Shown piece by piece: positions 1 through 64,000 of a DNA stretch of 64,000 nt (within the stretch, counting starts at the first letter, position 1; the number at the start of each line of letters is the position of its first letter). A program made the translations under genes and the position numbers. Below the pieces are notes generated by a model. That model was given only the letters and a program-made list of their open reading frames with translations, ran no database searches and had not been told where the DNA came from. Origin of the DNA: Candidatus Multivoradales bacterium. GTDB lineage: Bacteria; Acidobacteriota; Thermoanaerobaculia; Multivoradales; JAHEKO01. Location of the stretch: contig CBDCXM010000009.1 of NCBI GenBank assembly GCA_965223855.1, positions 608,001 to 672,000 of the forward strand, written 5' to 3'.

Positions 1-576
1 GATCGCCGCCAGCGAGCCGCCGAAGCGCAGCGCGAGATCGGCGGCCGACGCCCCCACCTCCCCGGCGAGCACCGGCACGAGGACGATCATCGGCACGATC
101 AGGAAGTCCTGGAAGAGCAGGATCCCCAGCACCATGCGCCCCTGGGGCGTCTCGGTCTCGCGCCGGTCGCCGTAGAGCTTGAGCACGATCGCGGTGCTCG
201 ACAGAGCGATGACGAAGCCGAAGAAAATCGCCCGCTCGATCGACAGGCCGAGCGCCAGGCTCGCCCCCGCCACCAGCACCGCCGTCACCCCCACCTGCAG
301 CGTCCCGCCGACGAGGAACGGGCGGCGGAGCTCCCGTAGCTTGGCGAGCGACAGCTCGAGACCGATGACGAACAGCAGCAGCACGACGCCGATCTCGGCG
401 AACACCTCGACATCCTCGGTGTCGGAGACCCAGCCGAGCGCCGACGGGCCGATCAGCACACCGGTCAGGAGCAGCGCGACGACCGGCGGGATCCGCAGTC
501 GCGCCGTGACCAACAGAACGGTGACCGCGCTCGCCAGCAGGACGACGCTTTCCTGAAGCAGGTGTTCCAGGTGCAC
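1..576 (-). CDS. CPA2-family cation:proton antiporter (Kef-like), N-terminal part, runs off the window
   Basis: Manual translation from GTG 576: MHLEHLLQESVVLL...IGPSALG...AEIGVVLLLFVIGLELS...STAIVLK...LFQD, which are CPA2 motifs. Not in the ORF track because it is truncated. Confidence 0.85.
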   Translation of the reverse strand, partial: MHLEHLLQESVVLLASAVTVLLVTARLRIPPVVALLLTGVLIGPSALGWVSDTEDVEVFAEIGVVLLLFVIGLELSLAKLRELRRPFLVGGTLQVGVTAVLVAGASLALGLSIERAIFFGFVIALSSTAIVLKLYGDRRETETPQGRMVLGILLFQDFLIVPMIVLVPVLAGEVGASAADLALRFGGSLAAI

Positions 577-707
577 GGGGGGATTCTACGGGTCGGCTGC
601 CAAGATGCCGTCTCGACTCGAGAACGAACTCACTCCCAACGGAGTCCGGAAGGACAGCACGAGCGTCAGACCCTCGCCCCTCTTGACTTGACCCAGAGTC
701 ACACCAC

Positions 708-736
708 TTGACAACAGCCTTTCGTTCGTCCATACT
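708..736 (+). promoter_or_regulatory. sigma70-type promoter of the retron locus
   Basis: TTGACA (708-713), 17-nt spacer, CATACT (731-736); predicted TSS about 743. Confidence 0.7.
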
Positions 737-742
737 CCCCTC

Positions 743-1145
743 ACTTCGGCCTTTGATTCAAAGGCCCAGATCTTTGAGACGTAGAGAATCTCTCTTGCGA
801 GAGCGATCAGAAGGGGAAGATTCATGGAGCAGCGTCAACGCTGGCGCTGTTCGGGCTCCCGAGCCCTCTTAATGGGGACACATCCCCGCGACCGATTGCG
901 GTCGAAACCTTCCACCACCCCTTGGCTGACTACCTACTGGTCTCGGTCTGACTATTCTCAGATCTAGATCGAATTGGTTCAGTTAGGAGTTGTGAGAGGA
1001 CAACGCGGCGGCAGCTGCGTTTGAAAGACGGGTTAACCAACGCTTCATCCCGGCGAATCTCGATCCAACCTTCTTTTCGGCGGCGGAAGGGCAATGGAGT
1101 CTTTCCGAGATTGCAAGGAGGTTTTCTATGAAAACCAAAGATCTG
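743..1145 (+). ncRNA. Putative retron ncRNA (msr/msd-like structured leader) overlapping the start of the small ORF
   Basis: No credible sense-strand ORF. Hairpins at 748-766, 827-852, 853-866, 874-887, 889-904, 1002-1021 and 1053-1114. Bracketed by the long duplex 767-800/1111-1145. Lies upstream of a retron RT. Confidence 0.7.
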
Positions 1146-1349
1146 TCGCTCGCGCTCGCCAACCTTAGGCGTCTTCGGGCGGAACCGGGATTGGAGTTAG
1201 GTCATCGAAAGGTCCTGAACAAAGCTGAGAGGGAACTGAAAGCAGTAGCGCGATCAGGTAAGCCGCAACCCGACAGGGTATATCGAGCGGTAGAGCTGAT
1301 TTGCGAAGTTGCTCTTGAGGTGCTCTTTCAGTCGACGTCGGTGCGATAG
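1128..1349 (+). CDS. 73-aa basic helical small protein, candidate retron effector/toxin
   Basis: Strong SD AAGGAGG (1115-1121) 6 nt before the ATG; first gene of the retron operon. Confidence 0.75.
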   Translation: MKTKDLSLALANLRRLRAEPGLELGHRKVLNKAERELKAVARSGKPQPDRVYRAVELICEVALEVLFQSTSVR

Positions 1350-1380
1350 ACCAGGTTAACCCGTATTTCCATGAACTTCT

Positions 1381-1689
1381 ATGAACTACGGTAAAGCAAT
1401 AAAGATATGTCGCGCTGCATTCGACCTGAGCCAGGTCGATCTGGCGGCGCACCTATCTATTGGCCCGAGTCAGCTGTCGTTGGTCGAGGCTGGAAAGAGA
1501 CGTCCCAGCACGCGGACGATCGAGGAGATTTGCCAAACCCTTGGAATTCCGCCAGCGCTATTCCATGTACTCGCAGCCGACGGCGACACTCTGCAGTCAC
1601 AATCAAACGAACTAGTTTCCTCCCTTGGTGAGAGCCTTCTGCGGCTTCTGGTTTCCTCCTCATCGTCAACGGGCTCACGGCTCTCATGA
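1381..1689 (+). CDS. XRE/Cro-C1 family helix-turn-helix protein
   Basis: IKICRAAFDLSQVDLAAHLSIGPSQLSLVEAGKRRPS matches the HTH_3 pattern; ATGA overlap with the RT. Confidence 0.9.
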   Translation: MNYGKAIKICRAAFDLSQVDLAAHLSIGPSQLSLVEAGKRRPSTRTIEEICQTLGIPPALFHVLAADGDTLQSQSNELVSSLGESLLRLLVSSSSSTGSRLS

Positions 1690-2564
1690 GGCCGCTTCTT
1701 TCCCTTCGAGATCTTGAGTGGAGACTCGAGATCCCACGTGAAGTACTTCGCAAGATCGCGAGTTCGATTCCGCTGCACTACCATCCTTGGCGAAAGGGAA
1801 ACCGGCTCATCGACAATCCGGACGAGCAGTTGAAGCACATCCAGCGGAGGATCAACTCTCGCCTCCTTGACGAGCTCGACTTGCCACTTCACCTTCACGG
1901 CGGCGTTCGTGGCCGATCACCTCGAACCAACGCACAAGCGCACAGCGCCGCCAAAACTCTCGTACGAATCGATGTAGAGAGGTTCTTTCCAAGCATCACG
2001 AACCGGCACGTGTACGGTGTGTGGCGCGACCAACTCGGAGCAGGCCGAGATGTGGCCAAGCTCCTGACTCAGCTGACGACGTATCGTTTTCGACTCCCGC
2101 AAGGCGCTCCATCAAGCGTAGCGCTAGCGAATCTCGCGCTGGCTCCGATCGAAGATTTCCTCTTGGTGCGTTCTGAGGAACTCAACATCGTTTTCACCCG
2201 TTTCGTTGACGACATCGCGTTGTCCGGGGACTATCCGCAGGAACTTATTCAAGACGTCGTTACGGGGCTTCGCTCGCTCGGCCTACGAAACAACCGCAAG
2301 AAGCTGAATATCATGGGGCCCCAATCGAACCGCCAACTGACCGGGCTCAACACCGAGAGCAGTGGCGGTCCTAGCGTCCCTCTGGAGTACCGAAATGGCC
2401 TGCGGTCAGCGGTCCATCGATATCGGCATTCTCGAGACGGCTCCGAGGAGAAGTCTAAGGCTCTCGACAGACTAAGGGGCCGAATCAACTACGTAAGGCA
2501 GACCAACCCCGGCTCGGCGAGATCACTTGAAGAGCTGCTGGTTGCCGTTGAAGCCCACGCCTGA
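1686..2564 (+). CDS. Retron-type reverse transcriptase (292 aa)
   Basis: Region X NAQAH (NAxxH), DVERFFPSI, LPQGAPSS, catalytic FVDD, region Y QLTGL (VTG-like); no maturase, endonuclease or Cas1 domain. Confidence 0.93.
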   Translation: MRPLLSLRDLEWRLEIPREVLRKIASSIPLHYHPWRKGNRLIDNPDEQLKHIQRRINSRLLDELDLPLHLHGGVRGRSPRTNAQAHSAAKTLVRIDVERFFPSITNRHVYGVWRDQLGAGRDVAKLLTQLTTYRFRLPQGAPSSVALANLALAPIEDFLLVRSEELNIVFTRFVDDIALSGDYPQELIQDVVTGLRSLGLRNNRKKLNIMGPQSNRQLTGLNTESSGGPSVPLEYRNGLRSAVHRYRHSRDGSEEKSKALDRLRGRINYVRQTNPGSARSLEELLVAVEAHA

Positions 2565-2688
2565 GCATAGGTGGGCATCGCCGGTTTAGACCCAGCCGGT
2601 ACCGGCGAATGGACTGGGTCACGGAGTATTCCTCAGCGTCCGGCAGTAACCACCTTTCGCTCAGCTGTCCTGGCCGGTACCATCCCGC

Positions 2689-5600
2689 ATGCTTGATCGT
2701 CAGGTCGAATCAGGCCTGAACGTCTTCCACCCGACGATCGCGCGCTGGTTCACCGAGTCGCTCGGCACACCGACCGACGTCCAGGCGCGCGCGTGGCCGC
2801 GGATCGCCGCCGGGGAGCACCTGCTGGTCAGCGCTCCGACCGGTACCGGCAAGACGCTGACCGCGTTTCTGTGGGCGCTCGACCGGCTGCTCACCGGAGC
2901 GTGGGAGGGCGGGCAGGTGCGGGTGCTCTACGTCTCGCCGCTGAAGGCGCTCAACAACGACGTGCGGCGCAATCTGCTCTCACCGCTGGCGGCGTTGGAG
3001 ACTGCGTTCGAGACCGCCCGAGAGCCCTACGAGCCGGTGGAGGTGATGACCCGCAGCGGCGACACGCCGCAATCGGAGCGCCAGCGGATGGTGCGGCGGC
3101 CGCCGGAGATCCTGATCACGACGCCGGAGAGCCTCAACATCCTGCTCACCTCCAAGGGCGGGCGGTCGATCCTCACCGGGCTCGAGACGGTGATCTTCGA
3201 CGAGATCCACGCCGCCGCCGGGTCGAAGCGCGGCACCCACTGGATCACCGCCGTCGATCGGCTGGTGCCGCTGGCGGGGGAGTTCCAGCGCATCGCGCTC
3301 TCCGCCACGGTGCGGCCGCTCGAGACGGTGGCGCGCTTCGTCGGCGGCTACGAGATGCGGCCACTCGACGACGAGGGACGCGAGGTCGAATACCGCGAGC
3401 GGCCGGTCGGGATCGTCACCTCGGAGCGGGCGAAGGCGTACGACCTCGAGGTCGATCTCGGTGCGCCACAGCTTGCGGACGCGACCGCACCCGGCGGCAC
3501 AGTCCCGGGCACAGGCGAAGCCGGCATCAACGAAGACAAGGAGGAGAATGCCTGGGAGAGCCTCGCCGCCCGCATCGTCGACGTGGTGGCGCGCAACCGC
3601 TCGACGCTGGTGTTCGCCAACTCGCGCCGCACCACCGAGCGGCTGACGCGGCTGATCAACGAGCGCGGGAGCACCACCGGCAACGCCAGTCTCGCCTACT
3701 CCCACCACGGCTCGCTGTCGCGGGAGCTCCGCACGGTGGTCGAGCGCAAACTCAAGAACGGTGAGCTCCGGAGCATCGTCGCCACCAACTCGCTCGAGCT
3801 CGGCATCGACATCGGCTCGCTCGACGAGGTGGTGATGGTGCAGACGCCGCCGACGGTCGCGGCGGCGGTGCAACGGCTCGGGCGCGCCGGCCATCAGGTG
3901 GACGCCGTCTCGCGCGGGCGGCTCTATCCGCTGTTCGAGCGCGACCTGGTGAGCGCTGCCGTGGTCGCCCGCTGCGTGCTCGAAGGGGACATCGAGGAGG
4001 TGCGGCCGATCGAGGGGGCCCTCGACGTGCTCGCGCAGGTGATCCTCTCGATGGTCGCCACCGAGGCGTGGCCGCTCGACCGCCTTTTTCACACCGTGCG
4101 TTCGAGCGCCCCTTACCACCGCCTCAGCCGGCGGCAGTTCGACCTGGTTCTCGAGATGCTCGCCGGCCGCTACGCCGACACCCGGGTGCGGGAGCTGGCG
4201 CCGCGGGTGACGATCGACCGGGTCGAGGGGGTGGTGCACGCGCGCCCCGGGGCGGCGATGAGCGTCTACCTCTCCGGCGGCACGATCCCCGACCGCGGCT
4301 ACTTCGGCCTGCGCACCGTCGACACCATGGCGAAGCTCGGCGAGCTCGACGAGGAGTTCGTCTGGGAGCGCCGGGTCGGCGACACCTTCTCGCTCGGCGC
4401 CCAGAACTGGCGGGTGCGGCGGATCACTTCGAGCGACGTGCTCGTCTCCCCCGCACACCGCTCGGCCGCCATGACCCCGTTCTGGCGTGCCGACGCGCGC
4501 AACCGCAGCTTCTTCCTCTCCGAGCGGCTGGGCACGTTCCTCGAGACAGCCGACGCCCATCTCGAGGAGCCGGGCGGCCGTGAGGCGCTCCTGGCCGCCC
4601 TCACCGAGCGCCACGCGCTGAGCGCCGAGGCCGCCGCCGCGCTGGTCGATCTGCTGGAGCGCCAGCGCGAGGCGACGGGCGGGTCGCTCCCCCATCGGCG
4701 CCATCTGCTGGTCGAGCACGCCGACGACGCCACCGATCAGTCGGGCGGCAGGCGGATGCTGCTGCACACCGGCTGGGGCGGGCGCGTCAACCGGCCGTTC
4801 GCCATCGCGCTGGCGGCGGCGTGGGAGGAGCAGAGCGACCTGCCGCTCCAGATCGAAGCCGAGAACGATGTCGTGCAGATCGTCCTGCCGTCGCCGATGG
4901 CGATCGACGACCTGCTGGCGCTGGTGCGGCCCGACAACATCGAGAGCCTGCTGCGCGCCCGGCTCCAGCGCACCGGCCTCTTCGGCGGCCGATTCCGCGA
5001 GAACGCCGGCCGCGCGCTGCTGCTGCCGCGCTCCGACCTGCGACGCCGGATCCCGCTGTGGCTCACCCGCGAGCGCTCGAAGAAGCTCCTCGAGTCGGTC
5101 GCCGGCCACGAGGACTTCCCCGTCGTCGTCGAGACCTGGCGCACCTGTCTGCAGGACACCTTCGACCTGGAGGCGCTGCGCCAGGTGCTCGATGAGCTCG
5201 ACCGAGGCGAGATCCGCATCACCGAGTGCCGCACGCTCGCACCGTCGCCGTTCGCCGCCGCACTGGTCTGGCAGCAGACCAACCGGCTGATGTACGAGGA
5301 CGACGTGCCGGAAGGGGGCGGCGAGCTCAGCCGCACTCTCCTCCAGGAGCTGGTGTTCTCGTCGCAACTGCGCCCGCGACTCCCGGCCCAGTTGATCGAC
5401 ACGTTCCAGCGCAAGCTCCACCGCACCTTCCCGGGGTACGCGCCGACGACGATCCCGGAGGTCGACGCCTGGATCGGCGAACGGTTGGCGCTGCCGGTCG
5501 AGGAGTTCGAGGCGCTGCTTGCGGCGCGGGCGCGCCAGGTCGGCGACGCCACTACGGCCGAGCTGCTGGAGCTGGTCGATACCGAGGCGTGTGTCGTCAG

Positions 5601-7293
5601 CACGGCCGGCGGCGGGCGCTGGATCTCGGCACTCGAGCGCCTGCCGCGGGTGCTGCGCGGGCTGTCGTTGACTCCCGAAGACGTCGAGCTGACCTCGATC
5701 ACCGACCCTGGAGGGCCGGTGTCCGCGGAGTTCCGCTCCCATCTCGAGGAACTGTGGCAGAGCCGTGAAGATCCGGGCGAGGGCGCCGGGGAGGCGCTAC
5801 GGGCGCTCCTTGCCGAGTGGCTGCGCTTCTACGGCCCGATCCCGCCACGGATGCCGGTCGCGGTCTTCGGGCTCGAGCCCGCGGCGGCGCAGCGCGCGCT
5901 GGCGGCGCTGGTCGACGACGAGACGCTGGTGCTCGACCGCTTCCGCCGCGACGACGATGACGAGGAGCTGTGCGACGCCGAGAATCTGGAACGATTGCTG
6001 CGGGCGCTGCGCGCCCAGGCACGACCGTCGTTTCAGGCGCTACCGCTCGACCATCTGCCGCTGCTGCTGGCCGAGCGTCAGGGGCTTGTTGGCCGCGGCG
6101 ACGGCATCGAGGGGCTGCAGGACGCGCTCGAGGGGTTGCTGCTCTACCCGGCGCCGGCCGGGAGCTGGGAGTCGGATCTGCTGCCGGCGCGCCTCGCCCC
6201 CTACTACCCGGCGTGGCTCGACTCGGTGCTGCTCGAGAGCGACCTGGTGTGGATCGGCTGCGGGCGCGAGCGCACGACCTTCACCTTCGCCGAGGAGCGC
6301 GAGCTGCTGGCGGAAGCGCCGATCGACGAGGACCTCGCCGGAGAGCTGCCGCCGGAGATCGACGAGGCGTTCGCCTTCGGCCGCCGCCGGGCGTTCGAGG
6401 AGCTGGTGCGCTCGCAAGATGCACCGGCGGCCGACCTGGCGGCGAAGCTCTGGCGCGCGGCGTGGCGCGGCGAGCTGTCGAACACCACCTTCTCGGTGGT
6501 GCGCCAGGGAGTACTCCAGCGTTTCAAGCCAGCGGCAGCGGCGGAGCGGCGTCCTCCGAGGCCCGGCGGCCGGGGCAGCCGCTCCGCCGTCGGCCGACGC
6601 GCCTTCGATCGCTGGAAGTCGGCGCGTCCCTCGGGCGGCGACTGGTTCCGGCTCGACCCGGTCGCCGCGCCCGAGGACCCGCTGGCGGCCGAAGACCTCG
6701 AGCGCGACCGCGCCCGGTTGCTGCTGTCGCGCTACGGCATCCTCTTCCGCGAGCTGCTCGACCGCGAGCTGCCGAGCTTCCAGTGGTCTCGGATCTTCCG
6801 CGCCCTCAGACTGATGGAGCTCTCGGGCGAGGTGGTGGCGGGGCAGTTCTTCGAGGGAATCCACGGCCCGCAGTTCGTCTCGCGCTCGACCTGGCGGCGG
6901 CTCTCCGAGGGACTCGGCCAGGGGGAGGTCTACTGGGTCAGCGCAATCGACCCGGCGGCGCCGTCGGGGATCGCTCTCGACGAGTGGCGCGAGCGCTGGC
7001 TGCCACGCCGCTCGTCGAACCACCTGGTGTTCGAGGGGACGCGGCCGGTGGTCCTTTCGCGCCGCCACGCCGCCGAGCTCGACATCACGGTGCGCCCCGA
7101 CCACCCGAAGCTGCCCGAGTATCTCGGCTTCCTGAAGGTGCTCCTGACGCGCGACGCTCAGCCACGCAAGGCGATCGACATCGAGACGATCAACGGCGAG
7201 CCGGCCAAGCGGAGCGCCTTCGCCGGCCCGCTGGGAGAACTCTTCAGCACCACCCGCGAGGCGAAGAGCCTGCGGCTGCGCCGGCGCTACTGA
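2689..7293 (+). CDS. lhr: Lhr family ATP-dependent helicase (full-length, 1534 aa)
   Basis: APTGTGKT, YVSPLKAL, TTPESL, DEIH, SAT, HHGSLS, SLELGIDIG, QRLGRAGH, GGTIPDRG and the Lhr C-terminal region. Confidence 0.93.
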   Translation: MLDRQVESGLNVFHPTIARWFTESLGTPTDVQARAWPRIAAGEHLLVSAPTGTGKTLTAFLWALDRLLTGAWEGGQVRVLYVSPLKALNNDVRRNLLSPLAALETAFETAREPYEPVEVMTRSGDTPQSERQRMVRRPPEILITTPESLNILLTSKGGRSILTGLETVIFDEIHAAAGSKRGTHWITAVDRLVPLAGEFQRIALSATVRPLETVARFVGGYEMRPLDDEGREVEYRERPVGIVTSERAKAYDLEVDLGAPQLADATAPGGTVPGTGEAGINEDKEENAWESLAARIVDVVARNRSTLVFANSRRTTERLTRLINERGSTTGNASLAYSHHGSLSRELRTVVERKLKNGELRSIVATNSLELGIDIGSLDEVVMVQTPPTVAAAVQRLGRAGHQVDAVSRGRLYPLFERDLVSAAVVARCVLEGDIEEVRPIEGALDVLAQVILSMVATEAWPLDRLFHTVRSSAPYHRLSRRQFDLVLEMLAGRYADTRVRELAPRVTIDRVEGVVHARPGAAMSVYLSGGTIPDRGYFGLRTVDTMAKLGELDEEFVWERRVGDTFSLGAQNWRVRRITSSDVLVSPAHRSAAMTPFWRADARNRSFFLSERLGTFLETADAHLEEPGGREALLAALTERHALSAEAAAALVDLLERQREATGGSLPHRRHLLVEHADDATDQSGGRRMLLHTGWGGRVNRPFAIALAAAWEEQSDLPLQIEAENDVVQIVLPSPMAIDDLLALVRPDNIESLLRARLQRTGLFGGRFRENAGRALLLPRSDLRRRIPLWLTRERSKKLLESVAGHEDFPVVVETWRTCLQDTFDLEALRQVLDELDRGEIRITECRTLAPSPFAAALVWQQTNRLMYEDDVPEGGGELSRTLLQELVFSSQLRPRLPAQLIDTFQRKLHRTFPGYAPTTIPEVDAWIGERLALPVEEFEALLAARARQVGDATTAELLELVDTEACVVSTAGGGRWISALERLPRVLRGLSLTPEDVELTSITDPGGPVSAEFRSHLEELWQSREDPGEGAGEALRALLAEWLRFYGPIPPRMPVAVFGLEPAAAQRALAALVDDETLVLDRFRRDDDDEELCDAENLERLLRALRAQARPSFQALPLDHLPLLLAERQGLVGRGDGIEGLQDALEGLLLYPAPAGSWESDLLPARLAPYYPAWLDSVLLESDLVWIGCGRERTTFTFAEERELLAEAPIDEDLAGELPPEIDEAFAFGRRRAFEELVRSQDAPAADLAAKLWRAAWRGELSNTTFSVVRQGVLQRFKPAAAAERRPPRPGGRGSRSAVGRRAFDRWKSARPSGGDWFRLDPVAAPEDPLAAEDLERDRARLLLSRYGILFRELLDRELPSFQWSRIFRALRLMELSGEVVAGQFFEGIHGPQFVSRSTWRRLSEGLGQGEVYWVSAIDPAAPSGIALDEWRERWLPRRSSNHLVFEGTRPVVLSRRHAAELDITVRPDHPKLPEYLGFLKVLLTRDAQPRKAIDIETINGEPAKRSAFAGPLGELFSTTREAKSLRLRRRY

Positions 7294-7315
7294 GCGCGGC
7301 CTGCTCCGGCCAGCA

Positions 7316-10300
7316 CTACTCCGGTCGCAAGGCCCGCACCGGGTCCGCCGGCTGCTCGGGAATCTCGGGCCAGTCGCCCTCCTCGAGCAGACGCAGCGCC
7401 TCCGCCACCGCCGCCTCGAGTTGCGGATCGCCGCCGGCGATCACCTCCTTCGGCGTCATCTCGACCTCGATGTCGGGGGCCACCCCCTCGTTCTCGACCG
7501 CCCAGCCGTCCTCGGTGAAGAAGCCTCCACGCGGTGCGGTGATGAAGCCTCCGTCGACGAGCGGGGGTACGTCCCAGATGCCGACCAGGCCGCCCCAGGT
7601 GCGGGTGCCGACGAGCGGACCGATCCCCATGTTGCGGAACATCCACGGCATCAGGTCGCCGCCCGAGCCGGCGAGCTCGTTGACGATCATCACCTTGGGC
7701 CCCCAGATCCCCGCCCCGGGGTTGGTGAACGGGCGGTTTTCGCCCACCGGGTTGTTGAAGAAGCCCTGGAGTTTGCGGGACAGCAGATCGACAACCCAGT
7801 CGGCCGCGTAGCCGCCCCCGTTGTAGCGCTCGTCGATGACGGCGCCCTGCTTGTCCTGCTGGGCGAAGTAGTAGCGGTTGAACTGGGTGTAGCCGGCGCC
7901 GGCGGTGTTGGGGAGCCAGACGTAGGCGAGGCGGCCGCCGGAGAGTTCGTCGACCTTGCGGCGGTTGTCCTCGATCCAGCGGCGGCGACGCAGCAGCCGC
8001 TCGTTGGCCACCGGCACCACGGTGACGTCGTGCTCGTCGTCGCCGCGGCGCAGCGTCAGCACGGTCTGGCGCTCGGCCGTGCCCTCGAAGAGGCTGTGGG
8101 GGTTGGTCGGCGCCGTCAGATCGACGCCGTCGACGGCGATCAGCAGGTCGCCCTCGCGGACGTCGATTCCGGGCGCGGCCAGCGGCGCGCGCAGCTCGGG
8201 ATTCCAGTTCTCGCCGGTGTAGATGCGCGCGATGCGGTACCGCTCGCCCCCTGTCTCCCCCTCGAGCTCGAGGTCGGCGCCCAGCAGGCCGATCGGCACC
8301 TCGTCGACGTCGGGACGGTCGCCGCCGCCGGTGAACGAGTGGCCGACCGAGGTCTCGCCACCCATGATGTCGAGCAGGTGGGTGAGATCGCTACGGTGGC
8401 CGACGTGCTCGACCCACGGCGAGTAGGCCTCGTAGACCCAGTCCCAGTCGGCACCGTGGAGGTTGTCGACATAGAAGAAGTCGCGCTGGTAGCGCCACGC
8501 CTCACGGAACATCTGGCGCCACTCGGCCCGCGGGTCGATGCGGGCGCGCAGACTCATGTCGAGGGCGCCGTCGCCGGCAGACGGCTTGGAGCCGGTCTCG
8601 ACGACGTGCCACCCGCCGCCGCTCGCGTATAGCAGGTGCGAGCCGTCGGCGGAGACGACCCAGCCGCCGACGCCGGTGGCGAACTCTTCCGCCTCCCGTT
8701 CTTCGAAGCTGTACTTGTGGAGCGTCAGCGTGCGCTCGTTCGGCACCCGTTCGGTGACGAACACGACACCCTCGGGGCCGGCCTTCACCCGCACGTAGGG
8801 CCGCGACGGCATCGAGACCGAGAGGATGCGGTCGCGAAGACCGTCGAAGTCGATCTTCACCTCGGGAGCGTCGTCCTCCTCCGCGTCGTCGCCCTCGTCG
8901 TCGCTCTCATCCGTCTCGCTCTCCGCCTCGCTCTCTTCCTCGACGGGCTCCTCGTCGCTCTCCGGCAGCAGCGGTGAGGGGGTGTCGGCGCCGAGCACCG
9001 CGAAGTAGAGCTCGCGCCGCACCTCGTGCTCGATCGACGACAGATCCAGCCAGCCACTCGAGACCGAGTAGTTGGTGCTGCCGAGGAACCACAGGTACTT
9101 GCCGCTCGCGTCCCAGGCGGGCGAGATCACGTCCGACAACGAGTCGGTGATCTGGTGGGTCGTACCGTCCGCGGTCGAGTAGACGAAGATCGCGTGGTAC
9201 TGGTTGTCGAGACGTTTGGCGTATGCGATCCACTTCGAATCGGGCGACCACACCGGATCCATCGTCCGCTCCGGGTGGGCGAAGGCGTCGGTGTCGACGA
9301 GGGTCTGCTCACCGCTCTCGACGTCGAGGTGCCACAGCCGGATCTCCTCGTCGGTGTAGGTGAGCGACTTCGAATCGGGCGACCACGACGGGGTGAAGTA
9401 GAAGGTCGGGCTCTCGAGGGCGATCGTGCGCGGCTCCTCGAGCCCCTTCTGGTCGGAGATCACCAGCGCGTACTCGCCGCCGGAGTCGGAGAACCACGAG
9501 ATCCACCGGCCGTCCGGCGACCACGCCGGCGCACGCTCGGCCGAGCCCGAGCTGCGGGTGAGGTTGCGCCAGTTGCCCTTGTCGGTCGGCACGGTGAAGA
9601 TCTCGCCGCGCGCCTCGAAGACGGCGCGCTGGCCGGTCGGCGACAGTGCCGCCTGCCGCACCGCATCGCCGACCTCTTCCCACTGCGCTCGGGTCCACGG
9701 CAGGTCGCCCACCACCTCGAAAGCGAGCTGGCGGCTGCCGCCCGCGGGATCCCAGGCATGCAGGTAGCCGCCCGCCTCGTAGGTCAGCCGCCCGCCTCCG
9801 GCGGTCAGGTTCTTGGCATCGAAGACCTTGTGGAAGGTCACCTGCTCGACACTGTCACTGCCGGGCGTCCAGGCGTAGACGTTCTTCACGTAGTCGCGGT
9901 CAGAGAGGAAGTAGACCGTGTCGCCGAGCCACACCGGGTCGGTGTTGTCCGACCCGTCCGCGTCCTGAGGCGACTTCGTCAGCTCGTAGCTTTCGAGATC
10001 GACGACCCAGATCGGCGCCGCCTGCCCGCCGCGGTAGTTGCGCCACTCGCGGTCCCAGCGCACGTAGGGCTCGTAGGCGAGCCGGCCGCCGTCGGGCGAC
10101 AGACTGCCGACCGAGCCGCGCGGGATCGCCAGCGCCGTCGGCAACCCGCCGTCGACGCTCACCCGCCAGTAGCGCCCCATGAGGATCGGCGCGTCGTCGC
10201 GGGTCGAGAGGAAGAGCACCTCCGAGCCGTCCGGCGACCAGCCGATCGGGGAGTCGGGCGCCGGGTGCCAGGTGAGTCGCCGCGGCGTTCCGCCGTCGAC

Positions 10301-10579
10301 GCTCACCACGTAGACGTCGACGTTGCCGTCGTACTCGCCGCTGAAGGCGATCCACTCGCCGTCGGGCGAGAAGGTCGGTGAGCTCTCGCTGCCGGGGAAG
10401 ACCGTCAGCCGCCGCGCTTCGCCACCGTCACGGTCGGCGACCCAGAGATCGTTGGCGTAGGCGAACGCGATCCGGGACTCGCTCAGCGTCGGGTGCCGGA
10501 GCAGGCGGGTGCCTTCGTCGGCGGCGACGGGGGAAATGGCGGAAAGAGCCAGGGCGATGATCGGCGACAGTTTGCGCAT
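7316..10579 (-). CDS. Tricorn-like S41 family protease (beta-propellers, PDZ, S41 domain), secreted
   Basis: Signal peptide MRKLSPII after GAGGAGG RBS; PD40 repeats; IDERYNGGG, AGSGGD, GTRTWGG. Confidence 0.92.
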   Translation of the reverse strand: MRKLSPIIALALSAISPVAADEGTRLLRHPTLSESRIAFAYANDLWVADRDGGEARRLTVFPGSESSPTFSPDGEWIAFSGEYDGNVDVYVVSVDGGTPRRLTWHPAPDSPIGWSPDGSEVLFLSTRDDAPILMGRYWRVSVDGGLPTALAIPRGSVGSLSPDGGRLAYEPYVRWDREWRNYRGGQAAPIWVVDLESYELTKSPQDADGSDNTDPVWLGDTVYFLSDRDYVKNVYAWTPGSDSVEQVTFHKVFDAKNLTAGGGRLTYEAGGYLHAWDPAGGSRQLAFEVVGDLPWTRAQWEEVGDAVRQAALSPTGQRAVFEARGEIFTVPTDKGNWRNLTRSSGSAERAPAWSPDGRWISWFSDSGGEYALVISDQKGLEEPRTIALESPTFYFTPSWSPDSKSLTYTDEEIRLWHLDVESGEQTLVDTDAFAHPERTMDPVWSPDSKWIAYAKRLDNQYHAIFVYSTADGTTHQITDSLSDVISPAWDASGKYLWFLGSTNYSVSSGWLDLSSIEHEVRRELYFAVLGADTPSPLLPESDEEPVEEESEAESETDESDDEGDDAEEDDAPEVKIDFDGLRDRILSVSMPSRPYVRVKAGPEGVVFVTERVPNERTLTLHKYSFEEREAEEFATGVGGWVVSADGSHLLYASGGGWHVVETGSKPSAGDGALDMSLRARIDPRAEWRQMFREAWRYQRDFFYVDNLHGADWDWVYEAYSPWVEHVGHRSDLTHLLDIMGGETSVGHSFTGGGDRPDVDEVPIGLLGADLELEGETGGERYRIARIYTGENWNPELRAPLAAPGIDVREGDLLIAVDGVDLTAPTNPHSLFEGTAERQTVLTLRRGDDEHDVTVVPVANERLLRRRRWIEDNRRKVDELSGGRLAYVWLPNTAGAGYTQFNRYYFAQQDKQGAVIDERYNGGGYAADWVVDLLSRKLQGFFNNPVGENRPFTNPGAGIWGPKVMIVNELAGSGGDLMPWMFRNMGIGPLVGTRTWGGLVGIWDVPPLVDGGFITAPRGGFFTEDGWAVENEGVAPDIEVEMTPKEVIAGGDPQLEAAVAEALRLLEEGDWPEIPEQPADPVRALRPE

Positions 10580-10776
10580 CGGACCTCCTCGGTGACGCGT
10601 CTTCGGCGGCGGGGCGCGATCGCATCCGCGAGCCGGAAACATGAGCAGACAGCGAACCTCGATCTTAGTCGAGCGAGTCGCGGCTCCCTCTTGCCCGCTC
10701 GTCGGCAGGGAATCGTGCCGGGGCCGACGGAGGTAGTAGGGAGTACAAGGTCAACGATCGCGCCGAGGAGACACCG

Positions 10777-12171
10777 ATGATCGAGTTCGTCACCCTGTTC
10801 CTGGGACTGGCCGCCGGGCCCCAGACCGTCGAGGTCACGGCCGGCGACGCCACCGCGGAAGTCCGCCTGCTGCTCGACGGGGAGATTGTGGCGACGGACA
10901 GCGACAGCCCCTGGAGCCTGTCGTTCGACCTCGGCGCAGCGATGCGGCCCCACCTGCTCGAGGCGGTCGCGTTCGACGGGAACGGCAGGGAGCTCGGCCG
11001 TGCCGCTCAGCCGCTCAACCTGCCGCGCCCGGCGGCCGAGGCCCGGATCGCTCTCGAACGCGAGCCGGACGGCCGCGTGACCGAGGCGCACCTGTCGTGG
11101 GAGAGCACGGTCCGCGCCCGACCGCTGCGAACGGAGGCGTGGCTCGACGAAGCTCCGCTCGACGTCAGCGACATGCCGCGCATCCCGATCCCCTCCTACG
11201 ATCGGACGACCTTCCACCTGCTGCAGGCCGAGCTCGAGTTTTCGGCCGACGTGGCGGCCCACGCTCACGCCGCCTTCGGCGGCGCCTACGCCGACGAGTC
11301 ACGCACCGACCTCACCGCCTTCCCGGTCGTCGCCGCGAGACGGGCCCGGCAGGCCAGCCCCGACGCGATGAGTGACTGGTTCCTCACCTCTCCCCCGAGT
11401 CGTGTCGTCGCTCTCGAGAAGGGGGGTCTCGACCTGGTTCTCGTCCGCGGGCCGGGCGTTTCGCGTGCGCTGGCCGGGCTCGAGGGGGGGTTCACCAACG
11501 ACCTGACCTCCGGCGGACTCTCGAGCGGCGGAAGCCCCGGTGGGGTGGGGAGCATCAACGACGTCGGCCAGATCGCCAACATGGGTGTCGCCCGGGAGAC
11601 CGAGCGTTTGCGGCAGGTGATGGCGCTGGAGGGCAACCAGCGGCTGCGCATTCTCGAGCCGCGGGCCCGCCGGCAGACCGGTCGCGGCACCGAGATGGAA
11701 GTGTTCGCGCTCTCGCCGGAGATCACCAACGAGCGTGGAGGCCTCTACTGGGCGCTGATGCAGGAGATCGAGCTACCCGGCCTCGCTCCGGAGCTACGCC
11801 TCGCCGATGCGGTGTCGGTCGCCGCCCTGCAGGCGGCCAACGGCAATCGGCGCCGGGCCGTGCTGCTGGTGCTGGCCGACGAGGCCTCGGACGAGAGCCG
11901 TCATGCAGTGTCGACGGTGCGCAGCTACCTGGCGGCACTCCAGGTGCCGCTGGTCGTGTGGCGGGTCGGCGAGGGCGCCGGCGCGTGGCGGGAGTGGGGA
12001 GAGGCGACCGAGATCCCTCACTTCCGGGGGCTCCAGAACTCCGCCCGCAAGCTGGCCGATCAGCTCGATCGGCAGGCGATCGTCTGGCTCGAGGGACATC
12101 ACCTCCCGAACGCCGTCGAGCTCACGGCCACCGCGCGAAGGTACGTCTCGAAGGCGACCGCCGGGCTCTGA
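10777..12171 (+). CDS. Hypothetical exported protein, Ig-like N-terminus plus vWA-like C-terminus
   Basis: GAGGAG RBS; VRLLLDG...PHLLEAVAFDGNG (Ig-like); RRRAVLLVL...DES (vWA-like). Confidence 0.6.
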   Translation: MIEFVTLFLGLAAGPQTVEVTAGDATAEVRLLLDGEIVATDSDSPWSLSFDLGAAMRPHLLEAVAFDGNGRELGRAAQPLNLPRPAAEARIALEREPDGRVTEAHLSWESTVRARPLRTEAWLDEAPLDVSDMPRIPIPSYDRTTFHLLQAELEFSADVAAHAHAAFGGAYADESRTDLTAFPVVAARRARQASPDAMSDWFLTSPPSRVVALEKGGLDLVLVRGPGVSRALAGLEGGFTNDLTSGGLSSGGSPGGVGSINDVGQIANMGVARETERLRQVMALEGNQRLRILEPRARRQTGRGTEMEVFALSPEITNERGGLYWALMQEIELPGLAPELRLADAVSVAALQAANGNRRRAVLLVLADEASDESRHAVSTVRSYLAALQVPLVVWRVGEGAGAWREWGEATEIPHFRGLQNSARKLADQLDRQAIVWLEGHHLPNAVELTATARRYVSKATAGL

Positions 12172-12195
12172 GTCCCCGGAGGGTCGGCCGGCGGG

Positions 12196-13181
12196 CTACT
12201 GCTGCTGGTCGAGGCGCATCTCGAGCCTCTGATCCATCTCGAGCGACGTTCCCATGGTCTGGTCGCCGAAGGTCATGGCGATGTCCATCCTGACGACGAA
12301 GTCGAGGTCGCTCGTGCGGGTCACACCGGTGGCCGGCTCGACGCACAGGCTGCCGCTGCCCGACATCTCGTGCACGGTGGCCTTCATGTCGAAGCCTTCG
12401 GCCTCCGGGAGGCCCAGCATCCCGAAGAGCCCGGCGAAATCGAGATCGACGTCGGAGGTCATCTCGACGCCGATGCCGGCGCAGTCGCCCTCCTCACTCT
12501 TCTCGAGGCCCAGATACTCGTAGCTCACATCGGTCTCGAACTTGCCGAAGATCGGGTTGCTGAGATCGAGAGTCGTCTGCCAGGTGTCGCCGACGACGAC
12601 CGCCTCCTCCGGGAAGACGACGCCGTTCATCTGCATCTGCGAGCGGAACGCCTCGTCGCCGAAGGCGGCCTTCGTCTGTTCGAGCACCAGCGCCATCTGC
12701 GGATCGTCGGAGGACAACGACTCCCACAGCTCGTCGAAGCCTTCGATGTCGACGATGCTGGCGTCGCTCGCCTGATGGACGACGACCTCGTGCCCGATCA
12801 TCGCCAGCACGGGGGCGAGTTCGTCCGGCGCCTCTTCGTCCGACTCCGAGTCGAAGGTCATCCCGCCTTCGTCTTCGCCGCGCAACTCCATCTGCACCCG
12901 CTCGATCACCTGACGGGTGGTGATCGTCCCGTCGGCCGCCGCCTCGAGCACGTCCTGGCGCGCCGTCAGGGTCTGAACGCTCGTCATCGCGACCGTCTGA
13001 TCGGGCCCCATCGACAGCCTCATGTCCTGCTCGATCTGTGCGGTCATCACGTAGCTCGACCCCGGTGGAGGCTGGAAACGCAGGAACCACGCGTCGTCCT
13101 CGGTCGCCGCGGCTCGCGCGCCCGTCGCAGTCGCCAGCGCGAGAGCCAGGACCGAGACTCCTCTGAGGAAACTGCGGCCGA

Positions 13182-13185
<4 letters not shown>
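12196..13185 (-). CDS. Exported beta-rich hypothetical protein (DUF6263-like)
   Basis: Signal peptide; FPEEAVVVGDTW motif; overlaps the gdh stop codon. Confidence 0.6.
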
Positions 13186-14594
<1,409 letters not shown>

Positions 14595-14627
14595 GGGGGA
14601 TCCCTCCCTTGGAGCCGGATGTGCCGG

Positions 14628-16256
14628 TTAGCGCTTGATTCTCGCCCCCTGCTCCTCGACCGAGAGGATCCAACCGACGATCTTCCCCGGCTGGAGGGGG
14701 CTGTTCTCTTTCCAGAAACGAGCGTCCCGAAGATATCGGCTCGATGTGTCGTTCTCTGGGATGTTCTGCGTCTCGGCGTGGATCGCGCGCACCCGCTCGA
14801 CCCAGCGACGACAGTTGTCGGGTCTGAGATCGACCCACCCGGCCTCGCACCACTGATCGATCAGCTCCGGCGTCGTCGGCCGCGCCTCACAACCGCTCGG
14901 CACGATGACCTTCGGGCCGCGCAGCAGCTTGCCGTCGGAGCGCAGGATCGGAATGCCGATCGCCGCCACCTCGTCGACAACCCTCGGGTTCTCGCGTACC
15001 AGCGCGTCGAGTCCCGCCGCGACCTCCTCCGGCTCGAGCTTGCGCAGCTCAGCCATCGAGCCGAACGCCTCGCGCAGCAGGTGAGCCTCGAACAGCAGCT
15101 TGGTGTTGCGCGGCGGGCCTAGCATCTCGAAGGCGACGCTTTTGACCTCGCCGCCACGCTCGAGCTCGGCCATCTTCTCGAGCGCCCAGTGGCGCATGAG
15201 CCCGGCGCGGTAGGTGGGGCCGAGCACCGCGTTGTCGAGCGCGTTGACGATGTCGTGCCCTGTGTTGCCGCCCTCGATCTCGAAAACCAGATAGCGGGCG
15301 ATCTCCTCGGGGGTGACGAACTCCATCTGGCGCGCGGTGGTCAGGAGGGCGAACTCCTCGAGGCTGAAGAGGCCGTTCTCGCCGGTGTCGATGAAGACCG
15401 TCTCCAGCACCTCTTCGGTCTCCCTGCCGGCTGACGGGTCGTGGGTCGAGAAGGTGTCGCCGAGCTCGGTCTCCGCCGCCTCGACCAGGTGGATCGGCTG
15501 TCCCTTGCGGCGGATCGGACCGTGGTCGATCGCCTTCCAGGCGATCGCCGCCGCCGGTTTGATCTCCTTGACGATCGGCCCGCCGGCGGTGCGCCCCATG
15601 AGGAAGAGGAGCATCGAATGGGCGCCCGCCATCGCCGCCTTGGAGAGCAGTGTGCGGCTCGGCTTCTCCTCCGAGTGCGTGTAGGGAACGTTGAGGCCCA
15701 TGCCGCCGGTGCCGCTGGTGCCGACCTTCATGTAGACCGAAGCGCGGCAGTCGGTGAGACCGCGGTAGAGCACCTGGATGTGGCGGATGAGCCGCGGCAC
15801 GTAGAGCGCCTCGAGCAGGTCGCGAGCGGTCTCGTCGTCAACCCCGCCGTCGGCGAGCTGGTGCCACAGCTTCTCGGCGTTCGGGTAGATGTCCTTGTAG
15901 GCGATCGCCGTCGCCGTGTTGACGCAGTCGATCACCACGTCGGGACGACTGTCGACGAGGAGCTTGTAAAGCAGGAACTCCTCCAGATCCTCGTCGGCGA
16001 GCTGATGGAGCTGAGCACCGATCCGCTCGTCGCGGTCGGCCTCGTGGTCGAGGCCGAAGATGTCGCCGCCCGACACGGTGAGCTTCGTGCCGTTCGCCTC
16101 GGCCGAGAGCTCCTCGCGCGCCTGCTCCGACTCCTCGAGGTGCAGCGAGTGGATCTGGATCTCCCCGGCACCGCGCTCGAGCAGCTCCCTGCACACGGCA
16201 GTGCCGACGAGGCCATAGCCTCCCAGCACCAGGACTCTGCTGCCTGCGATCTTCAT
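14628..16256 (-). CDS. Uncharacterised NAD(P)-binding Rossmann-fold protein (~542 aa)
   Basis: Start MKIAGSRVLVLGGYGLVG (GGxGxxG). The upstream extension in the ORF track overlaps the YfiT-like gene and is rejected. Confidence 0.7.
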   Translation of the reverse strand: MKIAGSRVLVLGGYGLVGTAVCRELLERGAGEIQIHSLHLEESEQAREELSAEANGTKLTVSGGDIFGLDHEADRDERIGAQLHQLADEDLEEFLLYKLLVDSRPDVVIDCVNTATAIAYKDIYPNAEKLWHQLADGGVDDETARDLLEALYVPRLIRHIQVLYRGLTDCRASVYMKVGTSGTGGMGLNVPYTHSEEKPSRTLLSKAAMAGAHSMLLFLMGRTAGGPIVKEIKPAAAIAWKAIDHGPIRRKGQPIHLVEAAETELGDTFSTHDPSAGRETEEVLETVFIDTGENGLFSLEEFALLTTARQMEFVTPEEIARYLVFEIEGGNTGHDIVNALDNAVLGPTYRAGLMRHWALEKMAELERGGEVKSVAFEMLGPPRNTKLLFEAHLLREAFGSMAELRKLEPEEVAAGLDALVRENPRVVDEVAAIGIPILRSDGKLLRGPKVIVPSGCEARPTTPELIDQWCEAGWVDLRPDNCRRWVERVRAIHAETQNIPENDTSSRYLRDARFWKENSPLQPGKIVGWILSVEEQGARIKR

Positions 16257-16397
16257 GCGTCTCTCGGGGATGAAAAAGCACCCGGCCGGCACGCGGGTGC
16301 TCGTCGAGGAGCTTAGCAGGGAGGAACCGGTCGCGTTCCGGTCGGTTCGCGATCTGCGAGGTTGACTGCCGCGCGACGCTGGCGGACGATTCGAGGC

Positions 16398-16919
16398 ATG
16401 AGCGACCCGCGCTACCCCATCGGCCCCTTCGACCAGCCCGACTCCCTGACCTCCGACGAGCGCGCCCGCGCGATCGCGGTCCTGGCCGCGTTGCCCGTCG
16501 AGCTGCGCGCCGCCGTCGAAGGGCTCTCCGACGAACAGCTCGACACTCCCTACCGCGACGGTGGGTGGACGCTTCGTCAGGTCGTCCACCACCTTCCCGA
16601 CAGCCACATGAACAGCTTCGTGCGCTTCAGGAAGGGGCTGACCGAGGACGAGCCGACGATCGGCACCTACGAGGAGGCGCGGTGGGCCGAGCTTCCCGAT
16701 GCGGCGCTGCCGATCGACGTCTCGCTGCGCCTCATCGAGGCTCTGCACGAACGGTGGGTCGCCATGCTCGGCGCTCTCGACGACGAGCAGTGGGCGCGCC
16801 GGATCGACCACCCCGAGATCGGGTGGATGCGGCTCGACCAGCTCCTCGCTCTCTACGAGTGGCATTCGCTTCACCACGTGGCGCACATCCGCTCGCTTCG
16901 CGACCGCGAGGGTTGGTAG
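16398..16919 (+). CDS. YfiT/DinB family metal-dependent (bacillithiol) S-transferase
   Basis: [36 protein letters not shown]. Confidence 0.88.
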
Positions 16920-17028
16920 TCTTCGCGAGCCTCTTGGGAAGAGCCGCTCCGGCGGCCCACCTCATCGCCTGACATTCAGGCGCCTTCCGAATCCTCCCGA
17001 CCCGACGTCTCTGGAGTCTGCCCGAGCT

Positions 17029-18639
17029 ATGGACAACCAAGGCCCGGCCGTGAATCGCCACGGCCTCGAACCGCACGGCATCACCGACGCCGCCACCGTT
17101 TACTGGAATCTCTCGGCGCCCGCCCTCTACGAACGGGCGCTCGCCAACGGCGAGGCCGAACTCACGGCACACGGGCCGCTGGCAGCACGCACCGGCGAGC
17201 GCACGGGGCGCTCCCCCAACGACAAGTTCGTCGTCAGGAGTGGCGCCTCGGCGGAGGAGATCTGGTGGGGCCAGGTCAATCGGCCGTTCGAGCCCGAGCG
17301 CTTCGAAGCCCTCGAGGCGAAGGTGCTCGACCACTACCGGGGACGGGACCTCTACGTCTTCGACGGCTATGCCGGCGCCGACCCCGAGCACCGGATGCGG
17401 GTGCGGGTGATCACCGAGTTCGCCTGGCACGCCCTGTTTGCCCGCAACATGTTCGTCCGCGAGACCGACCCGGAGGTGCTGGCCGGCTTCGAGCCTGAGT
17501 TCACGGTGCTGAGCGCGCCGACGCTCTCGGCCGACCCCGAGGCCGACGGGGTGAACTCGGAGGCGTTCATCGTCGTCGACATCGAGCGCCACAAGGTGCT
17601 CGTCGGCGGCACCCGCTACGCCGGCGAGATCAAGAAGAGCATCTTCTCGGTGATGAACTACTACCTGCCGCGCAAGGGGGTGCTGTCGATGCACTGCTCG
17701 GCCAACTACGGCGCGACGCCCGACGACACGGCGCTCTTCTTCGGCCTCTCCGGCACCGGCAAGACGACGCTCTCGGCCGACCCGAACCGCACCCTCATCG
17801 GTGACGACGAGCACGGCTGGAGCGAGCGCGGCACCTTCAACATCGAGGGGGGCTGTTACGCCAAGGTGATCCGGCTGTCGGCAGAGGGGGAGCCCGACAT
17901 CTACCGCACCACCCGCACCTTCGGCACCATCCTCGAGAACGTGGTGGTCGACCCGGCGACGCGCGAGCTCGACCTCGACGATGCGCGCTACACCGAGAAC
18001 ACCCGCTCGAGCTACCCGATCACCCAGCTGCCGAACGCCGACCTCGGCGGCTGCGCCGGCCACCCGAAGCAGATCCTCTTCCTCACCGCCGACGCCTTCG
18101 GCGTGCTGCCGCCGATCGCCCGGCTGACCGAGGAGCAGGCGCTCTACCACTTCCTCTCCGGCTACACCGCCAAGGTCGCCGGCACCGAGGGCGGGGTCAC
18201 CGAGCCCAAGGCGACCTTCTCGGCCTGCTTCGGAGCGCCGTTCATGCCGCTCCACCCGGGGCGCTACGCCGAACTGCTGGGCGAGAAGATCCGCCGCCAC
18301 GGCGCCACGGCGTGGCTGATCAACACCGGCTGGACCGGCGGCCCCTACGGCACCGGCGAGCGGATGAAGCTCTCCCACACCCGGCGCATGGTGACGGCGG
18401 CGCTCTGCGGCGAGCTCGACGCCACCCCCTGCCGCACCGATCCGGTGTTCGGCCTCGAAGTGCCCGAAGCAGTCGACGGAGTGCCGACCGGGGTTCTCGA
18501 CCCGCGCGGCACCTGGGCCGACCCGGTGGCCTACGACGAGCTGGCAGCGAAGCTGGCGCAGATGTTCCGCGACAACTTCGAGCCGTACCGCGACGGCGTC
18601 TCCGACGCGGTGGCAGCGGCCGGGCCGCCCGAGCGGTAG
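17029..18639 (+). CDS. pckA: Phosphoenolpyruvate carboxykinase (ATP)
   Basis: [47 protein letters not shown]. Confidence 0.96.
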
Positions 18640-18746
18640 AGCGTTCCCCATTCTTTGTTCGTGCCCATCGCCGAGGCGATCGGGCCGAGTCCGATCCTCG
18701 CGCTTCGGAGGGAGGGCATCGCCGCTGAGCTTGTGAGCCCGGCGCG

Positions 18747-20717
18747 CTAACGCGGAGTCACCCTGGCGTCGATCGAGGTGCCGACGAGCTTGCGCAGGCA
18801 GTCCGAGACGCCCCACCCGCCTGCGATGGCGGGGACCGCGAGGACCAGGGCAGCGAAGGGGCGACCGAGCAACAGGTGACCGAGGGCGAAGACGGTGCCG
18901 AAGATCAGCGCCAGACCGGCGACGACCCCGACGAGCGCGACTCGCAGCTCGCCTCGCGGCGGAGCCTCGACTCCGGCGAGAGCACGCACCGGCCCCCAGG
19001 CGCCCGCAGGGCGCAGACGGCGGTAGAAGTCGGTCAGCGAGGCCGGGTCAGGGCGGGGGCCGAAGGCGATCACCACGAGGGCCGCCGTCAGCGACGCACC
19101 GGCCACCATCACCAGTCGTCCCTCGTGAGCGATCGCGCCGCCCGGGCTCAACGGCCCGAGCGACCATTCGACCGGTGCCCACGTGACCGCCAGCGTCGTG
19201 GCCGCCGAGGTCAGCATGGCGGCGATCTCCGCCCACGCCGTTACCCGCCACCAGAACCAGCGCAGCAGATAGACCGGGCCGACACCGCCGAGGAACGAGA
19301 TGAAGAGGGTGAAGAGCGCGGCGATCGACGACGCCCGGGAGGCAGCGACCGCCGCCGCCGCGAGCACCGCGGCACTCGCCGCCCGACCGGCCCACACGTA
19401 GTGGCGCTCCGATGCGTCGGTCCTCAGGAAGCGCCGGTAGACGTCGTTGACGAAGAACGACGCCGCGACGTTGATCTGGGTGTCGATGGTCGACATGAAG
19501 GCGGCCAGGAGCGACGCCGCCATCAGCCCCAGGAGGCCGACCGGCAGGTAGCGCTTGAGCATCACCACGTAGGCGCGCTCCGAGTCGGTCACGGCGACGA
19601 GCTCGCCTGCCGTCACCGCATCGCCCGCTTCGACCCTGGGGACGGCCTGCCAGTCCGGCGCGCTCCCTTCGCCCAGGAGCGGCAGGAGCCGCTCTTCGCC
19701 GTCGGCACCGACCAGATGAATCCCGGTCGAGCTCACGATCGACACGGTGCCGTCGACCGGCGCTTCGACCGTCAGGGGGGGCAGCACGAGGAGCGAGGCG
19801 ATCGCGACCACAATCCACGGCCACGGCCGTAGCGCATTGTTGGCGACCGCGAACCACACCACCGCCAGAACCCCCTGGCGCTCGTCGCGGGTCGCCGAGA
19901 TCCGCTGCACGGTCAGCGGTGCTCCGTCTGCGCTCTCGACGGCGAACCAGGCGAGGCCGAGGTAGACCGCCAGCGCCGCGACCGGGGTGGTCCAGAAGCT
20001 CGCTTCGAGGGGTGTGCCGGGGCCGGGCGGAGGCAGAAAGGCGAGTCGGTCGGCCGGCACCGCTCCGGAGGCGACCGCCTCCCAGAGCGCCGGTGCTCCG
20101 CCGATCGCCTGCCAGGCGAGCACCGCCAGCACCACCGCGCCGATCATCGACAGGGTGAACTGCGCGAGATCGGTGACCACCACTCCCCACAGGCCGGCCG
20201 CCAGCGAATAGGCAAGAGCGATCGCGCAGGCGAAGGCGAGCGCCACCACCTTGTCGACGCCGAAGAGGACGTCGACGATCTTCGCTGCCGCCAGCAGCAC
20301 CCAGCACAGGCCGATGACGTCGACGAAGCCGGCATGGAGGGCGCCGAGGAAGCCGCGCAGCCAGCGCGCCCCGCGGTCGCCGTAGCGCAGCTCGGCGAAC
20401 TCCGCCTTCGTCATCACGGCGCCGCGCCGCCACCAGCGGGCGAAGACGAAGCCGGTGACGAGGCCGGTGATGGCGTAGCACCACCACAGCCAGTTCTTCC
20501 AGATGCCGAAGTCGCGCACCCAGCCGGTGATCACCAGCGGCGTGTCGATGGCGAAGGTGGTGGCGACGATCGACGTCCCGGCGAGCCACCAGGGGAGCTT
20601 GCGGCCGGCGAGGAAGAAGTCGTCGGCGCCGCCACTTCCGCGGCGCGCGAGCACCGCACCCGCGGTCAGAGCGAAGACGACGTAGGCGCCGACCAGCCAC
20701 CAGTCGAGGGGGTGCAT
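18747..20717 (-). CDS. Sodium:solute symporter family permease with an inserted soluble domain
   Basis: FFLAGRKLPWWLAGTSIVATTF, LRPWPW, AAFMSTIDT; many TM segments. Confidence 0.88.
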   Translation of the reverse strand: MHPLDWWLVGAYVVFALTAGAVLARRGSGGADDFFLAGRKLPWWLAGTSIVATTFAIDTPLVITGWVRDFGIWKNWLWWCYAITGLVTGFVFARWWRRGAVMTKAEFAELRYGDRGARWLRGFLGALHAGFVDVIGLCWVLLAAAKIVDVLFGVDKVVALAFACAIALAYSLAAGLWGVVVTDLAQFTLSMIGAVVLAVLAWQAIGGAPALWEAVASGAVPADRLAFLPPPGPGTPLEASFWTTPVAALAVYLGLAWFAVESADGAPLTVQRISATRDERQGVLAVVWFAVANNALRPWPWIVVAIASLLVLPPLTVEAPVDGTVSIVSSTGIHLVGADGEERLLPLLGEGSAPDWQAVPRVEAGDAVTAGELVAVTDSERAYVVMLKRYLPVGLLGLMAASLLAAFMSTIDTQINVAASFFVNDVYRRFLRTDASERHYVWAGRAASAAVLAAAAVAASRASSIAALFTLFISFLGGVGPVYLLRWFWWRVTAWAEIAAMLTSAATTLAVTWAPVEWSLGPLSPGGAIAHEGRLVMVAGASLTAALVVIAFGPRPDPASLTDFYRRLRPAGAWGPVRALAGVEAPPRGELRVALVGVVAGLALIFGTVFALGHLLLGRPFAALVLAVPAIAGGWGVSDCLRKLVGTSIDARVTPR

Positions 20718-20776
20718 GGGAGCAGTCTATGCTCCACGGGCATCCCGCTCGCCGACCCACCCGATGGCCGAGCGAC

Positions 20777-21781
20777 CTATTGGATCGTCACGTTCCAGAC
20801 GCTGGTGTCGCCGCTCTCGAAGCCGTCGGCGAAGATGAAGAGGTCCGCCGGGATGATCCTCGTGGTCCGGGTCGGTCCACCGCCGCTGAGCTCGGCTCGC
20901 ACCCGACCTTCGCCGAGAGCGTTCAGCTGATCGGGCGTCATCTCGCACTCGAAGCTGAAGTCCTCTGGGATCGAGAAGAACTCGCAGATCGTCTCGTCGC
21001 CGCCGAGCGACATCTCCTCGATCGTCGAGCGAGTCAACCTCAAGTCGGAGATTCCGCCGGTCCCGGGAGAGCCCAGGTAGCGCCCGCTCCATGCAGTCCC
21101 GAGCGGCTCTCTCCCCTGGATGGTCTCCTGGGTCAGGTTGAAGCGACCGTAGAAGGTGTAGACGCCGGCGCCGAACGCGGCTGAACTGAGGTTCGGATTG
21201 CCGTTGGTGCACGGATCGGCCGGCACGGCGCCGTTGACGCCGGTCCAGCAGGCCATGTCCTGGGGACCTATCTGGTCGGCGACCAGAAACTGACCCGCAG
21301 TGTCGTCGCCGTCGAAGTCGGTGCTGACGAAGAAGTCGGCGCCATGGAGAGCGTCGTTGAGATTGCCGTTGCTGGGGATGGGATCGAGGTCGAAGATTCC
21401 CTGGCCGGGGAAGATCGGGACGTTGACGAGGGTGAAGGAGGCTGGCTGGCTGCGTGGACCGCCGGGCATGGGAGGTCCGTCCGCCGGCGACGCCGGCGGC
21501 CGCAGCGCGATCCTCACCGGCATATCGGGCGCACCGCTCCCCAGCCGAGTGACCCCGATCCGGACTCTTGTCACCCACGTCCTGCCGCCGCGCAGACAGG
21601 CGGCGGGGACGCTCATGCGGACCGCGAACTCGCGCACAACGCCGGGTTCCGCGCCGATGCCGTTATCGACCGTCTGCCACGGCACGATGTCGCACGGATC
21701 CCCGAGCTCGACCTGAGCTGTCGCCGGCGCCGTGCCGGCAAGGATCGACAAACCGAGGAGAAGGGCGGCGCTGACTCGCAT
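20777..21781 (-). CDS. Secreted hypothetical protein with C-terminal IFADGFESGD motif
   Basis: GGAGG RBS, signal peptide MRVSAALLLGLSILAG, tail LFIFADGFESGDTSVWN. Confidence 0.7.
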   Translation of the reverse strand: MRVSAALLLGLSILAGTAPATAQVELGDPCDIVPWQTVDNGIGAEPGVVREFAVRMSVPAACLRGGRTWVTRVRIGVTRLGSGAPDMPVRIALRPPASPADGPPMPGGPRSQPASFTLVNVPIFPGQGIFDLDPIPSNGNLNDALHGADFFVSTDFDGDDTAGQFLVADQIGPQDMACWTGVNGAVPADPCTNGNPNLSSAAFGAGVYTFYGRFNLTQETIQGREPLGTAWSGRYLGSPGTGGISDLRLTRSTIEEMSLGGDETICEFFSIPEDFSFECEMTPDQLNALGEGRVRAELSGGGPTRTTRIIPADLFIFADGFESGDTSVWNVTIQ

Positions 21782-21884
21782 GACGACCTCCGTTCTGAGC
21801 GTTGCGCTCGTCTTTCGGGATGAAAGGGAGGCTATCAGCGGTCCCGGCAATCGAGCCGGGCCATGGTCGAATCCAGATCGACCC

Positions 21885-21922
21885 CGGTTATACGCAGTTT
21901 CAGTGTAAACTGCGTATAACCG
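21885..21922. repeat. Perfect 16-bp inverted repeat (operator-like)
   Basis: CGGTTATACGCAGTTT-cagtgt-AAACTGCGTATAACCG; the last base is the G of the GTG start at 21922. Confidence 0.9.
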
Positions 21923-22965
21923 TGAGCGCTGAACGCCTGCCCGAGTCCACCCAGAATCTCTATGTGGAGCTGCTGGATCAGTCGATCCGGGCCGAGGCCG
22001 AGCGCGTTGCACGCCGCCTTCCGGCGCGGGGGCAGTTCGTCTCCAAGACAGTCAAGGGCGGGCTCTACTGGTATCTGCAGCGCCACGAAGCCGGACGCAA
22101 GCGGCAGTACTACGTCGGCAGAGACTCCGAGTCCCTGGTGTCGTGGATGCGTTACGCCTCGGAGGGTCATCGCGAAGTCAAGCTCGACGACGACCGGCGG
22201 GCCGAGCTGGTCGAGATGTTGGTGCTGGGTGGTGCCACTCGTGAGGACGCTTCGACCGGGCGGGTCCTTGAGGTGCTTGCCGAGGCGGGGGTCTTTCGGC
22301 TCGGCGGCGTCCTGATCGGTACCCAGGCGTTCCGCTGCTACGGCAACGCGCTAGGGGTCCGCTTCGAGTCGCAGACCCTGCGCACACAGGATGTCGATCT
22401 CGCCTACGACCCGGCTGTCCCGGTCGCGATCGACCCTGCGCGCGTCCCGCGGCCCATCCAGGAACTCCTTCAAAAGGCCGACGCGCGATTCCTCGCGGTC
22501 CCCTCACTAGACCCGCGAAGCCCGTCGACCGCCTTCAAGGTGCGTGGGCGCGACCTGCGCGTCGATCTGGTCGCCCCGGCTCGAAGTCCGGAAGACGAAG
22601 GACCGATTCGACTCCCGCACCTTCAAGCCGCCGCTCAACCGGTCGCCTTTCTCGACTATCTGCTCGAAGAGACGATGCAGGCGGTGGTCCTTTCGGGCGA
22701 CGCTCCGCTCGTCAATCTCCCCGGTCCGGGTCGCTTCGCCCTCCACAAGCTCTGGCTGTCAGGGCAGAGACCCACTACGTTCGAGGCGAGAGCACGGAAG
22801 GACCTCCGGCAAGGCGGTGAGATGCTCGAAGTGCTCGTCGAAGACCGACCGGGGGAAGTCAGGCGGGCCTGGAATGCGCTGACAGCCGAACGGCAAGATC
22901 AGGTCGCGACGGCAGCACGGGCGCTGCCTGACGCGCAGCAACAAGCCATTGAGGCGCTGATCTGA
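21922..22965 (+). CDS. GSU2403-like nucleotidyltransferase-fold protein
   Basis: GVFRLGGVLIGTQAFRCY, RTQDVDLA (G..DxD NTase motif), FALHKL; N-terminal YWY...QYYVG domain. Confidence 0.8.
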   Translation: MSAERLPESTQNLYVELLDQSIRAEAERVARRLPARGQFVSKTVKGGLYWYLQRHEAGRKRQYYVGRDSESLVSWMRYASEGHREVKLDDDRRAELVEMLVLGGATREDASTGRVLEVLAEAGVFRLGGVLIGTQAFRCYGNALGVRFESQTLRTQDVDLAYDPAVPVAIDPARVPRPIQELLQKADARFLAVPSLDPRSPSTAFKVRGRDLRVDLVAPARSPEDEGPIRLPHLQAAAQPVAFLDYLLEETMQAVVLSGDAPLVNLPGPGRFALHKLWLSGQRPTTFEARARKDLRQGGEMLEVLVEDRPGEVRRAWNALTAERQDQVATAARALPDAQQQAIEALI

Positions 22966-23024
22966 GTCCGACCCTATGGACCGCGAGCCCCGATGAACTA
23001 CGACCGTAAACGGGCGGCTTCGCC

Positions 23025-23663
23025 TTGATCGCTCGCATCGACACGCGCGGCTACGACGTCGAGGGCAGGGCCACACTCCTGCCGGAGAAGAAGAGCCTTC
23101 ATTTCCGGCCGACGGCCGCGATGGGAACCTATCTGAGCGGCGAGCTGCAAGTCCGGTTGGAGACCCTCGAGGAGCTGCAGGGTTTCCTGCGCAGCTGTCG
23201 CTACGTGTCCGATCCGGAGCAGTTCGGCGTCAGGGACTACTGGGCTCATCCCAGCGAGTTCGAGCGCACCCGGAAGGGCGACTGCGACTGCTTCTCCCTC
23301 TACGCGTGGCGGCAGCTGGTGGAAATGGGCTACGAGGCACGCTTTGTCATCGGCCGCGCCGGCTACGGCCGGCGGTGCCATGCCTGGGTGACGTTCCTCT
23401 CCGGCGACATCTGGTTCCTCCTGGAGCCCGTCGCGGCGAGACGCAGGGAGCTGTCCCGTCTCGCGACCATGATGTACGAGCCGACCCTGTCGGTCTCCTG
23501 GGACGGGAAGCGCTGCAGGTACCACCAGCATCGGCCTCGAGACTACGAGCCGACGTTCACTGAGTCGCTCGTCATCGCGTTCGAGTGGATCCCGTTGTTC
23601 CTGAGTCGGTGGGCTCGCCGGCCCTTCCTCTGGGGCTGGTCGAAGCTGCGCCGCGCAGGCTGA
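23025..23663 (+). CDS. Transglutaminase-like cysteine protease domain protein (start uncertain)
   Basis: DYWAHPSEF, KGDCDCF (catalytic Cys), HAWV, WFLLE. Confidence 0.65.
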   Translation: MIARIDTRGYDVEGRATLLPEKKSLHFRPTAAMGTYLSGELQVRLETLEELQGFLRSCRYVSDPEQFGVRDYWAHPSEFERTRKGDCDCFSLYAWRQLVEMGYEARFVIGRAGYGRRCHAWVTFLSGDIWFLLEPVAARRRELSRLATMMYEPTLSVSWDGKRCRYHQHRPRDYEPTFTESLVIAFEWIPLFLSRWARRPFLWGWSKLRRAG

Positions 23664-23809
23664 GTGGCCGCAGTTTCGCTTCGCGGCGGTCCCCGACCCC
23701 CATTTCCCGGCAGCGAACCATTGCACACCCGGCCTGTGAAGCAGGCCGTAGGAGCGACGGCGGCTGGTCTCTAGCATCTGGGGTCCAAATACCCTCGAGG
23801 AGGATTGCC

Positions 23810-25543
23810 GTGGGCAAGACAGCGCAAGACGAGCGAGAGCGGACCAGCCGGCGGGAGCTGTGGCGCTCGCTGACGAGATCCGGGTCGAGCGCCGCCGCGG
23901 CTCCCCGGCCCGAAGAGATCGCTCTGCGGCGACCCGGCAAGAGCGCCCTGGTAGACCGCGGCGACGCACCCGAGGGCGGCCCGGTCACCCCGTCGGGGGC
24001 GGTCATCGCCCTCAACCGGATGGGCTACGGCCCGCGGCCCGGGGACATCGCGGCCTTCAACGCTCTGGGCGGCAACGACACCGCGCGGATGGCGGCCTAC
24101 GTCGCCCAGCAGCTCGACCCCGACTCGATCAACGACAGCGAGGTCGAGGCGCGGATCGCAGCGGCCAACTTCGAGTCGGTCGACATCGGCAACGGTCTCG
24201 ACCACTACCTGACGCTGCTGTGGGCCTGGTACATCAACGACCAGGCGCCGAGCGGCAACACCTCCTCGAGCTGGCCGCGCGACGAGCTGATCCGTGCGAC
24301 CTTCCTGCGGGCGATGTATTCGAAGCGCCAGTTGCTGGAAGTGATGGTCGAGTTCTGGCACGACCACTTCAACGTCTACTCGAGCGCCAGCTCGTGGATC
24401 CGCGCCACGATCCCTCATCTCGACCGGATCCTGCGCAACAACGCCTTCGGCAACTTCCGCTCGATGCTCGAGCGGGTGGCGAAGGCGCCGGCGATGCTGC
24501 GCTATCTCGACAACTACACGAGCTCGAACGCCGGCCCGAACGAGAACTACAGCCGCGAGCTCTTCGAGCTTCACACCCTGGGGGCGGAGAACTACCTCGG
24601 CACCATCCCGCAGAGCCAGGTGCCGCTCGACGGCGACGGCATTCCGATCGGCTACGTCGACGCCGACGTCTTCGAGTCGACCCGCTGCTTCACCGGCTGG
24701 TCGTTCGCCTACGGCACCGGCGGCGACCCCGACAACGGCCTCTTCTACTACCGCTCCGACTGGCACGACCGCTTCCAGAAGTTCGTCCTCGGCAATTTCA
24801 TCCCGCAGGATCAGCCCGACCTCGCGGACGGCAAGGACGTCCTCGACGCGCTCGCCTCCCACCCCGGCACCGGACGCCACATCGCCCGCAAGCTGTGCCG
24901 CAAGTTCATCGGCGACGACCCGCCGCAGTCGGTGATCGACGCGGCGGCGGGAAAATTCACGCAACGCTGGCAGTCAGGCACCCAGATCGAGCAGGTACTC
25001 GAGGTCATTCTTCTTTCGCCCGAGTTCCTCGCCACCTGGGGTGAAAAGACCAAGCGCCCCTACGAGCTGGCGGTCAGTGCGATGCGCGCCGGCGGAGCCG
25101 ACTTCACGCTCAAGATGGACGACGGCGACACCAGCGACTTCCTGTGGCGCTATCGCTCGACCGGCCAGGAGCGCTTCGCATGGCCGGCCCCGAACGGCTA
25201 TCCCGACGTGCGGGGTGCCTGGGCGAGCATGAGCCCCCGGGTCCAGGGATGGCGTCTCGCCAACTGGCTGATCGACTTCGACGACGACAACGATCAGTTC
25301 TTCCTCAACGTTCTGAGTCAGACGCCCGGCGGGGTGCGCACCGCCAACGAGCTCGCCGACTTCTGGATCAATCGCATCCTCGGGCGCCCCATGGAGAGTG
25401 GCGACCGGGCGGAGATCGTCGACTTCATGGCGCAGGGGGTCAACCCTGACTTCGATCTCGATCTGAACGACGATGACACCCGCGACCGGGTGAGGTCGAT
25501 GGTCGGCCTGATCTTCATGTCGCCCGATTTCCTCTGGCGCTAG
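23810..25543 (+). CDS. DUF1800 family protein
   Basis: GAGGAGG RBS plus GTG; FWHDHFN, AMLRYLDN, PNENYSRELFELHTLG. Confidence 0.9.
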   Translation: MGKTAQDERERTSRRELWRSLTRSGSSAAAAPRPEEIALRRPGKSALVDRGDAPEGGPVTPSGAVIALNRMGYGPRPGDIAAFNALGGNDTARMAAYVAQQLDPDSINDSEVEARIAAANFESVDIGNGLDHYLTLLWAWYINDQAPSGNTSSSWPRDELIRATFLRAMYSKRQLLEVMVEFWHDHFNVYSSASSWIRATIPHLDRILRNNAFGNFRSMLERVAKAPAMLRYLDNYTSSNAGPNENYSRELFELHTLGAENYLGTIPQSQVPLDGDGIPIGYVDADVFESTRCFTGWSFAYGTGGDPDNGLFYYRSDWHDRFQKFVLGNFIPQDQPDLADGKDVLDALASHPGTGRHIARKLCRKFIGDDPPQSVIDAAAGKFTQRWQSGTQIEQVLEVILLSPEFLATWGEKTKRPYELAVSAMRAGGADFTLKMDDGDTSDFLWRYRSTGQERFAWPAPNGYPDVRGAWASMSPRVQGWRLANWLIDFDDDNDQFFLNVLSQTPGGVRTANELADFWINRILGRPMESGDRAEIVDFMAQGVNPDFDLDLNDDDTRDRVRSMVGLIFMSPDFLWR

Positions 25544-25578
25544 AGAACCCCGGGCAGACCGGTATCAAGGAGAACACG

Positions 25579-26949
25579 ATGAGCATGACTCGGAGAGGTT
25601 TCGTCACCGGTTGTTCCGCCGCCGTCGCGGCTTACGCGGGCACCAGCTTCAACACTCTCGCCTTCGGCGATCCGAACGGCACCACCGACGAGATTCTGGT
25701 CACGATCTTCCTGCGGGGCGGCATCGACGGGCTCAACGTCATCTGCCCGATCGCCGGCGCCGACCGCGGGCACTACGAGGCCGCCCGCCCCGACCTGGCG
25801 ATTCCCCTCACCGGGTCCAACCGCGCGCTGACCCTCAACAGCCAGTTCGGCATGCACCCGGCGGGCGACACCTGGCCGAGCGGCAGTCCGGTGCCCCCGG
25901 CGACGCTCTACGAGCTCTACCAGGCCAACAAACTGTCGGTCGTCGTCGCCGCGGGGATGAACGAGGGCAACCGGTCGCACTTCGATTCGATGGGCTACAT
26001 GGAACTCGGCACGCCGGGAACTCTCTCGACACCGACCGGCTGGCTCACCCGCCACCTGCAGAGCGCCAGCGGCTCGCCGCTCAACATCGTCGTGCCGTCG
26101 CTGGCCGTCGGGAACATGCAGCAGAACTCGCTGCGCGGCAGCCTCGAGACGCTGAACATGACCGATCCGGACAGCTTCACCTTCAACACCGGACCGTGGG
26201 ACTGGCGCGACGCCCAGCGGTTGGCGCTGCGCAACCTCTTCGACGGCTCGTCGTGGATGCACCAGACCGGCACCGCCAGTCTCGACGCCATCGACATCAT
26301 CGAGCTCAACGGCGGTGGCGGCGACTACGAGCCGGACAACGGTGCGGTCTACCCGAGCACCACCTTCGGCAACCACCTCCAGACGATCGCGCTGATGGTC
26401 AAGCTCGAACTCGGCCTCAAGGTGGCGACGATCGACTTCGGCGGCTGGGACACCCACAACGGCCAGGGCAACGACGGCACCGGCTACTTCTTCTCGCACT
26501 TCGAGGAGCTGGCGCGCGGCATGGCGGCGTTCTACACCGACCTCGACGGCTCGGGAGCGAGCAACTACACCGATCGCCTCACCGTGGTCGTGATGAGCGA
26601 GTTCGGACGCCGGCTGGCGGAGAACGCCGACAACGGCTCCGACCACGGGCACGGCAACATGATGTTCGTGCTCTCCGGCAACGCCACCGGCGGGATCCAC
26701 GGTCCGTGGCCCGGGCTCGCCAACGGTCAGCTCTATCAGGGCGCCGACCTCGAGGTGGAGACCGACTTCCGCCAGGTGCTCTCGGAGATCCTGATCCGGC
26801 GCACGGGGAACGTGGCGATCGACCAGGTGTTCCCCGGCTACACCGGCTACACCCCGCTCGGAGTCGTCAACGGATCGGACCCGAACGCGATCTTCAGCGA
26901 CGGCTTCGAATCGGGCGACACCTCGGCCTGGTCGAACACCGTCGGCTGA
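25579..26949 (+). CDS. DUF1501 family Tat-exported protein with C-terminal IFSDGFESGD motif
   Basis: TRRGF Tat motif; LRGGIDGLN, RSHFD, GGWDTH, SEFGR, DHGHG. Confidence 0.9.
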   Translation: MSMTRRGFVTGCSAAVAAYAGTSFNTLAFGDPNGTTDEILVTIFLRGGIDGLNVICPIAGADRGHYEAARPDLAIPLTGSNRALTLNSQFGMHPAGDTWPSGSPVPPATLYELYQANKLSVVVAAGMNEGNRSHFDSMGYMELGTPGTLSTPTGWLTRHLQSASGSPLNIVVPSLAVGNMQQNSLRGSLETLNMTDPDSFTFNTGPWDWRDAQRLALRNLFDGSSWMHQTGTASLDAIDIIELNGGGGDYEPDNGAVYPSTTFGNHLQTIALMVKLELGLKVATIDFGGWDTHNGQGNDGTGYFFSHFEELARGMAAFYTDLDGSGASNYTDRLTVVVMSEFGRRLAENADNGSDHGHGNMMFVLSGNATGGIHGPWPGLANGQLYQGADLEVETDFRQVLSEILIRRTGNVAIDQVFPGYTGYTPLGVVNGSDPNAIFSDGFESGDTSAWSNTVG

Positions 26950-27045
26950 GCGGTCAGGTAGCCGGAGCGCCCTCGTGTAGGCTCCTCTCGCCCGGGGTCG
27001 TGCACATCGGCACGTTCCCCGGGGCACTTCCCCGGAGGAGACCGC

Positions 27046-28296
27046 ATGAAGGCCTCTGCACGCCTGCCCGTCGTCCTGTTCCTCGTCGCCTGCGCGATCG
27101 GCAGTCCCGCTCCGGCCCAACCTGCAGCGCCGGGCGAGGCGGAGGCGTCGGCGACGCCGGGCGTGCGGCTTGCGGAGGCGCTCTCGACCGCCACCGGCAT
27201 CGCCATCACGCCGATGCTCGGCGTGAGCGCGGTCGGCGCCTGGCGCTGGTGGCAGGCGAGCGCAGCGGAGCGTGAGGCACTCGACTGGTTCTGCTCGCCG
27301 TGGGTCTGGGGCCCGGGGCTGTTCTTCACCCTGCTGCTGCTCCTCAAGGAGCCGGTGCTCGGCGCCGCACCGCCGCTCAAGAAGCCGCTCGACGCCCTCG
27401 AAGTGGTCGAGAGCAAGGTGAGCGCGCTCGTCGCCACACCGGCGGTGGTGCCGATGTTCCTCGGCGCCTTCGGCTCGGCGGCCGCGGTGTCGTCGCTCGC
27501 CGGATCGCTCCCGGTGCCCATGGCTGCGGTGGGTGGCGAGACGATGGCGGCACCGGTGGCGATTCTCGTCTACACCCTGGCCGGGGTGCTCTTCGTCGGT
27601 GCCTTCCTCGTGGTGTGGCTTGCCTTTCACGCCGTCAACGTACTGATCCTGCTGAGCCCGTTCGGCTTCCTCGACCTCTTCCTGCGGCTGATCAAGTTCG
27701 GAGCGCTGGCGGTGCTGCTCGTCGCCACCTGGATCAGCCCGTGGCTCGGCGCCGCAGTGGCGGCGGCGATCCTCGTCGTCTCGATTCCGATCGCCGGCTG
27801 GTCGTTGCGACTGACCTCGTTCGGATCGATCGTCGCCTGGGATCTGCTGACCGGCCGGCATCGGCGCCTCGGCGCGGATGGCGCGGCCGGCGCCGACGGC
27901 CCGGTCGTCGCCTTCACCGCCGGGCGGACGCACGGCATTCCGACGCGCGCCGTCGGCCGGCTCGAGGCCGGCGACGGTCGGCTGTCCTTCCGCTACCGGC
28001 CGTGGCTCGTTCTGCGGTCTCGCAGCATCGACCTCGGCAGCGTGCCGAATCGGCTCGAGCGCGCGCTGGTCTGCCCGCAGATCCGCGAGACGGCGTCCGG
28101 CGATCGCGGCGATGTGCTGTTCCGGTTGCCGCCCCGGTACCGCGGCCACGAGCCGCGGGTCGCCACCTCGCTCGGTTGCGCGGAAGTGATCGACGCACCG
28201 GTTCTCCGAGGGGTCAAGTCGGTCTTCGCCTGGATGCGCGAGAGCATCGGCACGGGCGCCGGCGCTCTCGCCCGCCGGGTCGGCGCGGCCGACTGA
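27046..28296 (+). CDS. Hypothetical membrane protein
   Basis: GGAGGAG RBS, signal peptide, several TM segments, host-like codon usage. Confidence 0.65.
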   Translation: MKASARLPVVLFLVACAIGSPAPAQPAAPGEAEASATPGVRLAEALSTATGIAITPMLGVSAVGAWRWWQASAAEREALDWFCSPWVWGPGLFFTLLLLLKEPVLGAAPPLKKPLDALEVVESKVSALVATPAVVPMFLGAFGSAAAVSSLAGSLPVPMAAVGGETMAAPVAILVYTLAGVLFVGAFLVVWLAFHAVNVLILLSPFGFLDLFLRLIKFGALAVLLVATWISPWLGAAVAAAILVVSIPIAGWSLRLTSFGSIVAWDLLTGRHRRLGADGAAGADGPVVAFTAGRTHGIPTRAVGRLEAGDGRLSFRYRPWLVLRSRSIDLGSVPNRLERALVCPQIRETASGDRGDVLFRLPPRYRGHEPRVATSLGCAEVIDAPVLRGVKSVFAWMRESIGTGAGALARRVGAAD

Positions 28297-28353
28297 CGCC
28301 GGTCGTCAGCGGCCGGGGTGGTCAGCAGACAAGGTCGTCAGAGGCCGAGCTCG

Positions 28354-28767
28354 TCAGCGGCGAGAGTCGTCCTCTTCTGCCGACTCTTCCGCACCGATCT
28401 TCCACGGCGGGTCGAGCCGGTTCTCGCCGGCGTTGTAGAGCCGGATGTCGTGCCCGTCGGGGTCGGCGATCCGCGCTTCGCGCCAGCGGTACGGCATGTC
28501 GGTCGGCGGCTGGTGGAACCGGAGCCCCGCCTCCTCGAGCGCCGCCACCGTTGCATCGACATCCGCGCAGTCGAAGAAGAGCTGCGCCCGGGGCGGCAGC
28601 GGCGGATCGCCCGTGACCTCGATCGACAACGTTGACTCGCCGTCGGGGCACCGGAAGCGCGCGTAGCGGGGCGGGCTGTGAACGATCGGCTCGAGGCCGA
28701 GCTGCCGGTAGAACTCGTACGAGCGCTCGAACTCGGTGACGATCAGGGTGACGTGGTTGAGGTCCAT
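28354..28767 (-). CDS. VOC/glyoxalase family protein
   Basis: LNHVTL, FYRQLG, PTDMPYRWRE, DPDGH. Confidence 0.88.
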   Translation of the reverse strand: MDLNHVTLIVTEFERSYEFYRQLGLEPIVHSPPRYARFRCPDGESTLSIEVTGDPPLPPRAQLFFDCADVDATVAALEEAGLRFHQPPTDMPYRWREARIADPDGHDIRLYNAGENRLDPPWKIGAEESAEEDDSRR

Positions 28768-28810
28768 CGCGATCAGAGTATCTCGCGACGCGTGACCCCC
28801 TATCGGCGCC

Positions 28811-29185
28811 TCAGCTGGAGTTGTGCAGCCTGGCTCCTACGGCGCTGGCAGGGACGAGCAGCGCGAGGAAGCTCAGGTGGAACCACAGCGGCATCTGGTC
28901 CCATACCGTCGACTGAACTAAGACGCCGACTGCCAGCAGCAGGGCGCCGAGGACGAGGGCGAGGACCGAGCTCCCGGCGCGGGAGACGGCGGTCGTCGTC
29001 CAGCCGGCGGCGATCGAGAAGAGGGCCGACAGCACGACGAACGCCGCCAGCAGGCCGGCATCGTCGGTCATCCCCCGCTCGTCGAAACGGGTCGAGAACA
29101 GCCGCAGCGCGAGCTGGTTCGAGGCCAGCCACAGGACGGTCCAGAGCGCGAAACCGGCGAGTACGGCAAGGAGCTTGCGGATCAT
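28811..29185 (-). CDS. Small 4-TM hypothetical membrane protein
   Basis: Four hydrophobic segments, PLWFH motif, GGAG RBS. Confidence 0.65.
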   Translation of the reverse strand: MIRKLLAVLAGFALWTVLWLASNQLALRLFSTRFDERGMTDDAGLLAAFVVLSALFSIAAGWTTTAVSRAGSSVLALVLGALLLAVGVLVQSTVWDQMPLWFHLSFLALLVPASAVGARLHNSS

Positions 29186-29211
29186 CGGGATCTCCCGGGA
29201 GGTAGCGCCGC

Positions 29212-29724
29212 TCAGCGCGGCCAGTTCTCGGAGCGCAGACGCTTCGGCGTCAACGGTCCCATCAGCTTGAAGACGACGAAGAGCAGGCGGGCCCCCAAGG
29301 TCGGTCGGCCGGTCTCGACGATCGCCTTGAGGTTCTTGACGATGAAGGTCCCGCCCTGCTTCATCTGCTTCGTGGATTTCGTTCCCGGCGTCATCTCGCT
29401 GACGGTCAACGTGAGCTCGACGCCGCCCTCGACCTCTCTCAAGTCGTACACCACCGTCGCTTCAGGGTCGTCGTAGGAGGTGAAGCGCATGGTGTGCGCG
29501 AGTCGCACCGGCTGCTCGACCTCGAGGAAGGTGCCGACGACGGAAGTGAAGCGACCGTTCGGCGTGCGCATGCACAGCTTGTTTCCGGGCTCGAGACCGC
29601 GGGTGTCCATCCGCGAATTGAACATCGCCCTCTGCAGGCCGTCGGTGCGGGTCAACTCCTGCCACACCTCGTCGAGCGTGCTCTCGATGACGATCCTGAA
29701 GACCGCGCTCTCACTGTCGCTCAC
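29212..29724 (-). CDS. SRPBCC/AHSA1 domain protein
   Basis: VWQELT, GTFLEVEQPVRLAHT, LKAIVETG; coupled to the ArsR gene by GTGA overlap. Confidence 0.85.
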   Translation of the reverse strand: MSDSESAVFRIVIESTLDEVWQELTRTDGLQRAMFNSRMDTRGLEPGNKLCMRTPNGRFTSVVGTFLEVEQPVRLAHTMRFTSYDDPEATVVYDLREVEGGVELTLTVSEMTPGTKSTKQMKQGGTFIVKNLKAIVETGRPTLGARLLFVVFKLMGPLTPKRLRSENWPR

Positions 29725-30047
29725 GATTCCTCCTTCGCCTCCAGGCGGTATTTGAGGCCGGTCAGGCGGTCGGCCCACAACGAGCTGTACTCGGTGGTCC
29801 AGCGGTCGTAGATCCGGCGGATCGGCACCGCGTTGAAGTACAGACGTCGCTCACGCCCCTCGCGCTCGCTGACCAGCAGCTCGGCGTCATCGAGCAGGTT
29901 GATGTGCTTCATCACGCCGATGCGACTCATCTCGAAGTGGCCGCTGACCTGCTGCACGGTCGCCCCGGGCGACTCCTTCACGATGTCGAGAATCGCCCGG
30001 CGTGCGGGGTGTGAAAGCGCGCGGAAGGTGCCGTCCATCGACTCCAT
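29721..30047 (-). CDS. ArsR/SmtB family transcriptional regulator
   Basis: FRALSHPARRAIL, MSRIGVMKH, REGRER. Confidence 0.9.
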   Translation of the reverse strand: MESMDGTFRALSHPARRAILDIVKESPGATVQQVSGHFEMSRIGVMKHINLLDDAELLVSEREGRERRLYFNAVPIRRIYDRWTTEYSSLWADRLTGLKYRLEAKEES

Positions 30048-30049
30048 CA

Positions 30050-30065
30050 GTAACCAAACGGTTAC
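30050..30065. promoter_or_regulatory. ArsR operator palindrome
   Basis: GTAACC-aaac-GGTTAC immediately upstream of the ArsR start. Confidence 0.75.
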
Positions 30066-30142
30066 ATACAAAACGAAAGCCGTCAAGCTCCCTGATCGCG
30101 AGGCAGGGCAGGGCGGTATCATCCGCCGCCGGAGGAACGACC

Positions 30143-31933
30143 GTGAGCGAGCACACCTACACCCAGACGACCTGGTCCCTCGACGAGCTGTTGCCGGACG
30201 CCTCGGAGGCGACGATCCGGGCGAAACTGGACGAGGTGCAGCAGCTCGTCTCCGCTTTCGAGGCGCGTCGCGGTGAGCTGGATGCGACGATGGCGCCGGC
30301 GACGCTGCTCGAGATCGTCGACGAGTACGAAGCGCTCGTCGAGCGGCTCTACGTGCTCTCGGCCTACGGCTCTTTGTGGTTCGCCTCCGACACGCAGTCG
30401 GCGGAGGCCCTCGCGTTTCGCAACCGCATCGAGCAGGTGCTCACCGGCGTGCAGAACCGGCTGCTGTTCCTCGGCCTCTGGTGGAAGGAGCTCGACGACG
30501 ACGCGGCCGCGCGACTGCTGCCCGCGGAGGAGACGCACGCCGACCACCGCTTCTTCCTCGAGGATCTGCGGCGGCTCAAGCCGTTCACCCTGGACGAGCG
30601 CTCGGAGCAGATCGTCAACGTCAAGGACGCCAACGGCATGAGCGCCCTGATGACGGTCTACTCGATGCTCACCAACCGCCTCGAGTTCACCCTCGAGGAG
30701 GACGGCGAAACGCAGACGCTCACCCGCGGCGAGCTGATGAGTCACGTCTATTCGATCGACCCCCAGCGCCGCGCCGCCGCCTACCGGGAGCTCCATCGGG
30801 TGTTCGACGGCGAGGCGGCGATCCTCGGCCAGATCTACGTCCACCGGGTGCGCGACTGGGCCGAGGAGGGGCTCGAGCTGCGCGGCTACGGCTCGCCGAT
30901 CGCGGTGCGCAACGCCGGCAACGACATTCCGGACGCCGCCGTGGAGGTGCTCCTCGACGTCGCCACGGAGCACGTCTCGCTCTTCCGGCGCTACTTCCGG
31001 CTCAAGGCGGAATGGCTCGGGATGGAGCGGTTGCGCCGCTACGATCTCTACGCCCCGCTGGCGTCGAGCGACAAGGAGATTCCCTACGAGCGGGCGGTGG
31101 CGATGGTGCTCGACACCTTCCGCGACTTCGACGCCGACTTCGCCGCACGTGCCCGGCGGGTGTTCGCCGACGACCACGTCGACAGCGAGATCCGGCCGGG
31201 CAAGAAGAGCGGCGCCTTCTGCTCGACCGTGCTGCCGCGCCAGGCGCCTTGGGTGCTCTTGAACTACACCGGCAAAGTGCGCGACGTGGCGACGATGGCG
31301 CACGAGCTGGGCCACGCGGTCCACAGCCTGCTCGCCGACGAGCACACGGTGCTGACCCAGCACTCCTGCCTGCCGCTCGCCGAGACCGCCTCGGTGTTCG
31401 CCGAGCAGTTGCTGACCGACCGCCTGCTGGCAAACGAGGCCGACCCCGCCGTGCGGCGCGAGCTGCTGGCGGCGCAGATGGACGACATCTACGCCACGGT
31501 GATGCGGCAGGCGTACTTCACCCGCTTCGAAATCGCCGCGCATGAGGCGATCGCCGGAGGCGCCGCGGCGTCGGAGCTCGATGCGCTCTACTTCTCGACC
31601 CTCGAGGAGCAGTTCGGTGATGCGGTCGAGCTCTCCGACGACTTCCGGCGCGAGTGGGTGACGATCCCGCACATCTACCACACGCCGTTCTACTGCTATG
31701 CCTACAGCTTCGGCCAGCTCCTCGTGCTGGCGCTCTACCGGCGCTACCAGGAGGAGGGGGCCTCCTTCGTCCCCGGCTACCTGGAGATGCTTGCCGCCGG
31801 AGGTTCGGCACCGCCGGTCGAGGTCCTGGCCGAGGCGGGGGTCGACCCGAACGACGAGGAGTTCTGGCGAGGTGGCTTCGAGGTCGTCGCCGCCATCGTC
31901 GACGAGCTCGAGGCTCTCGACGCGCCGCAGTAA
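30143..31933 (+). CDS. pepF: M3 family oligoendopeptidase F
   Basis: GGAGG RBS plus GTG; GKKSGAFC, HELGH zinc motif, AETASVFAE, PHIYHTPFYCYAYSFG. Confidence 0.92.
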   Translation: MSEHTYTQTTWSLDELLPDASEATIRAKLDEVQQLVSAFEARRGELDATMAPATLLEIVDEYEALVERLYVLSAYGSLWFASDTQSAEALAFRNRIEQVLTGVQNRLLFLGLWWKELDDDAAARLLPAEETHADHRFFLEDLRRLKPFTLDERSEQIVNVKDANGMSALMTVYSMLTNRLEFTLEEDGETQTLTRGELMSHVYSIDPQRRAAAYRELHRVFDGEAAILGQIYVHRVRDWAEEGLELRGYGSPIAVRNAGNDIPDAAVEVLLDVATEHVSLFRRYFRLKAEWLGMERLRRYDLYAPLASSDKEIPYERAVAMVLDTFRDFDADFAARARRVFADDHVDSEIRPGKKSGAFCSTVLPRQAPWVLLNYTGKVRDVATMAHELGHAVHSLLADEHTVLTQHSCLPLAETASVFAEQLLTDRLLANEADPAVRRELLAAQMDDIYATVMRQAYFTRFEIAAHEAIAGGAAASELDALYFSTLEEQFGDAVELSDDFRREWVTIPHIYHTPFYCYAYSFGQLLVLALYRRYQEEGASFVPGYLEMLAAGGSAPPVEVLAEAGVDPNDEEFWRGGFEVVAAIVDELEALDAPQ

Positions 31934-32001
31934 CCCACCGGTAACCGTTCTCCGGTACAGTGTCTCCGAACTACGAAGGCACCGTCCCGCGGACGTACGC
32001 C

Positions 32002-32472
32002 ATGAACGTCACCGACCTGCGCCAGCTCCGCCGTCTCGGTAGCGGCCTTTTCACCGCCGCGCTGATCGTCCTCCATGCGCGCCTCCTGTGGAGCCGCTGG
32101 AGCGACGGTTCGCTGTTCGAGCCCGGAGTGATCGCGCGCTGGTTGGCGTCCGCCGTGCTGCTGACGGCGATGCTCGCCCTCTACCGGCGCCACAGCTCGC
32201 TCTTCTCCGGTCGCCGATCGGCGGTCCTGTGGCTTCTCGTCGCCCTGCTGCACGCGGCGGCGGGGATCACTCCGGTGGCGGCGACCGAGGCGACCTTGCC
32301 GTGGCTGGCAGCGCCGACGCTCGCTCTCGCCCTCGCGGCCGGAGCGGCCGCGTTGCGCCCGCGAGAGCCTCAGCGGCTGGTACCGGTCGCCTTCGCCCGG
32401 ACCTGCTCGCCCGGCCTGCCTCCGGCCGCAAGCCGGCGCCCCGCCGGCGCCCGCGCGCCGCCGCTCGTCTGA
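32002..32472 (+). CDS. Membrane leader protein ending in RAPP (putative ribosome-arrest uORF)
   Basis: 3-4 hydrophobic segments, two LHA His residues, Pro-rich tail ending ARAPPLV*; directly upstream of a TonB-dependent receptor locus. Confidence 0.65.
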   Translation: MNVTDLRQLRRLGSGLFTAALIVLHARLLWSRWSDGSLFEPGVIARWLASAVLLTAMLALYRRHSSLFSGRRSAVLWLLVALLHAAAGITPVAATEATLPWLAAPTLALALAAGAAALRPREPQRLVPVAFARTCSPGLPPAASRRPAGARAPPLV

Positions 32473-32565
32473 GAGCCCCTGCCTGACGCTTCGCCGGCTT
32501 TTCGTGCCGGCGGCCCCCCCGGGCTCCTCGCCCGGACGCTTCCATTTCCATTGGGAGAACCGATC

Positions 32566-33300
32566 ATGGCTCTCGAAGATCTGCATCGCGGCGTGCTCTA
32601 CCTGCCCGCCGTCACGACACTGTTCTCGGCCTTCTTCAGCTACAACCTTTTTCGCCGCTATCGCGACAAGGGTGGCGGCGCCCACCTGCTGTGGTGGGGC
32701 ATCGGCATGGTCACCTACGGCATCGGCACCTTCACCGAGGCGTGGACGTCGATCGCCGGTTGGCACCCCGCCGTGTTCAAAGCGTGGTACATCGCCGGCG
32801 CCTTCCTCGGCGGCTACCCGCTCGCGCAGGGAAGCATCTTCCTGCTCATGCGGCGGCGCTTCGCCGTCGCTTCGGCGTGGATCGCCAGCGGCTTCATCCT
32901 CGTCGCCTCGCTGTGCCTTCTGGCGAGCCCGATCGCCGTCGAACGGGCCCAGGAGTTCCGTCTGTCGGGCGACGTCCTCGAATGGGGATGGGTGCGGCTG
33001 CTCAGCCCGTTCATCAACATCTACTCGCTGATCTTCCTGGTCGGTGGAGCGATCGTCTCCGCGATCCGCTTTCGCCGTCACTCGAGCCTGCGCCACCGCT
33101 ACCTGGGCAACATCTGGATCGCCGTCGGCGCCCTGCTGCCGGGGATCGGCGGTTCCTTCACCCGCTTCGGCTACGTCGAAGCGCTCTACATCACCGAACT
33201 GGTCGGACTGCTGTGCATTTATCGCGGCTACCGGCTCAACATCCGCGACAGCTCGGCCGTCAGGGCCCGCGCCGTGGATCCGACCCCAACGGAGCCCGAC
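32566..33300 (+). CDS. ~7-TM membrane protein domain with no stop codon, in frame with the TonB receptor
   Basis: GGGAGA RBS, ATG 32566, about 7 hydrophobic helices; continuous ORF to 35547. Confidence 0.7.
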
Positions 33301-35547
33301 ATGTCTCCCGCCACCTCCCGACTCGCTCTGCTGCTCGCCCCCCTGCTCGCCCTCTCCATCCCACTGAGCGCGCAGGACGACGGCGCCTCGACCGAGGAGC
33401 CTGCGTCGTTCTTCGCCACCACCACGGTGACCGCCACCGGCTCCGAGATCGACACCTTCGAGATCGCCAATCCGGTGAACGTCATCACCGCCGAGGAGAT
33501 CGAGACGGTGGCGCCGCAGAACGCCTCCGACCTTCTGCGCTCCGAACCCGGAGTCGACGTGGACGGCGTCGGTCCCAACCAGTCGCGTCCGATCGTCCGC
33601 GGCCAGCGGGGACTGAGGGTCCTCTTCCTCGAGAACGGCCTGCGGATGAACAATCCTCGTCGTCAGACCGACTTCGGTGAGATCCCGGGCCTCGTCGACA
33701 TCGACGACGTCGCGGTGATGGAGGTCGTGCGCGGCCCGTCGTCCGTGCTTTACGGCAGTGACGCCATCGGCGGCGTGCTCAACCTGGTGACCCGCTCCGC
33801 GATCATCGGCTCCGATTTCGCCGGCTCGCTTTCCGGCCGCTACGCCTCTGCCGGCAGCGGCACGCAGTTCGGAGCCCACCTTTCCGGCGGCGGCGAACGC
33901 AGCGCCTGGAAGCTCTCGCTCACCGAGCGTTCGTTCGACGACTACGACGCCGCCGCCGGCAGCTTCGGCGCGATCGACCTGACGGACGGCGCCACGGTCA
34001 CCGACACCGGGCTCGACGACACGAGCGTGTCGGCCAGCCTCGTCTGGGCGCTCGACGACTCGAGCGACCTGCGCTTGCGATGGAACCGCTACCGCGCCGA
34101 CGACACCGGCTTCGGCTTCGTCGAACCGGAGCTGATCGGCGACGACTCCGGGGCCAGGATTCGCATCCTCTATCCGTTCCAGGACTTCGATCGGCTGGCG
34201 CTCTCCTACACCGGCAGCGACTTCGCGCTGCCGTGGATCGACTCGCTCGACGCCCAGCTCTACCACCAGAGCAACGAGCGCAACCTGGTCAACGACATCT
34301 TCATCGACATCGGCCCGATCGCGCCCGGCTTCCCGAACTCGTCGGTCCAGGCCGACACCGACAACTTCACCGATCTCGACTCGCTCGGCCTGCGTCTCGA
34401 AGCGGTCAAGAGCTTCGGCGGCCGCCACCTGCTGACCTACGGGGTCGAGGCCTACGAGGACGAGTCGTTCAACACCGACGCTTCCGTGACGACGACCACC
34501 ATCGCCTTCCCGTTTCCCCCGTTCGCCGTCGTCGACGTCCAGACCGACACCGTCGCCAACGCCCCCAACGCCACCAACTCGAGCGCCGGCATCTTCGCTC
34601 AGACGGAGCTGGCGGCGGGAGATCGCTGGAAGCTCACCTTCGGTGCGCGCTCACAGACAGTCGATACCCGCGCCGAGGCCACGCCCGGCTGGGACATCTC
34701 GGGCCTCGACTTCAGCGACAGCGCCACCGTCGCCTCGGCGAGCGCGCTCTTCCGCGCCAGCGACAACATTCACCTCTCGCTCGCCTGGGGCTCGGCGTTC
34801 CGCGCTCCGAACCTGATCGAGCGGCTGTTCAACGGCCTCACCCCGGAGGGGATCGGCTTCCAGATCCTCAACCCCGACCTGACGTCCGAAGACAGTGAGA
34901 CGGTCGATCTCGGCCTCAAGTACCGCCGCGCCGACACCCTCATGGAACTCAACCTCTTCCGCACCGACATAGACGACGGGATCGTGCAGTACTTCCTGAC
35001 CGGTGCCGACATCGCTGCGCTCCCCACCGACGTCCAGGACGAGATCGCCCAGAGCGGCGTCACCTTCGTCGTCCAGCAGCGCAACATCGACCGGCTGCGC
35101 TACGAGGGAGTGGAGCTCCTGGTTCAGCAGCGGCTCGGCAACGCCTGGACTCTCGGCGGCAACGCGACCTATCTCGACGCCGAGCGGCTCGACTCCGCCA
35201 ACCCGCCGACCGGCGACACCTTCGGCGAGAAGCTCAATCTGTTCGGCCGCTGGCAGCCGGACGGCGGTCGCGGCTGGGTCGAGTACCGGCTGCGGCACAA
35301 CGGCGGCGATCGCGCCAATCTCGATCCCGGCGAGCCGGTGCCCCCTGTCGGCCCCGAGCTGCCGTCGTTCACCGTCCACACCCTCGCCGCCGGCTACGAG
35401 GTCGGCACGACCGGACGGCTGCGGCACCATCTTGGTGTGGTGGTCGACAACCTCACCGACGAGCTCTACGCCGAGTTCTCGAACGCCGCGTTCTTCCGGC
35501 CGCAGCCGGAGCGCCGGGTGGTGGCGACCTACCGGCTGCGCTTCTAG
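33301..35547 (+). CDS. TonB-dependent outer-membrane receptor, heme/hemoglobin-receptor-like
   Basis: GGAG RBS plus ATG 33301, signal peptide, TVTAT, plug motif EVVRGPSSVLYGSDAIGGVLN, FRAP and NPDL motifs, C-terminal Phe. Confidence 0.88.
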   Translation: MSPATSRLALLLAPLLALSIPLSAQDDGASTEEPASFFATTTVTATGSEIDTFEIANPVNVITAEEIETVAPQNASDLLRSEPGVDVDGVGPNQSRPIVRGQRGLRVLFLENGLRMNNPRRQTDFGEIPGLVDIDDVAVMEVVRGPSSVLYGSDAIGGVLNLVTRSAIIGSDFAGSLSGRYASAGSGTQFGAHLSGGGERSAWKLSLTERSFDDYDAAAGSFGAIDLTDGATVTDTGLDDTSVSASLVWALDDSSDLRLRWNRYRADDTGFGFVEPELIGDDSGARIRILYPFQDFDRLALSYTGSDFALPWIDSLDAQLYHQSNERNLVNDIFIDIGPIAPGFPNSSVQADTDNFTDLDSLGLRLEAVKSFGGRHLLTYGVEAYEDESFNTDASVTTTTIAFPFPPFAVVDVQTDTVANAPNATNSSAGIFAQTELAAGDRWKLTFGARSQTVDTRAEATPGWDISGLDFSDSATVASASALFRASDNIHLSLAWGSAFRAPNLIERLFNGLTPEGIGFQILNPDLTSEDSETVDLGLKYRRADTLMELNLFRTDIDDGIVQYFLTGADIAALPTDVQDEIAQSGVTFVVQQRNIDRLRYEGVELLVQQRLGNAWTLGGNATYLDAERLDSANPPTGDTFGEKLNLFGRWQPDGGRGWVEYRLRHNGGDRANLDPGEPVPPVGPELPSFTVHTLAAGYEVGTTGRLRHHLGVVVDNLTDELYAEFSNAAFFRPQPERRVVATYRLRF

Positions 35548-35605
35548 CCCGGGCGAGGACCGGCTCCTCTCGCCGACCGTGGCCGTGGGACAATCGGCCG
35601 CGGCC

Positions 35606-37786
35606 ATGGTCGGCGAGACATTGCTCCACTATCGCCTGCTCGAACGCGCCGGCGCCGGCGCGATGGGTGAGGTGTACCGCGCCGAGGACCAGCGCCTGCG
35701 GCGCACCGTCGCCGTCAAGCTGCTGCCAGAGCGCTTCCTCGACGACCAGGCGCTGCTCGATCGCTTTCACCGCGAGGCCGAGACGCTCGCACAGCTCGAG
35801 CACCCGAACATCGTCACGATCTACTCGATCGATCAGGACCGCGGACGGCCGTTCCTCACCATGGCGTGGGTGGAGGGGGAGACGCTCGCCGCCGCGCTGC
35901 CGGCGGGTGGCTTCGAACTCGACCGCCTGCTCGAGATCGGGGTCGCACTCGCCGATGCGCTGGCCGCCGCCCACGCCAGGGGCATTACCCACCGCGATCT
36001 CAAGCCGGCCAACGTGATGCTGGCGGCCGACGGCTGCCCGCGGGTGCTCGATTTCGGGCTCGCCAAGTCTTCGGGAGTCGACCGGCCGGTCGACTCCGCG
36101 ACCGAGCCGTTGACCGAGCGGGGGATGGTGATCGGATCGCTCCCCTACATGGCGCCGGAGCAGGTGCGCGGCGGCATCGTCGATCCGCGCTCCGACGTCT
36201 TCGCTCTCGGAGTGATGCTGTACGAGCTGGCGACCGGTGAGCGGCCGTTCCGGGGCGCCACGGCCGGCGATCTGATCTCGGCGATCCTGCGCGACAGTCC
36301 GCGACCGGTCGACCAGATCCGTCCCGACCTGCCGCGTCAGCTCGCCAGGGTGTTGAGACGCTGCCTGCACAAGGATCCCGAGCGACGCTACGAGTCGGCA
36401 CGCGGGCTGCGCAACGCCCTCGAGGATCTGCAGACCGAGGTGCAGGCGGCCGAGGAGCGGGAGCGCATCACGGTCGCGGTGCTGCCGTTCGTCGACATGA
36501 GCCGCGAGAAGGACCAGGAGTACTTCTGCGCCGGCATTGCCGAGGAGATCGTCGGCGCTCTGGCGCGCCTCGAGTCGGTCTGCGTCGTGGCCCGCGCGTC
36601 GAGCTTCCAGGCGCGGGCCGGGGCGCTCGACCTGCGTGAGATGGGGTCGCGACTCGATGCCCAGGCGATCCTCGACGGCAGCGTGCGCAAGGACGGCGAC
36701 CGGGTGCGGATCAGCGTTCAGCTGGTCAACGTCGCCGACGGCTTCCACCTGTGGGCCGATCGCTACGACCGGGAGTTGACCGACATCTTCGCCATCCAGG
36801 AGGACATCGCCCAGCGGATCGCCGACGCTCTCGACGTCACCCTGTCACCGGCCGAGCGGCGATCGCTGCGCAAACCGGTGGCCGACATCGAGGCCTACGA
36901 TGCCTATCTGCGAGGGCGCCGCTTCACCGCGCTGACGACACGCTCCGGCCTCGACCGTGCCCTCGAGATGTTTCATCGGGCGATCGAGATCGACCCGGAG
37001 TACGCCCCGGCGTGGGCCGGCATCGCCGACACTCACTGCTGGCGCTACGGCTGGTTCGGATCGTGCGACGACAATCTCGAGGAGGCGGGGCGCGCCAGCC
37101 TCAGGGCGATCGAGCTGGCGCCGGAGTCCGCCGAGGCGCATGCTTCCCGCGGCTACGTGCTCTCCCTGCGCGGCTCCAGCGACGAGGCTGAAGGATGCTT
37201 TCGCCGCTCGATCGAACTCAACCCGAACCTGTTCGAGCCCTACTGGTACTGGGCGCGCGACCTCTTCACCCGCGGCGACTTCGCACCGGCGGTCGAACTG
37301 ATGGAGAAGGCGGCCGAGGTCGCGCCGCACGACTACCAGGCGCTGCTGCTCGCCCACAACGTGCACGACGCGCTGGGCAACGAGGAGCGCGCCGCCGAAG
37401 CGGCGAGAATCGGGCTCGAGCGGGCTCGTCGGGCGCTGGAACTCAACCCGCAGGACGCGCGCGCTCTCTATCTCGGCACCTTCCCGCTCTTCAATCTGGG
37501 ACGCCAGGAAGAAGCGTTCCGCAACGCCGAGCGGGCGCTGGCGATCGATCCCGAGGCACCGACGACGCTCTACAACGTCGGCTGCTTCTACGCTCTCGCC
37601 GGCCTTCGGGACAAGGCGCTCGACTGCCTCGAGAAGGCGAGCGAGGAGAATTTCGGCTTCAAGGCGTGGTTCGAGCACGACACCGATCTCGACTCTCTGC
37701 GAGACGAGCCGAGGTTCCAGGCGATTCTCGATCGGATGTCGGGCTCCGCCCACCAGGACGAAACGGGCTCAGCCCAGCCCGACTGA
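35606..37786 (+). CDS. Ser/Thr protein kinase with TolB-like domain and TPR repeats
   Basis: GAGAMGEVY, VAVK, HRDLKPAN, DFG, YMAPE; VAVLPF...EYF; TPRs. Confidence 0.93.
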   Translation: MVGETLLHYRLLERAGAGAMGEVYRAEDQRLRRTVAVKLLPERFLDDQALLDRFHREAETLAQLEHPNIVTIYSIDQDRGRPFLTMAWVEGETLAAALPAGGFELDRLLEIGVALADALAAAHARGITHRDLKPANVMLAADGCPRVLDFGLAKSSGVDRPVDSATEPLTERGMVIGSLPYMAPEQVRGGIVDPRSDVFALGVMLYELATGERPFRGATAGDLISAILRDSPRPVDQIRPDLPRQLARVLRRCLHKDPERRYESARGLRNALEDLQTEVQAAEERERITVAVLPFVDMSREKDQEYFCAGIAEEIVGALARLESVCVVARASSFQARAGALDLREMGSRLDAQAILDGSVRKDGDRVRISVQLVNVADGFHLWADRYDRELTDIFAIQEDIAQRIADALDVTLSPAERRSLRKPVADIEAYDAYLRGRRFTALTTRSGLDRALEMFHRAIEIDPEYAPAWAGIADTHCWRYGWFGSCDDNLEEAGRASLRAIELAPESAEAHASRGYVLSLRGSSDEAEGCFRRSIELNPNLFEPYWYWARDLFTRGDFAPAVELMEKAAEVAPHDYQALLLAHNVHDALGNEERAAEAARIGLERARRALELNPQDARALYLGTFPLFNLGRQEEAFRNAERALAIDPEAPTTLYNVGCFYALAGLRDKALDCLEKASEENFGFKAWFEHDTDLDSLRDEPRFQAILDRMSGSAHQDETGSAQPD

Positions 37787-37820
37787 AGACTCCTGTCGCG
37801 CCTCGAAAGCTCGAAAAGAA

Positions 37821-37850
37821 AGACGCCCGGCGTCGATTCGCCGGGCGTCT
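37821..37850. terminator. Intrinsic terminator between convergent genes
   Basis: 12-bp perfect stem AGACGCCCGGCG/CGCCGGGCGTCT, followed by TTCTTTT on the minus strand. Confidence 0.8.
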
Positions 37851-37878
37851 CGGGATCTCGAGGTCTGAGTGGCTCTGG

Positions 37879-38475
37879 CTAGTACTCGTCGCTCTCGGCA
37901 GCGGGCTTCGACTGATCCTGCTTCGCCTTCCAGATCAGGTAGCCGCCGAAGAGGATCAGCGCCACCGGCCACCACTCGTCGATCCAGTCGAGCGACATGT
38001 CGAAGCGGGTGTGGAGCAGCAGCACCGTACCGATGGCGGCGATCGTCGCTCCGGCGGGCACCGAACCGGCGAAACCGGGCATGCCCATGTCGGCGGGGAG
38101 CTCGAAGGCCGTCCGCCCGGCCAGCGCCTCGTTGATGAGGGCGGCGCGACGCCACGCATCGACGACGTTGTAGAGCCAGAAGAAGGCCAGGAACAGCCCG
38201 GCCAGTGGGATCAGCGGGCCCATCTCGCCGCTCGCAAGCAGCGTGATCGTCGTCGCCGCGACCGCCAGGTGGACGAAGCCGCGCTGGTAGTAGCCGGTGT
38301 AGACCTGGCCGAGGCCCGGCATCAGGGAGAGGAAGGCCGCGAGCAGCGGCGACTTGCGCTGCGGGTCGATCGCCGCCGGCATCGGCGGCAGCGCCCGGCG
38401 TTCGTCGGCGCGTTTCTCACGCGCCCGCTCGTGGCTGTCCTGGTGGTCGTTCATCTGCTCTTCGTGTTCGCTCAT
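37879..38475 (-). CDS. Membrane protein with TM2-like and LiaF/DUF5668-like segments
   Basis: KSPLLAAFLSLMPGLGQVY; WWPVALILFG. Confidence 0.75.
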   Translation of the reverse strand: MSEHEEQMNDHQDSHERAREKRADERRALPPMPAAIDPQRKSPLLAAFLSLMPGLGQVYTGYYQRGFVHLAVAATTITLLASGEMGPLIPLAGLFLAFFWLYNVVDAWRRAALINEALAGRTAFELPADMGMPGFAGSVPAGATIAAIGTVLLLHTRFDMSLDWIDEWWPVALILFGGYLIWKAKQDQSKPAAESDEY

Positions 38476-39236
38476 GGGTCCGTCTCCGTGGATTCGTGAG
38501 TCGCCTCTTCGGCGTTCTCAAGCAGGGACGCAGCCGAGTCCCACAAGGTTCCCAATCGTGATCCGGCCTCCTCCCACCATCCCTTCGCCTGCACCGCCGC
38601 CTCCTCGATCTCGGTCGCCGTCGACGACGCGCGAACGCGTTCGGTCCCCTGCCGCGTCAGCTCGGCGGCACGCTCCGGGACCGCGGCGAGCGGTGTCCCG
38701 GTAGCGCCGAGGAACACCACCACGAACAGCACTCCGACATAGGCGGCTTCGATAGCGAAGCGCGGACGGCGCACCCAGCGTGGCCAACTCTCGGCCCACC
38801 AGCGACGCGCCTTGATCGACCACGGCAGGGTCGCCGCCAGCACCTCGTCGACGAAGTCCCCGCCCGGATCGAGTTCGGCGAGCCAGGGCAGCTCGACCGC
38901 CAGGCGGGCGAGGGTGCGACGCAACTCCCGGCACGTGCCGCACCCCGCGGCATGCTCCTCGAGCAGAGCGGCATCGAGACGCTCGAGCGCACCGTCGATC
39001 TCCGCCGCCGCGAGCCGTCGCGCGGCCTCACAGCCGTCACCGGTCGCCGCCAGCACCGACGGCGCGAGATCGACCGGCTGCTCGTCATCCGTCATCGGCT
39101 CGAGCCGCGCCAGGCGCAGCAGCTCACCACAGCTCTCGCACCCGGCCGCGTGGTGCTCGCAGGCCGCGAGCTCGTGTCCGTCGAGTACACCCGCCTCGAG
39201 GGCCGCCAGTCGCAGCTCGAATCGACGGCAGTCCAT
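38472..39236 (-). CDS. Anti-sigma factor with two zf-HC2 (ZAS) domains
   Basis: HAAGCESC and HAAGCGTC, then a TM segment. Confidence 0.85.
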   Translation of the reverse strand: MDCRRFELRLAALEAGVLDGHELAACEHHAAGCESCGELLRLARLEPMTDDEQPVDLAPSVLAATGDGCEAARRLAAAEIDGALERLDAALLEEHAAGCGTCRELRRTLARLAVELPWLAELDPGGDFVDEVLAATLPWSIKARRWWAESWPRWVRRPRFAIEAAYVGVLFVVVFLGATGTPLAAVPERAAELTRQGTERVRASSTATEIEEAAVQAKGWWEEAGSRLGTLWDSAASLLENAEEATHESTETDP

Positions 39237-39805
39237 CAGAGCGCCGCTCCGAAATCGGGATCGAGCCGGCGCACCAGATCGGCCAGTTCGAGCCGTGCAC
39301 GGTGAGAACGGGACTTGACGGTGCCGAGCGGCAGGCCGAGCATCTCGGCGATCTCGGCGAGCTTGAGCTCCTGGATGTCCTTGAGCTGGATCATCTCCCG
39401 GCTCTGTTCGCTCATCTCGCCCATGGCGCGGTAGAGGAGCGCCTTGCGGTCGCCCGCCATCGACTCGGCCTCCGGGGTCGGCTCGGAGGTCGGAAGCTGC
39501 GGAGCCTCTTCCACCGGCACTTCATGCTCCGGGGTTCGCACCTTGAGCCGTCGCAGACGGTCGATGCAGGAGTTGCGCGCCAGACGCAGCAGCCACGGCA
39601 TGAAGATCGCTTCGTCGTCGAGCCGATGGAGGTTGCGATACACCTTGACGAAGATCTCCTGCGCCGCGTCGCGCGCCTCTTCCCGGTCGCGCATGTAGGA
39701 GTAGGCGACGGCGTAGATCCGCCCCTGGGTGCGGCGCACCAGCGCCTCCCAGGCGAGGTCGTCGCCCCCCTTGCAGCGCTCGATCAGGTCTGAGACGTCG
39801 ATCAA
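39236..39805 (-). CDS. ECF RNA polymerase sigma factor
   Basis: TTG start after GGAGGAGG; DAAQEIF, WLLRLARN, GTVKSR. Confidence 0.9.
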   Translation of the reverse strand: MIDVSDLIERCKGGDDLAWEALVRRTQGRIYAVAYSYMRDREEARDAAQEIFVKVYRNLHRLDDEAIFMPWLLRLARNSCIDRLRRLKVRTPEHEVPVEEAPQLPTSEPTPEAESMAGDRKALLYRAMGEMSEQSREMIQLKDIQELKLAEIAEMLGLPLGTVKSRSHRARLELADLVRRLDPDFGAAL

Positions 39806-39856
39806 CGGCTTCGAGCCTCCTCCTCCGCCACCACTGGCGGAACCGGTTGTCCACAC

Positions 39857-39883
39857 AGACGCACCGGCTGCGGGAAAGGTTCC
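39857..39883 (-). promoter_or_regulatory. Autoregulatory ECF promoter
   Basis: Minus strand GGAACC-N16-CGTCT. Confidence 0.75.
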
Positions 39884-39890
39884 ATCGTTC

Positions 39891-40703
39891 TCACGACGAC
39901 CGCCTCACGAGGCGTGACCTGAGGAACTGGTGGTCGCGCGAGAACAGTCGCCGGTAGGCCAGGAGCGTCACCACGACGGTGCCCAGAGCGGTGGACGTTG
40001 CGATCAGGAACATGATCATCACCTGGTACTTGACCGCTTCGACCGGCGAGACGCCGGAGAGCAGTTGCCCGGTCATCATGCCGGGCAGGCTGACGATACC
40101 GACCACCATCATAGAGTTGGTGATCGGCACGAGGCCGGTGCGGGTCGCCGATCGAAGCGGCTCGGCTGCCGATTCCCACCGGGTAGCGCCGAGCGCCAGC
40201 AGACCATCGACCCTTTCGCGGCCGGTCGCCAGCTCCTCCCCGAGTCGCTCGAGTCCCAGGGAGACGCCGTTCAGCGAGTTGCCGAGCATCATGCCCAGCA
40301 GCGGGATGGCGTACTGCGGCAGGTACCACGGCTCCGGGCGCACGATCGCCGTCAACGCCAGCGCGGTGACCGCCCAGGACGACAGGGTCATCGCCAGCAG
40401 GCCGTCGAGCCACACTCCACGATAGCGGCGGCTGACGTTGCCGATCGCCGCCCGACCCGCCGCCAGCACCATCACCATCGCGATCCCCACAACCGCGTAC
40501 CAGCGATCGAGGCCGAAGACCCACTCGAGAACCAGTCCGACGAGCAGCAGCTGCACGATCGTGCGCACCGCCGCGATCAGAAGCCGGCGCTCGATGCCGA
40601 GTCGCAGCGCCATCGACAGGCCGGCGTTGAGGAGAATCAAAGCCGCGGCCAGGCCGAGCCGGCCGTACGAGAGCTCCAGATAGGAGGCCGAGGCGGCGTT
40701 CAC
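39891..40703 (-). CDS. fetB: ABC transporter permease, FetB/YbbM family
   Basis: RTIVQLLLVG, PQYAIPLLGMMLGNSLN, GIVSLPGMMTGQLL, AVKYQ. Confidence 0.85.
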   Translation of the reverse strand: MNAASASYLELSYGRLGLAAALILLNAGLSMALRLGIERRLLIAAVRTIVQLLLVGLVLEWVFGLDRWYAVVGIAMVMVLAAGRAAIGNVSRRYRGVWLDGLLAMTLSSWAVTALALTAIVRPEPWYLPQYAIPLLGMMLGNSLNGVSLGLERLGEELATGRERVDGLLALGATRWESAAEPLRSATRTGLVPITNSMMVVGIVSLPGMMTGQLLSGVSPVEAVKYQVMIMFLIATSTALGTVVVTLLAYRRLFSRDHQFLRSRLVRRSS

Positions 40704-41395
40704 GGCTCGAGACCTCCCCCGTCGATCCTCAATCTCCGGTCGCACAGGCGCTCGAGCTGAGCCGGGTCGTGGCTGACCCAGATCCAGGCGCGCCCCGGGC
40801 CATCGGTGATCCAGCTCTCGAGGTGATCCTCGACCCGCCCGCGGGTCTCCGGGTCCATCGCCGCCGTCGGCTCGTCGAGCAGCAGCACCTCGGGATCGAC
40901 CAGCAACGTGCGCACGAGCGCCAGGAGCTGGCCCTCGCCGCCGGAGAGGTGCGTCCCATCCACGTCGAGGAAGCGCTCCTCGCGACCGAGCGCCGCCACC
41001 ATCGCCGCCGCCCGGGCTCGATCGAAGAATGCGCCCTGCGCCGTGGCGAGCCGCCAAGGATCCTCGAGCTGCTCGACCACCGGCCGGTCGTCGAGCATCG
41101 GTCGCTGGGGGAGGTAGGCGACCCGGCGGCGGAAGGCGGGCAGCAGGTCGCCCGACACCGATCGACCTTGCCACTCGATCCGGCCCGCGGTCAGCGGATC
41201 GAGCTGCACCAGCGCGCGCAGGAGCACCGACTTGCCGGAGCCGGACGGCCCTTCGAGAGCCACGCGGTCTCCCCCCCTGAGGGCCAGATCGGTCGGCAGG
41301 AGCAACCGTTCGCCGGCATCCCCTCGTCGTTCGATCGCCGTCGCTTCGAGCACAGCCGGATTGTCCCCCAGCCGCACCGTGTCTGCCATCGCCAC
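40700..41395 (-). CDS. ABC transporter ATP-binding protein, FetA/YbbL-like
   Basis: GPSGSGKS, LSGGE, LLLDEPT, VSHD. Confidence 0.88.
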   Translation of the reverse strand: MAMADTVRLGDNPAVLEATAIERRGDAGERLLLPTDLALRGGDRVALEGPSGSGKSVLLRALVQLDPLTAGRIEWQGRSVSGDLLPAFRRRVAYLPQRPMLDDRPVVEQLEDPWRLATAQGAFFDRARAAAMVAALGREERFLDVDGTHLSGGEGQLLALVRTLLVDPEVLLLDEPTAAMDPETRGRVEDHLESWITDGPGRAWIWVSHDPAQLERLCDRRLRIDGGGLEP

Positions 41396-41464
41396 GGAAC
41401 CGCGACGCGCCCGGCGGTATTCTCAGGAGACCGCTCCCCTCGCCGACACTCTTTTCGAGCGCCG

Positions 41465-43126
41465 ATGCCGACGCCACGATCTCCGACCGCCCGTGCGCTC
41501 CGGCGCGACTCGAAGTGGCTCGTGGTCGCAGCGATGATCTTTCTCGGTGTCGGGCTCGGCGCGCGCGACTTGTGGAACCCGAACGAGCCGACCTACGGCC
41601 GCATCGTCGTCGAGACCCTCGAGGGCGGCCACTGGATCGTCCCCCAGCTCAACGGCCGCGACTTCGTCGAGAAGCCGGTCCTCCTCTACTGGATGGCTGC
41701 CGGTGTCTCGCACCTTGCGGGCGGGGTCAGCGAGGTGACCGTGCGCCTGCCGGTGTGCCTCGCCGGCGTCGTCTCGACGGCACTGCTGTTCGTCGTCGTC
41801 GCCCTCTATGACGGTCGGCGGCGCGCCTGGTTGGCGGCCGCTTGTTTCGTCACTACCTACGCAGTCTGGTTCAACGCCCGCAACGCGCAGATGGACTCGT
41901 TCGTCCTGCTCGGCACCCTCGGCGCTGTGGTCCCGCTGGCGCTGCGGCTCGACGCCGAGCGTCTCGGCCTTCGACTCAGTGGCCGCTCGGCCTGGCTGGT
42001 CGCCGGCTGTGGTGCCGGCCTCGGGTTCGCCGGCAAGGGGCCGGTGTCGATCGTCGTGCCCGGCCTGATCCTTTCGGCCTATCTGGTCGCCCGCCGCCAG
42101 GATTGGCGGCGCCTGCTGCCGGGACTCGGATGGGGCTTCGCCGTCTTCCTCCTGCTGGCGACGCCGGCCTACCTGCTGCTGTGGCTCGACGGCCGGAGCG
42201 ACGCGCTCCACGAGATGCTCCTGCGTCAGAACTTCTCGCGCTTCGTCGATGCGTGGGACCACGACCAGCCGTGGTGGTACTACCTGAAGTACCACTGGAT
42301 GACCTTCGTACCGTGGTCGTGGCTGGTGCCGGCAGCGATCGTCGACGGCTGGAGCCGCCGGCGCCGAGGCGAGCTGAGGCCGGGGGAGCGCCTCACCTGG
42401 CTGTGGTGGCTCGTCCCGCTGCTGTTCTTCTCGCTCTCGGACAGCAAGCGCGAGCCGTACATGCTGCCTGCAGCGCCGGCGATCGCCTGGCTCGCCGCCG
42501 GAGTCACGGAGAGGCTCGTCGCCGGCTGTCTCGGCCGGTGGTCGAGGATGCTGCTCCTGACGGCGGTGGCGAGCCTCGGTCTGTTGCTGACCCTCGCCGC
42601 GCTCGCTCTGCCGCAGATCGCCCAACGCATGGAGCTGCCGGCCGGACTGTCGGTGCCGCTGAGCTCGACCGTGATCGCCTTTCTCGGCGGCATCGTGCTG
42701 TTCCCGCTCCTCCAGCACCGCACCCGCCGCTTCGCGCCCATCGCCCTCGCCGGCGCGTTTGCCGGGCTCTACCTGCTGATCGCCCTTCATCTTCATACGG
42801 CGGTCGATCCCGTGAAGTCGTCGCGCGAGCTCGCCGAGCGGCTGCGCCGCGAACTGCCGCGGGGAGCGGTACTCACCAGCTACCTGCCGCTCAACGGCCA
42901 TGTCCGCGGCGGCTATGCGTTCTACCTCGAGAGATCGATCCCGAACGCCGTGACGGTCGCCGAGCTGGAGTCCCATTGGGGCGCCTCTCCGCTCGCCTGC
43001 GTGCTGTGGGACGAGGCCGAGCACGACGACTTCATCGCGGCCCTTCCCGGGAGCGAGCGCCGGATCGATCACGTGGAGGGCAGCCGGAAGGTGCGCGTCG
43101 CGTGCAAAGGCGAGGCTCGGAGTTGA
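41465..43126 (+). CDS. ArnT/PMT (GT-C) family glycosyltransferase
   Basis: LWNPNEPTY, EKPVLLYW, KGP, HDQPWWYY, SKREPYMLP. Confidence 0.88.
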   Translation: MPTPRSPTARALRRDSKWLVVAAMIFLGVGLGARDLWNPNEPTYGRIVVETLEGGHWIVPQLNGRDFVEKPVLLYWMAAGVSHLAGGVSEVTVRLPVCLAGVVSTALLFVVVALYDGRRRAWLAAACFVTTYAVWFNARNAQMDSFVLLGTLGAVVPLALRLDAERLGLRLSGRSAWLVAGCGAGLGFAGKGPVSIVVPGLILSAYLVARRQDWRRLLPGLGWGFAVFLLLATPAYLLLWLDGRSDALHEMLLRQNFSRFVDAWDHDQPWWYYLKYHWMTFVPWSWLVPAAIVDGWSRRRRGELRPGERLTWLWWLVPLLFFSLSDSKREPYMLPAAPAIAWLAAGVTERLVAGCLGRWSRMLLLTAVASLGLLLTLAALALPQIAQRMELPAGLSVPLSSTVIAFLGGIVLFPLLQHRTRRFAPIALAGAFAGLYLLIALHLHTAVDPVKSSRELAERLRRELPRGAVLTSYLPLNGHVRGGYAFYLERSIPNAVTVAELESHWGASPLACVLWDEAEHDDFIAALPGSERRIDHVEGSRKVRVACKGEARS

Positions 43127-43845
43127 GCTTGGCGCCGGAGGTCTCGGTCGTAGAGGTCTCGGTCGTAGTGCCGGCCCTCAACGAGGCACACACCATCGCC
43201 GCCTCCCTCGAGCGGATCTCCCGCTACCTCGGTGCTCGCCCGGGCGGCTACGAGGTGCTCGTCGTCGACGACGGCTCGACGGATGCCACAGCCGAGCTGG
43301 TCGCGGCCCACGACGACCGGGCCGCCCGGCTCCTGCGGCAGCCTGGGAACCGTGGCAAGGGTGCAGCGCTGCGCCGCGGCGTCGCGGACTCGGTCGGCCG
43401 GCGGGTCCTGCTGTGCGACGCCGATCTCTCGACGCCGATTCGCGAACTCGAGCGTCTCGAGCCGAGTCTCGAAGAGGCAGGCCTCGTCCTCGGCAGTCGG
43501 CGGCTGCCCGACTCCCGGCTCGAGCGCAAGCTCGCACGCCGGGCGGCGAGCTGGATGTTCAACTCCGCCGTCCACCTGATGGGACTTTGCCGTGGGGTAC
43601 GCGACACGCAGTGCGGCTTCAAGCTGCTCGACGGCGAGGCGGCGCGCGGCCTCTTTCCCCGACTCACCCTCGACGGCTTCGCCTTCGATCTCGAGCTGAT
43701 CGAGCTCGCCCGGCGCGAGGGGGTCGGCGTCGTCGAGGTCGGCGTCAAGTGGAACGACACCGCCGAGTCGACCGTCCGGCCGCTGCGCGACGGCGCGGCG
43801 ATGCTGCGCGATGCCCTCGCGGTGCGACGGCGACTCAGGAGCTGA
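43123..43845 (+). CDS. GT2 polyprenyl-phosphate glycosyltransferase
   Basis: SVVVPALNE, VVDDGSTD, NRGKG, DAD, DTQCGFK. Confidence 0.9.
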   Translation: MSLAPEVSVVEVSVVVPALNEAHTIAASLERISRYLGARPGGYEVLVVDDGSTDATAELVAAHDDRAARLLRQPGNRGKGAALRRGVADSVGRRVLLCDADLSTPIRELERLEPSLEEAGLVLGSRRLPDSRLERKLARRAASWMFNSAVHLMGLCRGVRDTQCGFKLLDGEAARGLFPRLTLDGFAFDLELIELARREGVGVVEVGVKWNDTAESTVRPLRDGAAMLRDALAVRRRLRS

Positions 43846-44410
43846 GTGCGCCGACGAAGGCGTCGGTGTCGTCGGCGACCGCCTCCGCCACCAGTCGGTC
43901 GAGCTTGCCCGCGAGATCGATCACCGTCAGCTCCCAGGCATCGAGCTCGACGATGTAGAGGTTCCTGATCGAGCCGTCTTCGTCGTGCCTGAGGTAGATC
44001 CAGGTCTGCGAATCGAGCTCACGGGTGCGCACCATCGCCGACCAACCCTGCGCCTCGAGCGCCTTCTCCAGCTGGGCCGGGATCCGCAACTCGTCGATGC
44101 CGGGACCGGCCGGGCCGGTCTCCGCGGTGTCGGGCGTAACGACCTCGTAGCTGGCGATATCCACCCGTCGGACTCGCGACAGGGCTCGCCGCGTCTCGCG
44201 GTCGTCCGCCGCGACCAGCTTCATGGCGCCCCTGGCGAGCGCGAAGGTGAAGCGGCCGAGCCGGACCCGCGACTCGCGACGCAGCTCAGTGCCGGGGATC
44301 GATCGCTCCACATAGCGGGCAACCGCGTCGGCGCTCGGCGGCTTGCTGCCGTCGCAGGCGACCAAAAAGAGAGTCGCGAGGACGACGGCAGAAGTGGCGA
44401 AGCGCTTCAC
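43835..44410 (-). CDS. DUF4252-like lipoprotein
   Basis: Lipobox LVAC; GWSAMVRTRE; VIDLAGKLD. Confidence 0.7.
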   Translation of the reverse strand: MKRFATSAVVLATLFLVACDGSKPPSADAVARYVERSIPGTELRRESRVRLGRFTFALARGAMKLVAADDRETRRALSRVRRVDIASYEVVTPDTAETGPAGPGIDELRIPAQLEKALEAQGWSAMVRTRELDSQTWIYLRHDEDGSIRNLYIVELDAWELTVIDLAGKLDRLVAEAVADDTDAFVGALSS

Positions 44411-44991
44411 GGCTCGATCTCCTCGAGTGGCGGCAGGTCTTCGAGACGATCGATGTCGACACCGTTGATATCGAAGCCCTCGATCAGCCGGGCGATCGTC
44501 TTCGGGTCGATGCGCCCGATCAGATTGACGACCGTCGCTTCGTTCTCCTCGAGGGCCAGCACCGTCAACCCCATCAGGGCGTCGTCCGCCGGCCGCGCAA
44601 ACACCCGCACCTCGGAGCCCGGCTCGCTGACGCGAACCATCGCCACCCACCCGTTGGCACCGAGCCATTCGCTACCGGCGTCGAAGCGCTCCCGCACTTC
44701 GTCGAGCCGCGCGGGCGAGAGCTCGCCACTGCGCACCCGCACCTCCTCGAGGTCGCCCACCAGGGCGGCGAACTCCGGTTCCGCGTCGCCGACGAAGGCC
44801 GACACCATGTTGAGCATGGCGCCGAAGAGGTTGATCTCGATGCTGACCTCGTCGCCGTCGAACAGTTCGAGGTATTCGGCCGGAAAGCTGCCGACGTGGC
44901 CCTCCGCCTGCGAGCGAGCGGCCGGCGCCGCGGCGAGCGAGAGGCCGAGCCATGCCGCTGCCCAGGCGATTCTCGGGAATCGTTTCGTCAC
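44407..44991 (-). CDS. DUF4252-like exported protein
   Basis: Signal peptide; IEINL, GWVAMVRV, VVNLIGRIDP. Confidence 0.75.
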   Translation of the reverse strand: MTKRFPRIAWAAAWLGLSLAAAPAARSQAEGHVGSFPAEYLELFDGDEVSIEINLFGAMLNMVSAFVGDAEPEFAALVGDLEEVRVRSGELSPARLDEVRERFDAGSEWLGANGWVAMVRVSEPGSEVRVFARPADDALMGLTVLALEENEATVVNLIGRIDPKTIARLIEGFDINGVDIDRLEDLPPLEEIEP

Positions 44992-44992
44992 T

Positions 44993-45610
44993 TCAACTCT
45001 CCTTCGTGCTGTTGGGCTGCGTGCGGTTGGGCTGCGTGGAGTTGGGGATGGCGCCGGTACGGCCGAAGCCGAGCGACCGATCGAGTCTTCGCAGCGCCGG
45101 GCCGACGAGCTCCGACGGATCGAGTTCGCGTCGCACGTCGTCTCCGGCGCGCTGCGACAGACGCGCAACGATGGCGAGCGCCTGGCGCATGTCGCGCTCG
45201 GCCGCCAGCAGCTCGGCACTGGGAGCGGCCGTACGAGGACCCGTCGCCACGACTTCGGGCGTGCTCGACGCATCCGTTTCCGGACCGCGAACGGTCGCGA
45301 ACCACGTCGACAGACCGAGAGCCACCAGAAGCGCGGCGGCGAGGCGGGGAAGCCACGTCACGGACTTGCGCTGCGACTCGCTTCGCGGCAACTCCCGCAG
45401 CCGTCGCGAGAGGTCGGCCGGCGGTTCGAACTGCGGTAGTGCGGCAAGCTCGTCGCGGATCCGTGCCGCCAGCCGAGCCTGCGCCTCGCACGACGAACAG
45501 CCGGCGAGGTGGCGGGCGAGGCTCTCCGCCTCCGCCGCCTCCATCAGGCCATCCGCCCACGCTTCGAGTCGCGGCTCGACCTCGGAGCAGTGCACCGCGC
45601 GCTCACTCAT
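44993..45610 (-). CDS. zf-HC2 anti-sigma factor
   Basis: HLAGCSSC plus TM segment. Confidence 0.82.
   Translation of the reverse strand: MSERAVHCSEVEPRLEAWADGLMEAAEAESLARHLAGCSSCEAQARLAARIRDELAALPQFEPPADLSRRLRELPRSESQRKSVTWLPRLAAALLVALGLSTWFATVRGPETDASSTPEVVATGPRTAAPSAELLAAERDMRQALAIVARLSQRAGDDVRRELDPSELVGPALRRLDRSLGFGRTGAIPNSTQPNRTQPNSTKES
45005..45047. repeat. Approximately 3 copies of a 15-bp tandem repeat in the anti-sigma C-terminus
   Basis: CGTGCTGTTGGGCTG CGTGCGGTTGGGCTG CGTGGAGTTGGGG, encoding PNSTQPNRTQPNST. Confidence 0.75.
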
Positions 45611-46118
45611 CGCCGTAGACCTTCGACAGTTCCTCCCGCAGCCGTTTGCGGCCACGGTGCAGATAGACCCGCACGCTGTTGAGCGGTACCTCGAGCGCCG
45701 CGGCGATGTCCGCGTAGGGGTAGCCGAGCACCTCGCGCAGCACCAGAGCGCTGCGGGTCGGTTCGGTCAGTCGCGCGAGGGCCGCCTGAAGCCGCCCCCG
45801 GAACTCGGTCGCCTCCGCCTCGTCGCTCGGCCCCGGCTCCCGGGCCTCGAACAGATCGGGGTCGCCGTCGCCGGTCGGCGCCACGTACTGTGCCGCCGTC
45901 CGCCGGCGGCGCAGCCGGTCGTAGCAGAGGTTGCGGGTCACCCTCGTGAGCCACGCCTCGACCCGCGGCAGATCGATCGACGACCAGTTGCGCCACAGCC
46001 GCAGGAACGCCTCCTGAGTGACGTCCTGCGCGGCCGCCAGATCGCCCAGCAGGTGACAGGCGTAGCTGTAGACGCGCTTCTCGCAAGCGTCGACTACCTC
46101 CTCGAACTGTCGTGACAT
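45603..46118 (-). CDS. ECF RNA polymerase sigma factor
   Basis: AQDVTQEAF, WLTRVTRN, YADIA...NSVRVYLHRGR. Confidence 0.9.
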   Translation of the reverse strand: MSRQFEEVVDACEKRVYSYACHLLGDLAAAQDVTQEAFLRLWRNWSSIDLPRVEAWLTRVTRNLCYDRLRRRRTAAQYVAPTGDGDPDLFEAREPGPSDEAEATEFRGRLQAALARLTEPTRSALVLREVLGYPYADIAAALEVPLNSVRVYLHRGRKRLREELSKVYGDE

Positions 46119-46130
46119 CCAGCCGTGCCA

Positions 46131-46823
46131 TCACTCGAGAACGACCCTGGCGTCTCCGATTCTCAGGCCGACGCGGATCGACGACTCGCCGACGCCCTCT
46201 TCCCAGCGAACCCGAGCGCCGATCAGCCGCTTGCGGCGGGTGTGCGCTCGGGCGCGCCCGCTGACGGTGGCGTCACCGATGCCGGTCTTCGCAGCCACGG
46301 CACCGAACAGCTCGTACGGCGCGTGCACCGTGAGGTCGCCGATCCCCATCGCCACGGCGAGGTCGCGATCGGGAGCGACGATGTCGACGTCGCCGATGCC
46401 GATGCGCGCCTCGAGCGGCGCCCACCGGGGAACGATCACCTCGCCCTCGAGCTGGAGCTTGCGCAACTTCCACTTCGGCAGCCCGACGAGTCGAACCTCA
46501 ACCACCCCGTCACGCACCTCTCCCTCGAGCCGCAGTCGCGAACGATACCGCTCACACAGGCGTTCGGAGAGCTTGCGGCAGGTGATGTCGAGCGTCGTCT
46601 CGACCGCAAAGACGTCGCGCGCCTCGATGCGGAGTGAGCCGACCGGAAAACGGACACGGACGGATTGCCCCCGCTCCACCGGTTGCAGGAACGGCGCCGA
46701 GGCTTCGACGTCGACGACGTCGCGGAAGGTCAGGCCTGGCGCCGTCTCGGGCGCCGTCTCGGCCGTGCACAGCGTCGCCGCGACGGTCAGGGTGAGGACT
46801 GTCAGGATCGTTCGTGCCTTCAT
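46131..46823 (-). CDS. Exported beta-repeat protein (DUF4097/adhesin-like)
   Basis: GGAGGAG RBS, signal peptide, repeated GIGD motifs. Confidence 0.7.
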   Translation of the reverse strand: MKARTILTVLTLTVAATLCTAETAPETAPGLTFRDVVDVEASAPFLQPVERGQSVRVRFPVGSLRIEARDVFAVETTLDITCRKLSERLCERYRSRLRLEGEVRDGVVEVRLVGLPKWKLRKLQLEGEVIVPRWAPLEARIGIGDVDIVAPDRDLAVAMGIGDLTVHAPYELFGAVAAKTGIGDATVSGRARAHTRRKRLIGARVRWEEGVGESSIRVGLRIGDARVVLE

Positions 46824-46842
46824 CGTCTCCTCCGGTGTGGCA

Positions 46843-46869
46843 TACGGCGACCGCCCCTCGGGAGTTACA
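46843..46869 (-). promoter_or_regulatory. Possible ECF promoter for the second sigma cluster
   Basis: Minus strand TGTAAC-N17-CGTA. Confidence 0.5.
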
Positions 46870-46914
46870 ACTGTTTCGGCACCGTCTTCGACCCGGCTGT
46901 GGCATCGTTGGGCC

Positions 46915-48219
46915 ATGATCCATCGTCTCCCTGCAGCAGCGCTCCTTCTCTGTGCCACCCTCCTGACCGCGTTCCCCGCCGGCGCCGAGCTCTCACCCGC
47001 CGAAGAAGCGCTCGTCGACGCTATCGCGAGCCGCGAAGCGGCGGCTCTCGAGCTGCTGGAGACGAGCGTCAACATCAACAGCGGGACGCTCCACTTCGAC
47101 GGCGTTCGTGCCGTCGGCGAGCTGTTTGCGGCACCCTTCGAGGCACTCGGCTTCGAGACGCGCTGGATCGACGGCGCACCGTTCGGGCGTGCCGGTCACC
47201 TGATCGCCGAGCGGCCCGGGGCCGGCCCGACGGTGCTGCTCATCGGGCACCTCGACACCGTGTTCGAGCCCTCGAGCCCGTTCCAGCGCTACGAGCGCCT
47301 GCCCGGCAACGAAGCGAGCGGTCCGGGAGTCACGGACATGAAGGGCGGCAACGTCGTCATGCTGCTGGCACTCGAAGCGCTCGACACCGTCGGAGCCCTC
47401 GACGACCTCGATCTGCGGGTCGTCCTGACCGGCGACGAGGAGAAGAGCGGCCGGCCGCTCGAGCTCGCCCGGGCGCCCCTGATCGAGGCGGCCCGCGGCG
47501 CCGACTACGCGCTCGGCTTCGAGGACGGTGACAGCAATCCGGCCACCGCAGTGGTCGCGAGGCGCGGCTCGACCCAGTGGCAGCTGAAGGTGAGCGGCAC
47601 CGCCGCCCATTCGTCCCAGATCTTCCAGCCCGAGGTCGGGGCCGGTGCGATTCTCGGGACGGCGCACCTGCTCGACCTCTTCCGGCAGCGACTCGAGGCG
47701 TTCGATGACCTCACGTTCAGCCCGGGACGGATCGTCGGCGGCACCGACGTGACCGACGACCCGGCGCAGTCGAGCGGCACCGCGTTCGGCAAGAGCAACG
47801 TCGTCGCCGCGGCGGCGATCGTCACCGGCGACCTTCGCGCGCTGTCGCCGGAGCAGTACTCCGACGCGACCGAAGCGATGCGGGCGGCAACCGGGGAGGC
47901 GCTCCCGGGCACGCGCGCCGAGGTCGAGTTTTCGCCCGGCTATCCGCCGATGGCGGCGACCGAGGGAAACCGGGCGCTCCTGGGTCGCTTCGACGAGGCG
48001 AGCCGGGATCTCGGCCACGGTCCGGTGGCAGCCGTCGATCCAAGACGGGCAGGAGCCGCGGACATCTCGTTCGTCGCCTCGCTGGTGCCTCAGTGTCTCG
48101 ACGGCATCGGCCTCATGGGGCGGGGCGGGCACACGGTGGACGAGGTCGCCGACCTCGACACCCTGACGGTGCAGGCGGAACGCGCTGCCGTCCTCCTCTA
48201 CCGGCTCAGCCGCCGCTAG
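46915..48219 (+). CDS. M20/M25/M40 metallopeptidase (carboxypeptidase G2-like)
   Basis: Signal peptide; GHLDTV, GPGVTDMKGG, DEE, GGHT. Confidence 0.88.
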   Translation: MIHRLPAAALLLCATLLTAFPAGAELSPAEEALVDAIASREAAALELLETSVNINSGTLHFDGVRAVGELFAAPFEALGFETRWIDGAPFGRAGHLIAERPGAGPTVLLIGHLDTVFEPSSPFQRYERLPGNEASGPGVTDMKGGNVVMLLALEALDTVGALDDLDLRVVLTGDEEKSGRPLELARAPLIEAARGADYALGFEDGDSNPATAVVARRGSTQWQLKVSGTAAHSSQIFQPEVGAGAILGTAHLLDLFRQRLEAFDDLTFSPGRIVGGTDVTDDPAQSSGTAFGKSNVVAAAAIVTGDLRALSPEQYSDATEAMRAATGEALPGTRAEVEFSPGYPPMAATEGNRALLGRFDEASRDLGHGPVAAVDPRRAGAADISFVASLVPQCLDGIGLMGRGGHTVDEVADLDTLTVQAERAAVLLYRLSRR

Positions 48220-48233
48220 CTGGCAAGGCCGGC

Positions 48234-48247
48234 GTGACAGTTGTCAC
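48234..48247. promoter_or_regulatory. DesR/NarL-type operator
   Basis: GTGACA-gt-TGTCAC palindrome upstream of the ABC/two-component operon; weaker second site GTGACG at 48256. Confidence 0.7.
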
Positions 48248-48318
48248 CCGAAGTGGTGACGAACGGCCCTGCCGCAGGGCGACGCCGGTGGGCACTCTAG
48301 GGTCGAAAGGAGCCCACC

Positions 48319-49251
48319 ATGTTCTCTTCGACTTCCACCAGGAGCCCTTCCCACGCCGCGGCGCTGACCGGAGCCGTCAAGCGATTCGGCGAGGTGACCG
48401 CGCTCGACAGCGTCGATCTCGTCCTGCGACGCGGCGAGGTGACCGCCCTGCTCGGCCCGAACGGTGCCGGCAAGACGACGGCGGTGCGCTCGCTGCTCGG
48501 ACTGTCCGCGCTCGACGAGGGGCGCGCCGAGATCTTCGGCGGCGATCCCGCCGATCTCTCGCGGCGCATCCGCACCGGCGCGATGATGCAAATCGCCAGC
48601 GTGCCGCCGACGTTGACGGTGCGTGAGCACGTGCGCCTGTTCTCCTCGTACTACCCCGCTCCGCTGCCGCTCGACGAGGTGCTCGCGGCAGCCGGTCTCG
48701 ACGAGTTCGCCGATCAGCACTACGGCAGGCTCTCCGGCGGACAGCAGCAGCGGTTGCTCTTCGCCCTGGCGGTGTGCGGCAATCCGGAGCTGCTGTTCCT
48801 CGACGAACCGACGGTCGGCCTCGACGTCACGCGGAGGCGCGCTTTCTGGGAGCACATCCGCACCCTCGTATCGACGGGACGCACGGTGCTCCTGACCACC
48901 CACTACCTCGAGGAGGCCGATGCCCTCGCCGACCGGATCGTCGTCATCGACCGCGGCCGGATCGTCGCAGACGGCACTCCGGACGAGATCAAGGCGCGAG
49001 CCGCCGCCCGGCGGGTCCGCTGCCGCACCTCGCTCGAGCCACCGACGATCGCCGCCTTCGCCGACGTGCAGAGGGTGCGGCGCGACGGTTCGGCGATCGA
49101 AGTCCTGACCTCTCACGCCGAAGCACTCGTACGCGAACTGCTCGCTCGCGACGCCGGCCTGACCGATCTCGAGGTGACGGGAGCCGGTCTCGAGGAAGCG
49201 TTCCTCTCCCTCACCGCATCGGTGCCCGAACTCGAAGAAGGAGCCGCCTGA
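48319..49251 (+). CDS. ABC exporter ATP-binding protein
   Basis: GPNGAGKTT, LSGGQ, LDEPT, TTHYLEEA. Confidence 0.92.
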   Translation: MFSSTSTRSPSHAAALTGAVKRFGEVTALDSVDLVLRRGEVTALLGPNGAGKTTAVRSLLGLSALDEGRAEIFGGDPADLSRRIRTGAMMQIASVPPTLTVREHVRLFSSYYPAPLPLDEVLAAAGLDEFADQHYGRLSGGQQQRLLFALAVCGNPELLFLDEPTVGLDVTRRRAFWEHIRTLVSTGRTVLLTTHYLEEADALADRIVVIDRGRIVADGTPDEIKARAAARRVRCRTSLEPPTIAAFADVQRVRRDGSAIEVLTSHAEALVRELLARDAGLTDLEVTGAGLEEAFLSLTASVPELEEGAA

Positions 49252-50051
49252 TGAACACCACCACCCTGCATGACGCCTCTGCATCCCCGGCCCGCCCGGC
49301 GCTCGGGCGGATCTACACCCTCGAGGCGAAACTCGAGTTCCTCAAGGTGCTGCGCCTGCCGGCGTTCGCCCTGCCGACGATCGCCTTCCCGGTGCTCTTC
49401 TATGCCTTCTTCGGCCTCACCTTCTCTCCGCCGGGCGGGTTCGACCTGTCGCACTACCTGCTGGCCACCTACGGTGCCTTCGGCGTCATCGGCGCCTCGC
49501 TCTTCGGCTTCGGCGTCGGGGTGGCGATCGAGCGCGGGCAGGGGTGGATGCTGCTGCGTCGCGCCAGTCCCGCCCCGCCGTCGGCCTACTTCGTCGCCAA
49601 GCTCGGCATGGCGTTTCTCTTCAGCACCATCATCGTCGCGCTGCTCTACGGCGTGGCGATCGTCTTCGGCGGCGTCGAGATGGCTCTCGCACGCTGGGCG
49701 CTTCTGGCGGCGACGCTCGTTCTCGGCAGCGTGCCTTTCTGCGCCATGGGGCTCGCGCTCGGCTATTGGTGCGGCCCCAACTCGGCGCCGGCGGTGGTGA
49801 ATCTCATCTACCTGCCGATGGGCTTCCTCTCCGGCCTCTGGATCCCCCTCCAGGTGCTGCCGGAGACGATTCAGAAGATCGCTACGATGCTGCCGGCGTT
49901 TCACTTCGCGCAGGTGGCGCTCAAGGTGATCGACATGGACGCCGGGAGCCCGCTCGGAGCGCACCTCGCCTATCTCGCTATCTTCTCCCTACTCAGCCTG
50001 GCGCTGGCGCGCCTCGGCTATCGTCGTGACGAGGACAAGACCTATGGTTAG
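49251..50051 (+). CDS. ABC-2 type permease
   Basis: About 6 TM segments, ERGQGW, FLSGLWIP. Confidence 0.88.
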   Translation: MNTTTLHDASASPARPALGRIYTLEAKLEFLKVLRLPAFALPTIAFPVLFYAFFGLTFSPPGGFDLSHYLLATYGAFGVIGASLFGFGVGVAIERGQGWMLLRRASPAPPSAYFVAKLGMAFLFSTIIVALLYGVAIVFGGVEMALARWALLAATLVLGSVPFCAMGLALGYWCGPNSAPAVVNLIYLPMGFLSGLWIPLQVLPETIQKIATMLPAFHFAQVALKVIDMDAGSPLGAHLAYLAIFSLLSLALARLGYRRDEDKTYG

Positions 50052-51831
50052 AACACTCATGGCTGGAACCACGCGCTACCTCGCGATCCTTCTCACCTTC
50101 TTCGCCGCCGTTGTCGATGCAGACGTGCTCGTTTTCGAGAACGCCCGCGTCTTCGACGGCGAGCGCCTTCACGAGAGCCTCACCGTGATCGTCGAGGACG
50201 GTGTGATCGCCTCGCTTGGGGACGATGTCGCCATCCCCGAAGGCGCGACCTCGATCGACGCCTCCGGTGCGACGCTCCTTCCCGGCTTCATCGACAGCCA
50301 CGGCCATTCGTGGGGCGACCATCTCGAGCGCGCCGCGGTGTGGGGGGTGACGACGGTGATCGACATGTTCACCGCTCCCGGGTTCGCCGCCGAGCAGAGG
50401 GCCGCGCAGGAGGCCGGCGAGGCCGATCACCGCGCCGATCTCGTCTCGGCCGGTGTGCTCGCCACCGCCCCGGGCGGGCACGGCACCCAGTTCGGCATCG
50501 AGATCCCGACCCTGACGGCGCCCGAGGAGGCCGACGGCTGGGTCGAAGGGCGCCTCGCGGAAGGCTCGGACTTCATCAAGATCGTCCTCGAAGACGGCAC
50601 GATGGTCGGCCGTCCGATACCGACCCTCGATCCACCGACCTTCAGAGCGGTCGTCGACGCCGCGCAACGCCGCGACCAGTTGGCGGTCGTCCACGCGACG
50701 ACCCTGACGATGGCCGAGCTCGCTGCCGATGCCGGAGTCGACGGTTTCGTCCACCTGTTTCGCGACGAAGCCGCCACGGAGGCGTGGATCGCCGATCTTC
50801 TCGCCGGCGGGATGTTCGTCATCCCGACCCTGACGGTGATCGAGAGCACCACCGGGACGCCTTCCGGCGCGAGCCTCGTCGAGGACGAGCGCCTCGTCCC
50901 GTGGCTGACGGCCGTGGAGCGCAGCGGGCTGACCCAGGGCTTCCCCGCCCGACCCGAGGCCAAACTCGACACCGCGCTGGCGAGCGCAAGCCGGCTCCAT
51001 GAGGCCGGCGTGCCGATCCTCGCCGGCACCGACGCGCCCAACCCGGGCACGGCACACGGTGTCAGCATGCACCGCGAGCTCGAGCTGCTGGTCGAGGCCG
51101 GCCTGACGCCCCTCGAGGCGCTGACCGCTGCCACGGCTGCGCCGGCCGACGCCTTCGCGCTCGTCGACCGTGGCCGCATCGCCCGCGGCAGGCGGGCCGA
51201 CCTGGTGCTGGTCGACGGCGACCCGACGAGCGACATCTTCGCCACCCGGGCGATTCGCGGCGTCTGGAAGCGCGGCCAGGCGGTCGCACGGCCGGAGGTC
51301 GAAGCCGGGCCCGACCGGCCGGTGGTCTCGGGAGCCCTCGCCGACTTCGACGGGGGAGAGCTGTCCGCCCTGACCGGCTTCGGCTGGATGGAGTCCACCG
51401 ACTCGATGATGAGCGGCAAGTCGACCGTCGCCCTCGAGGTGATCGCCGGCGGCGCCGACGGAAGCACCCACGCCCTGCGGGTCCACGGGGAGGTCCGTCC
51501 CGGCTTCGCCTTTCCATGGGCGGGAGCGATGTACTTCCCTGCTTCGGGGCCGATGGCGCCGGCCGACGCGTCGGGTGCCGGAGCGCTCGTCTTCCAGGCG
51601 CGGGGCGAGCCGGCGACCTACCGGGTGATGGCGTTCGCCGAGAGTCTCGGCCAGATGCCGGCCCAGGTCTCCTTCGAGGTCGGCGAGAGCTGGTCCGAGG
51701 TCTCGATTGAGCTTTCGAGCTTCCGAGGCCTCGACCCCGCCGGCCTGACCGGTTTCCTGTGGTCGGGTGGTCCGGCGACCGGGCCGTTCGACTTCGAGAT
51801 CGATCAGATCGAACTGCGGCCGGTAGACTGA
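50044..51831 (+). CDS. Amidohydrolase fused to a CIA30/CBM11-like domain
   Basis: PGFIDSHGH, FIK, VVHA, AGTDA; C-terminal WMESTD...FPWAGA...FEIDQIEL. Confidence 0.85.
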   Translation: MVRTLMAGTTRYLAILLTFFAAVVDADVLVFENARVFDGERLHESLTVIVEDGVIASLGDDVAIPEGATSIDASGATLLPGFIDSHGHSWGDHLERAAVWGVTTVIDMFTAPGFAAEQRAAQEAGEADHRADLVSAGVLATAPGGHGTQFGIEIPTLTAPEEADGWVEGRLAEGSDFIKIVLEDGTMVGRPIPTLDPPTFRAVVDAAQRRDQLAVVHATTLTMAELAADAGVDGFVHLFRDEAATEAWIADLLAGGMFVIPTLTVIESTTGTPSGASLVEDERLVPWLTAVERSGLTQGFPARPEAKLDTALASASRLHEAGVPILAGTDAPNPGTAHGVSMHRELELLVEAGLTPLEALTAATAAPADAFALVDRGRIARGRRADLVLVDGDPTSDIFATRAIRGVWKRGQAVARPEVEAGPDRPVVSGALADFDGGELSALTGFGWMESTDSMMSGKSTVALEVIAGGADGSTHALRVHGEVRPGFAFPWAGAMYFPASGPMAPADASGAGALVFQARGEPATYRVMAFAESLGQMPAQVSFEVGESWSEVSIELSSFRGLDPAGLTGFLWSGGPATGPFDFEIDQIELRPVD

Positions 51832-51837
51832 CCCAGA

Positions 51838-51877
51838 CCGACTTCCGCACTGCCTTCCGCACGGCCTTTCGCACTGC
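51838..51877. repeat. Three copies of a 12-bp tandem repeat, intergenic
   Basis: CCGACTTCCGCA CTGCCTTCCGCA CGGCCTTTCGCA CTGC. Confidence 0.7.
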
Positions 51878-51887
51878 AGACCCCGCC

Positions 51888-52982
51888 ATGCAACTCCTCC
51901 CCAGGGATCGCGAACTCGGCTGGACCCGCTACGTCTGGCTGGTCTACCTGGTGCCGGTGTTCTTCCACCCCGTCATGTCGGGGTCGGGGCGGGACTGGGC
52001 GATCGCCGCCGGGTCCGCCGCGCTCCTGGTGCCGCTCTACTTCCTCGGCTACTGGTGCACCGGTCGACGCCTGCTGGCCGTCATCGCGGGCATCACGCTC
52101 CTCGGCATTCTCACCGCCCCGCTGAACTCCGGGGCCGCCGGCTACTTCATCTATGCCGCCAGTTTCGTCGGCCGGCTGGGGCGACCGCGGGTCGGGGTTC
52201 GCTACCTCCTCGCGATCCTCTCCATCCTGCTGCTCGAAGCGTGGCTCGTTGGCTTCCCCTACCGTTCGTGGATCTGGGCGGCCGCTTTCACTCTGATCGT
52301 CGGCGGCATCAACATCCACTTCAGCGACGCGGCTCGCAGGCAGGCGAAGCTCAAGCTCGCCCACGACGAGGTCGAACGTCTAGCCACGATGGCGGAACGA
52401 GAGCGGATCGCCCGCGACCTGCACGACGTGCTCGGGCACACGCTGTCGCTGATCACGATCAAGGCGGGTCTCGCGGCGAGACTGGCGGAGGAGGATCCGG
52501 CCCGCACCCGGCGTGAGGTCGAGGAGATCGAAGAGATCGCACGCTCGGCGCTCGGCGACGTGCGCCGCACGGTCTCCGGCTATCGCTACCTCTCGCTCGG
52601 TGCCGAAGTGGCGCGCGCCAAGGTCGCGCTGGCGGCCGCCGGCATCGATACGGAAGTGCGCCCCTCGCCCTTCGACCTCGACGCCGAGCGTGAGAGCGCC
52701 CTGGCGCTGGCGCTCCGAGAGGGAGTGACCAACGTAGTGCGCCATTCGGGCGCCGAGTCGTGCCGCATCGGGTTCCGGCAGGCGGACGGGCGCTTCGAGC
52801 TCGAGATCGTCGATGACGGACGCGGCGGCGACTCGCCCGAGGGCAACGGTCTGGCCGGCATGCGCGAGCGCATCGCAGCACTCGGCGGCACCGTGATGCG
52901 GGACGGCAGCCGCGGTACCCGCCTCGGGATCGAGGTGCCGCTCGATCCCGCCACGCCGCGACGCGAGGCGATCGGCTCGTGA
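51888..52982 (+). CDS. DesK-like sensor histidine kinase (HisKA_3)
   Basis: 5 TM segments; ERERIARDLHDVLGH; EGVTNVVRH; DDGRG; GNGLAGM. Confidence 0.92.
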   Translation: MQLLPRDRELGWTRYVWLVYLVPVFFHPVMSGSGRDWAIAAGSAALLVPLYFLGYWCTGRRLLAVIAGITLLGILTAPLNSGAAGYFIYAASFVGRLGRPRVGVRYLLAILSILLLEAWLVGFPYRSWIWAAAFTLIVGGINIHFSDAARRQAKLKLAHDEVERLATMAERERIARDLHDVLGHTLSLITIKAGLAARLAEEDPARTRREVEEIEEIARSALGDVRRTVSGYRYLSLGAEVARAKVALAAAGIDTEVRPSPFDLDAERESALALALREGVTNVVRHSGAESCRIGFRQADGRFELEIVDDGRGGDSPEGNGLAGMRERIAALGGTVMRDGSRGTRLGIEVPLDPATPRREAIGS

Positions 52983-53581
52983 TCCGCATCGTCGTCGCCG
53001 AAGACCAGGCGATGGTGCGCGGCGCTCTCGCGGCGCTCCTCGAGACCGAGGGTGACCTGACTGTGGTCGCCTGCGCCGACGACGGCGAGCAGGCCCTCGA
53101 TCGGATCGCCGAGCACGACCCCGACGTCGTCGTCACAGACATCGAGATGCCCCGCCGCACCGGCCTCGAGCTGGCGAGCGAGCTGCGCTCCCGCGGGCCC
53201 CGCCCGCGGGTCCTCATCCTCACCACCTTTGCCCGCCCCGGCTACCTGCGGCGCGCCCTCGAGGCGGGCGCCTCCGGCTACCTGCTCAAGGACTCCCCCG
53301 CCTCGGAGCTCGCTCAAGCGATCCGCCAGGTCCACGCCGGCGGGCGGGCGATCGACCCCGAGCTCGCCGCCGAAGCGTGGAGCGAGCCCGACCCCCTGAC
53401 CGACCGCGAGCGTCAGGTGCTGCGGCTCGCCGGCGAGGGCAAGACCGGCGCCCGGATCGCCGCCGATCTGCACCTGTCCGAAGGGACGGTGCGCAACTAT
53501 CTCTCCGAGGCGATCTCGAAGCTCGGCGTCACCAATCGGATCGAGGCGGCGCGGCTGGCCCGGCAGCGCGGGTGGCTCTAA
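52979..53581 (+). CDS. DesR-like NarL-family response regulator
   Basis: AEDQ, TDIEMP, LTTF, GYLLKD, LuxR HTH GTVRNYLS. Confidence 0.93.
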   Translation: MIRIVVAEDQAMVRGALAALLETEGDLTVVACADDGEQALDRIAEHDPDVVVTDIEMPRRTGLELASELRSRGPRPRVLILTTFARPGYLRRALEAGASGYLLKDSPASELAQAIRQVHAGGRAIDPELAAEAWSEPDPLTDRERQVLRLAGEGKTGARIAADLHLSEGTVRNYLSEAISKLGVTNRIEAARLARQRGWL

Positions 53582-53635
53582 CCCCATCGATCCGCTCGGA
53601 AGGGAGCCGAGTCTCGACCCGGCCCGGCTTCGGTC

Positions 53636-54856
53636 TCAGTTACCGATGCACGAGAAGACGCCAGGGCCGGCGCCGAAGACGACCTGAGCCTTCCCCTGCC
53701 AATCGACCCGGCCGCAGACGGTCCCGGTCGAGGCCGTCTCACCCGGGCACCGGCCGAACTGGACGACCGGCCTCGGACCGCCGTCGCGGGGGTAGGCGAA
53801 CATCCGGCCACGGTGCATGAAGCCCGCACGATGGACGCTCGGCTGCAGTCCCCACAGCTCCTGCGGGTCGGCAACGTCGACGCTGCCTTCGAGCTCGAGA
53901 GTGAGCGCGAACTTGGAGAGGATGTGCCCCGCCCCTCGCGCCAGATCGACGAGCGAGAGGTCGCCCGCGATCCCTGCCGATGCCCCTCCCACGAGCTCGA
54001 TGTCGTCGTCGTTGCGGACGCTCTCGAGCGTCAGGAACGTCCGGGCGTCGGCCTCGAGTGTCTCCACCAGCCCCATCGCGGTCGCCTCGGACTCGGAGGC
54101 GGCCTCTCCAGCAGCGCCGGCGGTAGCCTCCTGGGCGGCCGCAACAGCCGCCTGCAACTGGTCGAGCGGTAGCCCGGCGGCGGCCAGCGCCTCCGTGTCC
54201 AGGTTGGCCATCCCCTCCATGATCTCCTGCTCCTCCTCCTCGTCGGGGACCGGCAGCTCGTCCTCCTCCAGGAGGATTCCGGTCGGGTTGTCGCTCCAGA
54301 AGGCGTAGTCACCGGAAACCTCGACGCCGCCAGCAACCCCCGCGACCGTACCCACTACCCAGCAGGCGCGCTGGAGACGGCGGAGGATCAGCTCCTGTTG
54401 AACCTCGACCCGGTAGCGGTCTACCCAGTTGTAATCCAGCTTGGCGGCTCGGACTTCGATGCCGCGACTCGACCGCAGCAGGCGGTGGAAGCGCCTCCCT
54501 CCCTGCTCACCGTCGTAGGAGTAGTAGATGAAGGCACCGGCCCCGTGCTCGGCAAGTGTTTCGGGCCATTCACTTCGGGACAGCTCTTCTCCGTCGTAGA
54601 CGACCCGGCGGATCGTGGAGACGATCTCGGCTTCGAACACGCCGACTTCCGTCGGCTTGAAGGTAGCCGTGTAGCGGATCCATCTCGTATCGGTACCGAG
54701 ATCGAGTTCGGTCGTACACCGCACCTCGTTCGCGCCGGCCGGAAGCTCCAACTCGATGGGCCCCGCCTCCAGCGAACAGGGTACCGACGCTGCAAGGGGC
54801 CCGAGGCCGGCGAGGAGGCCAAGCACCACCTGCCAGCCGAGCGTCGCCTGCCTCAC
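53636..54856 (-). CDS. Hypothetical exported protein
   Basis: GGAGGA RBS plus GTG, signal-like N-terminus. The upstream extension in the ORF track is a shadow of the cytochrome gene. Confidence 0.55.
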   Translation of the reverse strand: MRQATLGWQVVLGLLAGLGPLAASVPCSLEAGPIELELPAGANEVRCTTELDLGTDTRWIRYTATFKPTEVGVFEAEIVSTIRRVVYDGEELSRSEWPETLAEHGAGAFIYYSYDGEQGGRRFHRLLRSSRGIEVRAAKLDYNWVDRYRVEVQQELILRRLQRACWVVGTVAGVAGGVEVSGDYAFWSDNPTGILLEEDELPVPDEEEEQEIMEGMANLDTEALAAAGLPLDQLQAAVAAAQEATAGAAGEAASESEATAMGLVETLEADARTFLTLESVRNDDDIELVGGASAGIAGDLSLVDLARGAGHILSKFALTLELEGSVDVADPQELWGLQPSVHRAGFMHRGRMFAYPRDGGPRPVVQFGRCPGETASTGTVCGRVDWQGKAQVVFGAGPGVFSCIGN

Positions 54857-54984
54857 GACTCCTCCGGGACCGGCGTCGGAACGATTCGTCTTCGCATGAA
54901 AGGCCTCCTCGGACAAGGGCGGAACGTACCGATGAATCCTGCCACACACGCGAGGGCCGATCCGAGCTCGCGGAACTCGCGCGG

Positions 54985-56928
54985 TCAGCGCCGCAGATCG
55001 ACCTCCGGGGCGAGACGCAGAGCCCGCTCGCTCGCGTGCGCCGCCTCGTCGCTGCGGCCCGTCTGCTCGAGCAGCAGCGCCAGCTTGTGCCACGCCACGC
55101 CGTCGGAAGGCCAGCGCCGGGTGAGCGCCTCGAGGCCGGCCTGGGCGAGGTCGACGCGGCCGGTGCGCTCGGCGAGATCGACCCGGAGGCGCCACGGCTG
55201 CTCGGCGGACGGGAACATCTCGATCACCATCTGGCTGTCTTCGAGGGTCCCGGCGATGTCGCCGCGATCGAGCCGCAGGCGTGCACGGGCGAGGCGAGCC
55301 GAAGGGCGGGAGGGGTCGAGAGCCAGCGCGTCGCCGAGCGCCGCCAATGCCGCATCGATTTCGCCGCGGGCCATCAGCACGAGGGCGCGGGTCTCGTGCA
55401 GATCCGCCCGCGACAGGAGTGGTGTCAGCGGCGACGACGCTGTCGGCGTGACGGCGGCCTCGCTGCCCGGAGCCGGCAGACGGCCGAACCACTCCGCCGC
55501 TTCGTCGAAGCGGCCGAGCGTCGCCAGCCCCATCGCGCGCACCGCCGCCTCCCAGGTCGCGCCGGCCGGCGTCGCCAGCGCTTCCGCGATCGAGGAGCGC
55601 CCCCACAACTCCAACACGCCGTCGCGATCCTGGAACTGACGATGAGGGATGCCCTGCTCGGGCGGCGGAGTCCGGCGGCGGATCCAGTGGTCGGCGGAGC
55701 GCACGTGAGTGAGGTCGAACGGCTGGCTGCGGCGAACGTGACAGTCGACGCATCCCGCTGCGCTGCGCCCCGGCTCCCCCGTGACCGCCTCGACCTCGAG
55801 ATCCGCCGGCCGCGAGCACCCCTCCGCCTCGTGGCAGGACTGACAGCGCGCGTCGAAGGACGCGGTGCCCTGCGCCGCGACGCCGCGGTGGGCTTCGTGG
55901 CAGGTGGAGCAGGTCATCGCGGGTGAAGCGGTGAAGCAGGCGGAGAGTTCGAGACGCTCGTGCTGACCGACGAAGCGGAAGTCGTCGCCCGGGTCGCCGG
56001 CGACGAGGGTCGGCAGCCGTGCCGCCAGCGATGCGGCGCGATGGGGGCCGTTCGCCGGGCCGGTCAACTCCCATCGGAAGTCGCCCTGAAGGTGACAGCG
56101 GGCGCAGACGTCGAGCTGCACCCGCGCCGGCAGCGCGGCGAGATCGTCGAGCCCCTGGTCGAGGGCGATCTCGTCGCCGGCGACGACGGCGAGATGGAGT
56201 TCGGTCGACCCGTGGCACGCTTCGCAGCCGATGCCCCTCAGGTGATCGAACGCCTCGGCCCCCAGGGCGTTGGCGGGATAGAGGTGGTGCCCTCCGGGCT
56301 GCGAGCCGCGGTGCGCATCCGGCAGCTCGACCAGCGGCTGATCGACATGGCAGGTGAGGCAGCCCTCGGTCAGAGCGAGATCCGCTCCCGCAGCCGGTTC
56401 ACTCTCCTCGAACGGCGCCAGCACCAGCTCGCCCCCCATCGTCTCGAGCGGCGCGAAGTAGAGCCGGTCGGTCAGCGAACCGTCGACGACGTCCGCCTCC
56501 GCGGTGACCCAGGAGTTGCCGAAGTTGCCGGCGCCGATGCGGCCGACGATCTTCTGCCGCCGCATGCCGCCGTCGCTTTCGGACGTCGTCAACCACCCGC
56601 CGTCGGCCGACGCCTCCACGGTGTAGCTCCGGGCCAGGTCGGGATGCTCGACCCGTCCGGCAACCACAGCGCCCACCGGCTGTACGCTGCGCGCCATGCC
56701 GTGATCGGCGGTGTAGCTCGCGACCACGTCCGGATGGCAGCCGGCGCAGCTTTCGGCGCCCCGCGGCAGCAGAGTGTTCGCCTCGACCTCCGTCCTCGCC
56801 GCAGCCGTCGCGCTCAACGTCTCGTCGGCCGCGGGCGGCTCGGGCTGTCGCTCGGATGGCGGCTCGCCCCCGCCGCACGCCGCCAGCAGCAGGGCGAGCA
56901 GCGGCGCGCCCGTGAGGCTCAGTCTCAC
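54985..56928 (-). CDS. Multiheme c-type cytochrome lipoprotein with C-terminal TPRs
   Basis: Lipobox LAAC; seven CxxCH motifs (CAGCH, CLTCH, CEACH, CARCH, CSTCH, CQSCH, CVDCH); TPR tail. Confidence 0.85.
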   Translation of the reverse strand: MRLSLTGAPLLALLLAACGGGEPPSERQPEPPAADETLSATAAARTEVEANTLLPRGAESCAGCHPDVVASYTADHGMARSVQPVGAVVAGRVEHPDLARSYTVEASADGGWLTTSESDGGMRRQKIVGRIGAGNFGNSWVTAEADVVDGSLTDRLYFAPLETMGGELVLAPFEESEPAAGADLALTEGCLTCHVDQPLVELPDAHRGSQPGGHHLYPANALGAEAFDHLRGIGCEACHGSTELHLAVVAGDEIALDQGLDDLAALPARVQLDVCARCHLQGDFRWELTGPANGPHRAASLAARLPTLVAGDPGDDFRFVGQHERLELSACFTASPAMTCSTCHEAHRGVAAQGTASFDARCQSCHEAEGCSRPADLEVEAVTGEPGRSAAGCVDCHVRRSQPFDLTHVRSADHWIRRRTPPPEQGIPHRQFQDRDGVLELWGRSSIAEALATPAGATWEAAVRAMGLATLGRFDEAAEWFGRLPAPGSEAAVTPTASSPLTPLLSRADLHETRALVLMARGEIDAALAALGDALALDPSRPSARLARARLRLDRGDIAGTLEDSQMVIEMFPSAEQPWRLRVDLAERTGRVDLAQAGLEALTRRWPSDGVAWHKLALLLEQTGRSDEAAHASERALRLAPEVDLRR

Positions 56929-58100
56929 TCGACGGCGACGGTCAGACGCACGATCGGCGCACCATCGGAGAAGAGCCCGGTCAGAGTCTCTTCCGAGAAG
57001 TCGAACTCGAGATCGACCGGTCGGCCGGTCTCGGGATCGTGACTGCCGATCATCTTGCCGAGCTTTACGCGGCCGGTGTCGGCGGAGGCAATCACTTCGC
57101 CGCCGTCGAGCAGCTCTACCGTCGCCGCTGCGGAGCGCTGGAAGGTCGTCGCCCGCAGGTGAACGGTGACGACGAGGCGGTGCTTCCCTTTGCGCCCGCG
57201 CCGGGTCGCATCCACCAGCGCGACGCTGACGTCGTCTGCCCGGTAGGGACGCAGCTCGTCGGTGCGCCAGGCGGCCCCTTCAGGATAGCGATGCACCGGG
57301 CCGAGCTCGAACTCGAGCGTCATCGGCGACTCCATCTCGATCGTCTGGCTCGCCTCGCGCTTGCGCTCGGAGCGCACCTTCACAGCCGGCTCGGCCTTCG
57401 GCGGCGCGGGGGTGACCGGCGCAGGGGCGGCGGTCGGTGCGGGCTCCGGAGCCGACTCCTGCGGCGCGGGAGCGGGAGGCTCAGGGACCGCTTCCGGTGT
57501 TGCGGGAGCCGCCTCGACCGCCGCAGGCGAGACCGGGTCGGGCGATGCCGGCGCTGTGTCGGCGACGGGAGGCGTCTCCCTGCCGGCAGGCAGGTAGAGC
57601 GTCGCGGGCAGTGCCTCGCGGGTCGCCCAGTCGTCTGTCGACAACTCGGTGCGCTCGCGGAAACCGCCCTGTTCGAGTGCCTCGAGCGCCACGCTCAGCG
57701 AGATCTTCTCGCCGCCGCCGTCGACCATCACCCCCTCCGCAGTGACGCCGCTGAGCGAAGGGACGAAGGTCACGGTCCCGCTCTCTCCCCTGCTGGTCGC
57801 CCAGGATTCCTGCCATCGCCCGCTCGATGCATCGAAGGTGAGAAGCGCCCGTTCCCGGGAACCGTCTTCGAGTTCGCGAACCTCCTCCACCGCACAGCCA
57901 CCGAGGAGCGGCGTGAGACGGGTCGTTCCGAGCAAACGGCCATCGGCCTCGGCGACGATCCGCCATTCTCCGAGGAAGGGCGCTATGGCGCCGTAGCGCG
58001 ACTCGCTCTCGCAAACCGCATCCGCCGCACCCGCAGGAAGTGGCGCAAGCAGCAGGAAGGAGACGACTGCCGGTAGAGCCCTGGTCACGGAGCGCAGCAT
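56925..58100 (-). CDS. Exported two-domain hypothetical protein with Pro/Ala-rich linker
   Basis: Signal peptide; FLGEW...LLGGCAVEE beta-barrel-like N-domain; PEPPAPAP linker. Confidence 0.65.
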   Translation of the reverse strand: MLRSVTRALPAVVSFLLLAPLPAGAADAVCESESRYGAIAPFLGEWRIVAEADGRLLGTTRLTPLLGGCAVEEVRELEDGSRERALLTFDASSGRWQESWATSRGESGTVTFVPSLSGVTAEGVMVDGGGEKISLSVALEALEQGGFRERTELSTDDWATREALPATLYLPAGRETPPVADTAPASPDPVSPAAVEAAPATPEAVPEPPAPAPQESAPEPAPTAAPAPVTPAPPKAEPAVKVRSERKREASQTIEMESPMTLEFELGPVHRYPEGAAWRTDELRPYRADDVSVALVDATRRGRKGKHRLVVTVHLRATTFQRSAAATVELLDGGEVIASADTGRVKLGKMIGSHDPETGRPVDLEFDFSEETLTGLFSDGAPIVRLTVAVE

Positions 58101-58149
58101 CTGCGAGCAGTCTAGCAAGGGTCGTGCTTTGTCCTCCCCCGTCGAGCTG

Positions 58150-60777
58150 CTAGCCCTCTCCCTCTTCGCCCGCCTCGAACTCGATCGCCTCGAGCCCGCC
58201 ACGATAGAGAGCGTTGAAGAGCAGCTTGAAGGTCCTCAGCGGCTGTGCCCGATGCTGCGGCCGGAAGCCGAAGAGCACCACCCGGCCGTCGCCGACGCTG
58301 AACTCGACCATCGCCGCGCGCCGCTCGAGCTGGTCGATTCCGCGCACGTAGCCGGACACCTTGATGTCGTCGCGGTGATCGGGATAGCGAGCGATCACGC
58401 GGCGGTCGATCCCGCCGTGAGGCAGGCCGGTGCGAAACGCCGGCGACGAGGCGAAGTAACCCGCCTCCTCCTCTCGCAGGCCGTATCCGAGCGGGTGCTC
58501 GTTGTCGACGAGCAGGCGCAGCATCGTCCCCGGGGCGTAGAAGTCGTCGCGCGACACCCCTTCGAGCACGTCGGTCACCGGGAGCTGGAAGAGCTCGATG
58601 GCGTAGGCCGCCGAGGAGTCCATCGCCACCAGCGTGCCTCCCGCTTCGACCCAGGTACGCAGCGTCTCCGCCCCCTCCGGGCCCAGCCCGCCGTGATACT
58701 TCGGCGGCAGCTTCGACCAGAAGCGGCGCTGCTCCGCGCTCTCCGGCTCACCGGTGGCGAGAATCGACTTCGAGACATCGGGCAGCAGCACGACGTCGGC
58801 GCCCTGCCAGAGGCCGTCGCGAATCGCCTCGTTGGAGAGGTTGACGTAATCGAACTCGTACTGCTCGAGGACGTAGCGGGTCCAGCCCTCGTCCATGCTC
58901 GCCACCCAGGGTTTGTAGAGACCGACCTTCGGCGCGGCAACGCTCCAGCCGTCGCCCGCGGGAGCGGAGGTGAGCGGGGTCAGCGGCACCCGGAGCTCCG
59001 CGGCCAGCTCACGCAGCGCCCCGTCGTCTTCGCTGGCAGGGAACCAGACGTCTCCCGGGCTGCCGCCGTCGCCGGGATCGGAGATCCAGTAGACCTCCTC
59101 GCCGGCGGCAAGGCGCCGGTTCATCAACGGGAAGATCGAGTCGACCGCATGCGAGGCTCGATAGCCGTGCTCCGAAGGGGCGGTGTCGTGCGACGGCCAG
59201 TGAGCGGCCGTGACCTCGGTTCGAGCCCCCACCGGTTCGCTCGCCACCTCGTCGACTTCGACCCCCATGAGGATTGGCAGCGACCAGGCGGTGACGTCGT
59301 AGGGCGGGATGATCGGTCCGCCGACGTAGGGGAGCACCTCCGGATAGCGCTGCGGCCGCAGCATCGTGCGCAGGAACGCGTGGTAAGGCTGTGCCGCCGG
59401 GATCACGTGGGTGCCGGGTGGATAGGTCGTCCGTCCTACCGTGATCTCCTCCGCGGCCACCTCGACCCGGACACCATGTCGCAGCAGCAGCTCGACCAGC
59501 CGTCCGGCGGCAACCGGATCGTGCTGCTCCGGACGCACGATCCACGCACGCGCGTCGCTCTCGGCGCCGGCGGCCGCTGCCTCACTCGCCATGCGATGGA
59601 AGTTCTCGAGGATCTCGCGCCGGTACTGGGCGCTCGTCTCGACCGCCGCCCAGGTGGCGATCATCTCGTAGTCGATGATGTCGCGCAGCCTCCACCAGCC
59701 GCCCGGCCAGACCGACGGGAAGTTGGCGCGCCGCTTGTACTCAGGGAAACCCTTGCCGCCGCCGCGCAGCTCTCCCGGCTCGATGTAGATCGGGGTTGCG
59801 ATCCTCACACTCGCCACCTCTGTCAGCAGGCCGGTGACGTTCTTCCACCAGGCCGTGTTGCGGGTGCCGCCGGGCCAGTAGCTGTCGAAGATCATGTTGT
59901 GGCCGACGCCGGTCTTGCCCGCCTCCTCGAGACGGAACGACATGTTGGTGCCGATGAGATCCGCCTGGCGGAAGATCAGCGGGTGGATCTCCGGGTCGAG
60001 CGGATCGGTCTGCGGCGGCACGAACATCCGCGGCCCCGTCGAGCCCATCTGGTGCTCGTCGATGAAGATCTGCGGGAACCAGCGGTGGTAGAGCAGGTCG
60101 TTGACCGCCCGCGTTTCCGGCTGGGTCAGCATGTAGAAGTCGCGGTTGTTGTCGTGGCCGACGTAGTGGTGGTAGAGCCACGGCATCGGCCCGCCCTCGT
60201 AGTCGGTGCCGAGCTGCTCGTTGTACCAGTCGATGACCAGGAACTGGCCGTCGGGGTTGATCGACGGCACGAGCAGCAGGATGACGTCCTCCATCCACGA
60301 CACCCTCGCCGGGTCCTCGGTCGTCGCGAAGTCGTGGACGAACTCCATCGCCATCTGGGTGGCGCCGACCTCGGTCGCGTGGATGGTGCAGGTCACCAGC
60401 ACGATCGCCTTGCCGCTGGCGGCAAGCTCCGCCGCCTCTTCCGGAGTCGTGCGGTCGCCCGCGGCCATGCGGGCGGCGATCGCGCGGTAGGTGTCGAGCT
60501 CCCCCTGGTTGGCGGCCGACGTGAGCACGACGGCCACCATCTCGTTGCCGAGCACCGAGGTACCGATCGACTCGATCGACACTCGGTCGGAGGCGGCCTC
60601 GACCTCCCGCAGATACTCGAGAACGGTGTCGTAGCGCGCCAGTTGCCGGTCGGCGCCCACCGGGAAACCGAGGAACTCTTCGGGCGTGCGCAGCGTCTGC
60701 GCGCTGCTGCCGACGGGGGAACAGATCAGGGCGAAGAGAGCGATGCCGACGGCCGCGGCCGACCTTCGTTCGAGCAT
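58150..60777 (-). CDS. M14 family zinc carboxypeptidase
   Basis: IHATE (HxxE), NPDG, DNNRD, DEHQM, PPYDVTAW. Confidence 0.9.
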   Translation of the reverse strand: MLERRSAAAVGIALFALICSPVGSSAQTLRTPEEFLGFPVGADRQLARYDTVLEYLREVEAASDRVSIESIGTSVLGNEMVAVVLTSAANQGELDTYRAIAARMAAGDRTTPEEAAELAASGKAIVLVTCTIHATEVGATQMAMEFVHDFATTEDPARVSWMEDVILLLVPSINPDGQFLVIDWYNEQLGTDYEGGPMPWLYHHYVGHDNNRDFYMLTQPETRAVNDLLYHRWFPQIFIDEHQMGSTGPRMFVPPQTDPLDPEIHPLIFRQADLIGTNMSFRLEEAGKTGVGHNMIFDSYWPGGTRNTAWWKNVTGLLTEVASVRIATPIYIEPGELRGGGKGFPEYKRRANFPSVWPGGWWRLRDIIDYEMIATWAAVETSAQYRREILENFHRMASEAAAAGAESDARAWIVRPEQHDPVAAGRLVELLLRHGVRVEVAAEEITVGRTTYPPGTHVIPAAQPYHAFLRTMLRPQRYPEVLPYVGGPIIPPYDVTAWSLPILMGVEVDEVASEPVGARTEVTAAHWPSHDTAPSEHGYRASHAVDSIFPLMNRRLAAGEEVYWISDPGDGGSPGDVWFPASEDDGALRELAAELRVPLTPLTSAPAGDGWSVAAPKVGLYKPWVASMDEGWTRYVLEQYEFDYVNLSNEAIRDGLWQGADVVLLPDVSKSILATGEPESAEQRRFWSKLPPKYHGGLGPEGAETLRTWVEAGGTLVAMDSSAAYAIELFQLPVTDVLEGVSRDDFYAPGTMLRLLVDNEHPLGYGLREEEAGYFASSPAFRTGLPHGGIDRRVIARYPDHRDDIKVSGYVRGIDQLERRAAMVEFSVGDGRVVLFGFRPQHRAQPLRTFKLLFNALYRGGLEAIEFEAGEEGEG

Positions 60778-60914
60778 GAAGCCTCCAGAGATGTCGCGGG
60801 CGCGGCGCCGCCTCACCATCGGTAGAGCCGCCGCCGCGCCCAGGGCTGCCTGTTGAATGGGATCATAGCGTGGCGCCACGGGCGGACCGTGCGCGGGCAG
60901 GAGAGCATCGGCCG

Positions 60915-61370
60915 ATGAGCGACGACTACACCAGCAGCAGCGAAGGTGCCCTGATCGTCGGGGCGATCGTAATACCGCGCGAGGAGGTCTCCTTCCGCAC
61001 CTCTCGCAGTTCCGGACCCGGCGGTCAGAACGTCAACAAGGTCGAAACGAAGGTGACCCTGCTGTTCGATCTTGCGGGCTCGGCGGCGCTGACGCGCGGC
61101 CAGAAGGAGCGCGTCGCCGCGAAGCTGGGAGGACGGATCAACCGCGACGGTGTCCTCCGCGTGTCGAGCCAGCGCCACCGGACCCAGAAGGGCAACCGCG
61201 CGGCCGTCGAGCAGCGCTTCGTCGAGCTGCTGACCGGAGCGCTCGCCAGGCCGAAGAGACGGCGGCCGACGAAGGTGCCGCGCGCCGCCCACGAGCGGCG
61301 GCTGGAGGAGAAGCGACGCCGCTCTCAGCGCAAGCGCGACCGCCGATCGCCGTCAGGCCGGAGCGACTGA
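60915..61370 (+). CDS. arfB: Alternative ribosome rescue factor B (peptidyl-tRNA hydrolase)
   Basis: RSSGPGGQNVNKVETKV; basic C-terminal tail. Confidence 0.94.
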   Translation: MSDDYTSSSEGALIVGAIVIPREEVSFRTSRSSGPGGQNVNKVETKVTLLFDLAGSAALTRGQKERVAAKLGGRINRDGVLRVSSQRHRTQKGNRAAVEQRFVELLTGALARPKRRRPTKVPRAAHERRLEEKRRRSQRKRDRRSPSGRSD

Positions 61371-62963
61371 CGCGGCTTCTTCCCGCGGCACCGTCGCGCC
61401 GGCGGCCGCCCTGACCAGGTCGGCGCCGTGCTCGGCGATCATCACCGTCGGTGCGTTGGTGTTGCCACGCACCACCGTCGGCATCACCGAGGCGTCGATC
61501 ACCCGCAGTCCATCGAGGCCTCGCACCGTCAGCGTCGGATCGACGACCGCACCGTTTCCATTTCCCATCCTGCAGGTTCCGACCGGGTGGTAGAGGAGCT
61601 CGGTCTTGCGTCGCAGGAAGTCGTCGATCTGCTCGTCGCTCTCGACCTCTCCGCCGGGGCGCCACTCCCCCTCGCAGTGATCGGCCAGAGGCGCGGTGGC
61701 GGCGATGCGGCGGGCGATCTTCACCCCCTCGCGCAGCACCGCGACGTCGCGATCGTCCCCGAGCTGGCCGGTGACGATTCGTGGAGGCGTGCGCGGGTCG
61801 GCATCCGCCAGACGAAGGTGACCCCGACTCCGGGGAGCGATCAGCGTCGGTGCGAGGGTGAACCCGTCGCCGGAGGTGTCGAGGGCGTGGTCCTCGAACA
61901 GCGCCGGCGCGAAGTGGAACTGGAGATCGGGCGCCGCGAGCCCGTCACGGCTGCGCACGAACCCTCCCGCCTCTGCGACGTTCGAGGTCAGCGGACCGCG
62001 ACGTGACAGCAGGAAGCGTCCGAGGTTGGGCAGCGATTCGGCACGCCGCAGCGTGCGGCACTTCGGGGTGTACCAGCCGACCGCGACCACCGGATGGTCG
62101 TGGAGGTTGGCGCCGACACCGGGGAGATCGACGGCGACCTCGAGGCCGAGTGCCTCGAGGTCGGCCGCCGGGCCGATTCCGGAGAGCAGCAGCAACTGCG
62201 GCGACTTGAGGGATCCGGCGGCAACGAGGACCTCCCGCCCGATCAGCACCGCCTCGGTGCGCCCGTGGCGCCGGTACTCGACCCCGACCGCGCGCCGGCC
62301 GTCGAGCAGGATGCGATCGACCTCCACTCCGGTGCGCACCGTGAGATTGGGGCGCCGCAGCGCCGGCTTGAGATAGGCGTCGGCAACGCTCCACCGCCGC
62401 CCGTCGAGCTGCGTCACCTGGTAGGTGCCGAAGCCTCCCTGCCGGGCACCGTTGAAGTCCTCGTTGGTGTCGTAACCGGCCGCCGCGGCGGACTCGATCA
62501 GCGCCGAAGACAGCGGGTGGGGTTCGCGGGCGTCCTCGACCACCAGCGGCCCTCCCTCGCCGTGGTACTCGTCACCGCCTCGCGCCTGCTTCTCGGCGCG
62601 CCGGAAGTACGGCAGCACTTCCTCGAAGCTCCACCCCGAGGCGCCCTCGCGAGCCCAGTCGTCGTAGTCGTTGCGATGGCCGCGAATGTAGATCATCGCG
62701 TTCATCGAGCTCGAACCGCCCAGCATCCGACCGCGTGGCATGTAGAGCGACCGTCCTGCCAGCTGCGGCTCGGCGGCGCCCCACAGATTCCAGTCGCGGC
62801 GGGTATGGAAGAGTTTCGAGAACGCGGCCGGCACCCGCACCTCCAGGCTGCGGTCGCTGCCACCCGCCTCGAGGACCAGCACCCTGCAATCCGGGTCCTC
62901 GGTCAGGCGACTGGCCAGCACGCATCCGGCGGAGCCGGCGCCGACGATCACGTAATCGAACAT
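61353..62963 (-). CDS. GMC oxidoreductase (choline dehydrogenase-like)
   Basis: GAGSAG, LGGSSSMN, YHPVGTC, DASVMP...GNTNAP. Confidence 0.92.
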   Translation of the reverse strand: MFDYVIVGAGSAGCVLASRLTEDPDCRVLVLEAGGSDRSLEVRVPAAFSKLFHTRRDWNLWGAAEPQLAGRSLYMPRGRMLGGSSSMNAMIYIRGHRNDYDDWAREGASGWSFEEVLPYFRRAEKQARGGDEYHGEGGPLVVEDAREPHPLSSALIESAAAAGYDTNEDFNGARQGGFGTYQVTQLDGRRWSVADAYLKPALRRPNLTVRTGVEVDRILLDGRRAVGVEYRRHGRTEAVLIGREVLVAAGSLKSPQLLLLSGIGPAADLEALGLEVAVDLPGVGANLHDHPVVAVGWYTPKCRTLRRAESLPNLGRFLLSRRGPLTSNVAEAGGFVRSRDGLAAPDLQFHFAPALFEDHALDTSGDGFTLAPTLIAPRSRGHLRLADADPRTPPRIVTGQLGDDRDVAVLREGVKIARRIAATAPLADHCEGEWRPGGEVESDEQIDDFLRRKTELLYHPVGTCRMGNGNGAVVDPTLTVRGLDGLRVIDASVMPTVVRGNTNAPTVMIAEHGADLVRAAAGATVPREEAASVAPA

Positions 62964-63014
62964 GCCTGGAGATCTTCTCACCTTCCGGCAGCGACTCGCC
63001 GGTAACCCGGCCCC

Positions 63015-64000
63015 CTACGTCGAGGGGAAGCCGTCGATCGTCAACGCGACCTCTCCTGGCGGCGCCGGCCTGCCGAGAAAGTACCCCTGGACCGCGTCGC
63101 AGCCGGCGGCAGCCAGGAAATCGAGCTGCGAGCGACGCTCCACTCCCTCGGCGACGACTTTGAGATCGAGGCTGCGGGCGAGGTTGATGACCGCTTCGAC
63201 GATCACGCTCTCGGTCTCTCCGCGGTCGCAGGACTCGATGAAGGTGCGATCGAGCTTGAGAGTGTCGATCGGCAGCCGGCTGAGCGAGCTCAGGGACGAA
63301 TGCCCGGTGCCGAAGTCGTCGAGAGCGACGCGGATTCCGAGCTCCTTCAGGCTCTCGATGGTCCGCACCCCGGCGTCGAGATCCCGCATCACGGAGCCCT
63401 CGGTGAGCTCGACCTCGAGCAGCTCCGGGGGCAGCTGAGCCTCTGTCAGACAGGCTCGGATGACGTCCACCAGCCCCCTCTGACGGAACTGCCGGGCGGA
63501 GATGTTGACAGCGATCCGGAACTCGTCGAGCCCTTCGTCGAGCCACGCCCGACGCTGGCGCAAGGCCGTCTCGAGAGCCCAGCGCCCGAGCGGTGCGATG
63601 AGCCCACACTCTTCCGCCGCCGACACGAACTCCAGCGGCTCGACGGGTGCGCCGTTGCGCGACCAGCGCAGGAGCCCCTCGACACAGGCGAGCTCCCCCG
63701 AGGACAGGCCGAAGATCGGCTGGTAGGCCATGGTGAAGGTCTCACTCTGGAGCGCCTCACGGATGTCGTTCTCAAGGTTCAGACGCTCGGCGGCATGCTC
63801 CCGCATCGACGGCGAAAAGATCTGGTAGCAGTCGCGACCGAGCTCCTTCGCCCGGTACAGCGCCGTGTCGGCGTTCCTGACGAGCGTGTCCGAGTCCACC
63901 CCGTCGTGCGGGAAGAGGCTGATACCGATGCTCGCCGTCACCTGCAAGGTCCGCTCCTCGATCTGGAACGGCGGCCTCAGCCCTTCGAGCGTGGTCTCGG
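63015..64000 (-). CDS. GGDEF-EAL protein, C-terminal part (5' end outside the window)
   Basis: TASIGI...ADTALY (end of GGDEF domain); YQP, EGLLRW, DDFGTGHSSL, AEGVE, QGY. Confidence 0.9.
   Translation of the reverse strand, partial: ETTLEGLRPPFQIEERTLQVTASIGISLFPHDGVDSDTLVRNADTALYRAKELGRDCYQIFSPSMREHAAERLNLENDIREALQSETFTMAYQPIFGLSSGELACVEGLLRWSRNGAPVEPLEFVSAAEECGLIAPLGRWALETALRQRRAWLDEGLDEFRIAVNISARQFRQRGLVDVIRACLTEAQLPPELLEVELTEGSVMRDLDAGVRTIESLKELGIRVALDDFGTGHSSLSSLSRLPIDTLKLDRTFIESCDRGETESVIVEAVINLARSLDLKVVAEGVERRSQLDFLAAAGCDAVQGYFLGRPAPPGEVALTIDGFPST

Follow-up and report, generated by a model that had tools for sequence, protein, structure and literature searches.

The inverted repeat made up of positions 1023–1038 and 1354–1369 of the window, the whole 64,000-nucleotide stretch of Candidatus Multivoradales DNA analysed here, very probably corresponds to IR1/IR2, the long-range helix in the hybrid RNA of a Type VI retron. 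The helix itself is real: it exceeds chance, its position is conserved among homologous loci, its arms co-vary, and its excess of G·U pairs on the coding strand is of the RNA type. Stems of this type were already described in preprints of 2025–2026, and the window provides a new, well-supported example.

The retron locus and its inverted repeat

The repeat lies in the locus of a Type VI retron, a kind of anti-phage system, with the order promoter, structured ncRNA, gene for a 73-aa small protein (SP), HTH_VI and RT_VI, all on the + strand. The features of the locus are as follows.

708..736, + strand: predicted sigma-70-type promoter (TTGACA, 17 nt, CATACT; 10 of 12 consensus matches)
748..766, + strand: 5′ stem-loop GGCCTTTG-ATT-CAAAGGCC of 8 bp (748–755/759–766), predicted in both folds
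767..800, + strand: a1-like 5′ arm of the inner (basal) duplex, with a perfect 10-mer pair at 767–776/1136–1145
827..1021, + strand: internal stem-loops of the ncRNA, namely four short hairpins in 827–904 and hairpins at 908–999 and 1002–1021, the same in both folds
1023..1038, + strand: IR1, 5′ arm of the long-range helix, GAAAGACGGGTTAACC
1067..1075, + strand: anti-Shine-Dalgarno tract AACCTTCTT, pairing with 1115–1123 (SP RBS) in the full-length fold
1084..1107, + strand: hairpin with a GGGCAAU-type loop between anti-SD and SD, its GGGC/GCCC columns conserved in 20–22 loci
1111..1145, + strand: a2-like 3′ arm of the inner duplex, including the SP SD AAGGAGG (1115–1121), the start codon at 1128 and the first codons
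1128..1349, + strand: SP, 73-aa ORF with stop TAG at 1347–1349; small protein, putative toxic effector of the retron
1354..1369, + strand: IR2, 3′ arm of the long-range helix, GGTTAACCCGTATTTC
1370..1380, + strand: the 11 nt before the HTH gene, predicted to pair with 815–826 and to stack on IR1/IR2
1381..1689, + strand: HTH, 102 aa, Cro/C1-type (PADLOC HTH_VI, E 9.5e-19; Pfam HTH_3, E 1.9e-11)
1686..2564, + strand: RT, 292 aa (PADLOC RT_VI, E 1e-64 over residues 4–277; RVT_1)

The next PADLOC model for the RT, RT_other, matches with an E value of 3.2e-47, against 1e-64 for RT_VI, and the alignment columns that we take to be the catalytic FVDD, NAxxH and xTG motifs are invariant across 50 homologues. 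By its PADLOC model match, the RT falls in the Type VI clade of the classification of Mestre et al. 2020. The HTH protein is likewise of the Type VI kind: it is small and Cro/C1-type, its 102 aa fall within the 91–110 aa that the accessible part of Mestre et al. 2020 gives for such proteins, and its gene overlaps that of the RT, the HTH stop and the RT start sharing the letters ATGA. The locus also has the helical SP upstream of the HTH, in the order SP-HTH-RT, that is characteristic of Type VI. The structure model of SP is a three-helix bundle (pLDDT 90.6), the fold stated for Type VI small proteins in the same part of Mestre et al. 2020.

By tblastn, SP homologues were found in 31 of 85 loci, in every case upstream of HTH-RT. 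A profile search gathered 346 proteins, which are unannotated, belong to no Pfam family and are mostly metagenomic; a search with the SP sequence alone matched only SP itself. By analogy with Retron-Vpa2 and Retron-Sen3, SP is a putative toxin. The predicted promoter is the only promoter-like site that a consensus scan found in 560–2760, and it would begin the retron RNA near position 743. Of the public sequencing runs listed, with four holders in a single study, none is recorded as RNA. The retron as a whole forms a low-GC island, with 52–60% GC versus 70–74% in the flanks, and an Rfam scan of 500–2800 with E values up to 10 matched no family.

The first-pass annotation had described the arms as 15/16 complementary, with the 3′ arm beginning at the fifth base after the SP stop codon and the helix crossing a second one between 767–800 and 1111–1145. 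All of this is borne out. Read directly, the arms have a single mismatch, G1027/A1365, and the inverted-repeat listing gives 94%. IR2 lies 4 nt past the SP stop and 11 nt ahead of the HTH start, IR1 precedes the SP start by about 100 nt, and the two helices cross in the order 767 < 1023 < 1145 < 1354. The annotation had also suggested that GAAAGAC (1023–1029) can pair locally with GTCTTTC (1099–1105). The two are exact reverse complements, but their pairing finds no support in the folds or the homologues, and we reject it: the predicted folds pair 1099–1107 with 1084–1092 instead, and inspection of the homologues by eye revealed no equivalent complementarity.

To assess chance, the 450 nt that precede the SP start were searched against the region running from the SP stop to the HTH start for their best ungapped helix. 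None of 200 shuffles of this downstream region reached the score of IR1/IR2. The core of the arms, GGTTAACC, is a perfect, restriction-site-like 8-bp palindrome. It occurs twice in the 64-kb window, both times in the IR arms, versus 0.12 copies expected, and at least two copies arose in 1 of 100 shuffles.

Conservation and co-variation of the helix

The 31 SP-bearing loci, less six duplicates (L027 among them) and three with too little upstream DNA, give a set of 22 non-identical loci. In 15 of these, arm 1 of the best helix falls between −122 and −68 relative to the SP start, and arm 2 between −2 and +44 relative to the SP stop. The sequences of the arms vary from locus to locus while their position is kept. 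For the remaining 7 of the 22, the naive search placed the single best helix elsewhere, partly because it began at the stop codon and so cut those arms that enter the coding sequence. An independent listing of inverted repeats of at least 11 nt found the pair in 6 of 12 loci.

Co-variation was counted for 19 pairs in the 22 loci on a MAFFT alignment (A3) that was not fitted to any structure. Paired cells amount to 78.0% over the 19 pairs, versus 51.6% and 40.2% in slid controls, and 12 of the pairs show two-sided changes. In shuffle controls, which leave the relatedness among the loci in place, none of 500 shuffles reached either the 39 cells changed on both sides (18.8 in the shuffles) or the covariation score of 0.342 (versus 0.227); under control (a), 102 of 500 shuffles reached the observed number of two-sided pairs and 61 of 500 that of further pair types. 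Cognate arms, moreover, pair with a mean score of 10.50, versus 7.87 for non-cognate arms, and the cognate mean was reached by 0 of 10,000 permutations. The conservation and covariation of both arms that the first-pass annotation had proposed as a check are thus present in the family, in the kept position, in the cognate pairing and in the two-sided pairs.

The nature of the non-Watson–Crick cells depends on the strand that is read. Over 18 shared pairs, there are 47 G·U or U·G cells on the + strand versus 15 on the − strand, and over the 12 core pairs the G·U cells number 19 and 5, respectively, the two strands being compared on two separate MAFFT alignments.

The window's own arm, with its GGTTAACC core, is unrelated to the family consensus, which is about AATCTGAnTCACTC. 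Its homology to the family arm 1 is ambiguous, as MAFFT places it 30–45 columns upstream in alignment A3 and in the arm columns in alignment A4. RT relatives at 55–60% identity exist; the loci compared here have RTs at most 45% identical to that of the window, and at that distance the co-variation test does not reach the window's own arms. Matches to the RT were found in 5 of 41 genomes of relatives (best identity 37–38%) and in 6 of 401 genomes of a phylum sample (all at 40% identity or less), so that these searches yielded no RT more than 40% identical besides that of the window's own genome. A single-protein locus search of genome contigs gave 137 pattern matches and no relatives; the pattern of the 12-sequence RT alignment (…APTS) differs from the APSS of the window, and close relatives may have been missed. 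The nearest loci are from Acidobacteriota MAGs. A Yokenella locus (L110), considered as an enterobacterial Type VI comparator, was dropped, having neither SP nor HTH upstream.

Predicted folds and competing explanations

The full transcript is predicted to contain IR1/IR2 in its minimum-energy structure (−269.7 kcal/mol). A transcript ending at 1150 is instead predicted to form the a1/a2 stem; for the a1/a2 state, the energies sum to −259.9. The fold of 743–1150 has a z-score of −8.1 and lengthens the perfect 10-mer pair to about 767–800/1111–1145. The SP coding region alone (1151–1385) is not unusual, with a z-score of −0.72. Among the four loci folded at full length, the minimum-energy structure contains the IR helix in three (the window, L040 and L014) and lacks it in L029, and in the shortened RNAs of the window and L040 a 5′ stem covers the SD or the AUG instead. 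By prediction, then, the RBS of SP and its start codon lie in stems, SD and AUG with a1 in the short fold and SD with 1067–1075 in the full fold, and L040 behaves likewise. Matching pyrimidine-tract/SD pairs are seen by eye in the homologues, e.g., CCTTTC/GAAAGG in L040 and CCTCTCT/AGAGAGG in L024. This co-variation is read by eye alone because RNAalifold predicted no pairs in the 90-nt region before the SP start.

Other elements agree with what is known of Type VI hybrid RNAs. The 5′ stem-loop at 748–766 directly adjoins a1 at 767, as it does in these RNAs, and the 5′ ends of L014 and L029 have similar GC-rich hairpins with 3-nt loops. The arms are also placed as in the known hybrid RNAs, in the 3′ ncRNA and just past the SP stop. 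The long imperfect hairpin at 908–999 is our candidate for the cDNA template, with the msr and msd putatively assigned from the folds.

We propose a single transcript, beginning near 743, that would carry first the retron ncRNA, the template of reverse transcription, and then the SP gene. IR2 would fold back on IR1 and enclose the whole SP coding region in structured RNA. In this closed form, the SP RBS is predicted to pair with the local anti-SD at 1067–1075, and the 11 nt ahead of the HTH start are predicted to be paired as well, so that both genes would lie in a translationally guarded scaffold, to which RT and HTH would bind. Before IR2 is transcribed, or when IR1/IR2 is open, a1 (767–800) would pair with a2 (1111–1145), hiding the SD and AUG and forming the canonical retron priming stem. 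The long-range helix would thus alternate with a1/a2, and cDNA or phage triggers would presumably open it. The folds make a two-state switch plausible; IR1/IR2 and a1/a2 may also coexist as a pseudoknot.

The palindromic core suggests a different role, also raised in the first-pass annotation, in which each arm would serve as a DNA operator, its GGTTAACC core bound by a dimer of the XRE-type HTH protein, maybe with looping of the DNA around the SP gene, and SP would be repressed. In favour of this, the palindrome is found at both arms only, a quasi-palindrome TGAnTCA occurs in both arms of most homologues, and the adjoining gene does encode a Cro/C1-type HTH. However, the arms are 290 and 620 bp downstream of the sole promoter-like site, and the motif is absent near the promoter. 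The 47 G·U-type versus 15 A·C-type mismatches on the coding strand are not expected of a double-stranded DNA site. The HTH recognition region, SQLSL[IV]EAGKR, is near-constant, yet the arms of L001, L013 and L019 are unrelated to those of the loci with consensus arms; certain arms, such as those of L014, have no palindromic core at all. Complementarity between the arms also reaches past the palindrome, as in a helix and unlike two copies of one site, and the accessible text on Retron-Vpa2 reports that its HTH co-purifies with RT and hybrid RNA (bioRxiv 10.1101/2025.10.22.683967). With the promoter distance, the strand-specific G·U excess and the constant recognition helix against them, operators are very unlikely; the evidence favours an RNA helix because of the co-variation of the arms, the G·U excess on the + strand and the constancy of the HTH recognition helix.

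The annotation had further considered an alternative a1/a2 pair that places the ORF inside the retron RNA. The enclosure of the ORF stands, given the co-variation, the G·U cells and the published architecture; the priming role is not supported, given the mapping of cDNA in Retron-Vpa2. Were IR1/IR2 a second priming duplex of the a1/a2 type, the RT would copy the SP region, with the ORF in the cDNA template, and the helix does bracket the ORF much as a1/a2 brackets msr-msd. But a separate, canonical-looking a1/a2 stem is present at the ends of the ncRNA, and the cDNA of Retron-Vpa2, according to the accessible text of the same preprint, maps to a 63–86 nt msr-msd stem-loop, with no other peak on the plasmid; we regard a second priming duplex as highly improbable. 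It would be just as surprising if the repeat were a DNA-level relic, such as the terminal repeats of a mobile SP cassette or a recombination site, or a functionless chance match. The low GC content of the island, the unrelatedness of the window's arm to those of its relatives and the modularity of SP families among Type VI retrons, as described in the accessible text of bioRxiv 10.64898/2026.04.27.721009, would fit such an origin. Against it, no shuffle reached the helix score and the core occurs at two sites versus 0.12 expected; 22 loci that differ in sequence share one topology at a constant place, with compensatory changes; and the G·U excess is strand-specific. The same preprint, in its accessible text, also finds that the RT tree follows the identity of the SP cluster, evidence against frequent exchange of cassettes.

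Returning to IR1/IR2 as an RNA helix, it is tempting to see in it a gate, operated by ribosomes, through which the synthesis of toxin and antitoxin is coupled, an idea that we consider rather unlikely as it stands. In 12 of the 15 position-concordant loci, the first base of IR2 is no more than 7 nt from the SP stop or falls within the final SP codons, and in 12 of the 15 IR2 covers the start codon of HTH or ends no more than 12 nt ahead of it. Given this placement, completing SP would require the ribosome to melt the helix. The accessible text of the Sen3 and Vpa2 preprints does not propose such a coupling. If the gate existed, melting would expose the start of the HTH gene, encoding an antitoxin or RT-repressor, and, with IR1 freed, the ncRNA could refold into the a1/a2 priming form. 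Any cDNA extending across IR1 would then be a near-copy of IR2 and, given the palindromic core, could invade either arm, so that reverse transcription might lead straight to opening.

Comparison with known retrons

In canonical retrons, e.g., Ec86 and Ec107, the a1/a2 stem of the msr-msd is made of inverted repeats that close the structured RNA at its two ends. A stem of this sort is present in the window at 767–800/1111–1145. IR1/IR2 differs from it in being a second, outer and crossing pair that encloses a protein-coding gene; IR1 lies within the region enclosed by a1/a2 rather than at the 5′ end, and no evidence ties IR1/IR2 to priming.

The closest precedent is the “distal inverted repeat” IR1/IR2 of Retron-Sen3 and the cl2075 Type VI retrons, described in the accessible text of Garcia-Rodriguez et al. 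(bioRxiv 10.64898/2026.04.27.721009). As far as that text goes, these retrons and the window share the SP-HTH-RT order and the location of IR1 in the 3′ ncRNA and of IR2 right after the SP stop; in the extended fold of both, the SP RBS re-pairs locally and the region before HTH pairs with a 5′ segment. The SP of the window is of an apparently different lineage, with no link to a named cluster detectable from its sequence; it belongs to the unannotated 346-protein family, and the host is a high-GC bacterium, judging by flanks of 70–74% GC. The accessible text gives three compensatory positions for the Sen3/cl2075 helix and no statistically significant covariation (bioRxiv 10.64898/2026.04.27.721009), whereas in the window's family two-sided changes affect 12 of 19 pairs and entire arms are swapped.

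The second precedent is the hyRNA of Retron-Vpa2, which, in the accessible text of Zhang et al. (bioRxiv 10.1101/2025.10.22.683967), comprises msr-msd and the SP coding sequence, its 3′ end annealing back via inverted repeats. There, the cDNA maps to a 63–86 nt stem-loop of msr-msd and not to the SP gene. On this description and our predicted folds, both retrons would have one structured RNA holding msr-msd and a translationally masked gene for a small toxic protein. In both, inverted repeats bring the 3′ end back, stems hold the SD and the start codon, and HTH and RT follow downstream. They differ in size: the accessible text gives Vpa2 an SP of 55 aa, of the ‘Large’ lineage, and a hyRNA of about 470 nt, versus 73 aa and about 630 nt (743–1370, predicted ends) in the window. 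The conserved 7-nt direct repeats reported there by Zhang et al. were not identified with confidence in the window, where a search of 643 nt gave 14 families of 7-nt repeats versus roughly 12 estimated by chance, none of which we claim.

Type VI is the one class of retrons known to carry a toxin gene inside the retron's own structured RNA. The use of the hybrid RNA appears to differ between the two systems studied so far, the accessible texts of the preprints describing translational control by cDNA for Vpa2 and post-translational control for Sen3. The long-range stem around the toxin gene is the defining feature of the hybrid RNA, and, in the accessible Sen3 account, it has no statistical covariation support in that lineage. 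To these, the window adds a third, distant lineage, whose host is high in GC, whose relatives come from soil-type metagenomes and whose SP family of about 346 proteins is unannotated. A stem whose place is kept while its sequence is exchanged wholesale, and which carries a G·U signature, makes a stronger case for a selected RNA element across Type VI. The window is also a compact natural variant of it, with a clean 16-nt helix and one mismatch, convenient for compensatory mutation.

The retron locus and its inverted repeat

The window carries genes for a small protein (SP), a Cro/C1-type HTH protein and a reverse transcriptase (RT) in that order, which is the gene order of Type VI retrons according to the available parts of two reports (Mestre 2020; Garcia-Rodriguez et al., bioRxiv 10.64898/2026.04.27.721009). 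The features are as follows.

708-736: promoter-like site, TTGACA-17-CATACT, the only such site found
1023-1038: IR1, GAAAGACGGGTTAACC, first arm of the inverted repeat
1128-1349: SP, 73 aa, with a below-threshold DUF5955 match only
1354-1369: IR2, GGTTAACCCGTATTTC, second arm
1381-1689: Cro/C1-type HTH protein, 102 aa (PADLOC HTH_VI, E 9.5e-19)
1686-2564: RT, 292 aa (PADLOC RT_VI, E 1e-64); its start overlaps the HTH stop

Strong structure is predicted for RNA from about 743 onward (z -8.1 for 743-1150, z -7.1 for 743-1385). An ATG ORF of 47 aa at 824-967 lies within this structured ncRNA; since it gave no match in a Pfam search and overlaps predicted hairpins, it is probably not a gene. With 52-60% GC, the retron unit (600-2650) stands out as a low-GC island from flanks that both have 70-74%; its neighbours are a membrane-protein ORF on the minus strand (1-576) and the gene for a 1534-aa Lhr-type helicase (2689-7293; DEAD, Helicase_C, DEAD_assoc and WH_Lhr domains). 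The low GC content and this setting suggest horizontal acquisition.

Direct reading confirms what the first-pass annotation had said of the two arms: their sequences and positions, their complementarity at 15 of 16 positions (94% in the repeat search, G1027/A1365 being the sole mismatch), and the start of IR2 at the fifth base past the SP stop. It had also described a crossing with another duplex, and this is borne out. The repeat search pairs 767-776 perfectly with 1136-1145 over 10 nt, and the predicted fold of 743-1150 lengthens this duplex to a basal stem (a1/a2) between about 767-800 and 1111-1145; the IR1/IR2 helix crosses it. A chance origin of the repeat is unlikely: when the sequence following the SP stop was shuffled 200 times, no shuffled version matched the observed helix with the 450 nt upstream of the SP start, and the palindromic core of the arms, GGTTAACC, occurs in the 64 kb only at the two arms (0.12 expected). 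The local alternative that had been put forward, pairing of GAAAGAC (1023-1029) with the exactly complementary GTCTTTC (1099-1105), found no support beyond that complementarity.

Co-variation and strand signature of the arms

Among RT relatives with DNA, identity does not exceed 45%, relatives at 55-60% being known as proteins only. When 85 loci were searched by tblastn for the window's proteins, RT was found in 85, HTH in 51 and SP in 31; 22 non-identical SP-HTH-RT loci were kept after six duplicates (including L027) and three loci with short upstream DNA were dropped. For each, the single best ungapped helix was sought that joins the 450 nt preceding the SP start to the interval from SP stop to HTH start. 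In 15 of the 22 loci arm 1 of this helix lies at -122 to -68 relative to the SP start and arm 2 at -2 to +44 relative to the stop, with arm sequences that vary among loci (e.g., CTGATTCACT/AGTGAATCAG, TTGGGATCACTC/GAGTGATCCCAA, AGGTTGCGAATCTCCT/AGGAGATTCGCAATTT and GCCGGTTCA/TGAACCGGC). As read from the alignment, arm 2 extends in several loci into the last SP codons (…GAG TGA TTCAG…), which explains part of the seven misses because the search began at the stop codon. A repeat search recovers the expected pair in one of the seven (L046), and at 11 nt or more in 6 of 12 loci examined.

In a plain MAFFT alignment of the loci (A3), 78.0% of cells in 19 column pairs are paired, an underestimate given register slips such as that of L007; sliding the partner by one column lowers the value to 51.6% and 40.2%. 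Changes on both sides occur in 12 of the 19 pairs. They amount to 39 cells, against 18.8 in shuffles, and the covariation score is 0.342, against 0.227; neither the cell count nor the score was reached in 500 shuffles. Two of the five measures lie within the shuffle range (reached by 102 and 61 of 500), and the shuffles make no correction for kinship among the loci. When arms were swapped between loci, non-cognate pairs averaged 7.87 and cognate pairs 10.50, a mean not equalled in any of 10,000 permutations.

The palindromic core (GGTTAACC in the window, TGAnTCA in most relatives) is a curious feature that would suit a rival reading of the arms as a pair of protein-binding DNA sites, but the core is not universal, none being seen in L014. 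Cells of the 18 shared pairs are paired at about 80% on the + strand (297/370, A3) versus 71.7% on the reverse complements (A4), and G·U/U·G cells number 47 versus 15 in all shared pairs and 19 versus 5 in the 12 core pairs, a comparison of two separate alignments whose cells are not independent events. The mismatches are therefore mostly of the kind that + strand RNA tolerates. Moreover, the HTH recognition region, SQLSL[IV]EAGKR, hardly differs from loci whose arms are unrelated (the window, L013 and L019) to those with consensus arms, and both arms are distant from the promoter-like site, where the motif is absent. Given this strand signature, the constancy of the recognition region and the remoteness of the promoter-like site, the sequence comparison favours a coding-strand RNA helix over DNA sites. 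The SP gene of this Type VI retron is enclosed by a long-range helix that is conserved, co-varies and carries an RNA-type signature, and the earlier proposal of an RNA element that places the ORF inside the retron RNA was essentially right. A priming role for the pair, proposed alongside it, is unsupported.

Predicted folds and a proposed role

All folds discussed here are nearest-neighbour predictions. At minimum energy (-269.7 kcal/mol), 743-1385 folds with IR1/IR2, whose 4 + 11 pairs flank the mismatch and which stacks on 815-826/1370-1380, and without a1/a2. RNA ending at 1150 is predicted to fold with a1/a2 (-182.9); adding 1151-1385 folded separately (-77.0) gives -259.9 for an a1/a2 state, which is thus less stable than the IR1/IR2 state by 10 kcal/mol. 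Sterically, IR1/IR2 by itself does not rule out a1/a2; the latter is absent from the full fold because pairing of the SP Shine-Dalgarno (SD) with the anti-SD excludes it. The predictions are compatible with either a switch or a pseudoknot, and fit a co-transcriptional order in which a1/a2 forms early and IR1/IR2 follows after transcription of the SP gene.

Among the relatives, L040 resembles the window: its full RNA is predicted with IR1/IR2, while in its truncated RNA a 5' segment is predicted to pair with AUAGCUAUG, start codon included. The full L014 fold also has IR1/IR2, and its 5' end region (547-560, AGATCTTTG) and SP codons 3-6 (869-877, CAAAGATCT) correspond to the window's 767-776/1136-1145 pair. 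The L014 arms are unrelated to the window's despite this same a1/a2 sequence pair. The predicted L029 fold has no IR1/IR2 helix.

Other elements lie nearby. A hairpin with a GGGCAAU-type loop (1084-1107; A3 columns ~113-165), between anti-SD and SD, is among the family's most conserved non-coding elements, its central G column being invariant in A3 and in a further alignment, A6. The SP and HTH start codons lie within the same 9-mer, TTCTATGAA (1124-1132 and 1377-1385), and a near-copy, TTCCATGAA (1367-1375), stands 10 nt ahead of the HTH start and has, at 1371, an ATG that is out of frame. TTCATG (821-826) pairs with 1370-1375 in the predicted fold, and each of the three copies is in principle a possible partner for it. 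A direct repeat, AACCTTC, occurs at the base of a long hairpin that is a candidate template (906-912) and in the anti-SD tract (1067-1073), so that cDNA of the former would be complementary to the latter. This resembles a repeat idea in the available text on Retron-Vpa2 (Zhang et al., bioRxiv 10.1101/2025.10.22.683967), but we treat it as a lead only, since the 643 nt hold 14 families of 7-nt repeats, by estimate about the chance number.

From the two studied systems and the folds, we propose that the IR1/IR2 helix would close the hybrid RNA and stabilise its 3' end. It may also help mask the SP start, via a1 or the anti-SD, and the HTH start, since IR2 and its extension sit directly ahead of the latter. 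RNA remodelling by cDNA synthesis from the template part might then open the helix; alternatively, template removal by RNase H, or a ribosome translating SP through to its stop, could do so. In 12 of the 15 position-concordant loci IR2 ends at most 12 nt ahead of the HTH start or covers it, and in 12 of the 15 its beginning falls inside the SP coding sequence or no further than 7 nt from the SP stop. This placement makes toxin-antitoxin translational coupling through the helix a testable idea, albeit one to which we assign a low probability.

The SP family and published hybrid RNAs

With an alignment of 22 homologues as input, the SP model is a three-helix bundle of high confidence (pLDDT 90.6; helices 3-17, 24-43 and 48-71) with a hydrophobic C-terminal helix. 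The SP family, as found by a profile search and clustered at 90%, comprises 346 proteins, most of 66-75 aa, a few of them from Betaproteobacteria and Sinimarinibacterium; an ARSGK motif between helices 2 and 3 is nearly invariant. None of the 346 is annotated or has a Pfam family, and source names are almost always "hypothetical protein".

An architecture with the SP gene inside the retron RNA is already described in the available parts of two preprints (Zhang et al., bioRxiv 10.1101/2025.10.22.683967; Garcia-Rodriguez et al., bioRxiv 10.64898/2026.04.27.721009). In Retron-Vpa2, as the former presents it, an abundant "hybrid RNA" contains msr-msd and the SP coding sequence, SP is toxic, RT, HTH and RNA form a complex, and SP translation requires cDNA accumulation. 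For Retron-Sen3, the accessible text of the latter places IR1 in the 3' part of the long ncRNA stem-loop and IR2 downstream of the SP stop, and gives a second conformation, where the SP RBS is released from the basal stem and paired locally.

The window shares with these RNAs, to the extent that the available text describes them, a predicted 5' hairpin (748-766) immediately ahead of a1, an SD (1115-1121) and AUG (1128) predicted to lie within a2, and both IR1 and IR2; in the full-length predicted fold, it also shares re-pairing of the SD with 1067-1075 and pairing of the 11 nt ahead of the HTH start with 815-826. For IR1/IR2 the Sen3 preprint, in the part available, lists three compensatory positions, with covariation that is not statistically significant (Garcia-Rodriguez et al., bioRxiv 10.64898/2026.04.27.721009). 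By comparison with cl2075, the SP cluster of the Sen3 lineage, as described there, co-variation is clearer in the window's family, and SP lineage and host are distant. The kind of element is thus known from the two preprints, and the window is a new member with a distant SP lineage and host; its value lies in independent comparative support for the IR1/IR2 stem and in a clean variant for experiment.

Follow-up and report, generated by a model that had tools for sequence, protein, structure and literature searches.

Canonical retrons such as Ec86 carry inverted repeats at the ends of the msr-msd region and an unpaired G between a1 and the first msr hairpin; their a1/a2 stem comprises roughly 7 to 15 bp, and their msDNA acts as an antitoxin. 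In type I toxin mRNAs like hok and tisB, long-range 5'-3' pairing blocks translation until processing or refolding takes place. The described systems closest to the locus reported here are Retron-Vpa2 and Retron-Sen3. Retron-Vpa2, from Vibrio parahaemolyticus, is a type VI retron with a hyRNA, in which deletion of the noncoding part causes toxicity and the small protein (SP) is translationally repressed (Zhang et al. 2025, bioRxiv 10.1101/2025.10.22.683967). According to the same preprint, SP translation requires msDNA, msDNA provided in trans is sufficient, and direct repeats are linked to msDNA-dependent release; the Vpa2 set described there comprises 81 loci. In Retron-Sen3, the ribosome binding site (RBS) lies hidden in the basal stem and both SP and ssDNA are constitutive, and cl2075 has been described chiefly in Beta- and Gammaproteobacteria (Garcia-Rodriguez et al. 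2026, bioRxiv 10.64898/2026.04.27.721009). A translational lock freed by reverse transcription and RBS sequestration by a basal stem are thus already published for Vpa2 and Sen3, respectively, and the finding described below opens no new category.

In a stretch of DNA of 64,000 nucleotides (the window, to which all coordinates refer; all features lie on the + strand), a low-GC island of 2 kb carries a locus with the gene order promoter, structured RNA, SP, helix-turn-helix (HTH) protein, and reverse transcriptase (RT). By the scheme of Mestre et al. 2020 in its PADLOC-DB form, this locus is a type VI retron. The RT (1686 to 2564) matches Pfam RVT_1 and, as the top of 68 PADLOC models, RT_VI (1e-64, 216.5 bits; runner-up, 159.8 bits); its match to the NCBIfam retron St85 RT model (1.2e-42) lies under the cut-off of that model. 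The Cro/C1-type HTH protein (1381 to 1689), whose stop shares a 4-nt overlap with the RT start, matches PADLOC HTH_VI (9.5e-19) and Pfam HTH_3 (1.9e-11). Upstream of the HTH gene, where a subset of type VI systems has an accessory gene, lies the ORF for an SP of 73 amino acids (1128 to 1349), a small helical protein with a hydrophobic C terminus (Kyte-Doolittle hydropathy of 1 to 2 across residues 50 to 66). Searches of this SP against Pfam, PADLOC, and NCBIfam gave no match above cut-offs, and a profile of the SP family searched against the PDB retrieved designed helical proteins only. By analogy to Vpa2 and Sen3, SP is a putative toxic effector.

A first-pass annotation of the window had proposed a long-range RNA duplex between the leader and the SP start, and its coordinates proved exact: nucleotides 767 to 800 pair with 1111 to 1145 in 30 bp, of which 26 are Watson-Crick and four are G-U pairs, with 0 mismatches. 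Helix H1 joins its 5' arm, 767 to 776 (CAGATCTTTG, including a TCTTT motif invariant in 26/26 aligned loci), to 1136 to 1145 (CAAAGATCTG) in a perfect run of 10 bp. Helix H2, whose 5' arm (780 to 800) acts as anti-AUG, anti-spacer, and anti-SD (SD, Shine-Dalgarno) and, in relatives, co-varies with the SD-AUG region, consists of 780-792/1118-1130 (13 bp), a bulged U793, and 794-800/1111-1117 (7 bp); the G-U pairs are 781:1129, 786:1124, 789:1121, and 799:1112. The common 3' arm of H2 and H1 (1111 to 1145) holds the SD GGAGG (1117 to 1121), the AUG (1128 to 1130), and codons 4 to 6 of the 73-amino-acid ORF, all of which are covered by the duplex, in line with the annotated burial of the start site; codons 2 and 3 are unpaired in an internal loop (777-779/1131-1135). 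All RNA structures given here are thermodynamic predictions. The isolated arms reach -37.5 kcal/mol, and the minimum free energy (MFE) structure of 755 to 1160 contains the duplex (-174 kcal/mol, z of -5.6, 0/100 shuffles). The MFE structures of transcripts running from 743 to 1150, 1250, 1349, or 1369 each include 30/30 duplex pairs.

Just upstream of the 5' arm, a predicted sigma-70-like promoter (TTGACA, 17 nt, CATACT; 10/12 matches) is located at 708 to 736. It is the sole match between 560 and 2700 and predicts a transcription start site (TSS) at ~743, which agrees with the earlier placement of the 5' arm just past the TSS. A promoter match of at least 8/12 is conserved in 25/30 related loci, and in 23 of those 25 the end of the -10 hexamer lies 33 to 43 nt before the invariant TCTTT. 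On the + strand between 737 and 1677, no promoter-like or terminator-like site was found.

Among loci that carry this SP family, 25 relatives from metagenomes and 6 loci from genomes likewise pair the 5' arm with the SD-AUG region. The first-pass annotation had named covariation across homologous loci as a check, and it was found: for whole arms from 30 loci, which are not independent of each other, cognate combinations reached -32.6 kcal/mol versus -24.9 kcal/mol for non-cognate ones (0/10,000 permutations), and for the H2 segments alone the values were -19.3 and -14.6 kcal/mol (0/10,000 permutations). In pair counts derived from the energy-optimised duplex, each spacer position from -8 to -1 pairs in 19 to 26 of 30 loci, with 4 to 6 pair types. 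For H1, 80% of the alignment cells are paired versus ~40% when the arms are slid, and 4/10 pairs are compensatory. At a threshold of more than 50% pairing, the 5' arm engages the SD or the AUG in 22/26 loci and the SD itself in only 11/26, and the SD is paired to any partner in 25/26; by the same threshold, full-length folds keep the start region (-13 to +2) bound by the 5' arm in only 4/26. Burial is most complete in the window, where its probability is 1.0 at the SD and 0.99 at the AUG. When the 50-nt start region was searched loosely for duplexes with ~420 nt of upstream sequence (20 shuffles), the relatives were not separated from shuffles (z of +1.0 to -3.7), with only the window standing out at -7.3; this search was replaced by the anchored segments and the cognate/non-cognate tests. 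RNAalifold applied to a MAFFT alignment recovered four local hairpins only.

The annotation had equated the duplex with the retron a1/a2 stem. Its assignment to a retron holds, with the duplex as the probable outer basal stem, but the duplex is not the whole stem, which continues past 800 with 804-806/1077-1079, 809-814/1069-1074, 815-817/1064-1066, and 818-823/1055-1060. This inner basal stem (5' strand 804 to 823, pairing with 1055 to 1079 in helices of 3, 6, 3, and 6 bp; the 3' strand, 1055 to 1079, includes a local anti-SD at 1067 to 1075) was predicted for the sequence of the window alone. It is followed by an unpaired AUG at 824 to 826, directly 5' of hairpin 827-852, and in most relatives this place is taken by a YCAAG|C or UCAUG motif. 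Since the stem extends to 823/1055 and the motif of the relatives sits here, G826 appears to be a better candidate for the branching G than the annotated G801, and we infer it to be the best one. Other candidate branching Gs are G801/G803 and G813. Four msr-like hairpins (827-852, 853-866, 874-887, and 889-904) span 827 to 904 and occur in the same order in alignment A2 of relatives, with a conserved UUAAUGG linker. The putative msd, i.e., the template, would extend from 905 to 1054, as judged from the position of the stem, and comprises a long stem (908 to 999), a hairpin (1002 to 1021), and an inverted repeat arm, IR1 (1023 to 1038). Between the inner stem and the duplex, the segment 1080 to 1107 contains a "riboregulator" hairpin (1084 to 1107) just 5' of the SD, which is conserved in the relatives (alignment columns 513-517/541-545). 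Immediately 5' of the basal stem lies a further hairpin (748 to 766, GGCCTTTG / CAAAGGCC), whose counterpart in alignment A2 is 95% paired with 6/7 compensatory pairs. The terminal inverted repeats resemble those of a canonical retron, and the candidate G826 would fit the place of the branching G both structurally and by the motif of the relatives. Unlike in canonical retrons, the stem measures ~48 bp, and its 3' strand includes an inserted hairpin as well as the site where translation of the downstream effector gene starts.

IR1 and its partner IR2 (1354 to 1369) form an inverted repeat (16 nt, 94%) that would close a loop around the SP gene. In the equilibrium fold of 743 to 1395, this IR1-IR2 conformer is better than the basal-stem conformer by 1.4 kcal/mol (-269.7 versus -268.3 kcal/mol), the MFE structure contains 0/30 duplex pairs, and the probability of H2, P(H2), is 0.03. 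Here, the anti-SD at 1067 to 1075 is predicted to pair with 1115 to 1123, and 815 to 826 with 1370 to 1380. The predicted unpaired fraction of the SD is at most 0.08 in both conformers, and that of the AUG is 0.5 in the IR1-IR2 conformer. In relatives, a similar pairing spans the SP stop codon; its probability exceeds 0.5 in 13/26 full-length loci, and it excludes the basal stem, both being above 0.3 in only 1/26. A search for the IR1/IR2 duplex in relatives gave z values of -2 or lower in only 10/26 loci. As the full transcript favors the IR1-IR2 conformer at equilibrium, a lock by the basal stem needs co-transcriptional trapping, which we assume.

The heptamer GCGGCGG is present twice, as direct repeat DR1 (1005 to 1011) in the msd hairpin and as DR2 (1080 to 1086) beside the SD hairpin. 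A substring shared by DR1 and DR2 measures 7 nt or more in 22/26 cognate loci versus 195/650 non-cognate pairs, and 0/10,000 permutations reached this cognate excess. Blocking DR2 in silico in the IR1-IR2 conformer raised the unpaired fraction of the SD from 0.07 to 0.43 (control block, 0.03), and with DR2 blocked in the basal-stem conformer the SD stayed shut (0.00 unpaired). A role of DR2 as an exposed toehold is not supported by its unpaired fraction, which is 0.29 versus 0.34 overall.

The locus shares the SP-HTH-RT operon with Vpa2, as well as a single predicted structured RNA that would combine msr-msd and the SP coding sequence, a small SP with a hydrophobic C terminus, and the features of the Vpa2-type lock as described in the preprint, namely, a sequestered SD and start codon, an inverted repeat past SP through which the 3' end would anneal back onto the noncoding RNA, and a pair of ~7-nt direct repeats, one within an msd hairpin, the other adjoining the SD hairpin. 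It differs in that the RBS and AUG of Vpa2 lie in local stem-loops of the second arm, whereas here a long-range stem of 30 bp with the 5' end, predicted as the first-formed fold, contains them. Furthermore, the SP has 73 amino acids instead of 55, and the direct repeats keep their places but differ in sequence from locus to locus, while their sequence is described as conserved in the Vpa2 set. With Sen3 and cl2075, as far as described, it has in common the RBS in the basal stem, the hairpin 5' of the inverted repeat (here 748-766), IR1-IR2 around SP as an alternative fold that shifts the RBS to a local stem, and pairing of the pre-HTH region with sequence near the 5' end (here 815-826/1370-1380). 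Unlike in Sen3, the AUG and codons 4 to 6 are also buried. Like hok and tisB, the locus pairs the toxin start region with a distant part of its own transcript; in contrast to these, it has no antisense RNA antitoxin, and the proposed releaser is ssDNA reverse transcribed from the same RNA.

Taken together, the duplex likely represents the outer basal stem of a type VI hybrid RNA and serves as a lock with Vpa2-like release by msDNA. The hybrid RNA, consisting of msr-msd and the toxin mRNA, would be transcribed from ~743, and its 5' strand (767 to 823) would zip onto 1055 to 1145 once the latter is synthesised. The inner stem 804-823/1055-1079 would act as an a1/a2-like helix and position an unpaired G, most likely G826, to prime the RT on the msd (~905 to 1054). 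The outer 30 bp would carry the same stem across the SD, the AUG, and codons 4 to 6 of SP; with SD and AUG buried in this way, the toxin message should be translationally off in the RT-competent fold. Once the complete SP gene is transcribed, the mutually exclusive IR1-IR2 pairing would become possible, in which the SD is held only by the 9-bp local anti-SD helix. As in Retron-Vpa2, phage infection might lead to accumulation of msDNA and release of SP translation, probably via pairing of the msDNA copy of DR1 with DR2 beside the SD hairpin, and the HTH protein may restrain the system. The annotation's suggestion that reverse transcription turns the toxin on, rather than msDNA acting as an antitoxin, is sound by analogy and not new, since the Vpa2 experiments already demonstrate this inverted logic (bioRxiv 10.1101/2025.10.22.683967).

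We also considered whether the duplex arose by chance as an inverted repeat or acts at the DNA level, for example as an operator of the HTH protein or a recombination site. By our estimate, a lone perfect inverted repeat of 10 nt is no rarity in 700 nt (~0.2 expected), but shuffling the 3' arm (n = 1000) gave a mean of -10.4 and a best value of -26.0 kcal/mol, other 35-nt windows across the 64 kb reached -32.2 kcal/mol at best, and 0/1000 shuffles and 0/12,746 windows matched the duplex energy. On the minus strand, where the four G-U pairs become A-C mismatches, the same arms reach only -26.6 versus -37.5 kcal/mol, in agreement with the original argument that the wobble positions point to pairing of + strand RNA. 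With the arms 310 to 359 nt apart and their pairing co-varying in relatives, such an origin is almost certainly not the explanation. Another scenario, which follows the first-pass annotation, takes the 30-bp duplex as the entire a1/a2 stem, with branching at G801 or G803, a template starting from 1110, and cDNA synthesis together with RNase H digestion of the enclosed RNA opening the lock in cis. It could draw on the unpaired G801 to G803 past the duplex and on the AGC at 802 to 804, a triplet typical of branching G sites; msDNA starting from 1110 would, moreover, hold an SD-like stretch that might titrate the anti-SD at 1067 to 1075. Against this, the predicted stem reaches 823/1055, and the pre-msr motif of the relatives follows the inner helix and not the SD-pairing helix. 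The duplex arms also lie outside any template, and when 905 to 1054 was removed or blocked in silico, P(H2) was 1.0 and the SD 0.00 unpaired, so that the lock is predicted to stay shut rather than to open by removal of the enclosed region. Neither a branch G nor RNase H is named in the main text of the two preprints. We therefore regard this scenario as highly improbable.

The Sen3 findings raise a different alternative, because an RBS in the basal stem of Sen3 coexists with constitutive SP and ssDNA (bioRxiv 10.64898/2026.04.27.721009), and sequestration alone is accordingly no proof of translational control. The stem would then serve structure and priming only, SP would be made constitutively, for instance through stem breathing or translation of the IR1-IR2 conformer, and control would be post-translational, with the HTH protein neutralising SP until a phage cue frees it; burial of the SD would simply result from the SP gene being packed against a2. 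The hairpin 5' of the inverted repeat, the IR1-IR2 pair around SP, and the equilibrium preference for a full-transcript conformer with the AUG half unpaired would fit such a regime. However, the window shows the most complete burial of all 26 loci, the SD is predicted to be closed whichever conformer forms, and DR1 and DR2 co-vary, a feature that Zhang et al. link to msDNA-dependent release; we thus consider constitutive SP production unlikely at this locus. It is conceivable, although we propose this only tentatively, that the hybrid RNA works as a two-state device that is set kinetically and has its own msDNA as a private key. The basal stem would form first as the RT-competent, fully locked state, and the IR1-IR2 fold would be the RT-incompetent, weakly locked, and sole openable state. 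The key would be the lineage-specific repeat of 7 to 9 nt, with the DR1 copy pairing onto DR2, and since the repeat co-varies between loci, each retron would read its own msDNA alone, and the key-lock pairs would be orthogonal. Once its msd template is degraded, the copied RNA would be driven back to the locked state, so that the response would be self-limiting. The available text of the Vpa2 and Sen3 preprints states neither co-variation of the repeat by sequence nor re-locking.

For the published models, natural co-variation at these loci backs the SD-burying stem, the inverted repeat pair around the toxin gene, and the direct repeats. Because burial is most complete in the window, this locus is a clean candidate for asking whether burial means repression, as in Vpa2, or not, as in Sen3, and it could likewise serve to map the branch point of a type VI retron.

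Furthermore, we analyzed the distribution of this family. No relative was found by an RT-only scan of genome contigs (a later scan of genome contigs was built on an 11-sequence alignment), a word-based search with SP matched only itself, Rfam gave nothing at an E value of 10 or lower for positions 1 to 3000 of the window, and a phage search gave no match. A plasmid search returned 7 records with 29 to 32% identity and, like the phage search, was uninformative. Of the sequencing runs on record, none listed as RNA contains this stretch; the four that do contain it come from one study and are present as assembled contigs. Among same-phylum genomes, 10/401 contain an RT match at an E value of 1e-20 or lower, the best being only 40% identical, and the closest RTs (60, 56, and 55% identical) are known as protein records only. 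Searching 1.84 billion proteins with SP yielded 35 representatives at an E value of 1e-3 or lower, the SP family HMM matches 41/170 fetched RT loci, and 33 other metagenomic loci have an SP homolog in the equivalent position. The relatives stem from contigs of soil metagenomes, Acidobacteriota MAGs, and a single gammaproteobacterial MAG, a host range that differs from the mainly beta- and gammaproteobacterial one reported for cl2075. In a tree of 137 RTs, all 34 with the SP family at their locus fall into one subtree of 50 RTs. The type VI design, with a toxin message inside the RT template RNA that is held untranslatable, hence extends past the Vibrio and enterobacterial systems to a separate RT/SP clade of soil metagenomes and Acidobacteriota MAGs.

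The retron operon on the forward strand starts with SP (73 aa, 1128-1349), the small protein and putative toxic effector. It is followed by a Cro/C1 helix-turn-helix (HTH) protein of 102 aa (1381-1689), matching PADLOC HTH_VI (9.5e-19) and Pfam HTH_3, and by a reverse transcriptase (RT) of 292 aa (1686-2564), whose start overlaps the HTH stop by 4 nt and which matches PADLOC RT_VI (1e-64) and Pfam RVT_1. RT_VI scored 216.5 bits and the next PADLOC model 159.8 bits. Judged by the RT_VI and HTH_VI matches, the locus is a type VI retron. SP had no match among the curated families of Pfam, PADLOC and NCBIfam, and a PDB profile search returned designed helical proteins only; its C terminus is hydrophobic, like that of published SPs (KD 1-2 over residues 50-66). 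The retron occupies about 2 kb (600-2600) at 52-59% G+C between genes at 69-73% G+C, namely, a Na+/H+ exchanger gene (1-576, reverse strand) and an Lhr helicase gene (2689-7293). The stretch looks like a horizontally acquired cassette; no tRNA gene was found near the retron, and a repeat search of 700-1400 only revealed no repeats flanking the island.

Close inspection confirmed a long-range duplex at the SP start, with the arms where the first-pass annotation had placed them. Positions 767-776 and 1136-1145 are complementary at every base (pairing H1; inverted-repeat pair I2), and 780-800 pairs with 1111-1130 over 20 bp with U793 bulged (H2). A script counted 30 pairs (26 Watson-Crick and 4 G-U) and no mismatch; as had been claimed, all non-Watson-Crick positions are G-U, at exactly 781, 786, 789 and 799. 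The two arms alone have a duplex energy of -37.5 kcal/mol, which was reached by none of 1,000 shuffles of the 3' arm (best, -26.0) and none of 12,746 other windows of 35 nt taken across the 64 kb (best, -32.2). The same arms on the opposite strand yield only -26.6 kcal/mol, so that the G-U argument for pairing of plus-strand RNA, rather than DNA, holds. The Shine-Dalgarno (SD) sequence GGAGG (1117-1121), the SP AUG (1128-1130) and codons 4 to 6 of the ORF at 1128-1349, all on the plus strand, lie inside the 3' arm and are thus buried as proposed, with codons 2 and 3 lying in an internal loop. The minimum-energy fold of 755-1160 includes the 30-bp duplex (-174 kcal/mol, z = -5.6). The sole sigma-70-like promoter match in 560-2700 (TTGACA-17-CATACT, 708-736, plus strand) predicts a transcription start site near 743, 24 nt ahead of the 5' arm (767-800), in agreement with the proposed position of that arm just past the start site; an 8-bp hairpin (748-766, plus strand) fills the gap.

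In the fold of 743-1150, pairing runs on past 800 through helices 804-806/1077-1079, 809-814/1069-1074, 815-817/1064-1066 and 818-823/1055-1060; a 9-bp hairpin (1084-1107) interrupts the 3' strand. A824, U825 and G826 are unpaired and are followed by four msr-like hairpins (827-904), a long stem (908-999) and a small hairpin (1002-1021). We read the duplex as the outer 30 bp of a predicted basal stem of about 48 bp. Its interpretation as the retron a1/a2 stem stands insofar as it is part of the basal stem; the stem itself is longer than proposed and reaches 823/1055 in the fold. The proposed branch point, G801, fits less well, as the stem goes on past 800. The best candidate in this model is G826, which is unpaired, follows the inner helix and lies directly 5' of the first msr hairpin; a motif stands at the equivalent place in most relatives, YCAAG|C or, in one subgroup, UCAUG. 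G801 or G803 would be a possible branch point because 802-804 reads AGC.

The closest RTs (60, 56 and 55% identical) are known as protein records only. Relatives were therefore collected from metagenome contigs, pattern-scanned with an alignment of 35 RTs (80 loci), and from genomes scanned with 11 RTs (80 further loci), where the best RTs, from Acidobacteriota MAGs and one gammaproteobacterial MAG, were 38-39% identical. Among the first 90 loci, phmmer detected an SP homolog directly 5' of the HTH-RT pair in 33 besides the window; after removal of 6 duplicates and of 2 loci whose upstream DNA was too short, 26 loci remained, the window included (alignment A2). The SP-family HMM matches 41 of 170 loci, and a full HMMER scan of 1.84 billion representatives yielded 35 SP-family proteins at E ≤ 1e-3, including the query. 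In a tree of 137 RTs, all 34 with an SP-family neighbor fall within one 50-row subtree (SH-aLRT 85), and this label changes 13 times versus 30.4 times in shuffles; many of the subtree's 16 unlabeled rows come from contigs that end shortly before the RT. In the accessible portions of the published type VI retron texts, this RT/SP clade is apparently unstudied.

Anchored duplex folding recovered a two-part design in every locus, in which H1 joins a TCTTT region to SP codons 4 to 6 and H2 joins the variable segment after TCTTT to the SD-spacer-AUG region. In each of the 26 loci an SD-like core lies 9-12 nt 5' of the aligned start codon, and an invariant TCTTT is present about 290-390 nt upstream. 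In partition-function folds of transcripts that stop 24 nt inside SP, pairing to the 5' arm exceeds 50% for the SD or AUG in 22 of 26 loci (SD in 11, AUG in 16), and pairing of the SD to any partner exceeds 50% in 25; the window is the extreme (1.0 and 0.99). The arms also co-vary between homologous loci, as expected of a selected RNA duplex under the first-pass annotation: cognate whole arms from 30 loci average -32.6 kcal/mol versus -24.9 for non-cognate ones, and cognate H2 segments -19.3 versus -14.6 (0/10,000 permutations each), with the cognate H2 best in its row in 8/26. The 5' H2 segments of the 30 loci are only 32% identical to one another. At each spacer position from -8 to -1 relative to the AUG, between 19 and 26 of the 30 loci show pairing, by 4-6 pair types; this table rests on optimized duplexes and is biased towards pairing. 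Within A2, H1 is 80% paired versus about 40% with the partner slid (4/10 pairs compensatory), and the 5' hairpin is 95% paired (6/7 compensatory). Six further loci from the genome scan and a same-phylum genome, not used in defining these features, have the same arrangement in weaker form (AUG-5' arm pairing probability, 0.06-0.99). The promoter scores 8/12 or better in 25/30 loci, and in 23 of those 25 the -10 hexamer ends 33-43 nt 5' of TCTTT. Two less telling results speak against conservation: a loose duplex search did not separate relatives from shuffles, and RNAalifold on a MAFFT alignment recovered local hairpins only. TCTTT (771-775; A2 columns 83-87) is invariant in 26/26 even though its partner codes SP codons 4 to 6 (K-D/E-L), which suggests either that it does more than pair, e.g., is recognized by a protein, or that RNA structure and protein sequence constrain it jointly.

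An alternative fold is offered by IR1 (1023-1038, 16 nt) and IR2 (1354-1369, just past the SP stop), which are 94% complementary. Their pairing crosses the basal stem, so that the two are mutually exclusive unless a pseudoknot forms. For 743-1395 the two folds differ little in energy (-268.3 kcal/mol when the stem is imposed versus -269.7 with IR1-IR2), and transcripts ending at or before 1369 keep 30/30 stem pairs. With IR1-IR2 formed, the SD pairs locally with 1067-1075 over 9 bp. Relatives typically pair CTGAATCACTC with GAGTGATTCAG across the SP stop, with variants (z ≤ -2 in 10/26). In full-length folds the IR-equivalent pair exceeds 0.5 in 13/26 and pairing of the 5' arm with the start region in 4/26; both exceed 0.3 in only 1/26.

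We propose that the basal stem would form first during transcription and serve as both the retron priming stem and a lock on SP translation. Release by RNase H, as originally suggested, is not borne out by thermodynamic prediction: with the putative msd (905-1054) blocked or removed, the stem stays shut (P = 1.0, SD 0.00 unpaired) because IR1 is lost. Pairing of msDNA to a direct repeat could be another route. GCGGCGG occurs as DR1 (1005-1011) in the small msd hairpin and as DR2 (1080-1086) at the base of the pre-SD hairpin. At these places 22/26 loci have a common substring of at least 7 nt that differs in sequence between loci, as against 195/650 non-cognate pairs, and the cognate mean was matched in 0/10,000 permutations. 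When DR2 is blocked to mimic pairing with msDNA, the predicted unpaired fraction of the SD in the IR1-IR2 conformer rises from 0.07 to 0.43 (control block, 0.03), with no effect on the SD in the basal-stem conformer; predicted accessibility did not mark DR2 as a specially exposed site.

The mechanism proposed in the first-pass annotation is already in print, as are the 5' hairpin, the RBS burial and the IR pair, to judge from the available text of two preprints. In Retron-Vpa2 (Zhang et al., bioRxiv 10.1101/2025.10.22.683967), a hybrid RNA carries msr-msd and the SP coding sequence, its 3' end anneals back onto the first arm, the RBS and start codon are sequestered, and deletion of the non-coding part is toxic. 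Its msDNA, undetectable at rest, accumulates with phage triggers or without HTH, and is necessary, and in trans sufficient, for SP translation; a 7-nt direct repeat was proposed to allow msDNA-riboregulator pairing. In the Retron-Sen3/cl2075 lineage (Garcia-Rodriguez et al., bioRxiv 10.64898/2026.04.27.721009), the RBS sits within the basal stem, and SP lies between IR1 and IR2, whose pairing creates an alternative fold; ssDNA and SP are nevertheless constitutive, and the HTH protein serves as the antitoxin. The main text of neither names a branching G or RNase H. The earlier interpretation is partly supported, and its core, a translational lock released by reverse transcription, is already known; G801 is the less likely branch point, and RNase H release was not supported. 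The complete burial and the co-varying repeats point, though not decisively, to a Vpa2-like regime of inducible translation rather than a Sen3-like one with constitutive SP restrained by HTH. In the window locus the start region is buried to an unusual degree, and among its relatives the lock, the IR pair and the direct repeats all co-vary naturally.

Further repeats lie around the HTH start. The 9-mer TTCTATGAA at the SP start codon (1124-1132) recurs at the HTH start codon (1377-1385), so that the 5' arm could also pair there over about 7 bp; a variant, TTCCATGAA, lies at 1367-1375, 10 nt before the latter copy. No clear SD precedes the HTH AUG. ATGAACT occurs twice, 10 nt apart (1371-1394), and the first copy opens an out-of-frame 7-codon mini-ORF (ATG 1371, TAA 1392-1394) overlapping the HTH start at 1381. 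In the IR1-IR2 fold of 743-1395, the inner 5' stem strand with candidate branch G826 (815-826) pairs with 1370-1380, the 11 nt directly before the HTH start, which is similar to a pairing mentioned in print between the HTH RBS and a region close to the 5' end. A direct repeat, AGAGCGATCAG (800-810) and AGCGCGATCAG (1247-1257), links the 5' arm region with SP codons for the conserved ARSG motif and may be due to chance. AATGG is found in the conserved linker UUAAUGG between msr hairpins 2 and 3 (871-877) and again in the loop of the pre-SD hairpin (1093-1099), both places being conserved in the family consensus.
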